Assembly (NCBI GenBank): GCA_049840735.1
Contig: JASGJN010000021.1
Span: 160,001-224,000 of the forward strand
DNA from: Anaeromyxobacter sp.
GTDB lineage: Bacteria; Myxococcota; Myxococcia; Myxococcales; Anaeromyxobacteraceae
Direction of reading: 5' to 3'
DNA length: 64,000 nt
The notes below the pieces were generated by a model. That model made no database searches, was not told the origin of the DNA, and saw only the letters and a list, made by a program, of their open reading frames with translations. Within the stretch, counting starts at the first letter, position 1. Each line of letters opens with the position of its first letter. The position numbers were made by a program, and so were the translations under genes. This document shows positions 1 through 64,000 of this stretch, one piece after another.

Positions 1-38
1 CACAACGCGGTCAGAGCCGCAGAGAGTGGAGACCAGCC

Positions 39-1070
39 GTGGACCATATTGGCATCGACCTGCACAAGAAGGACAGCCAGCTTTGCATCCTGAACGCGGA
101 GGGCGGGGTTCTGGAGGTGCGGATCCCCACCCGGGCCGACCGGTTCGCCGAGGTGCTCGCGAACAGGCCGCGGGCCAAGCTCCTGCTGGAGGCCTCCACG
201 GAAAGCGAATGGGTGGCGCGGCACATCGAATCGCTCGGGCACGAAGTGATCGTGGCCGACCCGAATTACGCGCCGATGTACGGGACGCGGACGAGGCGGG
301 TAAAGACCGATCGGCGAGATGCCCGAGCGCTGGCCGAGGCTTGCCGTTCAGGGACCTACCGAGCGGCCCACCGGAGGTCGGAATCCAGGCGGACGGTCGC
401 TGTCCGCTTGTCGGTGAGAGACACGCTGGTCCGCACCAGGTCGCGGTTCATCACGGTGACCCGGACGTCCTTGCGGAGCCATGGGCTACGGGCCCCGAGC
501 TGTGAAGCCGAGCACTTCGCGCGGGTGGTGTTGGAGATGGCCCTGCCGGACGAGGTCCGCGACGAGGTCGAGCCGTTGCTGCTGATGTTCGACACGCTGA
601 ACGCCCGGATCGCCAAGGCCGACGCTGACCTCGAGGCCATCGCCCGCGACAGCGCAGTGGTACGGAGGCTCACGACGGCGCCAGGCGTGGGCGTCGTGAC
701 GGCCATTGCGTACGACGTCGTCATCGATGATCCCAAGCGCTTCCAGAGTGCCCAGCAGGTGTCCGCCTACTGCGGCCTGGTCCCTAGCGAGCTGAGCTCG
801 GGCGAGAAACAGCGCAAGGGGCGGATCACCAAGACCGGCAACGCCAGGGTGCGCTGGCTTCTCGTCCAGGCCGCGCACTGCGTCTTGCGCAGCAAGAGCG
901 CAGAGTCGCTGCCGCTGCGCGAATGGGCGGGGAAGATCCACCGGCGGAGGGGACGCGCAGTCGCCGTCGTGGCGCTGGCGCGCAAACTCTCCGGAATCCT
1001 GTTCGCGATGATGAGGGACGGGAAGGACTTCGACGGCAGCCGCACCTGCAGGGGAAACGCGATGGCCTAG
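39..1070 (+). CDS. IS110 family transposase/recombinase
   Basis: RuvC-like DEDD motifs IGIDLHK, LEAST, KTDRRDA; C-terminal Tnp domain PGVG...AYCGLVPSELSSG...GRITKTGN...VALARKL. Confidence 0.97.
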   Translation: MDHIGIDLHKKDSQLCILNAEGGVLEVRIPTRADRFAEVLANRPRAKLLLEASTESEWVARHIESLGHEVIVADPNYAPMYGTRTRRVKTDRRDARALAEACRSGTYRAAHRRSESRRTVAVRLSVRDTLVRTRSRFITVTRTSLRSHGLRAPSCEAEHFARVVLEMALPDEVRDEVEPLLLMFDTLNARIAKADADLEAIARDSAVVRRLTTAPGVGVVTAIAYDVVIDDPKRFQSAQQVSAYCGLVPSELSSGEKQRKGRITKTGNARVRWLLVQAAHCVLRSKSAESLPLREWAGKIHRRRGRAVAVVALARKLSGILFAMMRDGKDFDGSRTCRGNAMA

Positions 1071-1134
1071 ACGACCGAAATCGGACCCAGTCGGGCGGAC
1101 GCCGGGCCGGAGATCCGGGAGTGAGGCGAAAGCG

Positions 1135-1295
1135 GGTTTCGAGACAGGGTGAGCGCGAGTTCGGCCTTGGCTGGTCACCAGGAACGGCCGTCGCTCAGAT
1201 GGCGCCCCCTGCTCGAATCCCCCACTGCGCCGGCGGCACTGCCGCCCCTGTCGAGCGCGAATAGAAGGCTGATGGAACTCGCGTTCGCCTGACTC
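1135..1295 (+). ncRNA. Putative bridge/seek RNA of the IS110 element (boundaries approximate)
   Basis: Guides flanking stems: GTTCGGCCT 1159-1167 and CGCTCAG 1192-1198 (target); TCCCCCACT 1218-1226 and ATAGAAG 1261-1267 (donor; the latter equals the IS right end 1374-1380). Confidence 0.8.
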
Positions 1296-1472
1296 CCTGA
1301 CCGATGGCCAACCAGCGCCGCCCAGGCTTCAGGACAAACGACATCACCGGCCCTTGACCGGGGACGCCGCTTCATAGAAGGCCGAACGGGGTTGCTGCAA
1401 CGGCCTGGCCGAGACGGGATGGCGCGGTCAGGCCGAGTGCGTGACGCAGTCAGGCCGAGCAGGCTTCACGGT

Positions 1473-1522
1473 CCGTTCGGGCTGAGCGTAGCGAGCCCGC
1501 AGGGCTCGCGGAGTCGAAGCCC
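1473..1522 (+). repeat. REP-like palindromic repeat
   Basis: CCGTTCGGGCTGAGCGTAGCGAGCCC-GCA-GGGCTCGCGGAGTCGAAGCCC; near-identical copy at 7001-7049. Confidence 0.9.
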
Positions 1523-1549
1523 AGGCTCATCCGCACGCGTCGACTGCGC

Positions 1550-2110
1550 TCACCCCAGCCGCTTCACCATCCGCGCCACCTCGCAGTCGAGGTCGCCCAC
1601 GCGGCACACCTTGCGGTGCACCTCGCTGAACCCGCAGCGCTCCCAGAAGGCGCGGCCGCGGGGGTTCTGGGCCACCACGGCCAGATACAGCGTGGTGAAC
1701 CCCTCGCCGCGCGCCCAGGCCTCGGCGGCGCGGAAGACGCGGTCGCCCAGGCCGGCGCCGCGGACCTCGGGCAGGAGCACCTGGAGCCCGAGGAAGCAGT
1801 CTCGCGGCTCGGGGAAGGCGCGCAGCAGCTCCACCGCGCCCACCAGCCGGCCGTCGGCGCGCCGGACGCCGAACACCGCCTTGTCGGCGGCGCTGCGGCC
1901 GGGCGGCACGTTGCCGAACAGGTCCTCCAGCTGGGCGTCGGAGGGCTCGCGCCCCTCGGACATGCGGACGTAGTCGGCGCAGCCCTGGAAGAGCGCCCGC
2001 AGCTCGGGGCCGTGATCCGGGGTGAGCAGCTCGAAGGCGTGAGCGGGGTCGGGGGGCGCGGGCACTGGGGGCACGGTCGACACGATACCCGGCGGGGAGC
2101 CGGGGAGCAC
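1550..2110 (-). CDS. GNAT family N-acetyltransferase (start may be 2083)
   Basis: VLLPEVRGAGLG acetyl-CoA motif, NPRGRAFWERCGF C-terminal motif. Confidence 0.88.
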   Translation of the reverse strand: MLPGSPPGIVSTVPPVPAPPDPAHAFELLTPDHGPELRALFQGCADYVRMSEGREPSDAQLEDLFGNVPPGRSAADKAVFGVRRADGRLVGAVELLRAFPEPRDCFLGLQVLLPEVRGAGLGDRVFRAAEAWARGEGFTTLYLAVVAQNPRGRAFWERCGFSEVHRKVCRVGDLDCEVARMVKRLG

Positions 2111-2134
2111 GCGGCGCCTGGTCGCCCGTGCGCG

Positions 2135-2143
2135 TGCTACATT
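2135..2143 (+). promoter_or_regulatory. Putative extended -10 element of a leaderless transcript
   Basis: TGCTACATT 6 nt before GTG 2150; no Shine-Dalgarno. Confidence 0.5.
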
Positions 2144-2149
2144 TCAGGC

Positions 2150-2401
2150 GTGGCCACGACAGGCACACCGGGCCGCCCCAGCGGCGAGGAGCTCTCGCGG
2201 GCCATCGACGCCCTGGTGGACGAGTGGCGTGAGCGGTCGCTCTGGTACCTGCGCCGGGACTGGTATCCGCGGACCAGCGCAGAGCAGCGCAGCGCGCTGG
2301 AGGCCATCCAGCGCCGCTCCAATCTCGAGACGTTCAAGCGTGCAGCGAGGCTGATGGCATGGCTCTCACCGGATTCCAGCGCGACGTCTGCCGGGTCCTA
2401 G
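2150..2401 (+). CDS. Small hypothetical protein, probable antitoxin partner of the downstream nucleotidyltransferase
   Basis: 83 aa tail of ORF 1616..2401 from GTG 2150 (SLWYLRRDWYP...); overlaps the next gene by 43 nt. Confidence 0.65.
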   Translation: MATTGTPGRPSGEELSRAIDALVDEWRERSLWYLRRDWYPRTSAEQRSALEAIQRRSNLETFKRAARLMAWLSPDSSATSAGS

Positions 2402-3168
2402 CCGAGCAGCGCCGCCGCGGAGGCGAGAGCTACGTCGCGGGCGGCGGGGCGCTCAACGAGCTGCTGGCTGCCCCTCGCCGGTCGCACGACCTGGACCTGT
2501 TCCATGACACGGCAGCTGCGCTGGCTGGGACCTGGGCGCGCGACCGTGAGGCCCTGCGCGCGGCGGGATACCAGGTCGTGCCGGAGCGGGAGCTGCCGGG
2601 GTTCGTGGTGGCGCGCGTGGCCCTCGGTGGCGACTCAGTGCTGGTCGAGTGGGCCCAGGACAGTGCCTACCGCTTCTTCCCGCTCATCGAGCATGAGCTG
2701 CTGGGCCTGACGCTCCACCCGTTCGACCTGGCCACGAACAAGCTGCTGGCCATCGCCGGCCGCCGCGAAGCACGGGACTGGGTGGATGGCCTGACCTGCA
2801 ACTCGCAGGTGCAGCCGCTGGGGTACCTGGCGTGGGCCGCGGCCGGAAAGGACCCGGGCTACACCCCCTCCGACCTCGTGGAGCGCTGCGCGGCGACCCG
2901 CTACGCCCAGGCTGAGCTCGACGCGCTCGACTTCGACGAGCCGCGGCCTGCTGCGGCCACGTTGTCCCGCAGCTGGCACCAGGCGGTCGAGGACGCGAGG
3001 GCGCTGGTGGTGGCGCTGCCCGGGGAGCAGGCCGGCACCTGCGTCCTGGACCTCGCTGGCAGCCTGCTGCGCGTCGGCCCCGATGAGCTCCGGACGGAGC
3101 TCGCAGCAGGGAAGGTGCGGTTCCACGCTGGTCGGATCCAGGGCGCGTTCCCGGAGCTCCGCCGCTGA
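2359..3168 (+). CDS. AbiEii/AbiGii-like nucleotidyltransferase (type IV toxin-like)
   Basis: YVAGGGAL...RRSHDLDLF and later NKLLAIAGRREARDWVD motifs typical of AbiEii-type NTases. Confidence 0.75.
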   Translation: MALTGFQRDVCRVLAEQRRRGGESYVAGGGALNELLAAPRRSHDLDLFHDTAAALAGTWARDREALRAAGYQVVPERELPGFVVARVALGGDSVLVEWAQDSAYRFFPLIEHELLGLTLHPFDLATNKLLAIAGRREARDWVDGLTCNSQVQPLGYLAWAAAGKDPGYTPSDLVERCAATRYAQAELDALDFDEPRPAAATLSRSWHQAVEDARALVVALPGEQAGTCVLDLAGSLLRVGPDELRTELAAGKVRFHAGRIQGAFPELRR

Positions 3169-3252
3169 GGCGGGCCCTCCCGCCCGGATCCCTGGACGAC
3201 CCCGAACGCGCTCCGTGACTCGCCCCCCTCCGGCGGTTAGTCTTCGCAGCCC

Positions 3253-3996
3253 ATGGACGAACGGAAGCTCAGGGCCCTGCTCGGCCGCCTGGCCGGGGGG
3301 CAGGCCTCGGTGGACGAGGCGGTGCGCGCGCTGAAGGGCGTGCCGTTCGAGCAGCTCGGCGACGTGGCCACCATCGACCACCACCGCGCGCTGCGCAACG
3401 GGCTGCCGGAGGTGATCCTCGCCGAGGCCAAGACCGCGGCGCAGGTGGCGGCCATCGCGAAGAAGCTGGCCGCGCGCGGGCCGCTGCTGGTGACGCGGCT
3501 CTCCGAGGAGAAGGCGGGGCCGGTGCGCCGGGCGGTGAAGGGGTCGGTCTACGACCCGGTGAGCCGCACGCTGCGGCGCGGGCGGATGGACCTGCCGGCG
3601 CGCGGGCCGGTGGCGGTCTGCTGCGCGGGCACCTCGGACATCCCGGTGTGCGAGGAGGCGGCCGTCACGCTGGACGTGATGGGGCTGGAGGTCATCCGCG
3701 TCTACGACGTGGGCGTGGCCGGCATCCACCGGGTGCTGGCGCGCCGCGCCGACCTGGAGCGGGCCGCGGCGGTGATCGTGGCGGCGGGGATGGAGGGGGC
3801 GCTGGCCTCGGTGGTGGGCGGGCTGGTGGGCAAGCCGGTGGTGGGCGTGCCCACCTCGGTGGGCTACGGCGCCTCGCTGGGCGGGATCGCGCCGCTGCTC
3901 ACCATGCTCAACTCCTGCGCGCCCAACGTCTCCGTGGTGAACATCGACAACGGCTTCGGCGCGGCCTACGTGGCCGGGCTGATCGCCCGCGGGTAG
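3253..3996 (+). CDS. larB: Nickel pincer cofactor biosynthesis protein LarB (AIR carboxylase-like)
   Basis: DHHRALRNGLPEVI, AGTSDIPVCEEA, DVGVAGIHR, AGMEGAL, PTSVGYG, VVNIDNGFGAA. Confidence 0.95.
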   Translation: MDERKLRALLGRLAGGQASVDEAVRALKGVPFEQLGDVATIDHHRALRNGLPEVILAEAKTAAQVAAIAKKLAARGPLLVTRLSEEKAGPVRRAVKGSVYDPVSRTLRRGRMDLPARGPVAVCCAGTSDIPVCEEAAVTLDVMGLEVIRVYDVGVAGIHRVLARRADLERAAAVIVAAGMEGALASVVGGLVGKPVVGVPTSVGYGASLGGIAPLLTMLNSCAPNVSVVNIDNGFGAAYVAGLIARG

Positions 3997-4005
3997 AGGG
4001 TGGGC

Positions 4006-5260
4006 ATGGCCTCGCTGCTCTTGCTGGAGCCGGTGGGCGGGATCGCCGGCGACATGTTCCTGGCCGCCGCGCTCGACCTGGGCGTGGACCGCGCGTCGCT
4101 GGAGGCGGCGCTGCGCACGCTGCCGGTGGGCGGCTTCCGGCTGGAGGTCCGGCGCAAGGGCGAGCACGGCATCCTGGGCACGCACCTGGACGTCGTGGCG
4201 GAGGGCGAGCCGCCGTCCGAGCGCCGGCTGCCCGAGATCCTCGCGCTCATCGAGCGGAGCGGCTTCTCCCCGCGCGCCCGCGACGCGGCGCGGCGGCTCT
4301 TCGAGCGGCTGGGGCGGGCCGAGGCCCACGTGCACGGGCTGTCGCTGGAGGAGGTGCACTTCCACGAGGTGGGCGCGGTGGACTCCATCGTGGACCTGTG
4401 CGGCGCGGCGGTGGCGCTCGACCTCCTGGGCTGGCCGCGGGTGATCTGCGCGCCGCCGGAGCTGGGGCGCGGGCTGGTGAAGACCGCCCACGGGATGCTG
4501 CCGGTGCCGCCGCCGGCGGTGCTGCAGCTCCTGGCCGGCAAGCCGGTGCGCCCGGGCGGCCCGCCCGGCGAGGCGGTCACGCCCACCGGCGCGGCCATCC
4601 TGGCCGAGCTGTGCGAGGTGGGGCCGCTGCCCCCGGTGGTGCCGGGGAGGATCGGCTACGGCGTTGGCACGCGCAGCTGGCCGGACCGGCCCAACGTGCT
4701 GCGGGCCATCCTGGGCGAACCGGTCGCTTCACAGTCCTTCGACTCCGCTCGCCCTGAGCGTACGGCCGCGGAGCGGCCCGAAGTCGAAGGGCTCAGGACG
4801 AACGGGGGGGGGCGAAGACCCGGAGTCGCTGTGGGTCCTCGAGACCAACCTGGACGACTGCCCCGGCCAGCTGGTGGCCCGGGCCATCGAGGCGGCGCTG
4901 GAGGCGGGGGCCCTGGACGCCTGGGCGGCCCCGCTGACCATGAAGAAGGGGCGGCCGGGGGTGCTGCTGGGGGCGCTCTGCACAGAGGCCTGCCGGGCGG
5001 GCGTGACGGGCGTCCTGCTGGCCGAGACCACCACGCTGGGGGTCCGGCGCCACCGGGTCGAGCGGGAGGCCCTGGAGCGGCGCCTGGACAGCGTGGAGAC
5101 GCCCTACGGCACGGTCCGGGTGAAGGTGGCCCTCTCCGGCGGCCGGGCCCTGGGCGCCCACCCCGAGTACGAGGACTGCCTGGCGCGGGCCCGGGCGGCC
5201 GGCGTGCCGGTCCGCGAGGTCATGGCGGCGGCCCTGGCGGCTCACCGTCAGTTGACCTGA
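4006..5260 (+). CDS. larC: Nickel insertion protein LarC; +1 frameshift in G9 run 4804-4812
   Basis: N-part [38 protein letters not shown]-part in +1 frame [27 protein letters not shown]. Confidence 0.92.
4735..4805 (-). repeat. Nested REP-like repeat inside the larC linker
   Basis: TCCTTCGACTCCGCTC-[GCCCTGAGCGTAC...GAAGTCGAAGGGC]-TCAGGACGAACGG, translated in frame as [24 protein letters not shown]. Confidence 0.85.
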
Positions 5261-5317
5261 CGGCGCGCCTCATCGCCGCACCCCCGGGGAATCCTTCCTC
5301 GGTGCTAACACGCCCGG

Positions 5318-5326
5318 TGCTAGAGT
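5318..5326 (+). promoter_or_regulatory. Putative extended -10 element of a leaderless transcript
   Basis: TGCTAGAGT 6 nt before GTG 5333; no Shine-Dalgarno. Confidence 0.5.
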
Positions 5327-5332
5327 TTCCCC

Positions 5333-6940
5333 GTGCCCGGGAAGCTGCGTCGCAAGCCCCGCCCCACCGTCACGCGCCCCACGCTGCGGGCCGTCGACGC
5401 GCTCCTGACGCTCTCGCGCGAGCTGGCCGCCGCCCGCACCGAGGACGAGAATCACCGGCGCGCTGGCCAAGGCGCTGGACGCGCTCTTCCCGCGCCGGCT
5501 CTTCGCCATCCGGCTGCTCGACCCGCGCACGCTGGCGCTGCGCAACCTCCACGCCCGCGGCACGCTCCGGCCCGGCGCGCGCGACCGGCTGGTGCTGCGC
5601 CACCGGGCCGTGCACCGCACCGGCCTCTCGCCCGAGGTGCTGCAGGCGGGCGGCATCGTGCTGTCCGACCTGGACGAGCCGCTGTTCGAGGGCTGCAATC
5701 GCGCCGCCGCCATCCCGCTGGCCGCCTCCGGCCAGCTCTTCGGCGTGGTGAACCTCGAGTACCCGGCGGGCGCCCCGGGCGATCCGCACGCCGACGCGCA
5801 GCTGCTCAAGCAGCTCGCGAACCACGCCGCCCTGGGCGTGCGCAACCTGCGCTCCATCGAGGAGCTCACCTTCCTCAAGACCTACCTCGAGGACCTGATC
5901 CAGCACGCCAACGCGCTCATCCTGGCGGTGAACCGCCGGGGCGAGGTGATGGTCTGGAACGGCGAGCTGGCCTCGCTGACCGGCGTGGACCGGGTCGAGG
6001 CGTTGGGGCGGCCGCTCATCGACCGCGTGGCGCCGGAGGACCGCGAGACGCTGCAGGCCGCGCTGGAGGCCACGCTGGCCGGCGACGCGCTGGACGGCCT
6101 GCCGCTGCGGCTGCAGCGCGCCAAGGGCGGCGACGCGCCGGTGGTGATCGACACCGCGCCATCCACGGCGCCGAGGCGGTGGAGGGCGTGCTGGCCATCG
6201 GCCAGGACCTGGGCCCGCTCCGCTCCGCGCAGGCCGCCGCCGAGCACGCCGAGCGGCTGGCCGGCATCGGCCGGCTGGTGGCGGGCGTGGTGCACGAGCT
6301 CAACAACCCGCTCACCGCCGTCACCATGTACGCCGAGGCGCTGATCGAGAAGCACGCCATCCGCGGCGGTGACGCCGCCGACGTCGAGAAGCTGCGCGCC
6401 ATCCTCGACGGCGGCCAGCGCATCCAGCGCCTGGCGCGCGACCTCGTCACCTACGCGCGCCCGACCGGCTCGACCATCGAGCCCGTGGACCTGTCCGGCG
6501 TGGTGGACGAGGGGCTGCGGCTGGCCAAGCAGGCGCTCAAGGAGGCCGGCGCGGTGGTGCTGCGCGAGCCGGGCGAAGCGCCGGTGGTGAACGGCAACCG
6601 GCCCAGCCTGGTGCAGGTGGTGCTGGCGCTGGTCACCAACGCGGCGCAGGCGGTGGCGTCGGGTGGGCAGGTGCGGGTGAGGCTCGACGGCGCCGACGAG
6701 CTGGCCATGCTCACCGTGACCGACGACGGCGCGGGCATGAGCGACGAGGTCCGCCGCCGCGCCTTCGAGCCCTTCTTCTCCACCAAGACCGCGGTCGGCA
6801 TCGGCCTCGGCCTCCCCATCGTCCAGGAGATCGTGGAGCGCCACGGCGGGACCGTGTCGCTCGCCTCCGAGGAGGGCAAGGGGACGGTGGTGGTGGTGGC
6901 GATCCCGGTCCACGGGACCGGGGCGTACCCGCGGCGCTGA
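5333..6940 (+). CDS. GAF/PAS sensor histidine kinase (two compensating frameshifts, ~5450 and ~6160)
   Basis: H-box [11 protein letters not shown]-box [31 protein letters not shown]-like [14 protein letters not shown] in the +1 frame 5592-6160. Confidence 0.9.
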
Positions 6941-6944
6941 CGCT

Positions 6945-7049
6945 GCCCTCCGCCTGCCCTGGGCCTGTCGAAGGGCTCAGGCGAACGGGTGTTCCAGCTC
7001 GGTTCGGGCTGAGCGGAGCGAGCCCGCAGGGCTCGCGGAGTCGAAGCCC
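6945..7049. repeat. Pair of REP-like repeats between convergent genes
   Basis: ...GTCGAAGGGCTCAGGCGAACGGG (to 6989) and GGTTCGGGCTGAGCGGAGCGAGCCC...GGAGTCGAAGCCC (7001-7049). Confidence 0.85.
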
Positions 7050-7053
7050 AGGT

Positions 7054-8733
7054 CTACGTCGCCAGCGCCAGCACCGCGTAGCCCCTGAAGCTGGGCAGCA
7101 CCGTCGAGAGCGAGTAGCCCGACGGGTTCATGGCGATCTTCACGTCGGTGCCGTCGGAGGAGACGAAGCGGCCGCGGCGCACGCCGCCCGCCACGTGCTC
7201 GCCCAGGAACAGCGTCACGCCCTGCACCCGGTCCGCGCCCAGCGAGACCAGGTGCACGTCCACCGCCTCGCCGGACCGCTGCAGCACCACCAGCAGCGGG
7301 TGGCGCCCGGCCACGCCCGCCGCGCGGCGCCCGCGCCCCAGCAGCACCACCAGCGCCTTCTCCAGCGTGGCCGGCAAGAGCGGCTCGGCGCTGCCCTTCT
7401 CCGGTGCCAGCGGCGGCAGCTCGGCCACCGTGCCGGCGCCGACCTTCACGCCGCCGGGCTTGCCGCCCGGGAGCAGCGGCCCGGCCGGCCGGCCCTGCTC
7501 GTCCACCGTGCCCGCCTCGCCGAAGGCCAGCACCGCGGCGCCCGCCTCCAGCCGCCGCTTCACCTCCTTGCCCTCGTGCGCCGAGAGCGCGGTGGCGTCG
7601 GCCAGCACCAGCGCCGCGCCCGGCGGCGCGTCGGCCACCCGCAGCACCACCGGCGCCTGCACGTGGACCGCGGCCAGCGCCTCGCCGGCGCGCTCGACCG
7701 CCAGCCGGTGGCGGCCGCTGCTCCACAGGTCGGCCTCGGCCGAGTACAGGATGCAGGCCTCGGCGATGGGCACGGCCTGGGCCGGCGGCCGGGCCGCCTG
7801 CAGGGCCAGCTGGCGGGAGAGCCGGCGGATGGCCGCCACCTCCTGCCCCGGCGGGCCGGCCGGCTCCAGGCCGGAGATGTCGATGCCGCACGTGGCGCCC
7901 ACCGCCGCCAGCCGGACCAGCGCCGCTGGCGGCGTGGGGGCCGGGCCGGTCGGGGCCGCGATGGCGGCGGGGCGGCGCCCCATCGCGGCGCGCAGCAGGC
8001 GCGCGTGGCCTATGCCCACCCCGCCCGCCAGCGGGCCCGGGAAGATGGCCGCGTCGAGCTGGCGGGCCGCGCGCAGCTGCGCCGGCCCCAGCGCCTCGAA
8101 CTGCGCGATGACCGCGAACGGCCGCTCGCGCGCGCGGGCCGCGTCGCGGGCGCCGCGGACGTAGGCGCGGACCGCCGAGTCCAGCGCGTCGTTGCGCCAG
8201 CGCCAGAACTCGCGGCCGAAGGGCAGCGCGTCGGCGCCCACCGCGCCGGCCGCCTGCGTCACCACCTCGCGGGCCAGGCGCGGGAAGTCGAGCGGCTCGA
8301 AGTGCTCGCCGTAGAGGCGCGTCAGGTGCGCGTTGAACGCGGCCTGGCAGGAGCTGCAGAAGCCGGCGCCCAGCAGCCCCAGCGCCAGCGACGCGTCCGG
8401 CCGGTCCAGGCAGACGCCGGCGAACCCCGCCTCCAGCGCCGCCGCCGCGGCCGCCGCCACCCGCGCCCGCTGGGCGTCGCCGACCAGGCAGGCGCGCGGC
8501 GGACCGGGGAGGCCCGCCGCGTAGCCGTCCCCGCCGCAGCAGGCGTCGGCCGGCGTGGCGGCGCGGCCCGCGGGCAGATTGGCCAGGGCGCGGTTGACCA
8601 GCGGCGCCGGGAGCGGCTCGGTGGCCACCGCCAGCGGCGGATCGGCGGCGAGCGCCTCCGCCGCGCGCGCCGAGGCCTCGGCGTGCGGGCCCGCCGCGAG
8701 GCGGTAGGGGGCGAAGGCGGCGTCGAGCGGCAT
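7054..8733 (-). CDS. Hypothetical protein, possibly degenerate glycoside hydrolase-like (TIM barrel plus GATase-like domain)
   Basis: High-GC3 ORF; FAGVCLDRPD and GFCSSCQAAF resemble the CxCxxC region of GH42-like proteins. Confidence 0.6.
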   Translation of the reverse strand: MPLDAAFAPYRLAAGPHAEASARAAEALAADPPLAVATEPLPAPLVNRALANLPAGRAATPADACCGGDGYAAGLPGPPRACLVGDAQRARVAAAAAAALEAGFAGVCLDRPDASLALGLLGAGFCSSCQAAFNAHLTRLYGEHFEPLDFPRLAREVVTQAAGAVGADALPFGREFWRWRNDALDSAVRAYVRGARDAARARERPFAVIAQFEALGPAQLRAARQLDAAIFPGPLAGGVGIGHARLLRAAMGRRPAAIAAPTGPAPTPPAALVRLAAVGATCGIDISGLEPAGPPGQEVAAIRRLSRQLALQAARPPAQAVPIAEACILYSAEADLWSSGRHRLAVERAGEALAAVHVQAPVVLRVADAPPGAALVLADATALSAHEGKEVKRRLEAGAAVLAFGEAGTVDEQGRPAGPLLPGGKPGGVKVGAGTVAELPPLAPEKGSAEPLLPATLEKALVVLLGRGRRAAGVAGRHPLLVVLQRSGEAVDVHLVSLGADRVQGVTLFLGEHVAGGVRRGRFVSSDGTDVKIAMNPSGYSLSTVLPSFRGYAVLALAT

Positions 8734-9046
8734 TCCTGGTGGGCCGAGCGGGTGCGGCCGGCGGGCCGCAGCGAACGAGGGTACGACGGAGGTCGCCCCC
8801 GGGCAATTGCCGGGCCGGGAGAGGGGGAGCACCATCCCTTGCGGCGCGGGGCCGCCCTCCGCCGATCGGAGGTGCCGCCGGGGCGGGGTGCGCCGGGACG
8901 TGTTGGCGCTCACGCACGCCGGGTGCGTGGAGGGCGCACCCCGTCGCGTTGACGCCCGTGAAAACCCCGTGATAGGGGATCACGACCGAGGACAAGCGCG
9001 CGTTCGTGGGACACCCGCGCCGGCCCACCTCTGGAGGATCAGGGAA

Positions 9047-9730
9047 ATGCTCGAGACGATCGCGACGATCGGGAAGCACTACTCCGATGGCGGCTGGATG
9101 ATGCACGCCATCTCGGCCGCCGCGGTCGCGACGCTGGTCCTGATCGTGGACCGCGTCATCGCGCTGTACTTCCAGTCGAACATCGACAAGGAAGGCTTCC
9201 TGCGCGGCCTGCGCGAGCACATCTACCGCGGCGACCTCGACCGGGCCATCAGCTTCTGCGCCCAGCAGAAGAAGGTGCCGCTGGTGTCGGTCATCAAGGC
9301 CGGCCTGATCAACGTCCCCAAGGGCGAGGCCGACGTCCAGGCCGCCATGGACGAGGCCACCCTGCGCGAGTCGCCCCGCATCGAGAAGCGGACCGGCTAC
9401 CTCGCCATGCTGGGCAACGTGGCCACCCTGCTCGGCCTCCTCGGCACCATCATCGGCCTGATCGGCGCGTTCGGCGCCGTCGCCAAGGCCAGCCCCTCCG
9501 AGAAGGCGGCCATCCTCTCCAGCTCCATCTCGGAGGCCATGAACTGCACCGCCTGGGGGCTCCTGACGGCCATCCCGGCGCTGGTGGCCTACTCCGTCCT
9601 GCAGGGCCGCTCGCAGCACATGATCGACGACATCAACGAGTCGTCGGTGTCGGTGCTGAACCTGATCGTCGCCAACCGCGACAAGATGAAGATGCCCGCC
9701 ACGCTGTCCGACGACCAGGCGGCTGGCTGA
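9047..9730 (+). CDS. aglR: MotA/TolQ/ExbB proton channel protein, AglR-like
   Basis: IDKEGFLRGLREHIYRGDLD, EATLRESPRIEKRTGYLAMLGNVATLLGLLGTI, ISEAMNCTA; matches remembered myxobacterial AglR. Confidence 0.85.
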   Translation: MLETIATIGKHYSDGGWMMHAISAAAVATLVLIVDRVIALYFQSNIDKEGFLRGLREHIYRGDLDRAISFCAQQKKVPLVSVIKAGLINVPKGEADVQAAMDEATLRESPRIEKRTGYLAMLGNVATLLGLLGTIIGLIGAFGAVAKASPSEKAAILSSSISEAMNCTAWGLLTAIPALVAYSVLQGRSQHMIDDINESSVSVLNLIVANRDKMKMPATLSDDQAAG

Positions 9731-9765
9731 CCGTCCCACCCGCGGACCCCTGACAGGAGGACGAC

Positions 9766-10254
9766 ATGGGCGGCGGAGGGATGCCCGAGCAGGGCGGTGG
9801 AGGCGGCAAGAAGAAGCGCAAGTCGCTGGACGCGGTCATCAACGTCGTCCCGGCCATCGACCTCCTCTCCTGCTGCATCACCTTCCTGCTCTACACCGCG
9901 GTCTGGACCCAGATCTCGCGGCTGCAGGTGCAGCAGTTCGGCACCGGCGCGCCCGAGCCGACCGCGCAGGTGGAGCAGCAGAAGCAGCTCATCGTCACGC
10001 TCGCCGTGGGCGAGCGCGGCATGTTCCTCAGCACCACCGCCGGCCTGGCGGTCGAGATCCCCCTGCGCCCCGGCGACCGCAAGCAAGATCTCAAGGTGCT
10101 GGCGGAGAAGGTGAAGGCGCTGCGGGCCGACTACCCCGACGCCGCGTCGGTGACCGTCTCGGCCGAGGACGTGATCCCCTACGGCGACCTGGTGTCGGTG
10201 ATCGACACCTGCGTCGGCGAGGGGCTCGTCTCGGTGCTGGTCACCGGAGTCTAG
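9766..10254 (+). CDS. aglQ: ExbD/TolR family protein, AglQ-like
   Basis: INVVPAIDLLSC with membrane Asp, TAVWTQISRLQV; AGGAGG RBS. Confidence 0.8.
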   Translation: MGGGGMPEQGGGGGKKKRKSLDAVINVVPAIDLLSCCITFLLYTAVWTQISRLQVQQFGTGAPEPTAQVEQQKQLIVTLAVGERGMFLSTTAGLAVEIPLRPGDRKQDLKVLAEKVKALRADYPDAASVTVSAEDVIPYGDLVSVIDTCVGEGLVSVLVTGV

Positions 10255-10259
10255 CGACC

Positions 10260-10835
10260 ATGCCCATCGTCACCCCGGGCAAGCGCCCCGCCAAGCGCTT
10301 CGAGAACTCCAAGGTCCTGGGCGGGAAGATCTCCAAGGGGCGCAAGGCGACCAACGCCGAGCTCAACGTCGTCCCCATGGTGGACATGATGACGATGCTC
10401 GTCATCTTCCTCCTGCAGCAGTTCAGCGCCACCGGCGAGGTGCTGTTCATGCAGAAGGACATCAAGCTCCCCACCGCCCAGCACGGCCAGGTGATCGAGA
10501 CCGCGCCGGTGGTGGCCATCAGCGGCTCGGAGATCGCCGTCACCGGCGTGAAGGTGGCGGACATCGCCGACCTCGAGCGCGAGAACGGCTACCTCAACAT
10601 CCCCGGCCTCGAGGAGCAGCTCCGCGACCAGAAGAAGACCTGGGAGTTCCTGCACCAGCAGGACACCACGCGGAAGTGGGAAGGCAACGTGAACATCCAG
10701 GCGGACGAGAAGGTCCCGTTCCGCATCGTGAAGCGCGTGATGTACTCGTGCGGCGTCGCCGGGTACTTCAACGTGAACTTCGCGGCCCTGGACGGCGCGG
10801 CCAACACCGAAGAGGGCGGGCCGCCGAAGACGTAG
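10260..10835 (+). CDS. aglS: ExbD/TolR family protein, AglS-like
   Basis: PGKRPAKRFENSKV N-terminus, LNVVPMVDMM, FSATGEV, IQADEKVPFRIVKRVMYSC. Confidence 0.8.
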   Translation: MPIVTPGKRPAKRFENSKVLGGKISKGRKATNAELNVVPMVDMMTMLVIFLLQQFSATGEVLFMQKDIKLPTAQHGQVIETAPVVAISGSEIAVTGVKVADIADLERENGYLNIPGLEEQLRDQKKTWEFLHQQDTTRKWEGNVNIQADEKVPFRIVKRVMYSCGVAGYFNVNFAALDGAANTEEGGPPKT

Positions 10836-10845
10836 CGCGCCCGGT

Positions 10846-11089
10846 CCCGTTCACCCTTCGACTCCGCGAGCCGGCCTGGAAACGGGCCGGCTCGCTACGT
10901 TGGGGGCGCCACCCGCGGCAGCCCGACCGCACCGCCGCGACTCCGCGCCCGCGGGGCGGGCGCTACGCTCAGGACGACCGGGAGGACCACCCGGGCCGGC
11001 CGTGGGCAATCCCGTTCGTCCTGAGCGTAGGGCCCGGGGCCGGACCACCGTCGCGGCACGCCCGGGCCCGGAGTCGAAGGATGAACGGG
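10846..11089. repeat. Cluster of three REP-like repeats (two partial minus-strand, one plus-strand)
   Basis: CCCTTCGACTCCGCG...CGCTACG (10846-10899); CGACTCCGCG...CGCTACGCTCAGGACGACCGG (10938-10981); CCCGTTCGTCCTGAGCGTAG...GGAGTCGAAGGATGAACGGG (11011-11089). Confidence 0.85.
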
Positions 11090-11357
11090 GACCATCCGGG
11101 TGTGCCTCCCCGCACAGGTCCCGACCGCCCGAGTGGGTGCAGGTCACGCCACTGACGGGTATCCCCTCGGAAACCTTACGACGCAGCGTGTCTTCGGCTA
11201 CCCGGCCCGTTACAAGCTGTCGCAGGCTCACTTGCCATCGCCTGCGGCAGAATGTACATAGACCTGCTCTCCGTCGGGCGCTGACGGCGCACATCGTCGC
11301 GCAAACTGGCGAGTTTCTTCACTTTCTTTGATTTGTCTCCGAGGGGGCCGTCCTTCC

Positions 11358-13781
<2,424 letters not shown>

Positions 13782-13782
13782 C

Positions 13783-14478
13783 ATGGCCGAGTGGGTCGCC
13801 CCGGCCGATCCGAGGGCCGCGCTGCGCCGGGCCTGCAGCGCGCTGAAGGTGTTCCCGCTCCACGGCGTGAGCGTGCTCCCCGGCACGCCCACGCCGTTCC
13901 ACATCTTCGAGCCGCGCTACCGCGCGCTGGTGCGCGACGCGCTCCGCGGCGACCGGATCCTGGCCGTGCCCGGGCTGGTCGCCGCGCAGGGCGCGCGCGA
14001 GCTGCGGCCGCCGGTGCACCCGGTCGCCGGCGCCTGCATCATCGAGCAGGAGGAGACGTACGAGGACGGCCGCTACGACGTGGTGGTCCGCGGCCTCGCG
14101 CGCGTGCGCCTGGTGGAGGAGCTCCCCGCGGGCGAGCGGATCTACCGCGAGTTCAGGGCCGAGCTGCTGGAGGACGTCTGGCCGGCCGCAGGCCCCGGCG
14201 CGCTGGAGCCGCAGCTCGAGTCGCTCCGGCAGCTGGTCTTCGAGCTGTCCACGCGGCTGCCCAGCGAGTCCGGCGCGCCCGCGCTGGCCGAGGCGGTGGC
14301 CCAGATGAAGGACCCATCCTCGATCGCCGACCTGGTGGCGGCCGCCGCCATCGCCGAGCCGCAGGCGCGCCAGGCCGTGCTGGAGGAGCTCGAGGTGGGC
14401 GCCCGGCTGGACCGCGTGGTCTCCGAGGTGGCCGGGGTGGTGCTGATGCTGTCGCGCGGGAAGAACCCGCAGGCGTGA
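13783..14478 (+). CDS. LON peptidase substrate-binding (N-terminal) domain protein
   Basis: VFPLHGVSVLPG, HIFEPRYRALV, DGRYDVVVRGLARV. Confidence 0.88.
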   Translation: MAEWVAPADPRAALRRACSALKVFPLHGVSVLPGTPTPFHIFEPRYRALVRDALRGDRILAVPGLVAAQGARELRPPVHPVAGACIIEQEETYEDGRYDVVVRGLARVRLVEELPAGERIYREFRAELLEDVWPAAGPGALEPQLESLRQLVFELSTRLPSESGAPALAEAVAQMKDPSSIADLVAAAAIAEPQARQAVLEELEVGARLDRVVSEVAGVVLMLSRGKNPQA

Positions 14479-14490
14479 GGTTCAGCGCCT

Positions 14491-14540
14491 GGGCTTCGAC
14501 TCCGCGGCCGCTTCGCGGCCGCTACGCTCAGCCCGAACGG
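14491..14540 (-). repeat. REP-like repeat
   Basis: GGGCTTCGACTCCGCGGCCGC-TTC-GCGGCCGCTACGCTCAGCCCGAACGG. Confidence 0.9.
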
Positions 14541-14691
14541 TCAAGCGTGCCGCGCCGGCGAGCGGTCAGGCGTGCCGCGCCGGCGAGCGGCCAGGCGTGC
14601 CGTGCCGGGGAGCGGCCAGGCGTGCCGTGCCGGCGAGCGGTCAGGCGTGCCCGTGCCGGCGAGCGGCCAGGCGTGCCGTGCTGGCGAGCGG
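14541..14691 (+). repeat. Six tandem copies of a 25-nt unit
   Basis: YCAGGCGTGCCGYGCCGGCGAGCGG starting at 14541, 14566, 14591, 14616, 14641 (26 nt), 14667. Confidence 0.95.
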
Positions 14692-14697
14692 TCCCCT

Positions 14698-14773
14698 CCG
14701 TTCGTCCTGAGCGTAGGGCCCGGCGCGGCGCGCGCAGGCCGGGGCACCGGGCCCGAAGTCGAAGGATGAACGG
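14698..14773 (+). repeat. REP-like repeat
   Basis: CCGTTCGTCCTGAGCGTAGGGCCCGG...CCGGGCCCGAAGTCGAAGGATGAACGG. Confidence 0.9.
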
Positions 14774-14803
14774 GACCGAGAGGTCGCCGATCCTGGCGCG
14801 CCC

Positions 14804-15058
14804 TCACCCCGCCCGCGAGCCCAGCCGCAGCGGCTCCAGCGTGGGCGAGGCCGCCGGCTCGAACCGCTCCGGCAGCGGATCCAGCACCACCGGGACCGGG
14901 TTGCTGGGATCGAGCGCGTCCATCCGGGCCAGCTGCCGATCGAGCTGGCGCTGGAGCGCCTTGCCGGATTGGATGAACAGCGCCACCAGGACCGTCCCCG
15001 CCAGCGACAGCAGGATCCAGGCGGCCAGGCCCCACAGGGCGATCTGCGTCCAACCCAT
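14804..15058 (-). CDS. Small hypothetical membrane protein
   Basis: ATG with upstream GAGGAG; N-terminal hydrophobic helix IALWGLAAWILLSLAGTVLVALFI. Confidence 0.55.
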   Translation of the reverse strand: MGWTQIALWGLAAWILLSLAGTVLVALFIQSGKALQRQLDRQLARMDALDPSNPVPVVLDPLPERFEPAASPTLEPLRLGSRAG

Positions 15059-15278
15059 GCGGACAGCTCTCCTCACGCCCCCCGGCCCGGCCTGCCCCAG
15101 AGCACCGGACCCCACATCGCTATCACGCTACGTCCCAGTCGCGCATCGGCAACTTTCCCGTCAGCGAAATCCCATATCCGCCTGACAGGCACCGTTGTCA
15201 GGCCCCCGTTCGCGCAGTAAACACGAATTGGCAGGGTGCGCCCGCCCGCAAGCCCGTACAGGGGGCGAGGAGGCTGGT

Positions 15279-16865
15279 TCAGCGCAGCGGCACCGCCAGG
15301 CCCGTCGCCACGCGATAGACCGGTTCGCTGTCCAGGAAGTCGCGGTTGGCGCGGTAGCCGCCGGAGACCTCCCAGGACAGCTCCACGCGGCCCGCGTAGA
15401 TCACCTGACGCAGGCCGCCAGACATCTCGGCGTCGTGGTCCGTGCCGCGGTCCGTCCCGGCGATCGCGTTCCAGAAGTAGGCGTCGTTGCGCCGGACGCG
15501 CTCCACGAACCCGCCGAAGCGGCCGCCCTTGGACAGCACGTCCACCGCCAGCGTCTGCGAGTCCCCGCCGGATCCGAACCAGGCGCCCATCGGCTGCCCG
15601 CCGTGCGTGTAGGCGACGTTGTTGGCGTGCGTGTAGAAGTACACGGTGTAGGGCGCCGGCTCGGCCTCGCCGGTGCTGGCCAGCTCGGCCGTGAGCCGCA
15701 CCCAGCGCGGGCCGGCCACGAAGAGCTTCTGCAGGCCGATCATCCACGCGCCGGTGCGATCCGGCAGTCGCACGAAGGACGCGAATGAGGCGGCGTCGTC
15801 GCGGGCGAACTCCCCGTAGAGCTCCAGGCCGCTCTCCGGGAACACCCAGCGCAGCCAGGCGCTGGCGAGCTGGTTGTCGTCGGGCTGGTTCTCCGAGTTG
15901 CTCTGGGGCTTGAGGAAGGGGAGGAAGTGGGCGTCCTTCATGGCCTCCCAGGTCTGCACGTAGCTGCGGGAGAGGCCGATGGACAGCCCCGGGACCCAGC
16001 GCGGCCCGTAGACGACCGCCAGGCCGCTGCGCCAGCGCTGCGTCTCGGGGTGTGCGAAGTACCGGGACCGCGAGATCGCCCCCCAGAGCGCCTGCGCCTC
16101 GAGCGTGCCGATCCCGATGTCCACGGGCCTGGCCGTGCCGAGGTAGAGGTGCGGGAACCCCTCCGCGTTGTTGGAGAGCGTCAGGGAGGTCCGCACGCCG
16201 GGTCCCCACCAGCGGTTCTCCGTCGAGACGCCCAGCTGGACACCCCACGCCTCCACCTGCACGAAGCTCTGGCCGAGCGTCGCCCGCCCGAAGGGGCCCG
16301 CGCCGAAGCGCTGCGGCTGGTCGAACGCCTCGCCGTAGAAGGGGTTCTCGTGGGCGCGGTCACCGGGCTGCCCCGTGGAGACCGTCTGGAACCAGTCGTT
16401 CTGAGACCAGGTGATCTCCGGCGCCAGCTGGCCGGAGAGCACGCCCCACGAGCCGCGCAGCCCCGCGCGCGCCGCCGTCGAGAACCCTCGCCCTTCCCAG
16501 AGCAGGCCGTCATCGCCCGGGCCCCCGGGGGACTCGCCACGGAACACCCCGGTCAGCCGGACGGGAACCGGCGCCAGCGCCGCCCGCGGACCGGTCCGCT
16601 CGAAGCGGCCGGCCCAGGGGCCCAGGACCACCTCGGTGCAGGCCACGCGCTCGGTGGTCGCGCCGCGGCGCAGCGTTCCGGAGGAGGCGTCGCGGAGGGC
16701 GCCGCGAAGCTCCAGCAGCCGCTCCAGCTCGGCGGAGGGCGTGCCGAGCCCCTCGACCACCAGCGGCGCTGGCGTGCAGCCCGGCTCCTCCGCCCGCGCA
16801 GGCAGGGGGAGCGTTGCGACCAGGGCGGTCAGGGCCAGGGACAGGCGCCGCAGCGTTTGCTTCAT
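15279..16865 (-). CDS. Capsule assembly Wzi-family outer membrane protein
   Basis: Signal peptide; STENRWWGPG...SLTLSNNAEGFPH, DNQLAS, ELYGEFARDD, YTHGGQPMG motifs. Confidence 0.8.
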   Translation of the reverse strand: MKQTLRRLSLALTALVATLPLPARAEEPGCTPAPLVVEGLGTPSAELERLLELRGALRDASSGTLRRGATTERVACTEVVLGPWAGRFERTGPRAALAPVPVRLTGVFRGESPGGPGDDGLLWEGRGFSTAARAGLRGSWGVLSGQLAPEITWSQNDWFQTVSTGQPGDRAHENPFYGEAFDQPQRFGAGPFGRATLGQSFVQVEAWGVQLGVSTENRWWGPGVRTSLTLSNNAEGFPHLYLGTARPVDIGIGTLEAQALWGAISRSRYFAHPETQRWRSGLAVVYGPRWVPGLSIGLSRSYVQTWEAMKDAHFLPFLKPQSNSENQPDDNQLASAWLRWVFPESGLELYGEFARDDAASFASFVRLPDRTGAWMIGLQKLFVAGPRWVRLTAELASTGEAEPAPYTVYFYTHANNVAYTHGGQPMGAWFGSGGDSQTLAVDVLSKGGRFGGFVERVRRNDAYFWNAIAGTDRGTDHDAEMSGGLRQVIYAGRVELSWEVSGGYRANRDFLDSEPVYRVATGLAVPLR

Positions 16866-16983
16866 GGGGCCGGAACACTACCACGACCCAAACGTGTCCC
16901 CAGGGGTAGGTCCTCGCGCCGGTGAGCGCATGAAGGTGGGCCGGCTTGCCGGAGGGAAGGAACTGCGGTAGCGAGGCGGGACG

Positions 16984-17880
16984 ATGAGGATTGCCATCAC
17001 CGGAGCGAACGGACTCCTCGGCGGCGCCGCCGTGGCGCAGGCCGGCGCCGACCACCAGGTCCTGGCCATCGGCCGCGGCGCCTGCCGGCTCCCCCCGGGC
17101 CGATACACCTGGGCCGACGCCGACCTCGGCGACGGCGCCTCGGTGGAGCGCGCCCTGCTGGAGTTCAAGGCCGAGGCCGTGCTGCACGCCGGCGCCGCCA
17201 CCGACGTGGACGGCTGCGAGCGCGACCCGGTGCTGGCGTGGCGGGTCAACGTCGGCGGCACCGAGCAGGTCGCCCGCGCCTGCCACGTGCTGGAGGCGCG
17301 CCTGGTGGCCGTCTCCACCGACTACGTCTTCGACGGCACCACCGGGGACTACCGGGAGGACGACGTGGTGAACCCCCGCGGCGCCTACGCCCGCTCCAAG
17401 CGCTGCGGGGAGGAGGCCGCGCTGCTCCTCGCGCCCGACGCCGCCGTGGCGCGCGTGGCCGTGGTGTTCAGCGGCCGGGCCGGCGCCAAGAGCACCTTCG
17501 CGACGCAGGTGATCGAGAAGCTCTCGCGCGGCGAGGTGGTGAAGGCCTTCGAGGACCAGGTGGTGTCGCCCACCCTGGCCGAGAGCGCCGCCGCCATGAC
17601 GCTGGAGCTGCTGCTCGAGCACGACTACCGCGGCGTGCTCCACACCTCCGGCGCCACGCGCGTCGGCCGCGTGCAGTTCGCGCAGCAGGTGGCCGCGCTG
17701 TTCGGCCTCGAGGGCACCATCCAGCCCGTCAAGACCGCCGACGTGAAGCTCCCCGCCCCGCGGCCGCTCAAGTCCGGGCTCAACGTGGACCGGGCCACCG
17801 GCCTGCTGCGCAACCGGCCGCTGACGCTGGAGGAGGCGCTGCGGGAGTTCAAGCGACAGTGGGAGGGGCGGGGGAGGTAG
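16984..17880 (+). CDS. rfbD: dTDP-4-dehydrorhamnose reductase family SDR
   Basis: ITGANGLLG, TDVDGCE, VSTDYVFDG, YARSK, DQVVSPT, APRP. Confidence 0.9.
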   Translation: MRIAITGANGLLGGAAVAQAGADHQVLAIGRGACRLPPGRYTWADADLGDGASVERALLEFKAEAVLHAGAATDVDGCERDPVLAWRVNVGGTEQVARACHVLEARLVAVSTDYVFDGTTGDYREDDVVNPRGAYARSKRCGEEAALLLAPDAAVARVAVVFSGRAGAKSTFATQVIEKLSRGEVVKAFEDQVVSPTLAESAAAMTLELLLEHDYRGVLHTSGATRVGRVQFAQQVAALFGLEGTIQPVKTADVKLPAPRPLKSGLNVDRATGLLRNRPLTLEEALREFKRQWEGRGR

Positions 17881-17886
17881 CGCGGC

Positions 17887-18090
17887 TCACCCCTCCACCT
17901 CCCCTCGCACCGGCCCCAGGGCGCGCAGCGCAGTCCGGGTCAACCGGCGGCGCAGCGCGTCCAGCTCCGTCCGCAGCTCCACCACGAGCGCCAGCGCCTC
18001 GTCCCGCTCGGCGGTGCGCTGCTCGAGCGCCTCGCGCAGGCGGGCCTGCTCGTCGGTGGCGTAGCGGAGGAAGAGGGCCGAGGTCTCCAT
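17887..18090 (-). CDS. Small coiled-coil hypothetical protein
   Basis: 67 aa heptad-like ORF with high-GC3 codons. Confidence 0.5.
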   Translation of the reverse strand: METSALFLRYATDEQARLREALEQRTAERDEALALVVELRTELDALRRRLTRTALRALGPVRGEVEG

Positions 18091-18396
18091 GGCGTCGCTG
18101 CTTCAGTAACGCCGCGCGAGGCCGCCGCGCACGGGGCCGACCCACCCGGTTCCGTCCCGTGACCGTGCGTCCCGAAGTTCGCGGACCGTGAACGCGGGGC
18201 GGCTCGCTGCGTGAGGCGCAGCGCGGGCGGGGCCGCTCGGGGCGCGGCTGGCGGCCCAGGCGGAGCCGCGCAGGCGGCCTGACGGGAGGGCGGCGCCCCG
18301 GCTGCGGCGCTCGGCCCAGCCGCCGGCTCGCAGCGCCCCAGCCTTTCGCGAACGCGGGTAGCCGACTACACTGCCGCACGCTCGAGGGACAGGAAC

Positions 18397-19716
18397 ATGA
18401 AGACCTTGTTGGCAGCGATCTCGGACCGGACCGCACGCATCGGCGTCATCGGGCAGGGCTACGTGGGCCTGCCGCTGGCCCTCGTCTTCTCCGAGGCGGG
18501 CTTCCGCGCCACCGGCTTCGACGTGGACCCGCGCAAGGTGGAGGTGCTGGCGCGCGGCGAGTCGTTCATCAAGCACATCGGCGCCGATCGCGTCGCCCGG
18601 GCCGTGCAGTCCGGGCGCTACCAGCCGACCACCGACTTCGACCAGCTGCGCGCGTGCGACGCCATCTTCATCTGCGTGCCCACGCCCCTGGGGCCGCACC
18701 GCGAGCCGGACAACTCGTACATCCACGCGACGGCGCGGGAGATCGCCCAGCGCCTCCGCCCCGGTCAGCTGATCGTGCTCGAGTCCACGACCTACCCCGG
18801 GACGACCGACGGCGAGGTCCTGCCCATCCTGGCGACGAGCGGGCTGACGACGCCCCGCGACTTCCTCCTCGCGTTCTCGCCCGAGCGCGAGGATCCCGGC
18901 CGCAAGGACCACAACACCAAGACCATCCCGAAGATCGTCGGCGGCGTGAACGCGGAGTCCACCGAGGCCGCCGCGGCCCTCTACGCCGTGGCGCTGGATC
19001 GGGTGGTCCCGGTGGCGAACGCCAGGGTGGCCGAGGCCGCGAAGCTGCTGGAGAACATCTTCCGCTCGGTCAACATCGCGCTCGTGAACGAGCTGAAGAT
19101 GATCTTCGACCGGATGGACATCGACGTCTGGGAGGTGATCCGGGCCGCCTCCACCAAGCCGTTCGGGTTCATGCCGTTCTACCCGGGCCCCGGCCTGGGT
19201 GGTCACTGCATCCCCCTCGACCCCTTCTACCTGTCGTGGAAGGCCGCCGAGCACGGGGAGTGGGCGCGGTTCATCGAGCTGGCCGGCGAGATCAACACCC
19301 GGATGCCGCGCTGGGTGGTGGACAAGGTGGCCGAGGCCCTCAACGCGGACGGCCGGTCGGTGCGCGGCGCACGCGTCCTGGTGCTCGGGCTCTCGTACAA
19401 GGCCGACATCGACGACGACCGCGAGTCGCCCTCGTACGAGATCCTGGAGCTGCTCCGGGAGCGCGGCGCCGCGATCGACTACTGCGATCCCCACTTCCCG
19501 GCGACGCATCCGGTGCGCAAGCACGACCTGGGGCTCAGGTCGGTCCCGTGTGAGCCGGCCACGTTCGCGGCCTACGACGCGGTGGTGGTCTCGACGGCAC
19601 ACCAGGCCTTCAAGCACGCCGACCTGTTCCGCAGCGTCCGCCTGGTGGTGGACACGCGCAACCTGGTCGCCCCGCTCTTCCCGGAAGGTGGCGGGCCGAG
19701 GATCGTGAAGGCCTGA
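18397..19716 (+). CDS. Nucleotide sugar dehydrogenase (UDP-N-acetylhexosamine 6-dehydrogenase, WbpA-like)
   Basis: GQGYVGLPLA, ICVPTP, LESTTYPGTT, FSPEREDPG, KLLENIFR, GPGLGGHCIPLDP. Confidence 0.93.
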   Translation: MKTLLAAISDRTARIGVIGQGYVGLPLALVFSEAGFRATGFDVDPRKVEVLARGESFIKHIGADRVARAVQSGRYQPTTDFDQLRACDAIFICVPTPLGPHREPDNSYIHATAREIAQRLRPGQLIVLESTTYPGTTDGEVLPILATSGLTTPRDFLLAFSPEREDPGRKDHNTKTIPKIVGGVNAESTEAAAALYAVALDRVVPVANARVAEAAKLLENIFRSVNIALVNELKMIFDRMDIDVWEVIRAASTKPFGFMPFYPGPGLGGHCIPLDPFYLSWKAAEHGEWARFIELAGEINTRMPRWVVDKVAEALNADGRSVRGARVLVLGLSYKADIDDDRESPSYEILELLRERGAAIDYCDPHFPATHPVRKHDLGLRSVPCEPATFAAYDAVVVSTAHQAFKHADLFRSVRLVVDTRNLVAPLFPEGGGPRIVKA

Positions 19717-19795
19717 AGCGGAGGAGGCGGCCGTGCCTGGGCGCAGCCGCCTCCGTGAGCCAACCGTCCGTCCTGCCGCCGAGCCGAACGACGGA

Positions 19796-19847
19796 CCCGT
19801 TCGGCCTGAGCGTAGCGCCCGCATCCGCGGGCGCGGAGTCGAAGGCC
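19796..19847 (+). repeat. REP-like repeat containing a perfect unoccupied IS110 target (19799-19812)
   Basis: CCCGTTCGGCCTGAGCGTAGCGCCCGC-ATCC-GCGGGCGCGGAGTCGAAGGCC. Confidence 0.9.
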
Positions 19848-19856
19848 AGGGATCTG

Positions 19857-21164
19857 CTACGGCGCCGACCGCCCCACGCCGTAGTACGTGAACCCTGCCG
19901 CGCGCGCCTTGCCCGCGTCCCAGATGTTGCGGCCGTCGATCAGCACAGGCTGCTTCATGATCTGCTTGAGCCGCGCGAAGTCCGGCTGGCGGAACTCGTT
20001 CCACTCGGTGATGAGCAGCAGCGCGTCGGCGCCTTCGGCGGCGGCGTAGGGCTCCTGCGCCAGCTCCACGCCGCGGCCGTGGAAGATCTTCTCGGCCACC
20101 TCGGCGGCGACCGGGTCGTGCGCCTTCACCTTGGCGCCGTTGCCCAAGAGCCCCTCGATCACGGTGATGGCCGGGGCCTCGCGCATGTCGTCGGTCTTGG
20201 GCTTGAACGCCAGGCCCCAGACCGCGAAGGTCTTGCCGGCGATGGAGCCGAAGTGCTTGGTGGCCTTGTCGAGCGGCCAGCGCTTCTGGCGCTCGTTCAC
20301 GCGCTCGACCGAGCGGAGCAGGTCGAAGTCCAGGCCGATCTGGCGGGCCATGGTCATGACCGCCTTCACGTCCTTGGGGAAGCAGGAGCCGCCGAAGCCC
20401 ACGCCCGGGAAGAGGAAGGGGTGGCCGATGCGCTTGTCCGAGCCGACGCCGCGGCGGACCGCGTCCACGTCGGCGCCCAGCTTCTCGCAGAGCGTGGCCA
20501 TCTCGTTCATGAACGAGATGCGGGTGGCCAGCATGGCGTTGGCCGCGTACTTGGTCAGCTCGGCCGAGCGGATGTCCATGAACAGGACCGGCTGCTCGGC
20601 GCGGACGAAGGGCGCGTAGAGCTCGCCCATGACCGCCCTGGCGCGCTCGGAGGAGACGCCAACGACCACGCGGTCGGGCCGCATGAAGTCGTCGATGGCG
20701 GCGCCTTCCTTGAGGAACTCGGGGTTGGAGACCACGTCGAAGGGGTGGGCCGTGTGCTGCTTCACGACCGCCGCCACCTTCTCGCCCGAGCCCACCGGCA
20801 CCGTGCTCTTGTCGACGATGACGCAGTAGCCGGTCATGTTGCGGGCCAGCTCGGCCGCCGCCGCCAGCACGTACTGGAGGTCGGCCTCGCCGTTCTCGTT
20901 GGGCGGGGTGCCCACCGCGATGAACGCCACCTCGGCGTCCTTCATGGCCTCGGTGTACGAGGTCGTGAACTGCAGCCGCTTCTCCTTGGCGTTGCGCCTG
21001 ACCAGCTCCTCGAGCCCCGGCTCGTAGATCGGGATCCCGCCGGCGCGCAGCAGGTCGACCTTCTTCTGGTCGATGTCGAGGCAGGTGACGGTGTGGCCCG
21101 ACTCGGCGAAGCAGGTTCCGGTGACGAGGCCGACGTAGCCGGTACCGACGACGGTGATCTTCAC
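19857..21164 (-). CDS. ugd: UDP-glucose 6-dehydrogenase
   Basis: GTGYVGL, PIYEPGL, KSTVPVG, NPEFLKEG, GFGGSCFPKD, AFKPKTDDMREA. Confidence 0.95.
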   Translation of the reverse strand: MKITVVGTGYVGLVTGTCFAESGHTVTCLDIDQKKVDLLRAGGIPIYEPGLEELVRRNAKEKRLQFTTSYTEAMKDAEVAFIAVGTPPNENGEADLQYVLAAAAELARNMTGYCVIVDKSTVPVGSGEKVAAVVKQHTAHPFDVVSNPEFLKEGAAIDDFMRPDRVVVGVSSERARAVMGELYAPFVRAEQPVLFMDIRSAELTKYAANAMLATRISFMNEMATLCEKLGADVDAVRRGVGSDKRIGHPFLFPGVGFGGSCFPKDVKAVMTMARQIGLDFDLLRSVERVNERQKRWPLDKATKHFGSIAGKTFAVWGLAFKPKTDDMREAPAITVIEGLLGNGAKVKAHDPVAAEVAEKIFHGRGVELAQEPYAAAEGADALLLITEWNEFRQPDFARLKQIMKQPVLIDGRNIWDAGKARAAGFTYYGVGRSAP

Positions 21165-21217
21165 GCAGAGACTCCCCTGGAAAGAGGCGGGAATCTAGCA
21201 CGGACCTCGCGCCCGGA

Positions 21218-22138
21218 TCACGGCGCGACGACGAGCCTGGCGGCCGTTTCGGTGCCACGGAGGTGGCGAAGGCGCGCAGGATCCCTGACCGTGTCCACGA
21301 CTCTCAGGACGGCCACGCGCTCGGGCCCCGAGAGCTCGGGACGAAGCCGCGCCGCGGCCTCCTCCGTCTCGGGGAAGAAGTGGGCCACGAGCACCAGGGC
21401 GCCGTGCAGCGCGCGGCCCAGGCCCGCCGCCGCGGCCCGCTCGCGGACGTAGGCGGCGTCGAGCGGCAGCTGCACCAGCTCGCGCAGATCGACGTAGGTG
21501 ATGAGCGGGGCGAGCAGCCCCATGGCCGCCTGGTCGCCGACCGTGGCCAGCAGCGCGTCCTCCGGGGACGGCCGGGCGGCCGCCGGCCCGAAGGCCCGGT
21601 AGGGGGCGCGGCGCGCGAACAGCGGCTCGTCCGCAGGGCCGCCAGGCCAGAGCCCCTCCTGCGCCTGGATGCTGATCTTCCCGTCGCTGAAGACCGCCAC
21701 CCGTCCCTCGTGCTCGGTCCGCTCCACCGAGAGCGCGCCTTCCAGCGCCTTGACGAAGCGCGGCCCGTCCTCGCCGCGCAGGGCCACGCGGAGCTCGCCC
21801 GCGGGCCGGAACGCCATGTGCGGGTAGAGCCAGTCCACGTAGGCCGCCGCCTCGAGCAGCACCACCGGCACGTCGTCCGGCACGCCGCGCAGCACGTTGC
21901 GGAGCGTCACGAGCTTGAGGACGTTGTCGTTTACGACCCCCTGGTAATGCCCCAGGAGCGCTTCCCGGAAGGCGGCAGGGAGGCCCGCACCCAGGCGCGT
22001 ATGCTCCAGCTGATACGACGCGAGCGGCGCCAGGCCGTGGGCGACGAGGATCTCGCCCAGCTCGTCCAGATCGCAGTCCGGCAGGCGGGCGGGCGGGGAG
22101 AAGGAGGTCACGGCCCGGAGCGCGTCGATGAGCGGCAC
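21218..22138 (-). CDS. Uncharacterised nucleotidyltransferase-like family protein
   Basis: HGLAPL, PVVLLEAAAY...LYPHMAFRPAGEL, PSPEDALL, YVDLRE pattern; GTG start inferred. Confidence 0.6.
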   Translation of the reverse strand: MPLIDALRAVTSFSPPARLPDCDLDELGEILVAHGLAPLASYQLEHTRLGAGLPAAFREALLGHYQGVVNDNVLKLVTLRNVLRGVPDDVPVVLLEAAAYVDWLYPHMAFRPAGELRVALRGEDGPRFVKALEGALSVERTEHEGRVAVFSDGKISIQAQEGLWPGGPADEPLFARRAPYRAFGPAAARPSPEDALLATVGDQAAMGLLAPLITYVDLRELVQLPLDAAYVRERAAAAGLGRALHGALVLVAHFFPETEEAAARLRPELSGPERVAVLRVVDTVRDPARLRHLRGTETAARLVVAP

Positions 22139-22300
22139 GGCGGGAGCCTTAACCCGCCGGGCGCCCGGCGGCAATCGCGCTGTCCGGCGGGCGTGGACAT
22201 GATGCGGGCGAACCCCGGCATCAAGGAGGCGAGAGCACCGGCTGATCAGGATGCGGGCGAACCATTGACCCGAAGTTGTGGGCGAACGCACCGTGACCGG

Positions 22301-22361
22301 CCGTTCGCCCTGAGCGTAGCGACCGCCGGCCAGGCGGTCGCGGAGTCGAAGGGGCGAACGG
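22301..22361 (+). repeat. REP-like repeat
   Basis: CCGTTCGCCCTGAGCGTAGCGACCGCC-GGCCA-GGCGGTCGCGGAGTCGAAGGGGCGAACGG. Confidence 0.9.
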
Positions 22362-22385
22362 TGTCGCCCCTGGAGAGGAGCCGAC

Positions 22386-23618
22386 ATGACCGAGCTGGAC
22401 GGGACGCTGGCCGAGCTGGCGCGGCTGCGCAGCGGCAGTGAGCCGATCGTGAGCCTGTACCTGGACGTCCGCTGGGGAGACGAGCAGCAGCGCGAGCGCG
22501 TGCGTCTCTTCGTGCAGGACAAGGTGAGGAAGACGCTGGCGCACTACCCGCCGGGCACGCCCGGGCGCGAGGGGCTGGAGCGGACGCTGCGGCGGATCCA
22601 GGAGTACGTGAGCGGGCTGGCCGGCCAGGCCTACGAGGCGGAGCAGGACGGGCTGGCCCTCTTCGCCTGCGAGGGGCTGAAGCTGTGGCGGACGTTCTTC
22701 TTCGCGAGGCCGTTCAAGGGCGAGCTCTGCACCGACGGCATCCCGCACCTGACGCAGCTGGCGCGGCTGGCCGAGGACGCCGAGCCGGCCATCGTAGTGG
22801 CGCCGCACCAGGACGGCGCGGACATCTACCATATCACGCTGGGTGAACGCTCCGGAGAGCGCCACGTGCGCGGGTACGTGCCGCGCGGCGGGGAGAAGGA
22901 GCAGGGCGCCGGCGCGCCCGTGCGGCGGCTGGAGCGGGAGGCGAAGGACGAGCGGCACCAGGAGGAGTACATCCAGAAGGCTCGCCGGGCTGCGCTGGCC
23001 GAGGTGATGCGGCTGCTGGGCGAGACCCCGGACGCGAAGCTGATCCTGGTGGGCCCCGCCGCCACGCTGGCGGCCTTCGAGCGCGAGCTGCCCGAGCGCG
23101 CCCGCGAGCGGGTCATCGCCCGCATGCCGCGCCCGCCCGACTGGACCGGCAAGGGCGGCCAGCTGCGCGACGGCGTGCTGGCCGAGGTGGAGAAGGCCAT
23201 CGCCGTGCACGGCAAGCAGAGCCAGGGCAAGGCCATCGACGCCGTGGTCGGCCAGTCGCTGCGCGGCGGCCTGGCGGTGCTGGGGCCGGACGACGTGGTG
23301 CAGGCGCTGAACCAGGGGCGCGTGCACCGGCTGGTGATCGAGGAGGACTTCGCCCGCACCGGCTGGCTCTGCGACAACTGCAACTGCCTGGGCCAGAACG
23401 CCGAGGCCGCCGAGGTGTGCCCGTACTGCGGCGGCGCCGTGCGGGCAGTGCAGTTCCTGGGCGAGGCGCTGGTGGCCCGGGCCCTGGCCGAGGGGGCCGA
23501 GGTGGAGCTGGTGCCGCACCACAACAAGCTGCACAGCTACCGCGGCGTGGGGGCGTTCCTCCGGCAGAGCAGCGCCACCGGGCTGCGAGGCGGCGGCGGG
23601 ACCTACGTGAACCAGTAG
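22386..23618 (+). CDS. Bacterial eRF1/aRF1-like (baeRF) protein with C-terminal Zn ribbon
   Basis: IVSLYLD, GLALFAC, LILVGP, AVLGPDDVVQALNQGRVHRL, CDNC...CPYC, GVGAFLR; GAGGAG RBS. Confidence 0.85.
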   Translation: MTELDGTLAELARLRSGSEPIVSLYLDVRWGDEQQRERVRLFVQDKVRKTLAHYPPGTPGREGLERTLRRIQEYVSGLAGQAYEAEQDGLALFACEGLKLWRTFFFARPFKGELCTDGIPHLTQLARLAEDAEPAIVVAPHQDGADIYHITLGERSGERHVRGYVPRGGEKEQGAGAPVRRLEREAKDERHQEEYIQKARRAALAEVMRLLGETPDAKLILVGPAATLAAFERELPERARERVIARMPRPPDWTGKGGQLRDGVLAEVEKAIAVHGKQSQGKAIDAVVGQSLRGGLAVLGPDDVVQALNQGRVHRLVIEEDFARTGWLCDNCNCLGQNAEAAEVCPYCGGAVRAVQFLGEALVARALAEGAEVELVPHHNKLHSYRGVGAFLRQSSATGLRGGGGTYVNQ

Positions 23619-23626
23619 CCGTCCAG

Positions 23627-23734
23627 CCGCTCGCCCTGGGCCTGTCCAAGGGCGAGCGGGGCATCTCCGTTCGTCCTGAGCGTAGCGAGGCGGCCCGTTT
23701 CCGGGGCCGCCTCGCGGAGTCGAAGGATGAACGG
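23627..23734 (+). repeat. Short and full REP-like repeats
   Basis: CCGCTCGCCCT-GGGCCTGTCCA-AGGGCGAGCGG (23627-23659); CCGTTCGTCCTGAGCGTAG...GGAGTCGAAGGATGAACGG (23667-23734). Confidence 0.88.
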
Positions 23735-23744
23735 CGCCGAAAGG

Positions 23745-24341
23745 TCAGTGCCCCTCGTGCCCCCCCGCGTGCGCATGCGCCTCGCCCTTCGGCGCCAGCG
23801 CCGCCTCCAGCGCCTCCACGTGGTGCACGTAGGCCACGTACGCCGCCACCCACTTCCGCCCGGCCTCCACGTCCTTCGCCGGCGGCTGCTGCGCCTGCAG
23901 CGCCGCGAACCGCTCCCGCAGCCCGTCGCGCAGCCGGTCCACCAGCAGCGCCTCCACCGCCGAGCCGTCGCCCGCCGCGATCCCGCGGTCCGCCACGCGC
24001 AGCGCCTCCGTCACGCCCTCCCCCGCCGGCTTGAGCCCGGTGTAGGCCGCCCCCTCGCCCTGCCGGTGGATCCGGACCAGCGTCTCGAAGAACCGGCGCT
24101 CGCTCGCCTGCCGCGCCGCGGCCGGTCCGCTGCGGGCCGCGCGCGCCTCGGCAAACGCCGTCCGGACCTCCGCCTCGCCCGCCGGCTGGACCCAGGCCAG
24201 CACCGGGGCCACCTGCCCGGAGTCGAGCGCCTTGTGTGCGGTCTCGAGGAGCGGTCCGTCGAGCGTGTCGCAGTGGGCGAGGGCGGTGGCGGGGGCGAGG
24301 AGCAGCAGGGCGAGGGTTCCGATGGCGAATGCGGTCTTCAT
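23745..24341 (-). CDS. Secreted DUF6448-like protein
   Basis: Signal peptide then HCDTLDGP; FFETLVRIHRQGEGAAYTGLKPAG; His-rich C-terminus; GGAG RBS. Confidence 0.8.
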   Translation of the reverse strand: MKTAFAIGTLALLLLAPATALAHCDTLDGPLLETAHKALDSGQVAPVLAWVQPAGEAEVRTAFAEARAARSGPAAARQASERRFFETLVRIHRQGEGAAYTGLKPAGEGVTEALRVADRGIAAGDGSAVEALLVDRLRDGLRERFAALQAQQPPAKDVEAGRKWVAAYVAYVHHVEALEAALAPKGEAHAHAGGHEGH

Positions 24342-24504
24342 GGCGGTCTCCAGTGTGAGGTCCGAGGGGCCCCGCGCGGGTCGGGTTCGTCCGCCGCCGC
24401 TCGCGCTGCATGACGGGCAGCGGGCGAAGCGGTACGGTCCGGGCGAGGTCCGTTTGCTTCCAGCGCGAACCTGTCCGCCAGCGCCTCCGGAGACCATCCG
24501 GCAC

Positions 24505-25083
24505 ATGTCCCAAGCCGTAGACACCAGCCATTCCGGTGGGTTGCAGCGGGCCGCCGCGGCGGACGCCGCACCGACCCGGCCCTGGCGCGTGGCCGCGGTC
24601 GGGGCCGCGCTGCTCCTCCTGGCCGCGGTTCTGTGCGTGGACTTCCTGGCCAGGCCCGCCGGCCGCGACCTGCAGGCGCACGCCGTCGTGGAGCTGAGCC
24701 TCATGGCCGTGGCCGTGGCCGCCGGGGTCGCCTCCTGGTGGCGGTTCGTGCGGCTGCGCCAGCGCGAGCAGCTGCTGGTCCGCGACCTGGAGCGGGCCCG
24801 GACCGAGGCCGCCGCCTGGAAGCGCGAGGCCGCCGACGCGCTGCGCGGGCTGGGCGAGGCCATCGACGCGCAGTTCGAGCGCTGGGGCCTGTCCGCCGCC
24901 GAGCGCGAGGTCGGCCTGCTCCTGCTCAAGGGGCTCGCCCACAAGGAGATCGCCGAGCTGCGCGGGACCAGCGAGAAGACCGTCCGCCAGCAGGCGCTCG
25001 CCGTCTACCGCAAGGCCGGGCTGGCCGGGCGGGCCGAGCTGTCGGCGTTCTTCCTGGAGGACCTGCTCCTGCCGCGGCGGTGA
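24505..25083 (+). CDS. Membrane-anchored LuxR-type HTH regulator
   Basis: Two TM helices; WGLSAAEREVGLLLLKGLAHKEIAELRGTSEKTVRQQALAVYRKAG. Confidence 0.88.
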   Translation: MSQAVDTSHSGGLQRAAAADAAPTRPWRVAAVGAALLLLAAVLCVDFLARPAGRDLQAHAVVELSLMAVAVAAGVASWWRFVRLRQREQLLVRDLERARTEAAAWKREAADALRGLGEAIDAQFERWGLSAAEREVGLLLLKGLAHKEIAELRGTSEKTVRQQALAVYRKAGLAGRAELSAFFLEDLLLPRR

Positions 25084-25107
25084 GGTCGCGGGCGCAAACA
25101 CAAACGG

Positions 25108-25270
25108 CCGTTCGTCCTGAGCGTAGCGAGCCGGCCTGTCGGCCGGCTCGCGGAGTCGAAGGATGAACGGGACGGAACTTCAGCCGTGCGGACCGCGAGC
25201 CCGGCGTCCCGGTCATGGTGAGCGTAGCGGCCAGCCCCCTGGGCTGGCCGCGGAGTCGAACCACGACCGG
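25108..25270 (+). repeat. Two tandem REP-like repeats, the second with a compensated outer stem
   Basis: CCGTTCGTCCTGAGCGTAG...GTCGAAGGATGAACGG (25108-25170); CCGGTCATGGTGAGCGTAG...GGAGTCGAACCACGACCGG (25209-25270). Confidence 0.88.
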
Positions 25271-25278
25271 TAACGGAC

Positions 25279-26170
25279 CTACCCCTGGTACTCCCGATAC
25301 AGGTTCCCCACGTCCTTGACCGCCGGCCCCCGCTTCGGCGCCCACCCCACCTCCACGCCGCGCGCCGAGATCACCACCTGGTCGAACGCCAGCGCGTCCG
25401 CCATCGGCCCCATCGTCTTGCGCGCCTCCTCCACCGGGATGGACCGCACCGCCCCCTTCGCCGCGGCCGCGTTGCTGTACGCTGCCGCCAGCTCCGACAC
25501 CGTGGGCGATGTCCCATCCACCCCGTGGAACACCCCGCGCGCCCGCTGCTCCAGCACCAGCCGGTACAGCTCCGCCAGAATCCGCCCGATGGATGATCGC
25601 CCAGCGGTTGGTGCCAGGGCCGACGAAGGACGCGCGCCCCTCCGTCTCGGCCTGCTTGAACCAGGGCGTCAGCAGCCCGCCCTTCCCGCCCGAGACCATG
25701 CCCGGGCGGATCACCACCGCCGCCACCCGATCGCTCCCCGCGTCGAGCGTGAGCTGCTCGTGCACCGGACGATGCGCGGCGACCGGGGGCACGCTGGTGA
25801 CCGCCGCGGCTTCGGACGCCGGCTCGGTCCGGTTGCCCAGCAGCCACACGCCGGAGGTGTAGATGACCGAGACCGGCCCGGAGGAGGCCTTCGCGGCCTC
25901 GGTCAGCGCCTCGACGGCTTCCCGGTCCGCCGGCGGCCCCAGGCCGTAATCGACCGCGGCGTGCACCAGCGCGTCGAAGCCGGTCAGCTCGGCGCGGAGC
26001 GCCTTGACGTTGCCCAGCGCGCCGCGCAGCGGCCGGCCGCCCAGCTTCCGGAGCGCCGCGTCCGAGCTGTCGGAGCGGGAGAGGCCGGCCACCTCGTGGC
26101 CGTGCCTGACGAACGTCTCGGTGAGCGCCGCGCCGATGTAGCCGGTCGCGCCGGTGAGGAAGATGCGCAT
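25279..26170 (-). CDS. NAD-dependent epimerase/dehydratase family protein (frameshift ~25579)
   Basis: MRIFLTGATGYIG, IYTSGVW; continuation LYRLVLE...ALAFDQ in the next frame. Confidence 0.85.
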
Positions 26171-26242
26171 GTGAGTCCTCCGTGAGCCCCGGGACCTAAT
26201 CCAGGGCGGCGGGGACTTCCACGAACAACGCGGGAGCAGCGC

Positions 26243-27773
26243 TCAGACCACCGGTTCGCCTTGCGGCGCCGTGTGCGGCTGCGCCCCGGTCGGGCGGCAG
26301 ATGGCGATGAGCGACAGCGGAGGGAACGGCAGGAAGCGGTCGATGAGCCGGAAGATGGGCGTGAGCAGGTTCAGCGTCACGATCTGCCCCAGGCCGAAGG
26401 TGCGCCGCTTGAGCAGCTTGCCGTTGAGCCACCACGCCGGCGTTCCCACGCGGTTGAAGGTGAGGAACTGCTCCACCTCGAACCCCGCGTCGGCGGCCAG
26501 CTTGCGCAGCGTGGTCTCGGTGTAGCGGCGCCGGTGGCCCAGCACCTCGTCGAGCGAGCCGAACAGCTCCGGGCCGCGCGGCACCAGCACGATGGCGCGG
26601 CCCTCGGGCGCCAGCACGCCGCGGATGTTCTGCAGGGCGCCCACGTCGTCGTCCACGTGCTCGATCACGTTGAGGCAGACCACCGTGTCGAAGCCGCCCT
26701 CGACCTTCGGGAAGGACTCGCCCTGCGTGACGTCGGTGAGCGTGACGTCGAGGTAGGGCCGGTCCACCCTCAGCCCCTCCAGCGTCTGGAGGTAGAGCGG
26801 GTTCACGTCCGAGGCGACGTACGTGTCGCGCGGGACGAGCCGCCGGGTGAGGTTCCCCGTCCCGCTGCCGATCTCCAGCACCCGGTCCCCACAGAACGGG
26901 CGGATGGTGTCGGCCATCCAGGCGTTGAAGCGCGGCGCGCGGGCGAGGCGGCCCAGGATCTGCGAGCCGTGCTCGTCCTCGGCGTAGATGCGGTCGGGAG
27001 ATCCAGAAGCGGAGGATGGCCCAGAGCGCCTTGAGGCCGTCGACCCAGCCGATCTTCTTGCCCTCCTGGTAGGTGCGCCCGGAGTAGCTGATCGGGACCT
27101 CGAAGATTCGAGCCTCGCGCTTGGCCAGCTTGATGGCCAGCTCCGGCTCCATCCGGAAGTCGTCGGAGACGATGGGGATCGACTTGAGGAGGCTGGTGCG
27201 GACGGCCTTGTAGCAGGTCTCCATGTCGGTCAGGTTCACGTTGGTCACCCAGTTGGTGAGAAACGTGAGGAACCGGTTGCCGAGCTCGTGCCGGAAGAGG
27301 AGCGCGCGGCGCGCCTCGCCGCCGGCGAAGCGCGAGCCGAAGACCGCGTCGGCCTGCTCCTCCACGAAGACCTTCACGATGCGGAGGAGGTCCCTCGGGT
27401 GGTACTCGGAATCGGCGTCGTGGATGACCGAGAGCTCGCAGTCGGCCTCGGCCAGCGCCGTCCGGACCGCGCCGCCCTTGCCGCGGTTGAGGACGTGGCG
27501 GAGGAAGACCCACTCGATCTTGCCGTGGCGGCCGTGGCCGCGGAGCTCGACGCCGTTCTCGAGTGGGCCGTCGTCGGGGAAGACAATCCCGCGAGCGGAC
27601 GCGAAGGCCTCGAGGGTGCGGGGCGTTCCGTCGCGGGAGCAGTCGTCCACGACGATGATCTGGACCCGGTCGAGCAGCGGCGAGGACTCGAGCACCTCGA
27701 GCCGCTCGAGGGAGGCGGCGACCAGGTGCTGCTCGTTGTAGGCGGGGACGAGGACGGAGAGGGAGGTCGGCAC
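26243..27773 (-). CDS. Bifunctional GT2 glycosyltransferase / class I SAM methyltransferase (frameshift ~26997)
   Basis: VPAYNE, VVDDCSRDGT, HDADSEY, TDMETCYK; then LEIGSGTG, NVIEHV, GHRRRY. Confidence 0.88.
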
Positions 27774-27834
27774 GGGGGCCGTTTCTACCAGAGCTGGAGC
27801 GCGAGATCAGGCGGACGTGCAGCCGCCGGGTCCA

Positions 27835-29837
<2,003 letters not shown>

Positions 29838-29892
29838 TCAACGCCGCCGCGCACCCCTGCGCATCCAAGGAGCGATGGAGGAAGATGCGCCT

Positions 29893-31557
29893 ATGCGAAC
29901 GCTCATCCTCCTGGTCGCCCTGGCCGCCACCGAACAAGGGTCGCCCGCCGAGTGCAGCACCGCTCCGAGAGCCTCGAGCCCCTGGGACGTACGGGGGCGG
30001 GTGCGCTCGGAGCAGACGGTGCACATTGCGCAGCCAGGCGCGGTCCGAGGTGAGGGGCTGAGCGCCTCTCGCCTGGAGTTCACCGGAAAGGGCAAGGCCA
30101 TCGAGCTGGCAGGACCCGACGTCGATCAGGTCATGCTCTCCTCCTTCCTGCTCCACGGCTGGCCAGGCGCTGGGGACCACTGCGTCGAGCAGCGGAACGA
30201 TGCCCAGGTGAGCTCGTCAGCCACGTTCTTGCAGCTGCGGGACATCCGCGTCGAGAACTGTCCCGAGAACCGCGCCGCCGTCCATCTTCTCGGGATCGCG
30301 CCTGCGGCCGGTGAGGGGAACGTGTACGGGACCCTGCTGCTGAACGCGCAGCTGGACGGCAACGCCGGTCACGGTCTGTGGCTGGACGCTGCCAGCGCGC
30401 GGGGGGCCGCCGGGACGGCGCTGACCAACGTGTGGGCCAGCTCGGCCTCCGGCAACGGCCAGCACGGGATCCTCTTCGACACGTCGCGCGCCCCAGCCAG
30501 CCGCCACGGCATCACCAACGTCTTCGGCTCGCTCCTGCAGGGCAATGGGCAGGCCGCCATTCGCGCCAGCTCGGTCGGCAACCTGAATCTCGTCGGTTCC
30601 TACTTCGAGCAGACCTCGGGGGCGCTGCCGCTGAGCGGAGGCGGCGCGGTGTTCCCAAACGGCCCCTGGTTCCTGGCCGGCAACACGGTCGGGAACGGCT
30701 CGCGGCTACCTGCCTACAGCTTCGAGCTCGGCGCCGATGCGAACTGGGGCCTGGTGGGGCTCGTGAGCTTCGCCAACACCTTCTCCCGAGCCGCGAAGGC
30801 CAACTACGCGATCCAGCACCTCCGAGGCGCGGTGATCGGCCCCGACAGCACGCCGGCTGCGGGCGACGCGTATGTCGACTGGGCCAGCGCCTGGGGCTGG
30901 TCCATGGTGCAGGTCTTCGACGTGAACGCGGGGACCTGGTCCTTCAGCTCCGACGGCAGGTACGCCGATCAGCCGCACGTGGGATTCGGTGTGCCCAACC
31001 CCAAGATCGCAGCCTACGTCCACGTTGCCGGGCGGAAGCCGCCCCCCGGCCCGCAGGGCATCGACGCCTTCCCGGCCCTTCGGGTGGACGGCCCCGAGGG
31101 AGGCAACGCGAACTCGCCCGCCGGTGACGGTGGACGGGGCGCCTCGATCGCGCTCTCGGCCGGAAGGGGTGGGGCTGGAGCTGCCGGAGGCAGCGCCGGT
31201 CGTGGCGGCGACATCACGCTGACGGCCGGAGAGGCCGGCGGCGGCGGCGCCCCCGCGGACCGGGGCCACATCGTCCTGAATGGTGGGATCGGGCAGGGGA
31301 CGGCTCTCAAGCACGCCCGGGTCCAGGTCGGGCCTGTCGCCGCCGGGCGCTCGGAAAAAGTGGAGGTGGGCTGGCGCGGGCGATTCGCCGACGACGACTA
31401 CACCGTGAGCTGCACGATGCAGGGCCGAGGGGAGGGGGAGGGCCTCTCAGTCCCCCGCATCCTCGAGATCACGCCCAGGGCGGTACAGCTGCTGCTCCGC
31501 AACTCCTCGAGCAGGCCGGCCGAGGGGATCGTCCACTGCATCGGTATCCACGACTGA
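29893..31557 (+). CDS. Secreted hypothetical protein with probable right-handed beta-helix and Gly-rich tail-fibre-like region
   Basis: Signal-like N-terminus; repeated GNAGHGLWL / GNGQHGILF / GNGQAAIRA; GGxG-I-x-LxAG repeats. Confidence 0.65.
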   Translation: MRTLILLVALAATEQGSPAECSTAPRASSPWDVRGRVRSEQTVHIAQPGAVRGEGLSASRLEFTGKGKAIELAGPDVDQVMLSSFLLHGWPGAGDHCVEQRNDAQVSSSATFLQLRDIRVENCPENRAAVHLLGIAPAAGEGNVYGTLLLNAQLDGNAGHGLWLDAASARGAAGTALTNVWASSASGNGQHGILFDTSRAPASRHGITNVFGSLLQGNGQAAIRASSVGNLNLVGSYFEQTSGALPLSGGGAVFPNGPWFLAGNTVGNGSRLPAYSFELGADANWGLVGLVSFANTFSRAAKANYAIQHLRGAVIGPDSTPAAGDAYVDWASAWGWSMVQVFDVNAGTWSFSSDGRYADQPHVGFGVPNPKIAAYVHVAGRKPPPGPQGIDAFPALRVDGPEGGNANSPAGDGGRGASIALSAGRGGAGAAGGSAGRGGDITLTAGEAGGGGAPADRGHIVLNGGIGQGTALKHARVQVGPVAAGRSEKVEVGWRGRFADDDYTVSCTMQGRGEGEGLSVPRILEITPRAVQLLLRNSSSRPAEGIVHCIGIHD

Positions 31558-31580
31558 TGCCGGCTCGGGGTAGCCAAGCG

Positions 31581-32720
31581 CTACCTGGCAGGAAGACGCG
31601 GAGGGGTGAAGTAGCTCTTGAGTCGGAGGACGCGACTCTCGAACCACCTCCACGAGAGCCGCGCCAGCACCCACACGAGTGCGAAGGCGAGCACCCAGGT
31701 GGCGAAGAACGACAGCACTGCGGCGGGTTCGCGCGCCCTGAGGCGCGCCCCGTCCACGCTCGTCCAGGCAACGATGAAGACCGGCATGTGGATGAGGTAG
31801 ATGCCGTACGAAACCTGGCCCACCGCACGCAGCACCCTGCTCCGGAAGAGCCTGGCCAGGGGATTGGTCCACAAGCAGCAGCCGAGCGCGCCGGTGAGGC
31901 CGATGGCAACGCCAAGGAAGACGAGAGCGGCGCCAAGCGGCGCGACGTGCAGGTACAGCGCGGACGCGAGAATGCTGGCCGGAAGGACCACCACGGCGGA
32001 GAACCTGGCGAGCGCCTTGATCGTCTGGGGAGGTACCCAGCGAACCGCGATCGCGAGCAGCGAACCCAGCGACAGCGTGTCGACCCTGCATGGGGTGAAG
32101 CCATACACGTAGTCGCCCGAGATGCCCCGCGTCAGGAGAAGCCAGCGGAGCGCGGGAGCCGCGAGAATGAGGGCCCCGAGGACGAACACGAGACCTCTCC
32201 GGCGCAGAAGCCAGACCAGGAGCGGCCACAGGACATAGAACTGCTCCTCCACCGCAAGCGACCAGGCGACGCTCAAGATGCTGGGCGCCGGACCTCGGGG
32301 AACGAGGTTCTGGACGTAGAGCAGGTACTCCCAGATCGGAGTCGCCGCCGTGTCGAAGCGGAGGGCGGGGACCCGGGGCGCGACGGCGAAGACGAAGAAG
32401 AGCCAGGCGAGGTAGAGCGGAAGGATCCGGAGTGCCCGCCGAGCGTAGAAGTTCCGGAAGAAGTGCGGATCGTCGCGAGTGTCGAGAAGGATCCCGGTGA
32501 TCAGAAACCCGGAGAGGACGAAGAAGAGATCGACCCCCATCCAGCCAAACGGAATCACGAGCCGGAGCGGGGAATGGATGGACAGGACCAGGAGCACGGC
32601 AAGGCCCCGGGCGCCGTCGAGCTCGGGGAGATGACCACCGTAGGTCAGCACCCCGGCACGCGAAAGCTCCGACGTGCACGCCTCCTCCGGGCGGAGCGTT
32701 GGTCGCGGCGTTGTCGTCAC
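31581..32720 (-). CDS. Acyltransferase family 3 (OafA-like); start uncertain
   Basis: LDGARGLAV, GVDLFFVLSGFLI, RRALRILPLY, WSLAVEEQFY, SYGIYLIH. Confidence 0.92.
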   Translation of the reverse strand: MTTTPRPTLRPEEACTSELSRAGVLTYGGHLPELDGARGLAVLLVLSIHSPLRLVIPFGWMGVDLFFVLSGFLITGILLDTRDDPHFFRNFYARRALRILPLYLAWLFFVFAVAPRVPALRFDTAATPIWEYLLYVQNLVPRGPAPSILSVAWSLAVEEQFYVLWPLLVWLLRRRGLVFVLGALILAAPALRWLLLTRGISGDYVYGFTPCRVDTLSLGSLLAIAVRWVPPQTIKALARFSAVVVLPASILASALYLHVAPLGAALVFLGVAIGLTGALGCCLWTNPLARLFRSRVLRAVGQVSYGIYLIHMPVFIVAWTSVDGARLRAREPAAVLSFFATWVLAFALVWVLARLSWRWFESRVLRLKSYFTPPRLPAR

Positions 32721-32867
32721 GGGTGATCCTGTGGTCGCGTGGAGGAGCCCCAGCCTGATGGCGAGCGTCGCGATCAAGTTACCAGAGGAGTGGAGGACCT
32801 GGCAGGTGCGAGCGGACCAGGTGCCTGGCCGGTTTGGGCGCGCGCACGGAATGCGATAACCTTTGCC

Positions 32868-34037
32868 GTGCCTTCGCTCCCGCTCGCCAGGTTTCGGTCC
32901 CTTGACGCCGTCCGGGCGCTGGCCGCGGTGAGCGTGCTGGTGACGCACTGGTCGGGCTGGTTCCTCACGCCACCGGACGACGCGCTGTCCTGGCTGGCGG
33001 CGAGGTGGAACGAGCTCTTCGCCGCCGTGTTCTGGGCGGCACGAGGTATCCACCCTGGCGTGGTCGTCTTCATCGTGCTGAGCGGCTTCTGCATTCATCT
33101 GCCACAGGCCCGGCGCACTAGTGCCCTGCCGGACCGGTCCTTCTGGAAGACGTATGCCCGGCGCCGGGCGCTCCGGATCCTGCCGGTCTACTGGGTGGGC
33201 GTGGTGCTGGGTGCGCTGGCACTGATCGTCGTGACGGCGATGGGCGTCGCGTCGGCCTCACCCTTCGCGGACACGAGCTGGTCGCCAGGAGACCTCACCG
33301 CACGCCTGCTGCTCGCAAACGGCGTGCGCCCGGGACCCGATCTCGGGAACGGTCCGCTGGATACGGTCGCCGCAGAGGCCGTCCTCTACTGCGTCTACCC
33401 CGTGCTGCTCGCACTCCGGCGCCGCTGGGGCTGGAAGAGCGTGTTCGCGATGAGTGCGCTGCTCCAGGGCATCGCCGTATTGGCACTGCGGTCGGGTTGG
33501 GAGCCTCGCTGGATCGGTGCAAGCGCCCTCACCTTCCATCTCTACTGGGCCATGGGGGCACTCGCGGCAGAACGCTTCTGCCGGGCGGATCCCGCCCGGC
33601 ACGCGAGGCCGTGGTCGGTCCTGGTGTTTGGCTTCTATCTCGTGGTGGCCCACGTCGTCAGGGTCCGGGGCGCCCACCTTGTCGCGACCGCGGTCCTGGG
33701 ACTGGCTGCCGCGTTCGCGCTGTACGAGCTGATGGTCCTTGAGCGCACGCGCCAGGCGGGCGCGCCCATGAAGGCGCTCGCGTGGATCGGCGAGCGGAGC
33801 TACAGCCTCTACGCCATCCACGCACCGCTCCTGGTGGTCACCTGGGTGCTGCTGGCAACGGCTGGCCTGCCCCCTTCGCTGGCCCGCCCTGCGCTCCTCG
33901 TGGCGGTGCTGGCGGGGACGCTGCTGACGTACGCGTGCGTGGAAAGCCCGTCGCACCGCTGGGCAAAGGGGCCCATGCGCAGCGAGGCGTCGACGCCGCT
34001 GAACGGAGAAGCCGCGGGCGCTCCGCGACTACGCTGA
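32868..34037 (+). CDS. Acyltransferase family 3
   Basis: LDAVRALA, VVVFIVLSGFCIH, RRALRILPVY, GERSYSLYAIH, VESP. Confidence 0.9.
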   Translation: MPSLPLARFRSLDAVRALAAVSVLVTHWSGWFLTPPDDALSWLAARWNELFAAVFWAARGIHPGVVVFIVLSGFCIHLPQARRTSALPDRSFWKTYARRRALRILPVYWVGVVLGALALIVVTAMGVASASPFADTSWSPGDLTARLLLANGVRPGPDLGNGPLDTVAAEAVLYCVYPVLLALRRRWGWKSVFAMSALLQGIAVLALRSGWEPRWIGASALTFHLYWAMGALAAERFCRADPARHARPWSVLVFGFYLVVAHVVRVRGAHLVATAVLGLAAAFALYELMVLERTRQAGAPMKALAWIGERSYSLYAIHAPLLVVTWVLLATAGLPPSLARPALLVAVLAGTLLTYACVESPSHRWAKGPMRSEASTPLNGEAAGAPRLR

Positions 34038-34940
34038 GGCCTTCGAGGCGTACACGACGGCGCGTCGCAGGTAGGGTGGTTCGAGCACCTGGGAGTGCAC
34101 GATCACGTAGCCGCGAGACGGAGCGACGCGGCATCCCATGGAGGCGAGGGTCCTCGACAAGGTTTCGAAGTCACCCTGCCGATGGTAGGTGCACACCGAG
34201 AGTGCCAGCCGCGGCGCACTCTGGATGAGCCTTCGTGCCCCGGCCAGGACTTCGTGTTCCCCGCCCTCTACATCGGCCTGGATGAAGTCGGGAACGTCAG
34301 CCTGGACGCGGAAGAAGTCGTCCAGTGATACGGCCCCCGGCCGCGACTGGGCGCCCACGAATGCACTGACGATCTCGACGCGGTCGCGCCATGGAGAGAG
34401 CGTTCGAGCCAGCGGCTCCTGCCACTTCGGGTCTGGCTCGAAGACCCAGAGCCTTCGCAGCGAGGGAAGGATCGAGAGCGCGAATATCCCGTCGGAGGCC
34501 CCGATGAGCACGGCAGCATCACCCGTCGCGGGACACCCCGGCCCGTGCCGGTACCTGTGGGGCGAGCGCTCGTCCTGTTCGTAGAGCGCCTCGGCAACGG
34601 CGAAGCGCACCGCCGGAGCCGTGTAGTGCGCAGGGAAGTAGACCCGCTGACCGCGGACCACCGCGTACGGGAGACGGTCCTCGACTCCGGTCTCGACGTC
34701 CGCTGCGAGGTAGTCGCCCACCCACGCGTACGGGATCATCCGCAGCGGGCCGGCCTGGAGGGCCTCCACGACCTCACGGACCTCAGGGTCACTCGCTCCC
34801 CGGTGCAGATGAACGATGTCCCTGGCCAGCACTCCGGCCTGTACCCGCAGCCGGTGGTGATGGTAGCGGATGTGAAGCGCCTGGAGCCCTGGGACGGCCT
34901 TGAGGGCTCGCTTCATGGCTGCGAGCGCAGAGCCTGACAC
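34029..34940 (-). CDS. FkbM-like SAM methyltransferase
   Basis: IGASDGIF, FEPD, SLDDFF, IQADVEGGE, SVCTYH. Confidence 0.8.
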   Translation of the reverse strand: MSGSALAAMKRALKAVPGLQALHIRYHHHRLRVQAGVLARDIVHLHRGASDPEVREVVEALQAGPLRMIPYAWVGDYLAADVETGVEDRLPYAVVRGQRVYFPAHYTAPAVRFAVAEALYEQDERSPHRYRHGPGCPATGDAAVLIGASDGIFALSILPSLRRLWVFEPDPKWQEPLARTLSPWRDRVEIVSAFVGAQSRPGAVSLDDFFRVQADVPDFIQADVEGGEHEVLAGARRLIQSAPRLALSVCTYHRQGDFETLSRTLASMGCRVAPSRGYVIVHSQVLEPPYLRRAVVYASKASA

Positions 34941-34946
34941 GGTGGG

Positions 34947-34955
34947 AACGTATCA
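34947..34955 (-). promoter_or_regulatory. Putative extended -10 element of a leaderless transcript
   Basis: Minus strand TGATACGTT 6 nt before GTG 34940. Confidence 0.5.
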
Positions 34956-35018
34956 CGGGACCGTTCCAGCGGCCCACCTGGCCCCGCGCGAGCATCCCGT
35001 GCCCGCTTGGCGCCACCA

Positions 35019-35426
35019 TCAAGTTGGCGGGAACGGCGCCTTTGCCCGCTCCACGCTGGCCACGGGGGCTCGAGGTCGCTCCTGGCAGGCCCGGAGGGTG
35101 AGCGCGAAGAGCGCGCCGAGCACGAGTGCAACCACGACGCGGGCCCCATGGCGCTTCCGATCGCGCTCGCGACGCCGATGATCGCGCGCCTCGACCGGCC
35201 GCCGTGTGACCCCCTGCGAGGAGCCAGCTTCCTGCGGATAGGGCCAGTGCCAGCCTCGCCGGCGGCATACCCCGCAAGAGTGGAAGCGGATCGGTGTGAT
35301 CTTCCGCAGGAAGCGCTCGAAAGGCGTGTGCGCGCGCGACCGGCGGATCCGCCGGGATCCGCAGTGGGCGCAGCGAGGCCCGCTCGGTGATGCTGCGGTG
35401 TCCCGATCCACGGTCACGCTCCCCAT
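35019..35426 (-). CDS. Small Zn-ribbon membrane protein, paralog 1
   Basis: CAHCGS...CGVCRRRGWH, VEARD, C-terminal TM then CQ. Confidence 0.65.
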   Translation of the reverse strand: MGSVTVDRDTAASPSGPRCAHCGSRRIRRSRAHTPFERFLRKITPIRFHSCGVCRRRGWHWPYPQEAGSSQGVTRRPVEARDHRRRERDRKRHGARVVVALVLGALFALTLRACQERPRAPVASVERAKAPFPPT

Positions 35427-35514
35427 CGACGCCAAGGCCCTGACCGTCTCGCGGTCCGGGGGGCTGCGAGAGTAGGTCGGGGTGACCACACAGTCAACGC
35501 GGCGCCTCGGCCGT

Positions 35515-35889
35515 TCACTCTGCTGCAGGAGGAGTGACGAGCGCGGCGCGCTGCTGGCAACCATGCAGGTAGAAGGCAGCGCCCGTGCCCATGCCGAGCG
35601 CGATCACCAGCGACAGCAACGTCTGACGGCGGCGTCTCCACCGACTCGCCTGGTCGCGAGCCTCGACCTGCCGCGAGGCCAGACCTCGCTCCCGCTGATC
35701 CTGGGGAGCGAGCGCCAGCTCGCCTGTGTGCCACCCCCGATGGCCGCAGCCGCGGCAGAAGTGCAGGTGCAGCGGGGTGAGCTCGCGGATGCTGCGCTCC
35801 CACAGGCCGCGGGGCATCGACCGCCGGACATCACGGGATCCGCAACGGCGACAGACGAAGACGGCGGGGGGCGTGGCCTTGGCATCCAC
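35515..35889 (-). CDS. Small Zn-ribbon membrane protein, paralog 2
   Basis: CRRCGS...CRGCGHRGWH, VEARD, C-terminal TM then CQ. Confidence 0.65.
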   Translation of the reverse strand: MDAKATPPAVFVCRRCGSRDVRRSMPRGLWERSIRELTPLHLHFCRGCGHRGWHTGELALAPQDQRERGLASRQVEARDQASRWRRRRQTLLSLVIALGMGTGAAFYLHGCQQRAALVTPPAAE

Positions 35890-35903
35890 CGGGTGATCCC
35901 TTC

Positions 35904-38426
35904 TCACGGACCGGAGCCGGGAAGCAAGGGGTCGGGGTTCCCGAGAAGCCGGCGCCGCCGACGATCGGCTTCTGCCTCCGCCGCAGCTCGACGGGCCTGC
36001 TGGATGCGATCCTGGAATGAGGGCCGGCCCGCGAGCGCGGTGGCCCGCTCCAGGTGCTGGATGGCGTCGTCGTAGCGGTGGGCCTGCAGGCACAGGTCGG
36101 ACAGGAACACCAGCGGCCCAGCCTCGCCGGAGAGCATGGCCACGCCGCTCTCCGCGCGCCGGATGGCCTCGCCGATCCGGCCCTGGTCCCGGAGCGCGCG
36201 GGCCACGAGGAACTCGCGGTCCGCCGCCTCGCGGGTGTTCCCCGGCTGGATCCTCTCGGCCATCCGGATCGCCTCGGAGAAGCGGCCGGCACCACGTGCG
36301 CGATCAGAGAGGTAGGTGAGGAGCACCGACGATCCCGTGATCTGCTCTGCTCCTCGGCGGGCCTCCTCGAGCGCGTCGGCTGGCCGGCCGAGGCGCTCCA
36401 GTGCGTCGGCCGCGACGCGGTAAGCCTGCGGGTCCGCAGGAGGGAGCGCCTGCCGCGCGCGCGCGGCGTCAAGCGCGCCCAGTGGGTCTCCAGACGCCAA
36501 CGAGGCGACGGCCAGCGAACCCAGGGCGCGCGGCTCGAAGTAGGTGTCGTATGCCATGCGGAAGACTTCTCTCGCGGCGGCGGGCTCACGGGTCAGCATG
36601 AGGTCCCCAAGCTCCATCAGTCCGTCGGGCGTCGGGAGTGCCACCTCCGCCAACGCCACGGGGCTACGCCACCACTCCGTTGCCTCCGCGAGCGCCATGG
36701 GGTCTTGAAGGGCCACGGCGAGCCGGTACTCGCGCCTGGCCTCCGGATCCCGGTGCAACGCGGCAAGGCACCTGCCGGCGAATCGGTGGGGCTCAGCGGC
36801 GGTCGGCGCCAGCAACATGGCCCGCTGGAGCCAGGCCAGCGCCTCCGGGCAGCGCCCCGCCGCCGCCAGGTGGGCGCCCGCCCTGGCCTGGGGGAGGTAG
36901 TCCGCCGGGCGCCAGCGCGCCACGCGAGCGCTCCAGGCCAGCGTGCCGTCGAGCCCGGCCGTCGGTGTGCTGTCCCGCTCGGCCCCGGCTCGCCGGCCGG
37001 CCATCGCCATCCCGAGCCCAGCAGCCACGCAGGCTCCCAGCGCGGCCGCGAGCCCAAGCCTCCTCCAACCCTGGGAGAGACACTCCCGCTCCGGCTCGGC
37101 CAGGAGGCCGAGCGCCACGCCGAAGGCGACGAGCGTGGCCGGCAACTCGAAGGAGAAGTCGGCGACCTCGTGAATGAGCAACGATGCCACACCGGCCAGC
37201 AGCGCTGCGTGCGACGGGGGTCTGTCGCGAGCGAACACGGCGCGGGCCAGGATCCAGGCCACGCCGGCGAGGAAGAGCACCCCGCCGGGCAGGCCCAGCT
37301 CGATGACGAGCTGCAGCCACTCGTTCTCGAGGTGCGTGTACGTGACCGGCGCCTCGTCGCGCTTGTACGCAGGGAAGCTCGTCTCGAAGGCGCTCCGGCC
37401 GATGCCGACGACCGGAAAGTCACCGACCATCCGTGCAGCGGGCGCCCACAGGCGGATCTTCGAATCTTCCGGCGCGGCCACGACGGACCGGAGCTCCCCC
37501 ACGATTGGCGTGGCCGCCAGGTAGGCCGAGGCCGCGACGCCGGCCACGAGCGCGCAGGGAATCGCCCACTGGAGCAGAGCGTTCCGTGACCAGGAGGCGT
37601 CGCGCCGTGCAGCCGCGCGCCTGGCCATCCAGAAGACCACCACTCCGGCCATGAACGCCGCAATTCCCCCTCGAGAGAGCGAGAGAAGGACCGCGGCTGT
37701 CGAGGCCGCGAATACGACCAGCCAGGCGCCGCGGTGCTCCCTCGATTCGAGGGCCATGCCCAGCGCGGCAAAGGCAGTGAGGCCGAGGAAGCCGGCGACA
37801 TGGTTGGCGTTGACCAAGGGGAATGTCGGCGCCAGCAGCTGGGTCCAGCCGAGCAGGGCGCCAAAGAGCATGGTCGCCACGACCAGCGCGGCGCCGCTGG
37901 CCAGGCCAGAGAGGATCAATCGTCGGCGGCGCCCCGTGTTGGCGAAGCTGGCGGCGGCCCAGAACGCAGCCACGAACGCAACCCCGAGCATGACGCCGCG
38001 GCCTGTCGCCGCCGGCTCCAACGAAAGCGCTCGGGCCGCAGGGTACGCGCCGAGCGGCGCCAGGGACGAGCGGAAGAGCTGGTCGGTGCTTGGCGAAAGC
38101 AACGCGATCCAGGACGGCGGGAGCGGGATCAGCTGCAGGGCGCTCACCAGCGGCAGCGCCAGGAGCGGCAGCAGCTGTATCGGCGCGCCCCGACGCGCGG
38201 CCATCGCAGCCACCGCACAACCAAGCAGGACCACGGCCAGCGCGGTCTCGAGGAGGAGCCGCGGGCGGCCACCGAGGAGCGCCAGGCTCGCGCAGAGCAA
38301 CGCGACGATCCCGCTGGCCGCGAAGGACGACCGGGTGCGCCCTGGGTATGACTCACGGCTTCGAGGCAAGCGCTCCCATCCTAGCGGTGGTGCATCTTGC
38401 GACGCCAGGGGCCGGCTCGACTTCAA
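35904..38426 (-). CDS. O-antigen ligase (Wzy_C) family protein with C-terminal TPRs; start uncertain
   Basis: LQLIPLPP..LSP, NANHVAG, LSLSRGG, RIRLW-like, GIG, HLENEWLQ, DFSF; TPR-like helices afterwards. Confidence 0.85.
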   Translation of the reverse strand: MKSSRPLASQDAPPLGWERLPRSRESYPGRTRSSFAASGIVALLCASLALLGGRPRLLLETALAVVLLGCAVAAMAARRGAPIQLLPLLALPLVSALQLIPLPPSWIALLSPSTDQLFRSSLAPLGAYPAARALSLEPAATGRGVMLGVAFVAAFWAAASFANTGRRRRLILSGLASGAALVVATMLFGALLGWTQLLAPTFPLVNANHVAGFLGLTAFAALGMALESREHRGAWLVVFAASTAAVLLSLSRGGIAAFMAGVVVFWMARRAAARRDASWSRNALLQWAIPCALVAGVAASAYLAATPIVGELRSVVAAPEDSKIRLWAPAARMVGDFPVVGIGRSAFETSFPAYKRDEAPVTYTHLENEWLQLVIELGLPGGVLFLAGVAWILARAVFARDRPPSHAALLAGVASLLIHEVADFSFELPATLVAFGVALGLLAEPERECLSQGWRRLGLAAALGACVAAGLGMAMAGRRAGAERDSTPTAGLDGTLAWSARVARWRPADYLPQARAGAHLAAAGRCPEALAWLQRAMLLAPTAAEPHRFAGRCLAALHRDPEARREYRLAVALQDPMALAEATEWWRSPVALAEVALPTPDGLMELGDLMLTREPAAAREVFRMAYDTYFEPRALGSLAVASLASGDPLGALDAARARQALPPADPQAYRVAADALERLGRPADALEEARRGAEQITGSSVLLTYLSDRARGAGRFSEAIRMAERIQPGNTREAADREFLVARALRDQGRIGEAIRRAESGVAMLSGEAGPLVFLSDLCLQAHRYDDAIQHLERATALAGRPSFQDRIQQARRAAAEAEADRRRRRLLGNPDPLLPGSGP

Positions 38427-38496
38427 GTGCCGATTCTTCTAGGATTCTCGCCCCGAGCGGCCACCCCGCCCCCTGCGCAGCGACCCCAAGGAGCCC

Positions 38497-40701
38497 ATGG
38501 CTGCAGAGCAGAGCGAACCCCGCGAGACCGAGTCACTCGACCTTCACGCGTACTGGCGCACGATCGTCCGCCGGCGGTGGATGATCGTCCCGTTCTTCCT
38601 GGCCACGGTCGCGGTGACGGCGTTCGTCACGCTGCGCCAGACCAAGATCTACGACGCGACCTGCACCATCGTGATCGACCTCGCGGCGCCCCGGGTTCTG
38701 GAGAAGGAGCAGGTCCAGGACGTGGTGGAGTCCGGCACCGGTGGCTACTGGTACAGCCGCGAGTACTACGAGACACAGTACAAGGTCATCGCCAGCCGAG
38801 CGGTCGCCCAGCGCGTCGCGGACAGACTCCAGCTGGCGACCAATGCTCGATTCCTTGGCGTGCCGGAGGGGAGCGTCGGCCCGGGCAATCCCGCTCGCGA
38901 TCCAGTCGGGCTCTTGCAGAAGGGGCTGAAGATCGAGCCCGTGAAGGAGTCGCGGATCGTGCGGCTGCGATTCGAAGACCCGGATCCGGCCTTGGCAGCG
39001 CAGATAGCGAACGGGTTCGCCGAGGCGTATATCGCCGAGAACCTCTCGGTCAAGACCACGACCACCGCCAGCGCCTCCGAGTGGCTGGAGGAGCAGCTGG
39101 CCGAGCTGGAGCAGAAGCTCGACGAGAGCGGCAAGGCGCTGTTCGACTTCAAGAAGGCGCACGACATCGTCGCCGCCACCTGGGATGACCGGCAGGGCAT
39201 GGTCAGCCAGCGCATGACCGCCATCAACGACGCGCTCACGAAGGCCCGGGTGCGCAAGGCTGAGCTGGAGGCGCGCAACCAGTCGGTCGACGCTCTTGCC
39301 GCTGCGCTCGCCCAGGATCGGCTGGACGCCATCGCCAACGAGCTTCAGCTCCTGAACGTCAACCCCGCGATCGAGAACCTCAAGCTCAAGTACTATGACG
39401 TGGCGACCGAGTGCGCCGACCTGAAGGTGAAGTACCTGCAGGACCATCCCAAGCTGGAGGCCTGCGAGCAGAAGCGGGCGCTCATCAAGGCGGGGCTCGA
39501 GCGCGAGGTCAAGGGCACCCTCGACGCGGCTCGGAGCGAGTATCAGGAGGTCTCGCGCTCGGAGCGAAACCTCACCAAGCTGCTGGACGACGCCAAGGCC
39601 GATGCGTTCGGACTGAATCAGTACGAGCGCGACTATCTCGAACTCAAGCGGTCCTATGACAACAACCAGCGGCTCTACGAGCTGGTCCTGAAGCGCCTGA
39701 AGGACACGAGCGTCACCGGCATGTTGCAGGTGTCCAACGTCCGTATCCTGGATCGTGCGCGGCCCGGCGCAGCGCCGGTCCGTCCGTCGCCCAGGAAGAA
39801 CATCGGGCTGGCCATCATCCTGGGCATCATCGGAGGGATCGCGCTGGCCTTCGCCGCGGAAGCCGTCGACACCAGCATCACGAGCCAGGAGCAGATCGAG
39901 GAGAAGCTCGGCCTCACCTTCCTGGGCATCGTGCCGCGCATCCCTCCCAACAAGGATGGCACGCCGCAAGACCTCATCGTCCATACCCAGCCCAAGTCCG
40001 CCGCGGCGGAGTGTGTTCGGGCGGTGCGGACCAACCTCCTCTTCATGTCGCCGGAGAAGCCGCTTCGGACCATCCTCGTCACCTCCAGCGGCCCGCAGGA
40101 GGGGAAGACAACCACGGTCACCTCCCTCGCAGTGACCATGACCACGAGCGGCAACCGGGTCCTGATCGTGGACGCGGACATGCGCCGGCCCCGCCTCCAC
40201 CGCATCTTCGGGGTCAAGAGCGAGGTGGGGCTCTCGTCGCTCATCCTGGGCGAGGGATCCATCGACGAAGCGGTCATCGAGACCGCCATCCCGAATCTGT
40301 CGATCCTGCCGTGCGGCCCCGTGCCCCCCAACCCGGCGGAACTGCTCCACACGGCCTCGTTCGCCCGGCTGTTGAACGCGCTGGCCGAGCGATATGACCG
40401 GATCATCCTGGACTCCCCGCCCGTCGGCGTGGTCGCGGATGCAGTCGTGATCTCCACGCGCGTGGACGGTGCGCTGGTGGTGCTCAAGGCCGGTACCACC
40501 TCGCGCGAGGTCGCGCGGCAGTCCGTTCGCCAGTTGCGGGACGTCAACGCGCCCCTGTTCGGCGCGGTGCTCAACGACCTGGATCTGGAAGACCAGAAGT
40601 ACGGTCAGTACTCCTACTACTACCGGTACGGCTACTACTACGGCGACAGTCGCCGCGACGACAAGGGTGGCCGTGCGGACGCCGGCCCTACCGCGGCCTG
40701 A
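38497..40701 (+). CDS. wzc: Polysaccharide co-polymerase / tyrosine autokinase (Wzc, GumC-like)
   Basis: Two TMs with coiled coil; Walker A GPQEGKT, VDADMRRP, ILDSPP, Tyr cluster YGQYSYYYRYGYYY. Confidence 0.95.
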   Translation: MAAEQSEPRETESLDLHAYWRTIVRRRWMIVPFFLATVAVTAFVTLRQTKIYDATCTIVIDLAAPRVLEKEQVQDVVESGTGGYWYSREYYETQYKVIASRAVAQRVADRLQLATNARFLGVPEGSVGPGNPARDPVGLLQKGLKIEPVKESRIVRLRFEDPDPALAAQIANGFAEAYIAENLSVKTTTTASASEWLEEQLAELEQKLDESGKALFDFKKAHDIVAATWDDRQGMVSQRMTAINDALTKARVRKAELEARNQSVDALAAALAQDRLDAIANELQLLNVNPAIENLKLKYYDVATECADLKVKYLQDHPKLEACEQKRALIKAGLEREVKGTLDAARSEYQEVSRSERNLTKLLDDAKADAFGLNQYERDYLELKRSYDNNQRLYELVLKRLKDTSVTGMLQVSNVRILDRARPGAAPVRPSPRKNIGLAIILGIIGGIALAFAAEAVDTSITSQEQIEEKLGLTFLGIVPRIPPNKDGTPQDLIVHTQPKSAAAECVRAVRTNLLFMSPEKPLRTILVTSSGPQEGKTTTVTSLAVTMTTSGNRVLIVDADMRRPRLHRIFGVKSEVGLSSLILGEGSIDEAVIETAIPNLSILPCGPVPPNPAELLHTASFARLLNALAERYDRIILDSPPVGVVADAVVISTRVDGALVVLKAGTTSREVARQSVRQLRDVNAPLFGAVLNDLDLEDQKYGQYSYYYRYGYYYGDSRRDDKGGRADAGPTAA

Positions 40702-40713
40702 GGTAGCGACGCG

Positions 40714-41487
40714 ATGAAGGCGGTGATCCTGTGCGGTGGTCAGGGAACGCGGATTCGCGACGCCAGCGAGCTGCTTCCGAAGCCCATGCTTCCCATCGGC
40801 GGAAAGCCCATCGTCTGGCACATCATGAAGGGCTACGCCCAGCACGGGGTGGATCGTTTCGTGCTCTGCCTGGGGCACAAGGGCTGGCTGATCAAGGAGT
40901 TCTTCCTGAACTACCGGGCCATGACCGCCGACCTCACCGTGACGCTGGGGGCTCCCGACCTCGAGCTCCATGGGCGCTCCGACGAGGATGGGTGGCAGGT
41001 CACGCTGGCCGAGACCGGCGAGCTCACGCAGACAGCCGGTCGGATCGCCGCGATCAAGCGGTACGTGGGTGACGAGGAGCTGTTCCTGCTCACGTACGGT
41101 GACGGCGTCTCGGACGTTGACGTCCGCGCCACGGTGGAGTTCCACCGGCGACACGGGAAGATCGCCACCGTCACCGCGGTGCGGCCGCCCGGTCGATTCG
41201 GCGAGCTGCGAGTCGTCGCCGGGAAGGTCACGGAGTTCAACGAGAAGCCGCAGGCCTCCGAGGGCTTCATCAGCGGCGGCTTCTTCGTGCTGGACGCGCG
41301 TCGGGTATGGCCGTTCCTGACCGGTGACGTCCCCTTCGAGCGTGAGCCCCTGCAGGCCCTGGCTCGGGCTGGTGAACTCGTGGCCTACCAGCACCCGGGA
41401 TTCTGGCAGCCGATGGACACGGCGCGCGAGTACGCGCTCCTCAACGAGCTGTGGGCAGCAAACCGCGCGCCCTGGAAGACCTGGTGA
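40714..41487 (+). CDS. rfbF: Glucose-1-phosphate cytidylyltransferase
   Basis: ILCGGQGTR, PKPMLPIG, TYGDGVSD, GFWQPMDT, APWKTW. Confidence 0.95.
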   Translation: MKAVILCGGQGTRIRDASELLPKPMLPIGGKPIVWHIMKGYAQHGVDRFVLCLGHKGWLIKEFFLNYRAMTADLTVTLGAPDLELHGRSDEDGWQVTLAETGELTQTAGRIAAIKRYVGDEELFLLTYGDGVSDVDVRATVEFHRRHGKIATVTAVRPPGRFGELRVVAGKVTEFNEKPQASEGFISGGFFVLDARRVWPFLTGDVPFEREPLQALARAGELVAYQHPGFWQPMDTAREYALLNELWAANRAPWKTW

Positions 41488-42596
41488 TGAGCGCGTTCGA
41501 CCGCGGTGCCCTGGTGGACGCGTACCTTGGCCGTCGGGTGCTGGTCACCGGCCACACGGGCTTCAAGGGAAGCTGGCTCACCGCGTGGCTTTCGGAGCTG
41601 GGGGCCGAGGTCACCGGGTACGCGCTGCCGCCTGATACCGAACCGTCGATCTTCGGTGCCATCGGCGCTGCCGCCTTGTGCCGGAGCATCACCGGGGACG
41701 TGCGGGACGCCGACCGGCTGGCGCGCGAGGTTGCCGCCTTCCGGCCGCAGGTTGTCTTCCACCTGGCCGCGCAGCCCCTGGTGCGTCGCTCGTACCGAGA
41801 CCCGCTGGCCACGTTCCACACGAACGTGCTGGGAACGGCCAACCTTCTCGAGGCAATCCGGCGCTCGGGCCACGCCTGCGCCGTGGTCGTGGTGACCACC
41901 GACAAGTGCTACGACAACCGGGAATCCGACCTGGGCTACCGCGAGGATGATCGCCTCGGCGGTCATGATCCATACGCCGCCTCAAAGGCCGCCGCCGAGC
42001 TCGTCGTGGAGAGCTATCGCCGCTCGTTCTTCCCGGTCGAGCAGCAGGCCGTGCGCCTGGCAAGTGCACGGGCGGGGAACGTGATCGGCGGCGGCGACTG
42101 GTCGGCGGATCGCCTGGTCGTGGATGCCGTGCGGGCGCTCGAGGCCGGCCGGCCCGTCACCGTCAGGAACCCGCGATCGGTCAGACCCTGGCAGCACGTG
42201 CTCGAGCCGCTCGGGGGGTACCTGCTGCTCGGTGCGATGCTGGCGCGCGCGACGCCGGATCGCGCGGGCGCCCTCTGTCAGGCCTGGAACTTCGGCCCCC
42301 GCCCGCGTGACGCGCGCTCGGTGGGCGAGCTTGCGACGAAGCTGGTGGAGGTCTGGGGCTCGGGTGCGTGGGAAGAGCGGCCGGAGCCGAACGGGCCGCA
42401 CGAGGCGCGTGTGCTCCGCCTGTCCATCGAGAAGGCCGAGCGCGAACTCGGCTGGACGCCTCGCTGGCCGTTCGATGAGGCGGTGAAACGCACCGTTGAA
42501 TGGTACAGGGCCCACCGCACGATGGGCCCAGAGGCGCTGCTCGAGTTCACGCGCGAGCAGATCCGGGCCTACGAGAGCACCCCGGGCCAGGCGTGA
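41487..42596 (+). CDS. rfbG: CDP-glucose 4,6-dehydratase
   Basis: TGHTGFKGSWL, HLAAQPLV, TTDKCY, RAGNVIGGGDW, RPWQHVLEPL. Confidence 0.95.
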   Translation: MSAFDRGALVDAYLGRRVLVTGHTGFKGSWLTAWLSELGAEVTGYALPPDTEPSIFGAIGAAALCRSITGDVRDADRLAREVAAFRPQVVFHLAAQPLVRRSYRDPLATFHTNVLGTANLLEAIRRSGHACAVVVVTTDKCYDNRESDLGYREDDRLGGHDPYAASKAAAELVVESYRRSFFPVEQQAVRLASARAGNVIGGGDWSADRLVVDAVRALEAGRPVTVRNPRSVRPWQHVLEPLGGYLLLGAMLARATPDRAGALCQAWNFGPRPRDARSVGELATKLVEVWGSGAWEERPEPNGPHEARVLRLSIEKAERELGWTPRWPFDEAVKRTVEWYRAHRTMGPEALLEFTREQIRAYESTPGQA

Positions 42597-43507
42597 GCAC
42601 AAGGATCCTCATCACGGGCGCGTCGGGGTTCATCGGAGCCCACGTCGCCGGTCTGGCGGTGCGCCGCGGACTGGAGGTCCATGCGCTGGGCCGGTCCCCG
42701 ATCCCTGCCGCGAAGCGCACCTGGTCAGCCGATCTGCGAGATCTGACGGCGCTGCGTCGGGTGGTCGCCGAGGTCCGGCCCCGCGCGATCGTGCACCTGG
42801 CTGCGGGAGGCGTGGCCTACGGCACCGGCTCGGTCAGCGACCTGCTCGCCGTGAACACCCTGGCCTCTACCGTGCTCGTCGAGGCCAGCGGCGAGCTGGC
42901 GGAGCCGGCGCCGGTGATCATGGCGGGGTCCGGATTCGAGTACCGGCCGCAGGAGCGCCCGCATCGCGAGGACGATGCCCTGGGGTCCACCAGTCCTTAC
43001 GCCCTGAGCAAGATCGCCGCCGTCGAGGCAGCGCGTCTCCTCTCCGGGAAGGTGAGCGTCACCGTGCTCCGGCTGTTCGGGGTGTACGGGCCAGGGGAGC
43101 GTCCACCGCGGATTGTGCCGGCGGTCGTGGAGAGCGCCCGTCGGGGGTGTCCGATCGAGCTGACCTCGGGCGAGCAGGTGCGGGACTACGCCTACGTCGG
43201 GGATGTCGCCGAGGCCTTCCTCCGGTTCGTGGAGCTCGATCCCTCGCCGGGATTGCGCGTCGTGAACGTTGGCGCCGGGGTCCCCGTGCCGCTGAGAGTC
43301 ATGGTCGAGGCGCTGGCGGGCGCGCTCGCGCGGAAGGGAGTCGAGGCGCAGCTGCGCTTTGGCGCCAAGGCGCAGCGCGCGGACGAGCGATCCGTCTACG
43401 CCCCTGACATCTCGCTGCTCAGGGAGACGCTGGGGTGGGGCCCGTCCACGCCCCTGGACGAGGGGCTCGAACGCACCGTGGAGGCGATGCTTGTCCAGCC
43501 TGAATGA
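42593..43507 (+). CDS. NAD-dependent nucleotide-sugar reductase/epimerase
   Basis: ITGASGFIG, GSGFEY, YALSK, RLFGVYGPGE, GEQVRDY. Confidence 0.88.
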   Translation: MSTRILITGASGFIGAHVAGLAVRRGLEVHALGRSPIPAAKRTWSADLRDLTALRRVVAEVRPRAIVHLAAGGVAYGTGSVSDLLAVNTLASTVLVEASGELAEPAPVIMAGSGFEYRPQERPHREDDALGSTSPYALSKIAAVEAARLLSGKVSVTVLRLFGVYGPGERPPRIVPAVVESARRGCPIELTSGEQVRDYAYVGDVAEAFLRFVELDPSPGLRVVNVGAGVPVPLRVMVEALAGALARKGVEAQLRFGAKAQRADERSVYAPDISLLRETLGWGPSTPLDEGLERTVEAMLVQPE

Positions 43508-43910
43508 CGTCGAGCTGATCCCCCGGGCCTACCGCACCGATCCGAGGGGCTGGCTCCTGAAGGTGATCGACGGAGGGGAAGCAGGTCTGCCCGCCCGCGA
43601 GCACGAGGTCTACCTCACGCTGGCGCGACCGGGAGAGAGCCGCGGGGGGCATTTCCACCGGGCCGCCAGCGAGTGGTTCACGGTGGTCCAGGGTGCCGCC
43701 GACCTCGAGCTCGCCGACGTCGACACGGGGGCACGGCGCGTGATCCCGCTGGACGCAGCCCAGCCGACGACCGTCAGGGTTCCTCCAGGCGTAGCCCACA
43801 TCTTCCGGACGACGGGCCAGCGTGAGCTGCTGCTCGTCGCATTCACCGACCGGCGATACGAGCCTTCGGACACGGTCCCCTTTGCCTTCGACCGGGGGAG
43901 TGCCCTGTGA
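43491..43910 (+). CDS. Cupin-domain sugar isomerase/epimerase (WxcM/RmlC-like)
   Basis: TTG start after GGAGG; DPRG, RGGHFH...EWF, VPPGVAH. Confidence 0.8.
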   Translation: MSSLNDVELIPRAYRTDPRGWLLKVIDGGEAGLPAREHEVYLTLARPGESRGGHFHRAASEWFTVVQGAADLELADVDTGARRVIPLDAAQPTTVRVPPGVAHIFRTTGQRELLLVAFTDRRYEPSDTVPFAFDRGSAL

Positions 43911-45130
43911 CGGTCTCCGGGTTCGCCGGGCTCCGCGTCGCCTTCGTCTGTGACAGCCTCTCCCCGGAGGCGTCCGGGGGGCTGGTGGCGCGCCGGATGA
44001 TCTCGGCGCTCGTCGGCTGGGGGGCGCAGGTGCACGCGCTGGGCATCCGACCCAGCCGCGGCGGCCTGGTCCCCATCCCGGGCGCAGCGCTGCGGGAGGT
44101 CGCGCCCCGCGGGCCGATCGATCGTTCCCTGCAGCACTTCCTCCGTGGGCCGCTCGTTGCTGCCGCGACGGCGATGATGGAGGAGAGCGCGGCGCAGGTG
44201 GTGCACCTGGCCTCGCTGGAGTACGCCAAGCCCCGGTTCATCCTCGAGGAGGCGAGGCGGCGTGGCGCGCGCGTCGTCGTGCAGCCCTGGGTGCACAACT
44301 TCTACTGCGAGCAAGGTTACGACCTCCTCGGTGGCGGCGCGTGCGGGCGATGCGCCGGCGGGGCATTCCATCGTTCATGGGCGTCGGGTTGCGCGGCGGG
44401 AGTCGGGCAGGCGCTGCTCCACGGGACTGGGCGTGTGCTGCTGAGACGCGCGGTGTTGCAGGCAGACGCCGCGTACAGCACCAACACCCAGCTGGACTCG
44501 CGCCTGCGCGCCTACGGCCTTCCGCCCGAGCGGATTGTGCGGGGGCCGCTGCCCTTTCCAGGCGATCGGATCGAGGCACGCCACTGCGAGGACGGAGAGG
44601 AGTTCGTCTTTCACGGTCAGGCAAAGGCGATGAAGGGCTTTCCCTTGCTGGGCGAGATCGTCCGCCGGTGCTCCGGGGTGCGCTTCGGGATCTACCCGCT
44701 GGACGTGACGCCGGCGGTTCGCCAGCGCGCGGGGCTGGCCGAGCCGCTGCAAGCCGGCGTGCGGTTCGACGGCGACATCCGCTGGTCGACGGGGTTGGCC
44801 GCGCGGGTGGCGCGGGCACGGGGTGTCCTGCTGCCGAGCGTCTGGCCGAGCACGACGGAGTACGCGCTCCTCGAGGCCCTGGGGTGGGCGAAGCCGGTCA
44901 TCGCCTTCGACGTCGGCGTGAACCGGGACATCCTGGTCCACCGCGAGAACGCCATGGTCGTTCCAGCCGGAGATGTCGACGCCTACGCCGCGGCGATCCG
45001 GGAGCTGGACGCCGATCCGGCCCTGCGCCGCCGGGTCGGTGCCGGCGGGCGGCGGTTGTTCGACGCGCTCACCGCCGACGCGCCCCTGGCCACGGCGCTG
45101 GCTGCGGCGTACGGGATCGAGGCGGGATGA
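43907..45130 (+). CDS. Glycosyltransferase family 4
   Basis: KGF, LLPSVW, LLEALGWAKPVIAFDVG; Cys cluster C...CGRC...C. Confidence 0.85.
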   Translation: MTVSGFAGLRVAFVCDSLSPEASGGLVARRMISALVGWGAQVHALGIRPSRGGLVPIPGAALREVAPRGPIDRSLQHFLRGPLVAAATAMMEESAAQVVHLASLEYAKPRFILEEARRRGARVVVQPWVHNFYCEQGYDLLGGGACGRCAGGAFHRSWASGCAAGVGQALLHGTGRVLLRRAVLQADAAYSTNTQLDSRLRAYGLPPERIVRGPLPFPGDRIEARHCEDGEEFVFHGQAKAMKGFPLLGEIVRRCSGVRFGIYPLDVTPAVRQRAGLAEPLQAGVRFDGDIRWSTGLAARVARARGVLLPSVWPSTTEYALLEALGWAKPVIAFDVGVNRDILVHRENAMVVPAGDVDAYAAAIRELDADPALRRRVGAGGRRLFDALTADAPLATALAAAYGIEAG

Positions 45131-46695
45131 GCGCGCCCGCGGCTGGCTCGCGCGCGGACGCTGAAGCGGGAGCCCTCGGCGGCAAGGAGGGTCGCCGCCG
45201 CGTGGCGTGGCTCAACCTGTTCTTCAACTACGCCAATCTGGCCGTGACGCTCGTGAGCGGCATCCTGCTGGTGCCGGCGTACCTGAGGTCCTTCAGCCTC
45301 GGCACGTACGGCGCCTGGCTCGCGTCCGGCAACGTGCTCGGCATGGTGGGCGTGGTCGACGGCGGCGTGAACCTGGTCCTCTCGCAGCAGCTGGCCGCGC
45401 AGGCCGCTCGGGGCGACAAGGCGGGCTTTGCGCGCACCGTATCCGCGGGGCTGGGCGTGACCGCCGCGTCGGGGTTGCTCGTCGTCGGCCTGGGGCTGCT
45501 GCTGTCTCCGCATGTCCCGGGCTGGGTCAAGTGCCCGGCCGCCGACGCGGGGGCGCTGCGGTGGGCCTTCATGGTGGCCGCGGTCGGCACGGGGGCGTCC
45601 CTGCTGGCGCAGGGGCTGGGAGGTGTGCTCCAGGCGTGGGAGGCTCCCCGCGCGGCGGGTCTTGCCAACGTCACCGCCAGCGTGCTCGGGCTCGTCGCCA
45701 CCATCGTGGCCCTTGCGCTGGGGTGGGGGGTCACGTCGCTCGCGGTGGGCATGGCGATGCGCGGGGGGGCGGGTGTGCTTCTGGCCGGCGCGGCGGTCGT
45801 TCTCGGCTGGCGGCGCGCCAGGCTGCCACGGTTCCGGCTCGAACCGGCCGCGGCGGGCGCGCTGCTGCGGGCCTCGGCGCCTGTCTTCGCGAGTCGCGTC
45901 GGGACAGCGCTCCTCTCGAACTCCGAGTCCCTGATCCTGGCGGTGATCGCGAGCCCGACCCTGGCGGGCGTGGTCGCGTTGACGGGGCGGATCCACGGCT
46001 TCGCGGGCCTGCTGCTGGCGCCCATCGGCTCCTCGGCCTTCGCGGGCGTGGCCCGTCTCCAGGCGGCCGCACCACACGAGCGCGTCCGTGAGGTCCTTCG
46101 CGAGCTCTTCGGGCTTTCGGGCGCGGTCACGGCGTTGCTCCTGGGCGGCGCCGTTGCGGTCAACCCCGGCTTCGTGGGCCTGTGGGTGGGTGGGGACGCG
46201 TTCGGGGGCGAGCTGCTGAGCCTGGCCCTGGCGGTCTCGGCGGCGTGCACGGCGCGGTTCGGCCTCACCAACCTGATGCTGAACGCCCTGGGGCGTCCGA
46301 GCGGCGCCGCGTGGATCGCGCTGATCGAGGCCGCCGCCCGGATCCCATTGACCGTGGTGTTGGTGCATCACCTGGGGGCGATTGGACTCCCGATCGCCGC
46401 CATCGCCACGGCCGTCGGGGTCAGCGGCGTCCTGTATGCGGGGCAGCTCCGCGTGGCCCTTGGAGGAGACGGCTTCAGGGTGCTGACCGCAGGGGTGGGA
46501 ACGCCAGTCGTGGCGCTAGGCCTGGGCGCAGCGGGGGCCGCGGTTTGGGTGGCGACCACCTGGCTCGGGTGGGTGGCGGGTGGAGCGTTCGTCGGAGTGG
46601 TGCTTGCGGCGACGGTGCTCGGCCTGTCCTGGCCAGCACGGTCGGCGGCGGCGAGGCTGCTCGCGAGGCCCGGGATGGACGGAGGCCTGCGGTGA
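45127..46695 (+). CDS. Polysaccharide flippase (Wzx-like)
   Basis: Many TM helices; YGAWL...VDGGV N-terminal flippase motif; FVGLWVG. Confidence 0.8.
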   Translation: MSAPAAGSRADAEAGALGGKEGRRRVAWLNLFFNYANLAVTLVSGILLVPAYLRSFSLGTYGAWLASGNVLGMVGVVDGGVNLVLSQQLAAQAARGDKAGFARTVSAGLGVTAASGLLVVGLGLLLSPHVPGWVKCPAADAGALRWAFMVAAVGTGASLLAQGLGGVLQAWEAPRAAGLANVTASVLGLVATIVALALGWGVTSLAVGMAMRGGAGVLLAGAAVVLGWRRARLPRFRLEPAAAGALLRASAPVFASRVGTALLSNSESLILAVIASPTLAGVVALTGRIHGFAGLLLAPIGSSAFAGVARLQAAAPHERVREVLRELFGLSGAVTALLLGGAVAVNPGFVGLWVGGDAFGGELLSLALAVSAACTARFGLTNLMLNALGRPSGAAWIALIEAAARIPLTVVLVHHLGAIGLPIAAIATAVGVSGVLYAGQLRVALGGDGFRVLTAGVGTPVVALGLGAAGAAVWVATTWLGWVAGGAFVGVVLAATVLGLSWPARSAAARLLARPGMDGGLR

Positions 46696-48111
46696 GGCAG
46701 CTCAGGGGAATCCTCCCGGAGGCACCGCGGCCTGTCGCGTCCGCGACGCCGGCAGTGCGCGACGCGGCAGACGATCCCGGTCTGGGCCATCGCACGATCC
46801 GCTTCCTGTTCTGGATCGCGGCACTTCCCGTCCTCTTCGTGGTCCTCTGCCTGCAGATCCCGCAAGAGGCCGTGCCGCCCGAGTTTGGGATCGTGGCCTC
46901 CGCGGTCGTGTGCGGGGTCTGGCTCTGGGCCATCGGCCTGCTCCTCCGCCGCTACAGGCTCCGGTTCCCGGTCCGGCTTTCGACGGTGGCGCTCATCGCC
47001 GCCGCGAAGGTGGCCGTCGGTCTCTGGTACTGGCACACCTACCTCTACGACCTGGAGTCGGGCCGACCCCGCATCGAGTTCGTGCAGCTCGAGAGCTACG
47101 GCGAGCGGCGTGCGGACGTGGAGTCGCTCTTCCAGATCATCCGCATCTTCGATCAGTCAGGGGTCCACTACATCACGCCCGCGGAGGCGAACCTCTCCAT
47201 CAACAACCGGCCCCCCGCCCATGTCTCGGCGATCATCGTCCGGGCCTTCGGCGAGCAGGTCCCGGCCCTCTTCCCGTTCCACGCCTTGCTGGCCGCCGCG
47301 GCGGCGATCGCACTGACCCTCACGGCCCGCCTCCTGGGCGTCCAGGGCGCACGACTCCGGACATGCGCTCTCGTGCTCCTGCTCTGGCCCTACAGCTGGC
47401 AGGTCGCCATGGCGGGCAAGGACCTGATGCTGATGGCGCTGGTGGGCATCTGCGCAGCGGTGCTGGTGGCGGGAGAGCGGGTAGGGACGAAGTTCCCGTG
47501 GGGCGTCCTCTACGCGTTCTGCGTTCTCCCGCTCTTCCGCCCCGTCTACGCGCTGGTCTGCGCGGCGCTGGGGACGTCACTCCTGCTGCGCAGGAAGGTC
47601 TCCCTGGTCGTCAAGTTCTTCGGGCTCCTGCTGGTGGTCGGCCTGGGGGCAGGACTGACGCTGGGCCTTTCGCTCGAGGAGAACGTGGCCCAGCACGCCA
47701 CCTGGGCGCCGAACGAGAGCCGGCTGCTCACGGTACCGATCTTCGGAAAGAATCGTCTTCGGCCTGGGCACGCCGTTCCCATGGACCCAGGTGGCCGACG
47801 GCTGGTGGAAGTACCCGATGGTCTTCCTCTTCGCGCAACAGGTGATGACACTTGCCACCTTGGCGTGCATCCTCCACTCCGCGGGGGTGAAGGTCATCCG
47901 TCGTGTCCCCGACCTCGGCGTGCTGCTCGGCGTCGGCCTGCTCGTGGGCGGCCTCGCCGTTCCCAACACCCAGGCGCTGTACGTCCAGGTGGGCGTGATC
48001 GCGATGGTGCCCTTTGCCGTCGCGCAGGCGAGGCGGTCATTCGACTATTTCGTGCGGGCGTCCCTGGCGGCCTTCGTCGCCGGCAACGCCCTCTGGGTGT
48101 TGATCCGCTGA
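46692..48111 (+). CDS. Polytopic membrane protein, probable Wzy polymerase (frameshift ~47751)
   Basis: Multiple TMs, periplasmic loop, KD motif; position after wzx; continues into ORF 47791..48111. Confidence 0.6.
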
Positions 48112-48118
48112 GGCACAC

Positions 48119-49303
48119 ATGAGCCTGCTCGATGGCCTGCGGCGCGGGACCGCTTACAGGATCTGGCGAAGCTGGCGCGGCGGGCAGCAGCTGCGCCAGT
48201 TCGAGGAGCTGATCCGGCGAGCCCCGGGGGCGCCGCCCTTCGAGCTGACCGACGCCCGGGCGCGGTTGGACGCGCGCCGCCAGGACCGCAGGCCCCTCGG
48301 CGCCACGGCGCGATTCGCGGTCTTCGGCACGAATCACTGGGAGCAGAATGGGCTCTGGCCCGCGCTGCGGACCGTCGGCGCCGAGGTCTTCTTCGACTAC
48401 CTGGCTGCTCCAGCGGCGCGCGCCGGCGATGGAGGAAAGGCGCTCGGGCGGTCCTTCCTCAGGGTCCTCGACGACGCCGAGCGCTCAGGAGGGCCCATCT
48501 CCCTGGTCTTCTTCTACGCCGCGGGCTTCTGGCTGGATGACGCCATGCTGGCGGAGCTGCGCGCTCGCGGAATCTGGACCGTGCTCCTCGCCCTCGATGA
48601 CAAGCAACAGCTCTTCGCTCCCCCACGCGAGGGCGTGCGCGAGTGGCAGGCGCGAGCAGCGCGCGGGGTCGATCTCTACTGGACGACGTGGCGGAGCGCG
48701 ATCGATTGGCTGGCCGCCGAGGGCGCCACCCCCTGGTACGCCCCCGCCGGCGCAGATCCCCGGCTCTTCCGGCCGGTCCCGGCGCGGCGAGACCTCGACG
48801 TGGTGTGGGTCGGCCGTGGTTACGGTCCCAGGTACGACCTCGTCCGCTCACTCAGACGCCGCGGGTTCGCGGTGCAGGCATACGGCCCAGGCTGGGAGGG
48901 CGGCCCAGTGCCATTCGAGGAGATGATGGCGCTGTATGGGCGGGCCGCGGTGGTGCTCGGAATGGGAGGCGTCGGGCAGACTGACGCATTCAAGCACCTC
49001 AAGGGCAGGGACTTCGAGGTGCCAATGAGCGGCGCGCTCTACCTGACCAGCTTCAATCCAGAGCTCACGGACCACTTCCGCGTCGGCGAGGAGATCCTGT
49101 GCTACAGCTCTGTCGCCGAGTGCGCCGACGTGCTGCGCTGGGTGCTGGCGCGGCCGGATCTTGCAGAACGGATCCGCGCAGCGGCGAGGGCGCGGAGCTT
49201 GAGGGATCACACGTGGGACGCTCGGATGCGAACCATGCTGGACCTGCTGGGCTCTGAGCGAGCGGGTCGTCCGGGCGCAGGGCTTGGAGGGACGAGACCA
49301 TGA
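48119..49303 (+). CDS. CgeB-like glycosyltransferase
   Basis: DVVWVG, YGPGW, KGRDFEVPMSG, DHTWDAR. Confidence 0.85.
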   Translation: MSLLDGLRRGTAYRIWRSWRGGQQLRQFEELIRRAPGAPPFELTDARARLDARRQDRRPLGATARFAVFGTNHWEQNGLWPALRTVGAEVFFDYLAAPAARAGDGGKALGRSFLRVLDDAERSGGPISLVFFYAAGFWLDDAMLAELRARGIWTVLLALDDKQQLFAPPREGVREWQARAARGVDLYWTTWRSAIDWLAAEGATPWYAPAGADPRLFRPVPARRDLDVVWVGRGYGPRYDLVRSLRRRGFAVQAYGPGWEGGPVPFEEMMALYGRAAVVLGMGGVGQTDAFKHLKGRDFEVPMSGALYLTSFNPELTDHFRVGEEILCYSSVAECADVLRWVLARPDLAERIRAAARARSLRDHTWDARMRTMLDLLGSERAGRPGAGLGGTRP

Positions 49304-50277
49304 GCGGATCATCCAGGAAGTTGCGCGACCGGCTGGTTCACCGCGTACCCCTCCACATCCCCGGCTTCGATAGATTCACGAGCATCGGGGCGCCCCAGCA
49401 CGACGCGCCAGCGGTGATGCTGTGGAACAGCCCGCGGGACTCGCGCGAATGGTATGCGGGATTCCGGGATCGGGTGCTGGGCCAGCTCGGGAGCGGCCGT
49501 CACCTCCCCATCTATCGGATGAGCCACGGCGAGTACATCGCGATGGTCGGCTATCGCGATCGCCCGCTGGGCCGGGTCCGCAGGCTCGTGAGCAAGCTCC
49601 TCGGGAAGCAGAAGGCCTTCAAGAGTGGCGATCCGCTCTACGGCTGGGAGCAGTACACCTCGGAGGAGCTGGCGGAGGTGCGACGCCGCCTCCCCGGACT
49701 GCTGAAGCAGCTCGCCGGCGAGGGCATCCTGGCCATCGCGCTGTATCCGGAGGCCCCTGGATACGCACCGTTCCTGGCGCCGGCGCTGGACTACCTCGAT
49801 GGGCTCGGCATCGACCTCTCCGACGCGAACGCGGCGCCGTTCTATTTCGTCTATGCCCTGCTGCTGGGGCCGGACGCGGCCGAGGTGTTTCGCGGTCGGA
49901 GCGTCCTGATCGTCACGGGACCCACCCACGAGAAGTTCGAGAAGCTCGACCGGGCGCTTCGGGCGCGTGGAGTGCGCGACGTGACCTTCCTCCCCTGTCA
50001 TCCGCAGAAGTCGATGTTCGACAAGATCGATGTTGCCAGCATCGAGCGGCCAGTGGACGTGGTCCTCGTCGGGGCCGGCGTGGGTGCCGCCAACGTTCTT
50101 GATCAGCTCCGGCCGCTGGGCGCAGTGTGCATCGACGCCGGTTACTGCCTGACCGTCCTGGGTGAGCCCAACCTTCCGCGGCGCGCGTACGCCCTGCCGG
50201 ACGCGGACTTCGACCGGTACGCGCTGGCAGACGTTCCGCCCGAGCTGGCAAGTCGGGCGCGCGGTGGCGGCGCCTAG
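49300..50277 (+). CDS. Hypothetical protein, possibly GT-D fold glycosyltransferase
   Basis: IYRMSHGE near N-terminus and DVVLVGAG...CIDAG near C-terminus resemble GT-D-like proteins. Confidence 0.55.
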   Translation: MSGSSRKLRDRLVHRVPLHIPGFDRFTSIGAPQHDAPAVMLWNSPRDSREWYAGFRDRVLGQLGSGRHLPIYRMSHGEYIAMVGYRDRPLGRVRRLVSKLLGKQKAFKSGDPLYGWEQYTSEELAEVRRRLPGLLKQLAGEGILAIALYPEAPGYAPFLAPALDYLDGLGIDLSDANAAPFYFVYALLLGPDAAEVFRGRSVLIVTGPTHEKFEKLDRALRARGVRDVTFLPCHPQKSMFDKIDVASIERPVDVVLVGAGVGAANVLDQLRPLGAVCIDAGYCLTVLGEPNLPRRAYALPDADFDRYALADVPPELASRARGGGA

Positions 50278-50280
50278 CCC

Positions 50281-51424
50281 GTGGGGTACTCGTCTCCAGA
50301 GGTGCTGTGGATCGGGCCGGTCGTCGGCGAGGCAACCATGCTCCGGTCTGCGGCCGTGAGCCCCGCCGCGAATCGGTGGCAGTCGGGCCTGCTGAAGGGG
50401 CTCGAGGCCACGGGGTGTCTGCGCCGGCTGCTCACCCACGTACCAGTGCGTGTCTGGCCGCGCGGGCCCATCCGCAGCGCTGCCCCGGACGTGGCCCAGG
50501 GCTTCCTGGGCGGTCGCGTCCAGGGAGTCAGGACCTGGAACTGGCCAGGCGCGAGGGAGGCGGGGGTCGCCGCTGCACTGTGGGCGGCAGTCAAGGACGA
50601 GCTCGAGGCGGGGCGCGGCTCCGCTTCGGTGATCATGACCTACAACGCGCCCGCCGCGTATGCGTGGATCGCTCGTCGAGCCCAGGCGCGGTATCGATCC
50701 CGCTGGGTACCGGTGATCGCCGATGTCCCCGACCATCCCGCCGCTCATCGACGGCACGTCGAGCGCGTGGCGCACGCCGAGGCCCACGTGTTGCTGTCGT
50801 GGAGCGCCTACGAGGCCTCCTCGATGGCGAAGCTGCACCTCGACGGTGGCGTCGAGGGCACGCGCCCCAGGGCTCTTGCTGCCGAGCCGCCCGCGTTCCT
50901 GTTCAGCGGAGCCATGTCGAGCTACGGAGGTGTGGAGCTCGTCCTCCGGGCCTTCGAGCTCCTGCGAGACCTGCCGGCCCAGCTCTGGATTCTGCGGCAA
51001 GGGTCACAACGAGCTGGTCGGGCGGGCCGTGGCGCGAGATTCGCGCATTCGCTTCTTCGGGCTCGTACCGGAGGCCGAGCTGGAGCGCCTGGCCGGATTG
51101 GCGACCGCATTCCTCAACCCACGGCCTCCTGAGCTGACGGCGAGCGCGCACAACTTCCCTTCCAAGGTTCTCGAGTACCTGTCCTACGGTCACCCGGTGG
51201 TGAGCACGTGGACGCCGGGCCTTTCGCCGGAGTACCGCGATGTGCTGGTGCTGACGGACGCTCGGGCGGAGGATCTCGCTCTACGCATGCGCGAGGTCGT
51301 GGCCTGGGACGAGGGAACGCGAGCCTCGTACCGGAGCCGTGCCCAGGCCTTCCTCGCCTCACGCACCTGGACCGCGCAGGCCCAGCGGCTGGCAACCTTC
51401 CTGACCGAGGTCGTGAACAGATGA
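50281..51424 (+). CDS. Glycosyltransferase family 4 (frameshift ~50990)
   Basis: FLFSGAM...GV, then CGKG, LNPR, FPSKVLEY in the +1 frame. Confidence 0.85.
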
Positions 51425-52578
51425 GCGACCGATCGTTCGAGGTCGTCCACAACATCCCTAGCCCGTACCGGCTTCACCTGTTCCGAACGCTCGGGGAGGA
51501 ACTTGCCGTTCGCGGATACCGGTTCCGGGTCCACTTCATGGCCGCTGGCCATGCGGACCGGCAGCACTGGAAGTTGAGTGCGCCCGACCTCGGCTTCGAG
51601 CATCGGTTCTGGCCGGATCTTCCTCTCCGTGTGCGAGGAAAGGCCTGGCACCTGAACCCCACGCTCCTGGCGCACCTCGTGGGGTCAGCGCCCGACGTGT
51701 TGATGGTCGGAGGGCCGTGGGACTCCCTGACCGCGATGCTCGGGTCGGCCGTTCGGCGGGCGCGGCTCCGGGTGGCCTGGTTCGAGGGGAATACCTCCAC
51801 CCCGGGGCGGGTGGCCGGGCTGCCGGTGTTGTTCAAGCGTGCGCTGCTCGCGGGTTACCACCGGTTCGCCGTGCCGGGGCGCGAGGGGGTTGCCTTCGCA
51901 CGCCTCATCGCGGGACCTGCGGCAGAGAGGCGTTCCCTCGTCCTGCCCAACATCGTGGATGAGAAGCGCTTCCGCGAAGAGCGGCCCCAAGAGGCCGCCG
52001 CGGTGAGGGCTGAACTCGGGGTGCGGGCAGGGGAGAGGCTGGCGATCTGGCCGGCCCGGCTCATCCGGGCGAAGGGCGTCCCCGAGTTCCTGTCGAACCT
52101 GCACCCCACGTACCTCGAGGGATGGCGGCTGGCCATCATCGGCGAGGGTCCGCTGGAACGAACCGCTCGACAGATATGCAGCGAGCGCGGGCTCTCGGAG
52201 AGGGTCGTCTTCAAGCCCTCGATCCCTTACGAACGGATGCCGGCGGCGTACCAAGCCGCCGATCTCTTCGTGCTGCCCTCGCTCAATGACCAGAATCCGC
52301 TGTCGGTGGTGGAGGCGATGCACAGCGGGTTGCCGATCCTCGTCTCGACGCGCATCGGTAATCACCCGGAGGCGCTGGGGGACGGGGCGAACGGTTGGTC
52401 CTTCGACCCTGCGGATGGCGCGGCGGCGCGCGCCGCTGCTGCTGCGGCCTTCGGCAGCCCCGAGGCTGAGCTGCGCCAGCGCGGCGAGGTCTCGCGTCGC
52501 AAGGCGTTTGAGCACTGGAACAGCAGGTCCACCGTGACGCGCTTCCTTTCAGGACTGCTTGGAGAGCGTGACGAGTGA
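51421..52578 (+). CDS. Glycosyltransferase family 4
   Basis: NIPSPYR, RLIRAKG, IGEGP, ADLFVLPS, VEAMHSGLP. Confidence 0.9.
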   Translation: MSDRSFEVVHNIPSPYRLHLFRTLGEELAVRGYRFRVHFMAAGHADRQHWKLSAPDLGFEHRFWPDLPLRVRGKAWHLNPTLLAHLVGSAPDVLMVGGPWDSLTAMLGSAVRRARLRVAWFEGNTSTPGRVAGLPVLFKRALLAGYHRFAVPGREGVAFARLIAGPAAERRSLVLPNIVDEKRFREERPQEAAAVRAELGVRAGERLAIWPARLIRAKGVPEFLSNLHPTYLEGWRLAIIGEGPLERTARQICSERGLSERVVFKPSIPYERMPAAYQAADLFVLPSLNDQNPLSVVEAMHSGLPILVSTRIGNHPEALGDGANGWSFDPADGAAARAAAAAAFGSPEAELRQRGEVSRRKAFEHWNSRSTVTRFLSGLLGERDE

Positions 52579-53678
52579 TCCTGGCCATCGATGGGGTCGG
52601 GGCGAAGCACGGCGGCGCCGCCACGGTGCTGCTCGAGGTCCTGGGCGCCGCCCTTCGTCACGGGGCGGCGGACGTGCTGCTGTTCTGCTCTCCTGCCGGA
52701 CTCCGCCGCTTCGCGCTCCCGACCGACCCTCGGCTCCACGTGCGAGAGGTCTCGCTCGGCGAGCGCGGGCCAGGAGGCCGGATCCTGTGGCACCGCCGCG
52801 GTGTAGCGGCGGCGCTGCGCCGACACCCGGCCGACGCAGTCGTCTTCCTGTCGGGTGGCGGGGTGGCACCCCGGGGCCTGCGAGCGGTGACCTTCATCCA
52901 GCAGTCGCTGCCGTTCTGTCCCGAGGCCCTGGCGCGGTTGGGATGGGCTGGGCGCCTGCGGTTCCGGGCCATCCGACAGGAAATGGCGGCGTCGGTCCGT
53001 CACGCAGCGGAGGTCGTGGTTCAGACGCCCACGATGCAGGCTTGGGTCGAGAGCGCGTTCCAGCTCGCGCCGGGGAAGGTGCGAGTGCTGCCGCCTGGCC
53101 CTCCCGGACTCCTGCCCACCGCGAGCCCATCGGCCGTCGCAGCCGCAATGGCGCGGGTGCCACCGGACAGGCGCCTCCTCTACGTCGGGAACGACTCCCC
53201 CTACAAGAACCTGGAGGTGCTCGTTCGGGCCCTGCGTCGGATACGCGAGCAGTGGCCCGAGACGACGCTCTTCGCGACGGTCGGCGGCGATCACCCGATG
53301 ACCCGGGAACCGGGGGTGATTGGACTCTCCTACCTCCAGGGAGGTGAACTGCGCGCCGCCTACGAAGGGGCCACGGCGCTGGTGCTCCCTTCGCTCGTCG
53401 AGACGGTCGGACTCCCCTTGCTGGAAGCGTCCGGCTGCGGCACGCCGGTCGTGGTCGCGGATCGCCCGTACGCGCACGACGTGTGTTCGGATGCCGCGGC
53501 CTACTTCGATCCCCTCGATCCGGATGCGCTGGTGAAGGCTCTGCTGCGCGTCCTGGGGGACCCGAACCTCAGGCGGCGCCTTGGTGGGTGCGGTCGCGAG
53601 CTCGCGCAGGCGCGAAGCGGCGGGCGACCTTACGACCGGCTGGTAGAGCTGGCGCTCGTCCCGCCCGCGCAGACTTGA
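52575..53678 (+). CDS. Glycosyltransferase family 4
   Basis: YKNL, PSLVETVGLPLLEA, YFDP. Confidence 0.9.
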   Translation: MILAIDGVGAKHGGAATVLLEVLGAALRHGAADVLLFCSPAGLRRFALPTDPRLHVREVSLGERGPGGRILWHRRGVAAALRRHPADAVVFLSGGGVAPRGLRAVTFIQQSLPFCPEALARLGWAGRLRFRAIRQEMAASVRHAAEVVVQTPTMQAWVESAFQLAPGKVRVLPPGPPGLLPTASPSAVAAAMARVPPDRRLLYVGNDSPYKNLEVLVRALRRIREQWPETTLFATVGGDHPMTREPGVIGLSYLQGGELRAAYEGATALVLPSLVETVGLPLLEASGCGTPVVVADRPYAHDVCSDAAAYFDPLDPDALVKALLRVLGDPNLRRRLGGCGRELAQARSGGRPYDRLVELALVPPAQT

Positions 53679-53723
53679 GCTGGCTACCTACCCCGCTTCG
53701 GGGTCCTGTGCTAGGGAACCCAC

Positions 53724-54494
53724 GTGCCCGTGCCGGTCCGATTCAAGGTGGCGATGGCAGGCTTGCTCTGTCGTCCTGGAGTGGGCGCGCTCATCGCGCG
53801 CCTCTTCTCGGATCGGATCCCGGTTGGCGGGCTGAGGTTGGACACGCACTCGCCGGAGATCACCCCAGGCACGAAGGCCCAGCTGTTCTGGCGATTGTAT
53901 GAGCGGGCAGAGCTGCGAATGGTCGCCCGCTACTTCCCCCGGGACCTTGACGTCGTGGAGCTGGGCGCGAGCATCGGGATGATCTCCATCCACCTCGCGC
54001 GGCGGCTGGGTGCGGGCCGGCGCATGGTCTCCGTGGAGGCCAATCCAGCGCTGACCCGCCTGGTCGAGGCCAATGTCCGCGAGCATGCACCTCACGCACG
54101 GCTCGAGGTGGTCGGCGCGGCCATCGACTACCCGAGCGACGGGCGCCGAGAAGCGAGGTTCCACGTCGCGACCAGGAACGTCGACTCCCGGCTGTCCACG
54201 GCGCCTGGGGCCCGCACCGTCCCGGTTCCCACCATCACGCTCAGCGGGCTGCTCGATCGGCACGGGCTCGAGCGCTTCGCGCTCGTCTCCGACATCGAGG
54301 GTGCCGAGGCGGCCATCCTGTTCGAAGACCCTGCCGCACTGGGCGGCTGCGAGTGGTTGCTCATCGAGCTTCACCAGACGATGCATCGGGGGCGCAGCGT
54401 GTCCGTGGACGACATGGTGACGCGGCTTGGTGAGCTCGGCTTCGCCCTGGTCGCACGCCGCGGTCCCGTTGTGGTCGCTCAGCGCCGAAAGTGA
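53724..54494 (+). CDS. FkbM family methyltransferase
   Basis: VELGASIG, VEANP, SDIEGAE, LIELH. Confidence 0.88.
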   Translation: MPVPVRFKVAMAGLLCRPGVGALIARLFSDRIPVGGLRLDTHSPEITPGTKAQLFWRLYERAELRMVARYFPRDLDVVELGASIGMISIHLARRLGAGRRMVSVEANPALTRLVEANVREHAPHARLEVVGAAIDYPSDGRREARFHVATRNVDSRLSTAPGARTVPVPTITLSGLLDRHGLERFALVSDIEGAEAAILFEDPAALGGCEWLLIELHQTMHRGRSVSVDDMVTRLGELGFALVARRGPVVVAQRRK

Positions 54495-54504
54495 GGGAGC
54501 TCCG

Positions 54505-56655
54505 GTGAACCAGGTCGTCCAGGAAGTCCGCTCCGGCATCACCTCCGTCCGAGAGATCCCGGCGCCGATCGCCCCGCCCGGCCACGTCGTGGTCGCGAAC
54601 GCCAGGTCCCTGATCTCCGCCGGCACGGAGCGCTACGTCGTCGAGCTGGCCCGCAAGAGCCTCATCGGCAAGGCGCGGCAGCGTCCTGACCAGGTCCGGC
54701 GCGTCCTCCAGAAGATCCGCGACGAGGGCCTGCTCACCACGATGCAGCAGGTCCGCGCCAAGCTCGACGAGCCCATGCCGCTGGGCTACTCCACCGCCGG
54801 GGTCGTGCTCGAGTGCGGCAGGGGCGTCTCGGAGCTGAAGCCAGGAACCGGGTGGCCACCGCCGGCCCGCACGCAGGCGTGATCGCCATTGGCAGGAACC
54901 TGTGCGCCTCCATCCCCGCGAACGTCACCTTCGAGCAGGCGGCGTTCACGTCGGTCGCGACGATCGGGATGGAGGGCGTGCGCCTGGCCAGGGTCACGCT
55001 CGGCGAGCGCGTCCTGGTCATCGGCCTCGGGCTCATCGGCCAGATCTGCGTGGCGCTCCTCAAGGCCAACGGGTGCCGGGTCTTCGGCATCGACGTCGAC
55101 CCGGCCAAGCTCGAGCTGGCGCGCGCGTTCGGTGCGGATGAGGTCGCGATCGGCTCCCCCGCCGACGCCATCAAGCGGTTCGGGGGCGGGGTGGGCGTCG
55201 ACGCGGTGGTGATCACCGCCGCGACCGCCAGCAACGGCCCCGTCGAGCTCGCGGCCGAGGTCTGCCGGCCCCGCGGGCGCATCGTGCTGGTCGGCGTGGT
55301 CGGCCTGAACCTCCCGCGGCCCCCCTTCTTCCAGAAGGAGCTGGAGTTCACTGTCTCGGGGTCGCTGGGCCCGGGCCGGTGGGACGCAACCTACGAGGAG
55401 AAGGGCATCGACTACCCGCTGGGCCAGGTCCGCTGGACCGCGCAGCGGAACATGCAGGCGGTGCTGGACCTCATCTCGTCCGGGAAGCTGCCCGTCGAGA
55501 AGCTCGTCTCGCACCGCTTCCCCATCGAGCGGGCCGCGGAGGCGTACGAATCTCATCACGGCCGGTCAGACCCCGTTCCTGGGGGTGGTGCTCGACTACG
55601 GCGAGCCGGAGCGGACCCCTTCGCGGCGCGTGGACCTCGGGCCGAGGGCGCCGGCGACCGGCGAGGTCGGCGTGAGCTTCATCGGCGCCGGGAACTTCGC
55701 GCGCCTCATCCTCCTCCCGGCGCTGGAGCGGCTGGGCGGCTTCGGCCTGCGCGGGCTCTGCACGGCCAAGGGCCTCTCCGCCGAGCACTCCGGGCGCGGC
55801 AAGGGGTTCGCCTTCGCGACCACCGACGCCCAGGAGAATCTGGTCGGATGCCGGGACGCAGGCCGTGTTCATCGCCACGCGGCACGACCTCCACGCCGAC
55901 CTGGTCATCGCGGCCCTGCGGGCCGGCAAGCAGGTCTTCGTCGAGAAGCCGCTCTGCATCCGGCCGGAGGAGCTGGCCGAGATCGGCCGGACCGTGACCG
56001 AGCTGGGCGAGCAGTGCCCGCTCCTGATGGTCGGCTTCAACCGGCGCTTCGCCCCGGCGACCGCCGCACTGCGCGGCCACTTCGCCGACGCGGGGCCGCT
56101 CAGCGTCTCCTACCGGTTCGCGCCCGGAGCCATCCCGCCGGAGCACTGGACGCAGGACGAGGACGTGGGCGGAGGCCGCATCGTCGGCGAGGCCTGCCAC
56201 GCCATCGACACCTGCGTGGCGCTGACGGGCAGCCTGCCCGTGCGCGTGCACGCCGAGTCGGTCGCCAGGGCCGGCGGTCTCGAGACCACCGACGACCGGG
56301 TCTTCATCACGCTGCGCCACGAGAACGGCAGCATCTCGAGCCTCTCCTACCAGGCCGGGGGGATCGGGGCTTCCCCTCCGAGCGGATCGAGGTGTTCGGC
56401 GGCGGCCGGACGGCCGTGCTCGACGCATGGGACCGGCTGGAGCTCTGGCGCGGGGGGCGAGCCGCGCGCTCGAGCGCCGGACGGGACAAGGGGCACCGCT
56501 CAGAGCTGGAGGCCTTCCTCGCGGCCTGCCGGAGCGGAGGGCCGTCTCCGATCCCCTGGGCTCATGTCCACGGGGTGGCTGAGGCCACGCTCGCGGCGGT
56601 CCGCAGCCTGCGCGAAGGCTTGCCCCAGGATTGCGGGGCCGGCTCCTTCGGCTAA
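54505..56655 (+). CDS. Bi-domain oxidoreductase (Zn-ADH-like plus Gfo/Idh/MocA); four apparent frameshifts
   Basis: SLISAGTE, PLGYS, GLGLIG, GPGRWD..YEE.G.DYP, IGAGNFA, IATRH, VFVEKP, VGFNRRF, GGRIVGEACH spread over shifting frames. Confidence 0.88.
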
Positions 56656-56681
56656 CCTCCGTCGCTCGGAGCACCCAGCCC

Positions 56682-59600
56682 GTGTGCGGCATCGCCGGCA
56701 TCTTCCACTACGCTGATCCGGCCCACCCGGTGGACCGCTCGCTGCTCGAGCGGATGACGCGCGCGCTCGCGCATCGCGGCCCGGACGGCGAGGGCTTCCA
56801 CGTGGACGGGCCGCTTGGGCTCGGCCACCGCCGCCTGGCCATCGTGGACCTGACGCCGACGGGCGCCCAGCCGATGGCCAGCCCCGACCGCGCGCGCTGG
56901 ATCACCTACAACGGCGAGTTCTACGACCACGCGGACCACCGCGAAGCCCTCTCGCGGCGGCACGCCTTCCGCGGGCGTTCCGACACCGAGACCATGCTGG
57001 CCCTCCTGAGCGAGCGTGGGCCGGAGGCGCTGGGCGGCATCTCCGCGATCTTCGGCCTGGCGTTCTGGGACGGGTCAGCGCGCACGCTCACGCTCGCGCG
57101 CGACGCGCTGGGCGTGAAGCAGGTCTATTTCCATGACGACGGGTGCCGGCTGATCTTCGCGAGCGAGATCAAGGCGCTCCTGGAAGACCCCAAGGTCGCC
57201 CGGGCGCTCGATCCCGAGGCCGTCAACCAGTTCCTGCACTTTCACACTCCGCTCTTCGAGCGGACCTTCTTCCGCACCATCCGGCAGGTGCAGCCGGGCG
57301 AGTTCCTGCAATGGCGGGTGGGTGCGAGCCCGCGAAGGGCTCGGTTCTGGGAGCTGCGGGGCCCGGAGGATGTCGCAGGGCGGCCGCAGGAGGTGGTCTC
57401 GGCCCTCGGCGAACGCCTCTCCGGCGTCGTCGCCCAGCAATTGATGTCCGACGTCCCCGTCGGCACCTTCTTCAGCGGTGGCATCGACTCCAGCGCCGTC
57501 GCCAGCTACGCGGCGCGCGCCGGCCAGCGTCCGCAGTGCTTCGGGGTCCACTTCGCGGATCAGGGCGTCATCGACGAGCGCCCATACCAGGAGGCGGCGG
57601 CGAAGGCGCTGGGCCTGGAGCTCGAGCTGCTCACGCTGGACGGGACGAGCTTCGCCGAGGACCTCCCCAGGCTGCTGCGGCAGCAGGACCAGCCGGTGAT
57701 CGGCCCCGCGCTGATCCCCATGTTCCACGTGAGCCGGCTCGCCGCGCGCAAGGTGAAGGTGTGCCTCGGCGGCCAGGCGGCCGACGAGCTCTTCGGCGGC
57801 TACGCGCGCTACGGGCTCACCCACCCGCTGCGGACCGTGGCCTCGATGCTCCGGGGTGGCGGGGGCCAGGTGATCGGCTCGGCCGGTCCCCGCGTCGGCG
57901 GGAACCTCCGGCGCCAGCTCCTGGATCCGCGGACCTTCAGGCGAGCGGTGAAGGGCCTCGGGAAGCTCCTCGACTGGCAGGACCTCTACTTCAGCAACTT
58001 CTGCAAGGTCCCCGAGTCCACCTGGGCCTCGCTGTTCGAGGCGGAGGGGATCGTCTCGCGGGAGAGCTGCTGGGAGATCTTCCGCGAGACGGTCCGACGC
58101 TCGCCGCTCCGCGATCCGGCCAGCCGCGTCATGCACTGGGACCTGCAGGCGTACCTGCCCGGCCTGTTCCAGCAGGACGATCGGATGAGCATGGCGAGCG
58201 GGCTGGAGTCGCGCGTGCCCTTCGCCGACCCTCGCCTGGTCGAGTTCGCGTTCAGCGTCCCCTTCGAGCTGAAGGTCCGTGAAGGCGCCTCCAAGTGGCT
58301 GCTCCGCCGCGCGGTCGCGGACGTATTGCCCGAGCTGGTCCTGGGTCGCCGGAAGGTGGGCTTCGACACACCGGTCGAGCAGTGGATGTCGGGCCCGCAC
58401 GCGGGGTTCGTGCGGGAGACGCTCCTGTCGCGCCCGGCCCGGCAGCGCGGCCTCTGGCGACCCGCCGTGCTCGAGCAGTGGCTCTCACAGCCCGGGCGCG
58501 ACCTGTGGCCGGACATCGTCTGGAAGGCGCTCTGCATCGAGCTCTGGGCTCAGCAGCTCCTGGACAGCCCGCGGCGGGGCGAGTCGGCGGCCGTTCCGGA
58601 GGTGCAGGGCACCAGCGCCCAGGCGGCTGCGCCGGCCACGGCCGCGGAGCGCCCCGGATTCACGGCGACGCTGCGCGAGCTGCGCGAGCTCGGACCGGGG
58701 GGACTGGCGTTCCGGCTCAAGTGGGAAGCCAAGCTGCGGTCAGGCCTGCTCGCCCGGGGGGAGGCGCCGCTCACGCCGCTGGCTCCCGCGAACACGCCGG
58801 AGACCGCCGCGCTCACGGGCAGGTTGCCGTTCCAGGCGCAGGCCGTCGCCTCGCTCATGCGGGATCGCATGCCCGCGGCCGACCGCGCCCGCCTGGTCGA
58901 GACGGCGGAGCGGGCCGCGCTGGGCGAGATCCGCGCGTTCGGACGCTGGGACGCGTTCTACGGCCGGCCACCAGACTGGCACCTCAACCCGGTCAACGGC
59001 CGGCGCTGGCCGGCCAATCGCCACTGGTCGAAGGTCCTGCGCGACGAGCGTCGGGTAGGCGACATCAAGCTGTCCTGGGAGATCGGGCGCTTCCCGCACG
59101 CCTACGCCATCGCCCGGGCGGGCACGCACGCCGGGCCACGGCCGGATCTCCAGGCGGCGCTGGCCGACCAGCTCGTCCGCTTCGAGGCGGAGAACCCCTT
59201 CCCGCTCGGCGCCCACTGGGCCTCCGGCCAGGAGATCGCGTTCCGGCTGATGGCCTGGCTCTTCGCGCTGGGCGCGAGCGGGCCGGACGGTGCGGTGGGC
59301 TCGGCGGGCCCGCTGATCGCGCGCGCGCTCCATGGCGGCGCGGCCTTCATCGAGCGCCACCTCGAGTACACGCTGAAGGCCGTCTACAACAACCACCTGC
59401 TGTCGGAGGCGCTGGCCTTGCTCCTCGCCGGCGAGCTGCTCCCCACGGCCCCCGACGCGGAGCGGTGGCGGGACCGTGGCCTCGCCCTGCTGACCGGGCA
59501 GGCCGATCGCCAGTTCTACGAGGACGGCGGCTACATCCAGCAGTCGCACAACTACGAGCGCGTCGCCCTGCAGGACTATCTCTGGGCGACCGCGCTCCTC

Positions 59601-60767
59601 CGCCAGGCTGGCCGGGAAGTCCCCGCGCCCTGGCTCGGGGCGATGGGGCGGGCGGTCGACTTCCTGTTCGCCCAGCAGAACCCGATCGACGGGCGCCTGC
59701 CCAACTACGGCGCCAACGACGGCGCGCTGCCCTCGCCGCTCACCAGCTGCGACTACTCCGACTTCCGTCCGACCCTCCAGGCCGCTTCGCTCGCGAGCCG
59801 CGGCGAGCGGCTCTATGACTCGGGCCCGTGGGACGAGGAGGCGGCGTGGCTGCTGGGGTCCGCGGCGCTCGAGGCGCCGCTCCGGGCGCACCCGCGGCGC
59901 TCCGTGTCCTTCCGGCCCACCGGCTTCCACGTCCTGAGGGGCGACGACCCGAGCACGTTCGCGGCCTTCCGCTGCGGCACGGTCCGTGACCGCTTCTCGC
60001 AGATCGACATGCTCAGCCTCGACGTCTGGTGGCGCGGCCAGAACGTGATCGTGGACCCGGGTTCGTACCACTACAACGGCGCGGACCGCTGGCACGAGCA
60101 CTTCATGTGCACGCCTTCGCACAGCACCGTCGTGGTGGACGGCCGCGATCAGATGCTGCACTACCGCCGCTTCAAGAACCTCTACTGGACCGAGGCGGAG
60201 CTGCTGGGGTTCGACGACCAGCCTGCGTTCACGCTCGCCGAGGGCCGGCACTTCGGCTATCGGCGGCATCCAGGCCAGATCGTCCACGGCCGCTCGGTGC
60301 TGCACGTGAAGGACGGCCTCTGGATCGTCGCCGACCGCCTGACCGGCGCGGGCGAGCACCACGCCCGGCTCCACTGGCTGGGCGGCGAGCACGAGTGGGC
60401 GTACGACCATCAGGCCGCCTGCTTGACGCTCACCACGCCCGCAGGTCCGTTCTACATCTCGATCTTCGATGCGGAGGGCCTGCCGCTCGCCGGCTCGGTC
60501 GTCGCCGGCCAGTCGGATCCCCCGAGGGGCTGGCTCTCGCGTTACTACGGGGAAAAGCGCCCGGTGCCCTCCCTGGCCATCGAGCGCCACGCCGTGGTAC
60601 CCATCGTGGCCGTGTCGCTCCTCTCCGCCGGGCGCCCTCGGGTCGAGGTCGCGGGCGAGCGCTGGACCGCGAAGCTGGAAGACCTCGAGGTCCAGTTCAC
60701 GCTGGCTGACGGAAGGTTCAAGGACGTGCGCATCTCGCGCGCGGGCGCACGGCCAGGGCAGGCGTGA
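56682..60767 (+). CDS. asnB: Asparagine synthase-type amidotransferase (AsnB) fused to a heparinase II/III-like domain
   Basis: CGIAG, HRGPD, GHRRLAI, YNGE, SGGIDSS, DELFGGY, DRMSMASGLESRVPF; then DIKLSWE.GRF, NNHLLSE, DGGYIQQS..Y, VDPGSY.Y, H.TV.VDG. Confidence 0.9.
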   Translation: MCGIAGIFHYADPAHPVDRSLLERMTRALAHRGPDGEGFHVDGPLGLGHRRLAIVDLTPTGAQPMASPDRARWITYNGEFYDHADHREALSRRHAFRGRSDTETMLALLSERGPEALGGISAIFGLAFWDGSARTLTLARDALGVKQVYFHDDGCRLIFASEIKALLEDPKVARALDPEAVNQFLHFHTPLFERTFFRTIRQVQPGEFLQWRVGASPRRARFWELRGPEDVAGRPQEVVSALGERLSGVVAQQLMSDVPVGTFFSGGIDSSAVASYAARAGQRPQCFGVHFADQGVIDERPYQEAAAKALGLELELLTLDGTSFAEDLPRLLRQQDQPVIGPALIPMFHVSRLAARKVKVCLGGQAADELFGGYARYGLTHPLRTVASMLRGGGGQVIGSAGPRVGGNLRRQLLDPRTFRRAVKGLGKLLDWQDLYFSNFCKVPESTWASLFEAEGIVSRESCWEIFRETVRRSPLRDPASRVMHWDLQAYLPGLFQQDDRMSMASGLESRVPFADPRLVEFAFSVPFELKVREGASKWLLRRAVADVLPELVLGRRKVGFDTPVEQWMSGPHAGFVRETLLSRPARQRGLWRPAVLEQWLSQPGRDLWPDIVWKALCIELWAQQLLDSPRRGESAAVPEVQGTSAQAAAPATAAERPGFTATLRELRELGPGGLAFRLKWEAKLRSGLLARGEAPLTPLAPANTPETAALTGRLPFQAQAVASLMRDRMPAADRARLVETAERAALGEIRAFGRWDAFYGRPPDWHLNPVNGRRWPANRHWSKVLRDERRVGDIKLSWEIGRFPHAYAIARAGTHAGPRPDLQAALADQLVRFEAENPFPLGAHWASGQEIAFRLMAWLFALGASGPDGAVGSAGPLIARALHGGAAFIERHLEYTLKAVYNNHLLSEALALLLAGELLPTAPDAERWRDRGLALLTGQADRQFYEDGGYIQQSHNYERVALQDYLWATALLRQAGREVPAPWLGAMGRAVDFLFAQQNPIDGRLPNYGANDGALPSPLTSCDYSDFRPTLQAASLASRGERLYDSGPWDEEAAWLLGSAALEAPLRAHPRRSVSFRPTGFHVLRGDDPSTFAAFRCGTVRDRFSQIDMLSLDVWWRGQNVIVDPGSYHYNGADRWHEHFMCTPSHSTVVVDGRDQMLHYRRFKNLYWTEAELLGFDDQPAFTLAEGRHFGYRRHPGQIVHGRSVLHVKDGLWIVADRLTGAGEHHARLHWLGGEHEWAYDHQAACLTLTTPAGPFYISIFDAEGLPLAGSVVAGQSDPPRGWLSRYYGEKRPVPSLAIERHAVVPIVAVSLLSAGRPRVEVAGERWTAKLEDLEVQFTLADGRFKDVRISRAGARPGQA

Positions 60768-61999
60768 GAATCCTCGTCGTCCACCAGTTCTACCTGCAGC
60801 CTGGAGAGCCTGGCGGCTCCCGCTTCAACGAGCTCGCGCGGATGTGGGCCGGCGCAGGGCACCAGGTCACCGTCATCGCGGGGACCGTCAACTACAACAC
60901 CGGCAAGGCGCCCGCCAGGTACCGCGGCCGCTGGAACACGCGCGAGCAGGACGGCGACGTGACCATCTGGCGGTGTCACGTCCCGGAGAGCTACGGCAAG
61001 AGCTACCTCGGCCGGATGTGGGCGTTCTTCGCGTTCACCCTCTCGGCCGCCACAGCGGCGCTGCGGTGTGCCAAGGCGGACGTGGTGATCGCCACCTCGC
61101 CGCCGCTGGTCGCCGTGATCCCGGGGTGGCTGGCGGCGAAGCGGCACCGCGCCAGGTTCATCTTCGAGATGCGCGACCTCTGGCCGGAGAGCGCCATCAC
61201 CACCGGCGTGCTGCGCCGGGGCTCGCTCCTGGCGCGCCTGCTCTACGGGCTCGAGCGCTGGGGCTGCCGGGTGGCCGACCGGATCAACGTGCTCACGCCC
61301 GCCTTCCGCGAAGACCTGATCCAGCGGAAGCTGGCCACCGCGGATCGCATCGTGTTCGTGCCCAACGGCGCCGACCTCGATCTGTTCCAGCCGGGTCCGG
61401 CCGACGCGGCGCTCCGGGAGGAGCTGGGGTGGAAGGACCGCTTCGTGGTGATGTACGCCGGGGCGCACGGGCGCGCCAACGCGGTGGATCAGCTGGTCCG
61501 GGCCGCGGAGCTGCTCCGGGCGCACCCCGACATCTGCATCGCCTCGGTGGGCGACGGGCCGGAGCGCGCGCGCGCCGAGCGCGCGGCGCAGGAGAAGGGG
61601 CTCACCAACATCATCTTCCACGGCCCGCAGCCCAAGGAGCGGATGCCGGCCCTGGTCCGCGCCTGCGACGCGGGCGCGGCCGTCCTCCAGAACAACCCCA
61701 CCTTCCGGACCGTCTATCCGAACAAGGTCTTCGACTACATGGCCTGCGAGCGGCCCACGCTCCTCGCGATCGACGGCGTCGCCCGCGAGCTGGTCTGCGA
61801 CCAGGCGGGGGCCGGGGTGTTCGCCGAGCCGGAGAATGCGGCCGCCCTCGCCGACGCGATCCTGCGCCTGGCCGGCGACCCTGCGGGGCGCGCGGCCATG
61901 GCCCGCCGCGGTCGCGAGTGGGTGGTGGCCAACGCCGGGCGGGACGCGCTCGCGGTCCGCTACCTCGAGATCATGCAGGGGCTCACCGGACAGGCATGA
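60764..61999 (+). CDS. Glycosyltransferase family 4 (WbuB-like)
   Basis: ATSPP, EMRDLWPE, PNGAD, YAGAHG, PNKVFDYMA. Confidence 0.92.
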   Translation: MRILVVHQFYLQPGEPGGSRFNELARMWAGAGHQVTVIAGTVNYNTGKAPARYRGRWNTREQDGDVTIWRCHVPESYGKSYLGRMWAFFAFTLSAATAALRCAKADVVIATSPPLVAVIPGWLAAKRHRARFIFEMRDLWPESAITTGVLRRGSLLARLLYGLERWGCRVADRINVLTPAFREDLIQRKLATADRIVFVPNGADLDLFQPGPADAALREELGWKDRFVVMYAGAHGRANAVDQLVRAAELLRAHPDICIASVGDGPERARAERAAQEKGLTNIIFHGPQPKERMPALVRACDAGAAVLQNNPTFRTVYPNKVFDYMACERPTLLAIDGVARELVCDQAGAGVFAEPENAAALADAILRLAGDPAGRAAMARRGREWVVANAGRDALAVRYLEIMQGLTGQA

Positions 62000-62649
62000 G
62001 CGCGCCGGGTCGCCAGCGCGGGTGGCCGCTCGTGGGGAAGGTCGCCCTGGACCGGACCGCGGCGTTGCTGGCGCTGCTCCTGACCGCGCCGCTGCTCCTG
62101 GTCACGTGCGCCGCGGTGCGCGTCACCCTGGGCCGGCCGGTGCTCTTCGCGCAGCAGCGGCCCGGGCGAGGCTCCGTTCCGTTCCGCTGTCTCAAGCTGC
62201 GCACCATGCGCGAGGCGGTGGACCGGCACGGGACACCGCTCCCGGACGGCGCGCGCCTCACGCGGCTGGGCCGGTTCCTGCGCGCGACCAGCATCGACGA
62301 GCTGCCGCAGCTCATCAACGTGCTGCGCGGGGAGCTCAGCCTCGTCGGGCCACGGCCGCTGCTGATGCAGTACCTGACGCGCTACAGCAGCGAGCAGGCC
62401 CGGCGCCACGACGTGCTCCCGGGGATCACCGGGTGGGCGCAGGTGAACGGCCGGAACGCGATCTCCTGGAAGGAGAAGTTCGCGCTGGACGTTTGGTACG
62501 TGGACCACTGGACATTGGGGCTCGACCTGAAGATCCTGTGGCTCACCGTCGTACACCTGCTCAGGCGAGACGGGATCTCGCGCGAGGGTCACGCCACGAT
62601 GCCGGAGTTCATGGGCGAAGCCGACGACGCCGACCGGGGGCAGGCATGA
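61996..62649 (+). CDS. Priming phosphoglycosyl transferase (PglC-like)
   Basis: KLRTM, SIDELPQL, SLVGPRPLL, PGITGWAQVNGRN. Confidence 0.95.
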   Translation: MSAPGRQRGWPLVGKVALDRTAALLALLLTAPLLLVTCAAVRVTLGRPVLFAQQRPGRGSVPFRCLKLRTMREAVDRHGTPLPDGARLTRLGRFLRATSIDELPQLINVLRGELSLVGPRPLLMQYLTRYSSEQARRHDVLPGITGWAQVNGRNAISWKEKFALDVWYVDHWTLGLDLKILWLTVVHLLRRDGISREGHATMPEFMGEADDADRGQA

Positions 62650-63293
62650 GCCGTCCGTTCCTGCTGGTGTACGGCTCTGGCGGCCACGGAAAGGTGGTCG
62701 CGGACGTGGCCGAGCTCGCCGGCTTCGAGGTGGTCGGGTTCCTGGACGACGCCGAGGCGAGGCAAGGTACGCAGATATGGGACCTCCCGGTGCTCTCGCT
62801 CGACGCGGCGCTCCGTGAACAATCCCGCTGGCCGGGCGTCTCGGTGGCGCTCGGGGTGGGCGACAACGCCGCCCGCGAGCGGTGCGCCAGCCGCGCCGCC
62901 GAGGCAGGGCTCCCCATCGTCACCCTGGTGCACCCGCGCGCCAACGTCGCGCGGCGCGTCAAGCTCGGCGAGGGCGTGGTGGTCATGTCCGGCGCCAGCA
63001 TCAACCCGGACGCGCGCCTCGGGGCGGGCTGCATCGTCAACACCGGCGCGGTGGTCGAGCACGACTGCTGGCTGGGAGACTTCGTCCACCTGTCACCCAA
63101 CGCCGCGCTCGGCGGCGCGGTGGTGATCGGCGATCGCGCCCACCTCGGGTTGGGAGCCGTCGTCCTGCCCGGCCTGAGGGTCGGCGCGAACAGCCGGGTC
63201 GGCGCCGGCGCGGCCGTGATCCGCAACGTCTCGGAAGGCGCCACGGCGGTGGGAGTCCCCGCCCAGTCCGCGGCCAAGGTGCGCAGCGCGTGA
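62646..63293 (+). CDS. Sugar N-acetyltransferase (PglD/NeuD family)
   Basis: YGSGGHGKV, GFLDD, LVHP, VNTGAVVEHDC, hexapeptide repeats, GVPA. Confidence 0.93.
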   Translation: MSRPFLLVYGSGGHGKVVADVAELAGFEVVGFLDDAEARQGTQIWDLPVLSLDAALREQSRWPGVSVALGVGDNAARERCASRAAEAGLPIVTLVHPRANVARRVKLGEGVVVMSGASINPDARLGAGCIVNTGAVVEHDCWLGDFVHLSPNAALGGAVVIGDRAHLGLGAVVLPGLRVGANSRVGAGAAVIRNVSEGATAVGVPAQSAAKVRSA

Positions 63294-64000
63294 AACGCAT
63301 CTACCTGTCGGTGCCGCACATGGGCGGTCGCGAGGAGCAGTACGTCGGCGAGGCGTTCGCCTCCAACTGGCTCTCCACCGTCGGCCCCAACCTCGAGGCC
63401 TTCGAGCGCTCGTTCGAGGAGCGCCTCGGCATCCCGGCGGTGGCGCTGGGCAGCGGCACGGCGGCGCTGCACCTCGCCTTGCGCCTCCTGGAGGTCGGCC
63501 CGGGTGACGAGGTGGTCTGCCCGACGCTTACCTTCGTGGCCAGCGTGAACCCGGTCCGCTACCTGGGGGCGGAGCCCGTCTTCATCGACAGCGACCCGGC
63601 CACCTGGATGATGGATCCGCGCCTGCTCGACGAGGCGCTGGCCCGCAAGGCGGCCGCCGGACGGCTGCCCAAGGCCGTGATCGTGGTCCACCTCTACGGC
63701 CAGTCCGCCGACATGGATCCGATCCTGGCCTCCTGCGCCCGCCATGGCGTGCCCGTCATCGAGGACGCGGCCGAGGCCCTCGGGACCACGTACAAGGGCC
63801 GGCCGGCGGGGAGCCTGGGCGCGCTGGGGATCTTCTCCTTCAACGGGAACAAGATCATCACCACCACCGGCGGCGGCATGCTGGCGAGCCCGCGGCGGGA
63901 CTGGGTGGACAAGGCGCGGTTCTGGTCCCAGCAGGCGCGCGACCCGGGCGTCGCCTACGAGCACACGGAGATGGGCTACAACTACCGCCTCTCCAACGTG
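63290..64000 (+). CDS. DegT/DnrJ/EryC1/StrS aminotransferase (PglE-like), truncated by window end
   Basis: From GTG 63290: RIYLSVPHMGG, SGTAALHLA, VHLYG, IEDAAEA, SFNGNKIITT, GYNYRLSN. Confidence 0.93.
   Translation, partial: MKRIYLSVPHMGGREEQYVGEAFASNWLSTVGPNLEAFERSFEERLGIPAVALGSGTAALHLALRLLEVGPGDEVVCPTLTFVASVNPVRYLGAEPVFIDSDPATWMMDPRLLDEALARKAAAGRLPKAVIVVHLYGQSADMDPILASCARHGVPVIEDAAEALGTTYKGRPAGSLGALGIFSFNGNKIITTTGGGMLASPRRDWVDKARFWSQQARDPGVAYEHTEMGYNYRLSNV

What the first reader, a model, noticed from the sequence alone, without database searches (positions are those of the whole stretch)
1135..1390. Decodable IS110 bridge RNA programmed against the host REP family
Seen: the non-coding region has two guide pairs, each flanking a stem. 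The target loop is GTTCGGCCT (1159-1167), stem TGGCTG/CGGCCG, then CGCTCAG (1192-1198), which together specify GTTCGGC-CT-GAGCG. The donor loop is TCCCCCACT (1218-1226), stem GCGC/GCGC with a GGCGGC/GCCGCC hairpin, then ATAGAAG (1261-1267), identical to the IS right end 1374-1380. The flank starting at the core, AGGCCGAAC (1379-1387), is the exact reverse complement of the left target guide. Established: IS110 bridge/seek RNAs use left/right target and donor guides around a dinucleotide core, and IS621 targets REPs with a CT core. Inference: this is a naturally programmed RNA-guided recombinase aimed at a myxobacterial REP.
Basis: partly seen in the sequence, partly recalled or inferred. Interest (0 to 1): 0.92.

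Follow-up and report, generated by a model that had tools for sequence, protein, structure and literature searches.

The report
IS1111-type jumping gene with bridge RNA
This is a small jumping gene whose own folded guide RNA spells out its landing site in a common repeat of a myxobacterial genome; the mechanism has been known since 2024, so it is a well-supported new example, with one of its four guide segments unusually loose.

Summary
Real, and a new member of a known kind. The window starts inside a 1,427-bp IS1111-group element: intact DEDD recombinase, 10-bp sub-terminal inverted repeats, non-coding right end. All 5 copies in the genome sit at CGCTC-AG-GCCGAAC inside one REP-like palindrome family, so both target guides are confirmed. 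All 5 are in the perfectly matched REP variant, about 30% of sites (p about 0.002). In homologs the left and right target guides, the right donor guide and the target-loop handshake base track their own DNA. The slot it read is the left donor guide position, but it matches 4 of 7 here and was perfect in 0 of 75 homolog clusters, against 22 of 55 for the left target guide. The loose guide is therefore a clade trait. The left end also folds into a conserved leader over the ribosome-binding site. No RNA or activity data. This scan has reported IS1111-type bridge RNAs in other genomes before.

The parts
1..38 (+). Inner part of the element's left end. The whole left end is 87 bp and starts 49 bp before the window (G000:C21:159952; left core AG at C21:159950-159951; left inverted repeat ATGAAGCGGC after 5 nt). 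It folds into a three-helix leader whose outer stem covers the Shine-Dalgarno sequence up to the start codon.
   Evidence: fold z -5.0; 10 of 18 pairs with compensatory changes in 31 homologs
39..1070 (+). IS110-family recombinase, 343 aa; D7, E51, D91, D94 and a serine in the PSELSSG motif (S254 by alignment to IS621/ISCro4)
   Evidence: PF01548 and PF02371; NF033542 249.5 bits, cut-off 140; ISCro4 and IS621 structures E 1e-15 and 9e-13; residues
1138..1286 (+). Predicted bridge/seek RNA, about 150 nt (ends inferred, not measured)
   Evidence: alignment of 46 homologs, consensus fold, pair counts; no Rfam match
1153..1205 (+). Target-binding loop: closing helix GCGC 1153-1156 with 1202-1205; inner helix 1169-1171 with 1187-1189
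   Evidence: helices 1 and 2
1159..1167 (+). Left target guide (7 nt plus core CT), complementary to the right flank 1379-1387
   Evidence: 5 of 5 copies; 4.60 of 7 against 1.99 shuffled, n=30
1192..1200 (+). Right target guide CGCTC-AG (1192-1198) plus handshake dinucleotide AT (1199-1200), equal to the left junction
   Evidence: 5 of 5 copies; RTG 4.47 of 5 against 1.55, n=34; handshake 1.80 of 2 against 1.39, n=35
1217..1226 (+). Left donor guide slot, degenerate (4 of 7 to the true left end)
   Evidence: perfect in 0 of 75 clusters, one mismatch in 8 of 75
1227..1258 (+). Donor-loop scaffold: GCGC 1227-1230 with 1255-1258, hairpin 1232-1246
   Evidence: helices 3 and 4
1261..1269 (+). Right donor guide ATAGA-AG (1261-1267) plus handshake dinucleotide GC (1268-1269), equal to the right junction 1374-1382
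   Evidence: RDG perfect in 53 of 55 clusters (only position 2 is a free test); this handshake matches here but covaries weakly in homologs
1354..1359 (+). -35 box TTGACC of the predicted circle-junction promoter; the -10 at 17 bp spacing is GAAGAT on the circle and GAAGGC when integrated
   Evidence: inferred, not measured
1366..1375 (+). Right sub-terminal inverted repeat GCCGCTTCAT, 3 bp from the core
1379..1387 (+). Right core AG (1379-1380) and right half of the target in the REP-like repeat

Best explanation
An autonomous IS1111-group insertion sequence that moves by RNA-guided recombination. Shown by sequence: element limits, target, guides, covariation. Inferred from IS621 and IS1111 work: the ends join at the AG/CT core into a circle; the junction completes a promoter that transcribes the recombinase and the downstream RNA; the target loop pairs with both strands of the 14-nt site in the 3' arm of the host REP palindrome and selects the variant with GC next to the core; the donor loop holds the circle junction firmly through the right donor guide and loosely through a mismatched left donor guide, with the 10-bp inverted repeats probably adding protein-read specificity; both handshake dinucleotides pair only after strand exchange, which favours insertion. 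A leader stem over the ribosome-binding site probably keeps the recombinase low.
For: 5 of 5 copies share both junctions. All 5 lie in the GC variant, 98 of 327 REP sites counting the five occupied ones, p=0.0024 if variants were used at random. At 80% aa clusters LTG, RTG and RDG position 2 reach 0 of 5000 shuffles; the target-loop handshake too. In disjoint homolog pairs own beats swapped partner 20:0 (LTG, 25 pairs), 22:2 (RTG, 34), 17:0 (RDG, 18), 22:1 (handshake, 24). An unbiased column scan put its top hits on the expected guide columns for both flanks, the right end and left-end position 1. Scaffold: 7 of 16 pairs with two-sided changes, 97.6% of cells paired. Catalytic residues present.
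Against: No transcript, RNP or circle was seen; the circle-junction 14-mer is absent from the assembly. The left donor guide matches 4 of 7, whereas IS621 tolerates LD-LDG mismatches poorly (PMC11208160, passage). The donor-loop handshake does not covary convincingly (145 of 5000 shuffles at 80%; 3:1 with 21 ties). The single-sequence MFE does not give the two open loops. 62 of 195 loci did not fit my scaffold pattern and were left out, and the pattern fixed several scaffold bases, so invariant pairs are partly circular. 2 of 5 copies are frameshifted.
Confidence: 0.88

Rival explanations
1. seekRNA-type action: only the target loop guides by base pairing; the ends are read by the protein through the inverted repeats, and the donor loop is structural or vestigial.
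For: Left donor slot perfect in 0 of 75 clusters. Siddiquee et al. found short 70-100 nt target-only RNAs sufficient for ISEc11 (PMC11187229, Discussion). In CazIS110-1 a TBL-only RNA is 90% of bound RNA (bioRxiv 2025.10.25.684509, passages).
Against: RDG position 2 tracks the right end through three states (T, C, G) in 29 of 30 clusters against 0.34 expected; the donor-loop helices keep compensatory changes; the left slot still beats shuffles (3.86 against 3.43, 2 of 5000; 15:4 in pairs). In CazIS110-1 circle formation and integration needed the full RNA.
Confidence: 0.15
2. Fully IS621-like four-guide pairing: the left donor guide pairs well in a bulged or shifted register, or lies elsewhere in the RNA, and my ungapped test misses it.
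For: A gapped score is above shuffles (5.42 against 4.67, 0 of 1000, n=42). Some homologs reach 6 of 7 (8 of 75). Alternative donor segments within loops are reported (bioRxiv 2026.08.14.744561, one passage).
Against: The gapped 9-mer score never came within one point of perfect in 75 clusters. The unbiased scan found no run of columns tracking left-end positions 2-5. The GATGGAA stretch at 1271-1277, which resembles the left end here, gave no consistent signal over 7 offsets in 42 homologs.
Confidence: 0.2
3. The guide matches are chance or relics of captured flank DNA, and the protein chooses the REP by its hairpin.
For: Every insertion site lies next to a REP hairpin; a target stem-loop boosts ISPpu10 insertion (bioRxiv 2026.03.19.712850, section 8).
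Against: Guides change with unrelated targets across homologs; the hairpin is shared by all REP variants, yet only the guide-matched variant is occupied. In ISPpu10 the hairpin could not replace base pairing.
Confidence: 0.03

Closest known systems
IS1111-group seekRNA elements ISEc11, ISPa11, ISKpn4, ISPst6 (Siddiquee et al. 2024, PMC11187229; passages, section 9 and Discussion read)
   Same: Sub-terminal inverted repeats with 7 bp and 3 bp extensions, long non-coding region downstream of the gene, top-strand match 5' of bottom-strand match, about 340-aa protein; ISPa11 also targets a REP.
   Different: Different host and target; that paper reports target matches only, while here the right donor guide also covaries with the end. 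Sequence similarity to those four proteins was not tested.
IS621 and ISCro4 bridge recombinases (Durrant et al. 2024, PMC11208160; Hiraizumi et al. 2024, PMC11208158; passages read)
   Same: Two internal loops, CT core, 7+2+5 target, handshake dinucleotides next to the right guides, REP target (IS621).
   Different: RNA in the right end, 10-bp inverted repeats, distant protein (E 1e-15 to 9e-13), left donor guide mismatched; both handshakes here are naturally in the post-exchange state, which in IS621 needed one engineered change.
ISPpu9 and ISPpu10 of Pseudomonas putida (PMC8450116, abstract; bioRxiv 2026.03.19.712850, abstract and section 8)
   Same: IS110-family elements in palindromic repeats; ISPpu9 has a 5' leader structure that covers the ribosome-binding site; ISPpu10 uses a target-side stem-loop.
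   Different: No antisense RNA was looked for here; the leader is short (82 nt from the inverted repeat); homology of the leaders was not tested.

Membership tests
IS110 family recombinase | N-terminal DEDD RuvC domain plus Transposase_20 domain with catalytic serine | tested here: met
IS1111 group | Sub-terminal inverted repeats of 7-17 bp with 7-bp left and 3-bp right extensions | tested here: met
   10-bp perfect repeats; AG plus 5 nt on the left, 3 nt on the right, in 5 of 5 copies; definition
IS1111 group | Long non-coding region downstream of the gene, short left end | tested here: met
   left end 87 bp, right end about 308 bp
IS1111 group | Top-strand target match lies 5' of the bottom-strand match in the RNA | tested here: met
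   1159-1167 pairs with the + strand flank; 1192-1198 equals the + strand; rule
IS1111 group | Transposase falls in the IS1111 clade of ISfinder references | not tested
   no reference set was at hand; no tree with named IS1111 proteins was built
Bridge RNA system | Target loop with left and right guides that covary with the target | tested here: met
Bridge RNA system | Right donor guide that covaries with the element end | tested here: met
   29 of 30 at the one freely tested position
Bridge RNA system | Left donor guide complementary to the left donor | tested here: inconclusive
   4 of 7 here; perfect in 0 of 75; weak excess over shuffles
Bridge RNA system | Handshake dinucleotides complementary to the non-cognate DNA | tested here: inconclusive
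   both match in this element; target-loop one covaries, donor-loop one barely
Bridge RNA system | RNA is expressed, binds the protein and is required for recombination | not testable with these tools
   needs RNA-seq, RNP purification and a recombination assay
REP element (target) | High-copy extragenic palindrome with covarying arms | tested here: met
   322 full-pattern sites; the 5' arm changes with the 3' arm across variants; extragenic position seen in examples only
REP element (target) | Cognate RAYT gene flanked by the repeat | tested here: not met
   none of 6 Y1_Tnp loci carried the target motif within about 1.5 kb; the assembly is 94% complete

The most novel reading that the evidence does not exclude
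This clade (myxobacterial, Gemmatimonadota, Acidobacteriota, Rokubacteria relatives) uses a functionally three-guide bridge RNA: the left donor guide has decayed, and the left end is recognised by the inverted repeat plus the target-loop handshake. It would be a natural intermediate between the bridge model (RNA reads both ends) and the seekRNA model (protein reads the ends), and would make that disagreement directly testable. Searches listed no paper devoted to donor-loop pairing in IS1111-group elements; figures and subscription papers were not visible.
Probability: 0.35. Interest if true: 0.55.

Novelty: new member of a known kind. Interest (0 to 1): 0.3.

Why it matters
As a member it is one more compact, probably recently mobile bridge recombinase, with a verified natural target and about 100 perfect empty sites in a high-GC host that lacks many genetic tools. 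Two points go a little beyond that. Occupancy of only the guide-matched REP variant shows two-base discrimination next to the core in nature. The clade-wide loose left donor guide bears on an open question: how IS1111-group elements recognise their ends, which decides whether their cargo ends can be reprogrammed.

Tried and rejected
1) TGGGGG left end: rejected, 0 of 5 copies. 2) GATGGAA at 1271-1277 as a displaced left donor guide: no consistent covariation over 7 offsets, n=42; in homologs this tail looks like scaffold. 3) A 3'-anchored register for the left donor slot: weaker than the 5' register at 80% and null at 70% clusters. 4) Rfam: no match in window 1-2200; one chance hit far below gathering score at the left junction. 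6) Non-autonomous copies or a tandem circle junction in the assembly: only the 5 left and 5 right ends were found. 7) RAYT link for the REP: not found at 6 Y1_Tnp loci. 8) Prior description of the REP or element: PMC3733652 has no occurrence of Anaeromyx, delta, IS110, Geobacter or Sorangium in its main text; one search listed no paper on it; the Durrant supplements held no 'Anaeromyxobacter' or 'Myxococc', but three files were cut when stored and one PDF was unreadable. ISfinder could not be searched, so a named relative may exist. bioRxiv supplements were not visible and may hold IS1111 donor-loop analyses.

Full report
Element. Window 39-1070 encodes a 343-aa IS110-family recombinase (PF01548, PF02371; NF033542 above cut-off) with D7, E51, D91, D94 and the serine motif at 249-255; its nearest solved structures are ISCro4 and IS621. 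The window is G000:C21:160001-224000. The genome holds 5 full copies at 97.9-99.3% identity. The element is 1,427 bp without the core and begins 49 bp before the window. The ORF is full length in 3 of 5 copies and frameshifted in 2 (assembly indels are not excluded). Ends carry a perfect 10-bp inverted repeat, 7 bp in from the left (counting the core) and 3 bp in from the right. That is the IS1111 layout (PMC11187229, passages; PMC11208160, passages).

All 5 copies read TACGCTC-AG then ATGGAAT on the left, and ATAGA-AG then GCCGAACGG on the right. The target half of the prediction is exact. The donor half is not: there is no TGGGGG. Read on the strand used for IS621, the left donor is ATTCCAT, and the slot at 1217-1223 matches it at 4 of 7. 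These are the positions of the handshake guides, in the state that favours strand exchange in IS621 (PMC11208158, passages).

Target. The 14-nt site occurs 101 times empty, against 0.14 expected. It is the 3' arm of a palindrome of about 55 bp with a variable central hairpin. Of 322 full-pattern sites, the two bases after the core are GG 107, GC 93, CC 69, GA 45, other 8, and the 5' arm changes in step. All 5 insertions are in the GC variant; random use would give 0.0024. The repeat motif is present in 19 of 37 genomes of the genus, 344 matches in G000 and at most 43 in any other. The host is probably myxobacterial. No RAYT link was found.

Homologs. 195 loci were examined: 5 own, 80 from genome contigs (best 80 of 147), 30 from the class search (includes the window copy again) and 80 from metagenomes (best 80 of 513). 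A scaffold pattern with free guide positions parsed 133; 62 did not parse (truncated contigs, broken or distant elements). At 80% aa clusters (38, one element each, those with the needed end): LTG 4.60 of 7 against 1.99 shuffled (n=30), RTG 4.47 of 5 against 1.55 (n=34), RDG position 2 0.97 against 0.34 (n=30), target-loop handshake 1.80 of 2 against 1.39 (n=35), each 0 of 5000; donor-loop handshake 1.07 against 0.88 (145 of 5000); left donor slot 3.86 of 7 against 3.43 (2 of 5000). At 70% clusters LTG, RTG and RDG stay at 0 of 5000, both handshakes lose significance (396 and 358 of 5000) and the left slot gives 33 of 5000. My patterns fixed the AG and most of the right end, so only RDG position 2 is a free test. 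At 95% clusters with best register: LTG perfect in 22 of 55, RTG 36 of 73, RDG 53 of 55, left donor slot 0 of 75 (8 of 75 with one mismatch, 2% in shuffles). Own against swapped partner in disjoint pairs: 20:0, 22:2, 17:0, 22:1 for LTG, RTG, RDG and target-loop handshake; 3:1 with 21 ties for the donor-loop handshake; 15:4 for the left slot. Many pairs for the last three cross one clade split, so they are not independent events.

RNA structure. On 46 hand-picked parsed homologs (38 cluster representatives plus 8) RNAalifold gives two internal loops that hold exactly the four guide slots. 7 of 16 pairs change on both sides, 97.6% of cells pair, and slid controls give 21-60%. The structure came from the same alignment and the rows were chosen by scaffold motifs, so invariant pairs prove little. 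The single sequence folds no better than shuffles and pairs the two target guides together, so protein binding would have to open the loop.

Expression signals. A TTGACC box at 1354 is followed at 17 bp by GAAGAT only on the predicted circle. Of 53 distinct homologs with both ends, 50 have a TTGAC-like box near the right end, at 19 (27), 14 (12), 20 (10) or 23 (1) bases from the core. The left end forms a three-helix leader whose outer stem covers the ribosome-binding site (z -5.0; 41 of 48 left ends pair 5' with 3'; 10 of 18 pairs with two-sided changes in 31 rows picked from those). ISPpu9 is a precedent for such repression (PMC8450116, abstract).

Verdict. It works like a bridge recombinase and meets every IS1111-group feature that I tested; placement in a reference tree was not tested. 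Right-end bridge RNAs were predicted for 93% of catalogued IS1111 elements, with donor guides often in atypical loops (PMC11208160), and this scan has reported such elements in other genomes. It is a new member of a known kind. The residue of interest is the clade-wide loose left donor guide. All mechanism steps beyond sequence covariation are inferred from other elements.

Noticed in passing
G000:C21:159957-160038 (window up to 38): Conserved three-helix leader in the left end that buries the Shine-Dalgarno sequence; compensatory changes across homologs of 37-67% protein identity; no Rfam family.
   Followed up: partly
L006:1-1367: Closest homolog (67% aa) has the same left junction, but its left target guide ends TC and its donor-loop handshake is GA (GC and GC here): a coordinated retarget to a site with GA after the core. 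Its right end is not on the contig.
   Followed up: partly
L043-L047, L049, L050, L053-L058, L073 (OZ252227.1): A relative has 14 fetched copies; 13 share one site whose flank, read by eye on the reverse strand, looks like a Ser/Thr kinase coding motif, so this IS may target a multigene family rather than a repeat. L058 is the exception.
   Followed up: no
L037, L040, L043, L064, L070, L082 right ends: Vicinamibacterales relatives have right ends of about 390-420 bp with a second conserved block downstream of the bridge RNA; role unknown.
   Followed up: no
L020, L031, L067, L075 left flanks: Gemmatimonadota relatives sit next to CTAAC-containing flanks that resemble attC ends (recalled resemblance), and their left target guide register is shifted by 2 nt.
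   Followed up: no
window 1475, 7002, 11014, 14525, 14700, 19799, 22303, 23669, 25110: Nine empty REP sites in the window; only 19799 is the perfectly matched variant.
   Followed up: partly
G000:C4:42300-43730 and G000:C26:118180-119615: Two copies are frameshifted by small insertions; the other copies could move them in trans.
   Followed up: partly
window 2359-3168 +: 269-aa ORF with a small upstream ORF; no Pfam or NCBIfam match at E 0.001.
   Followed up: no
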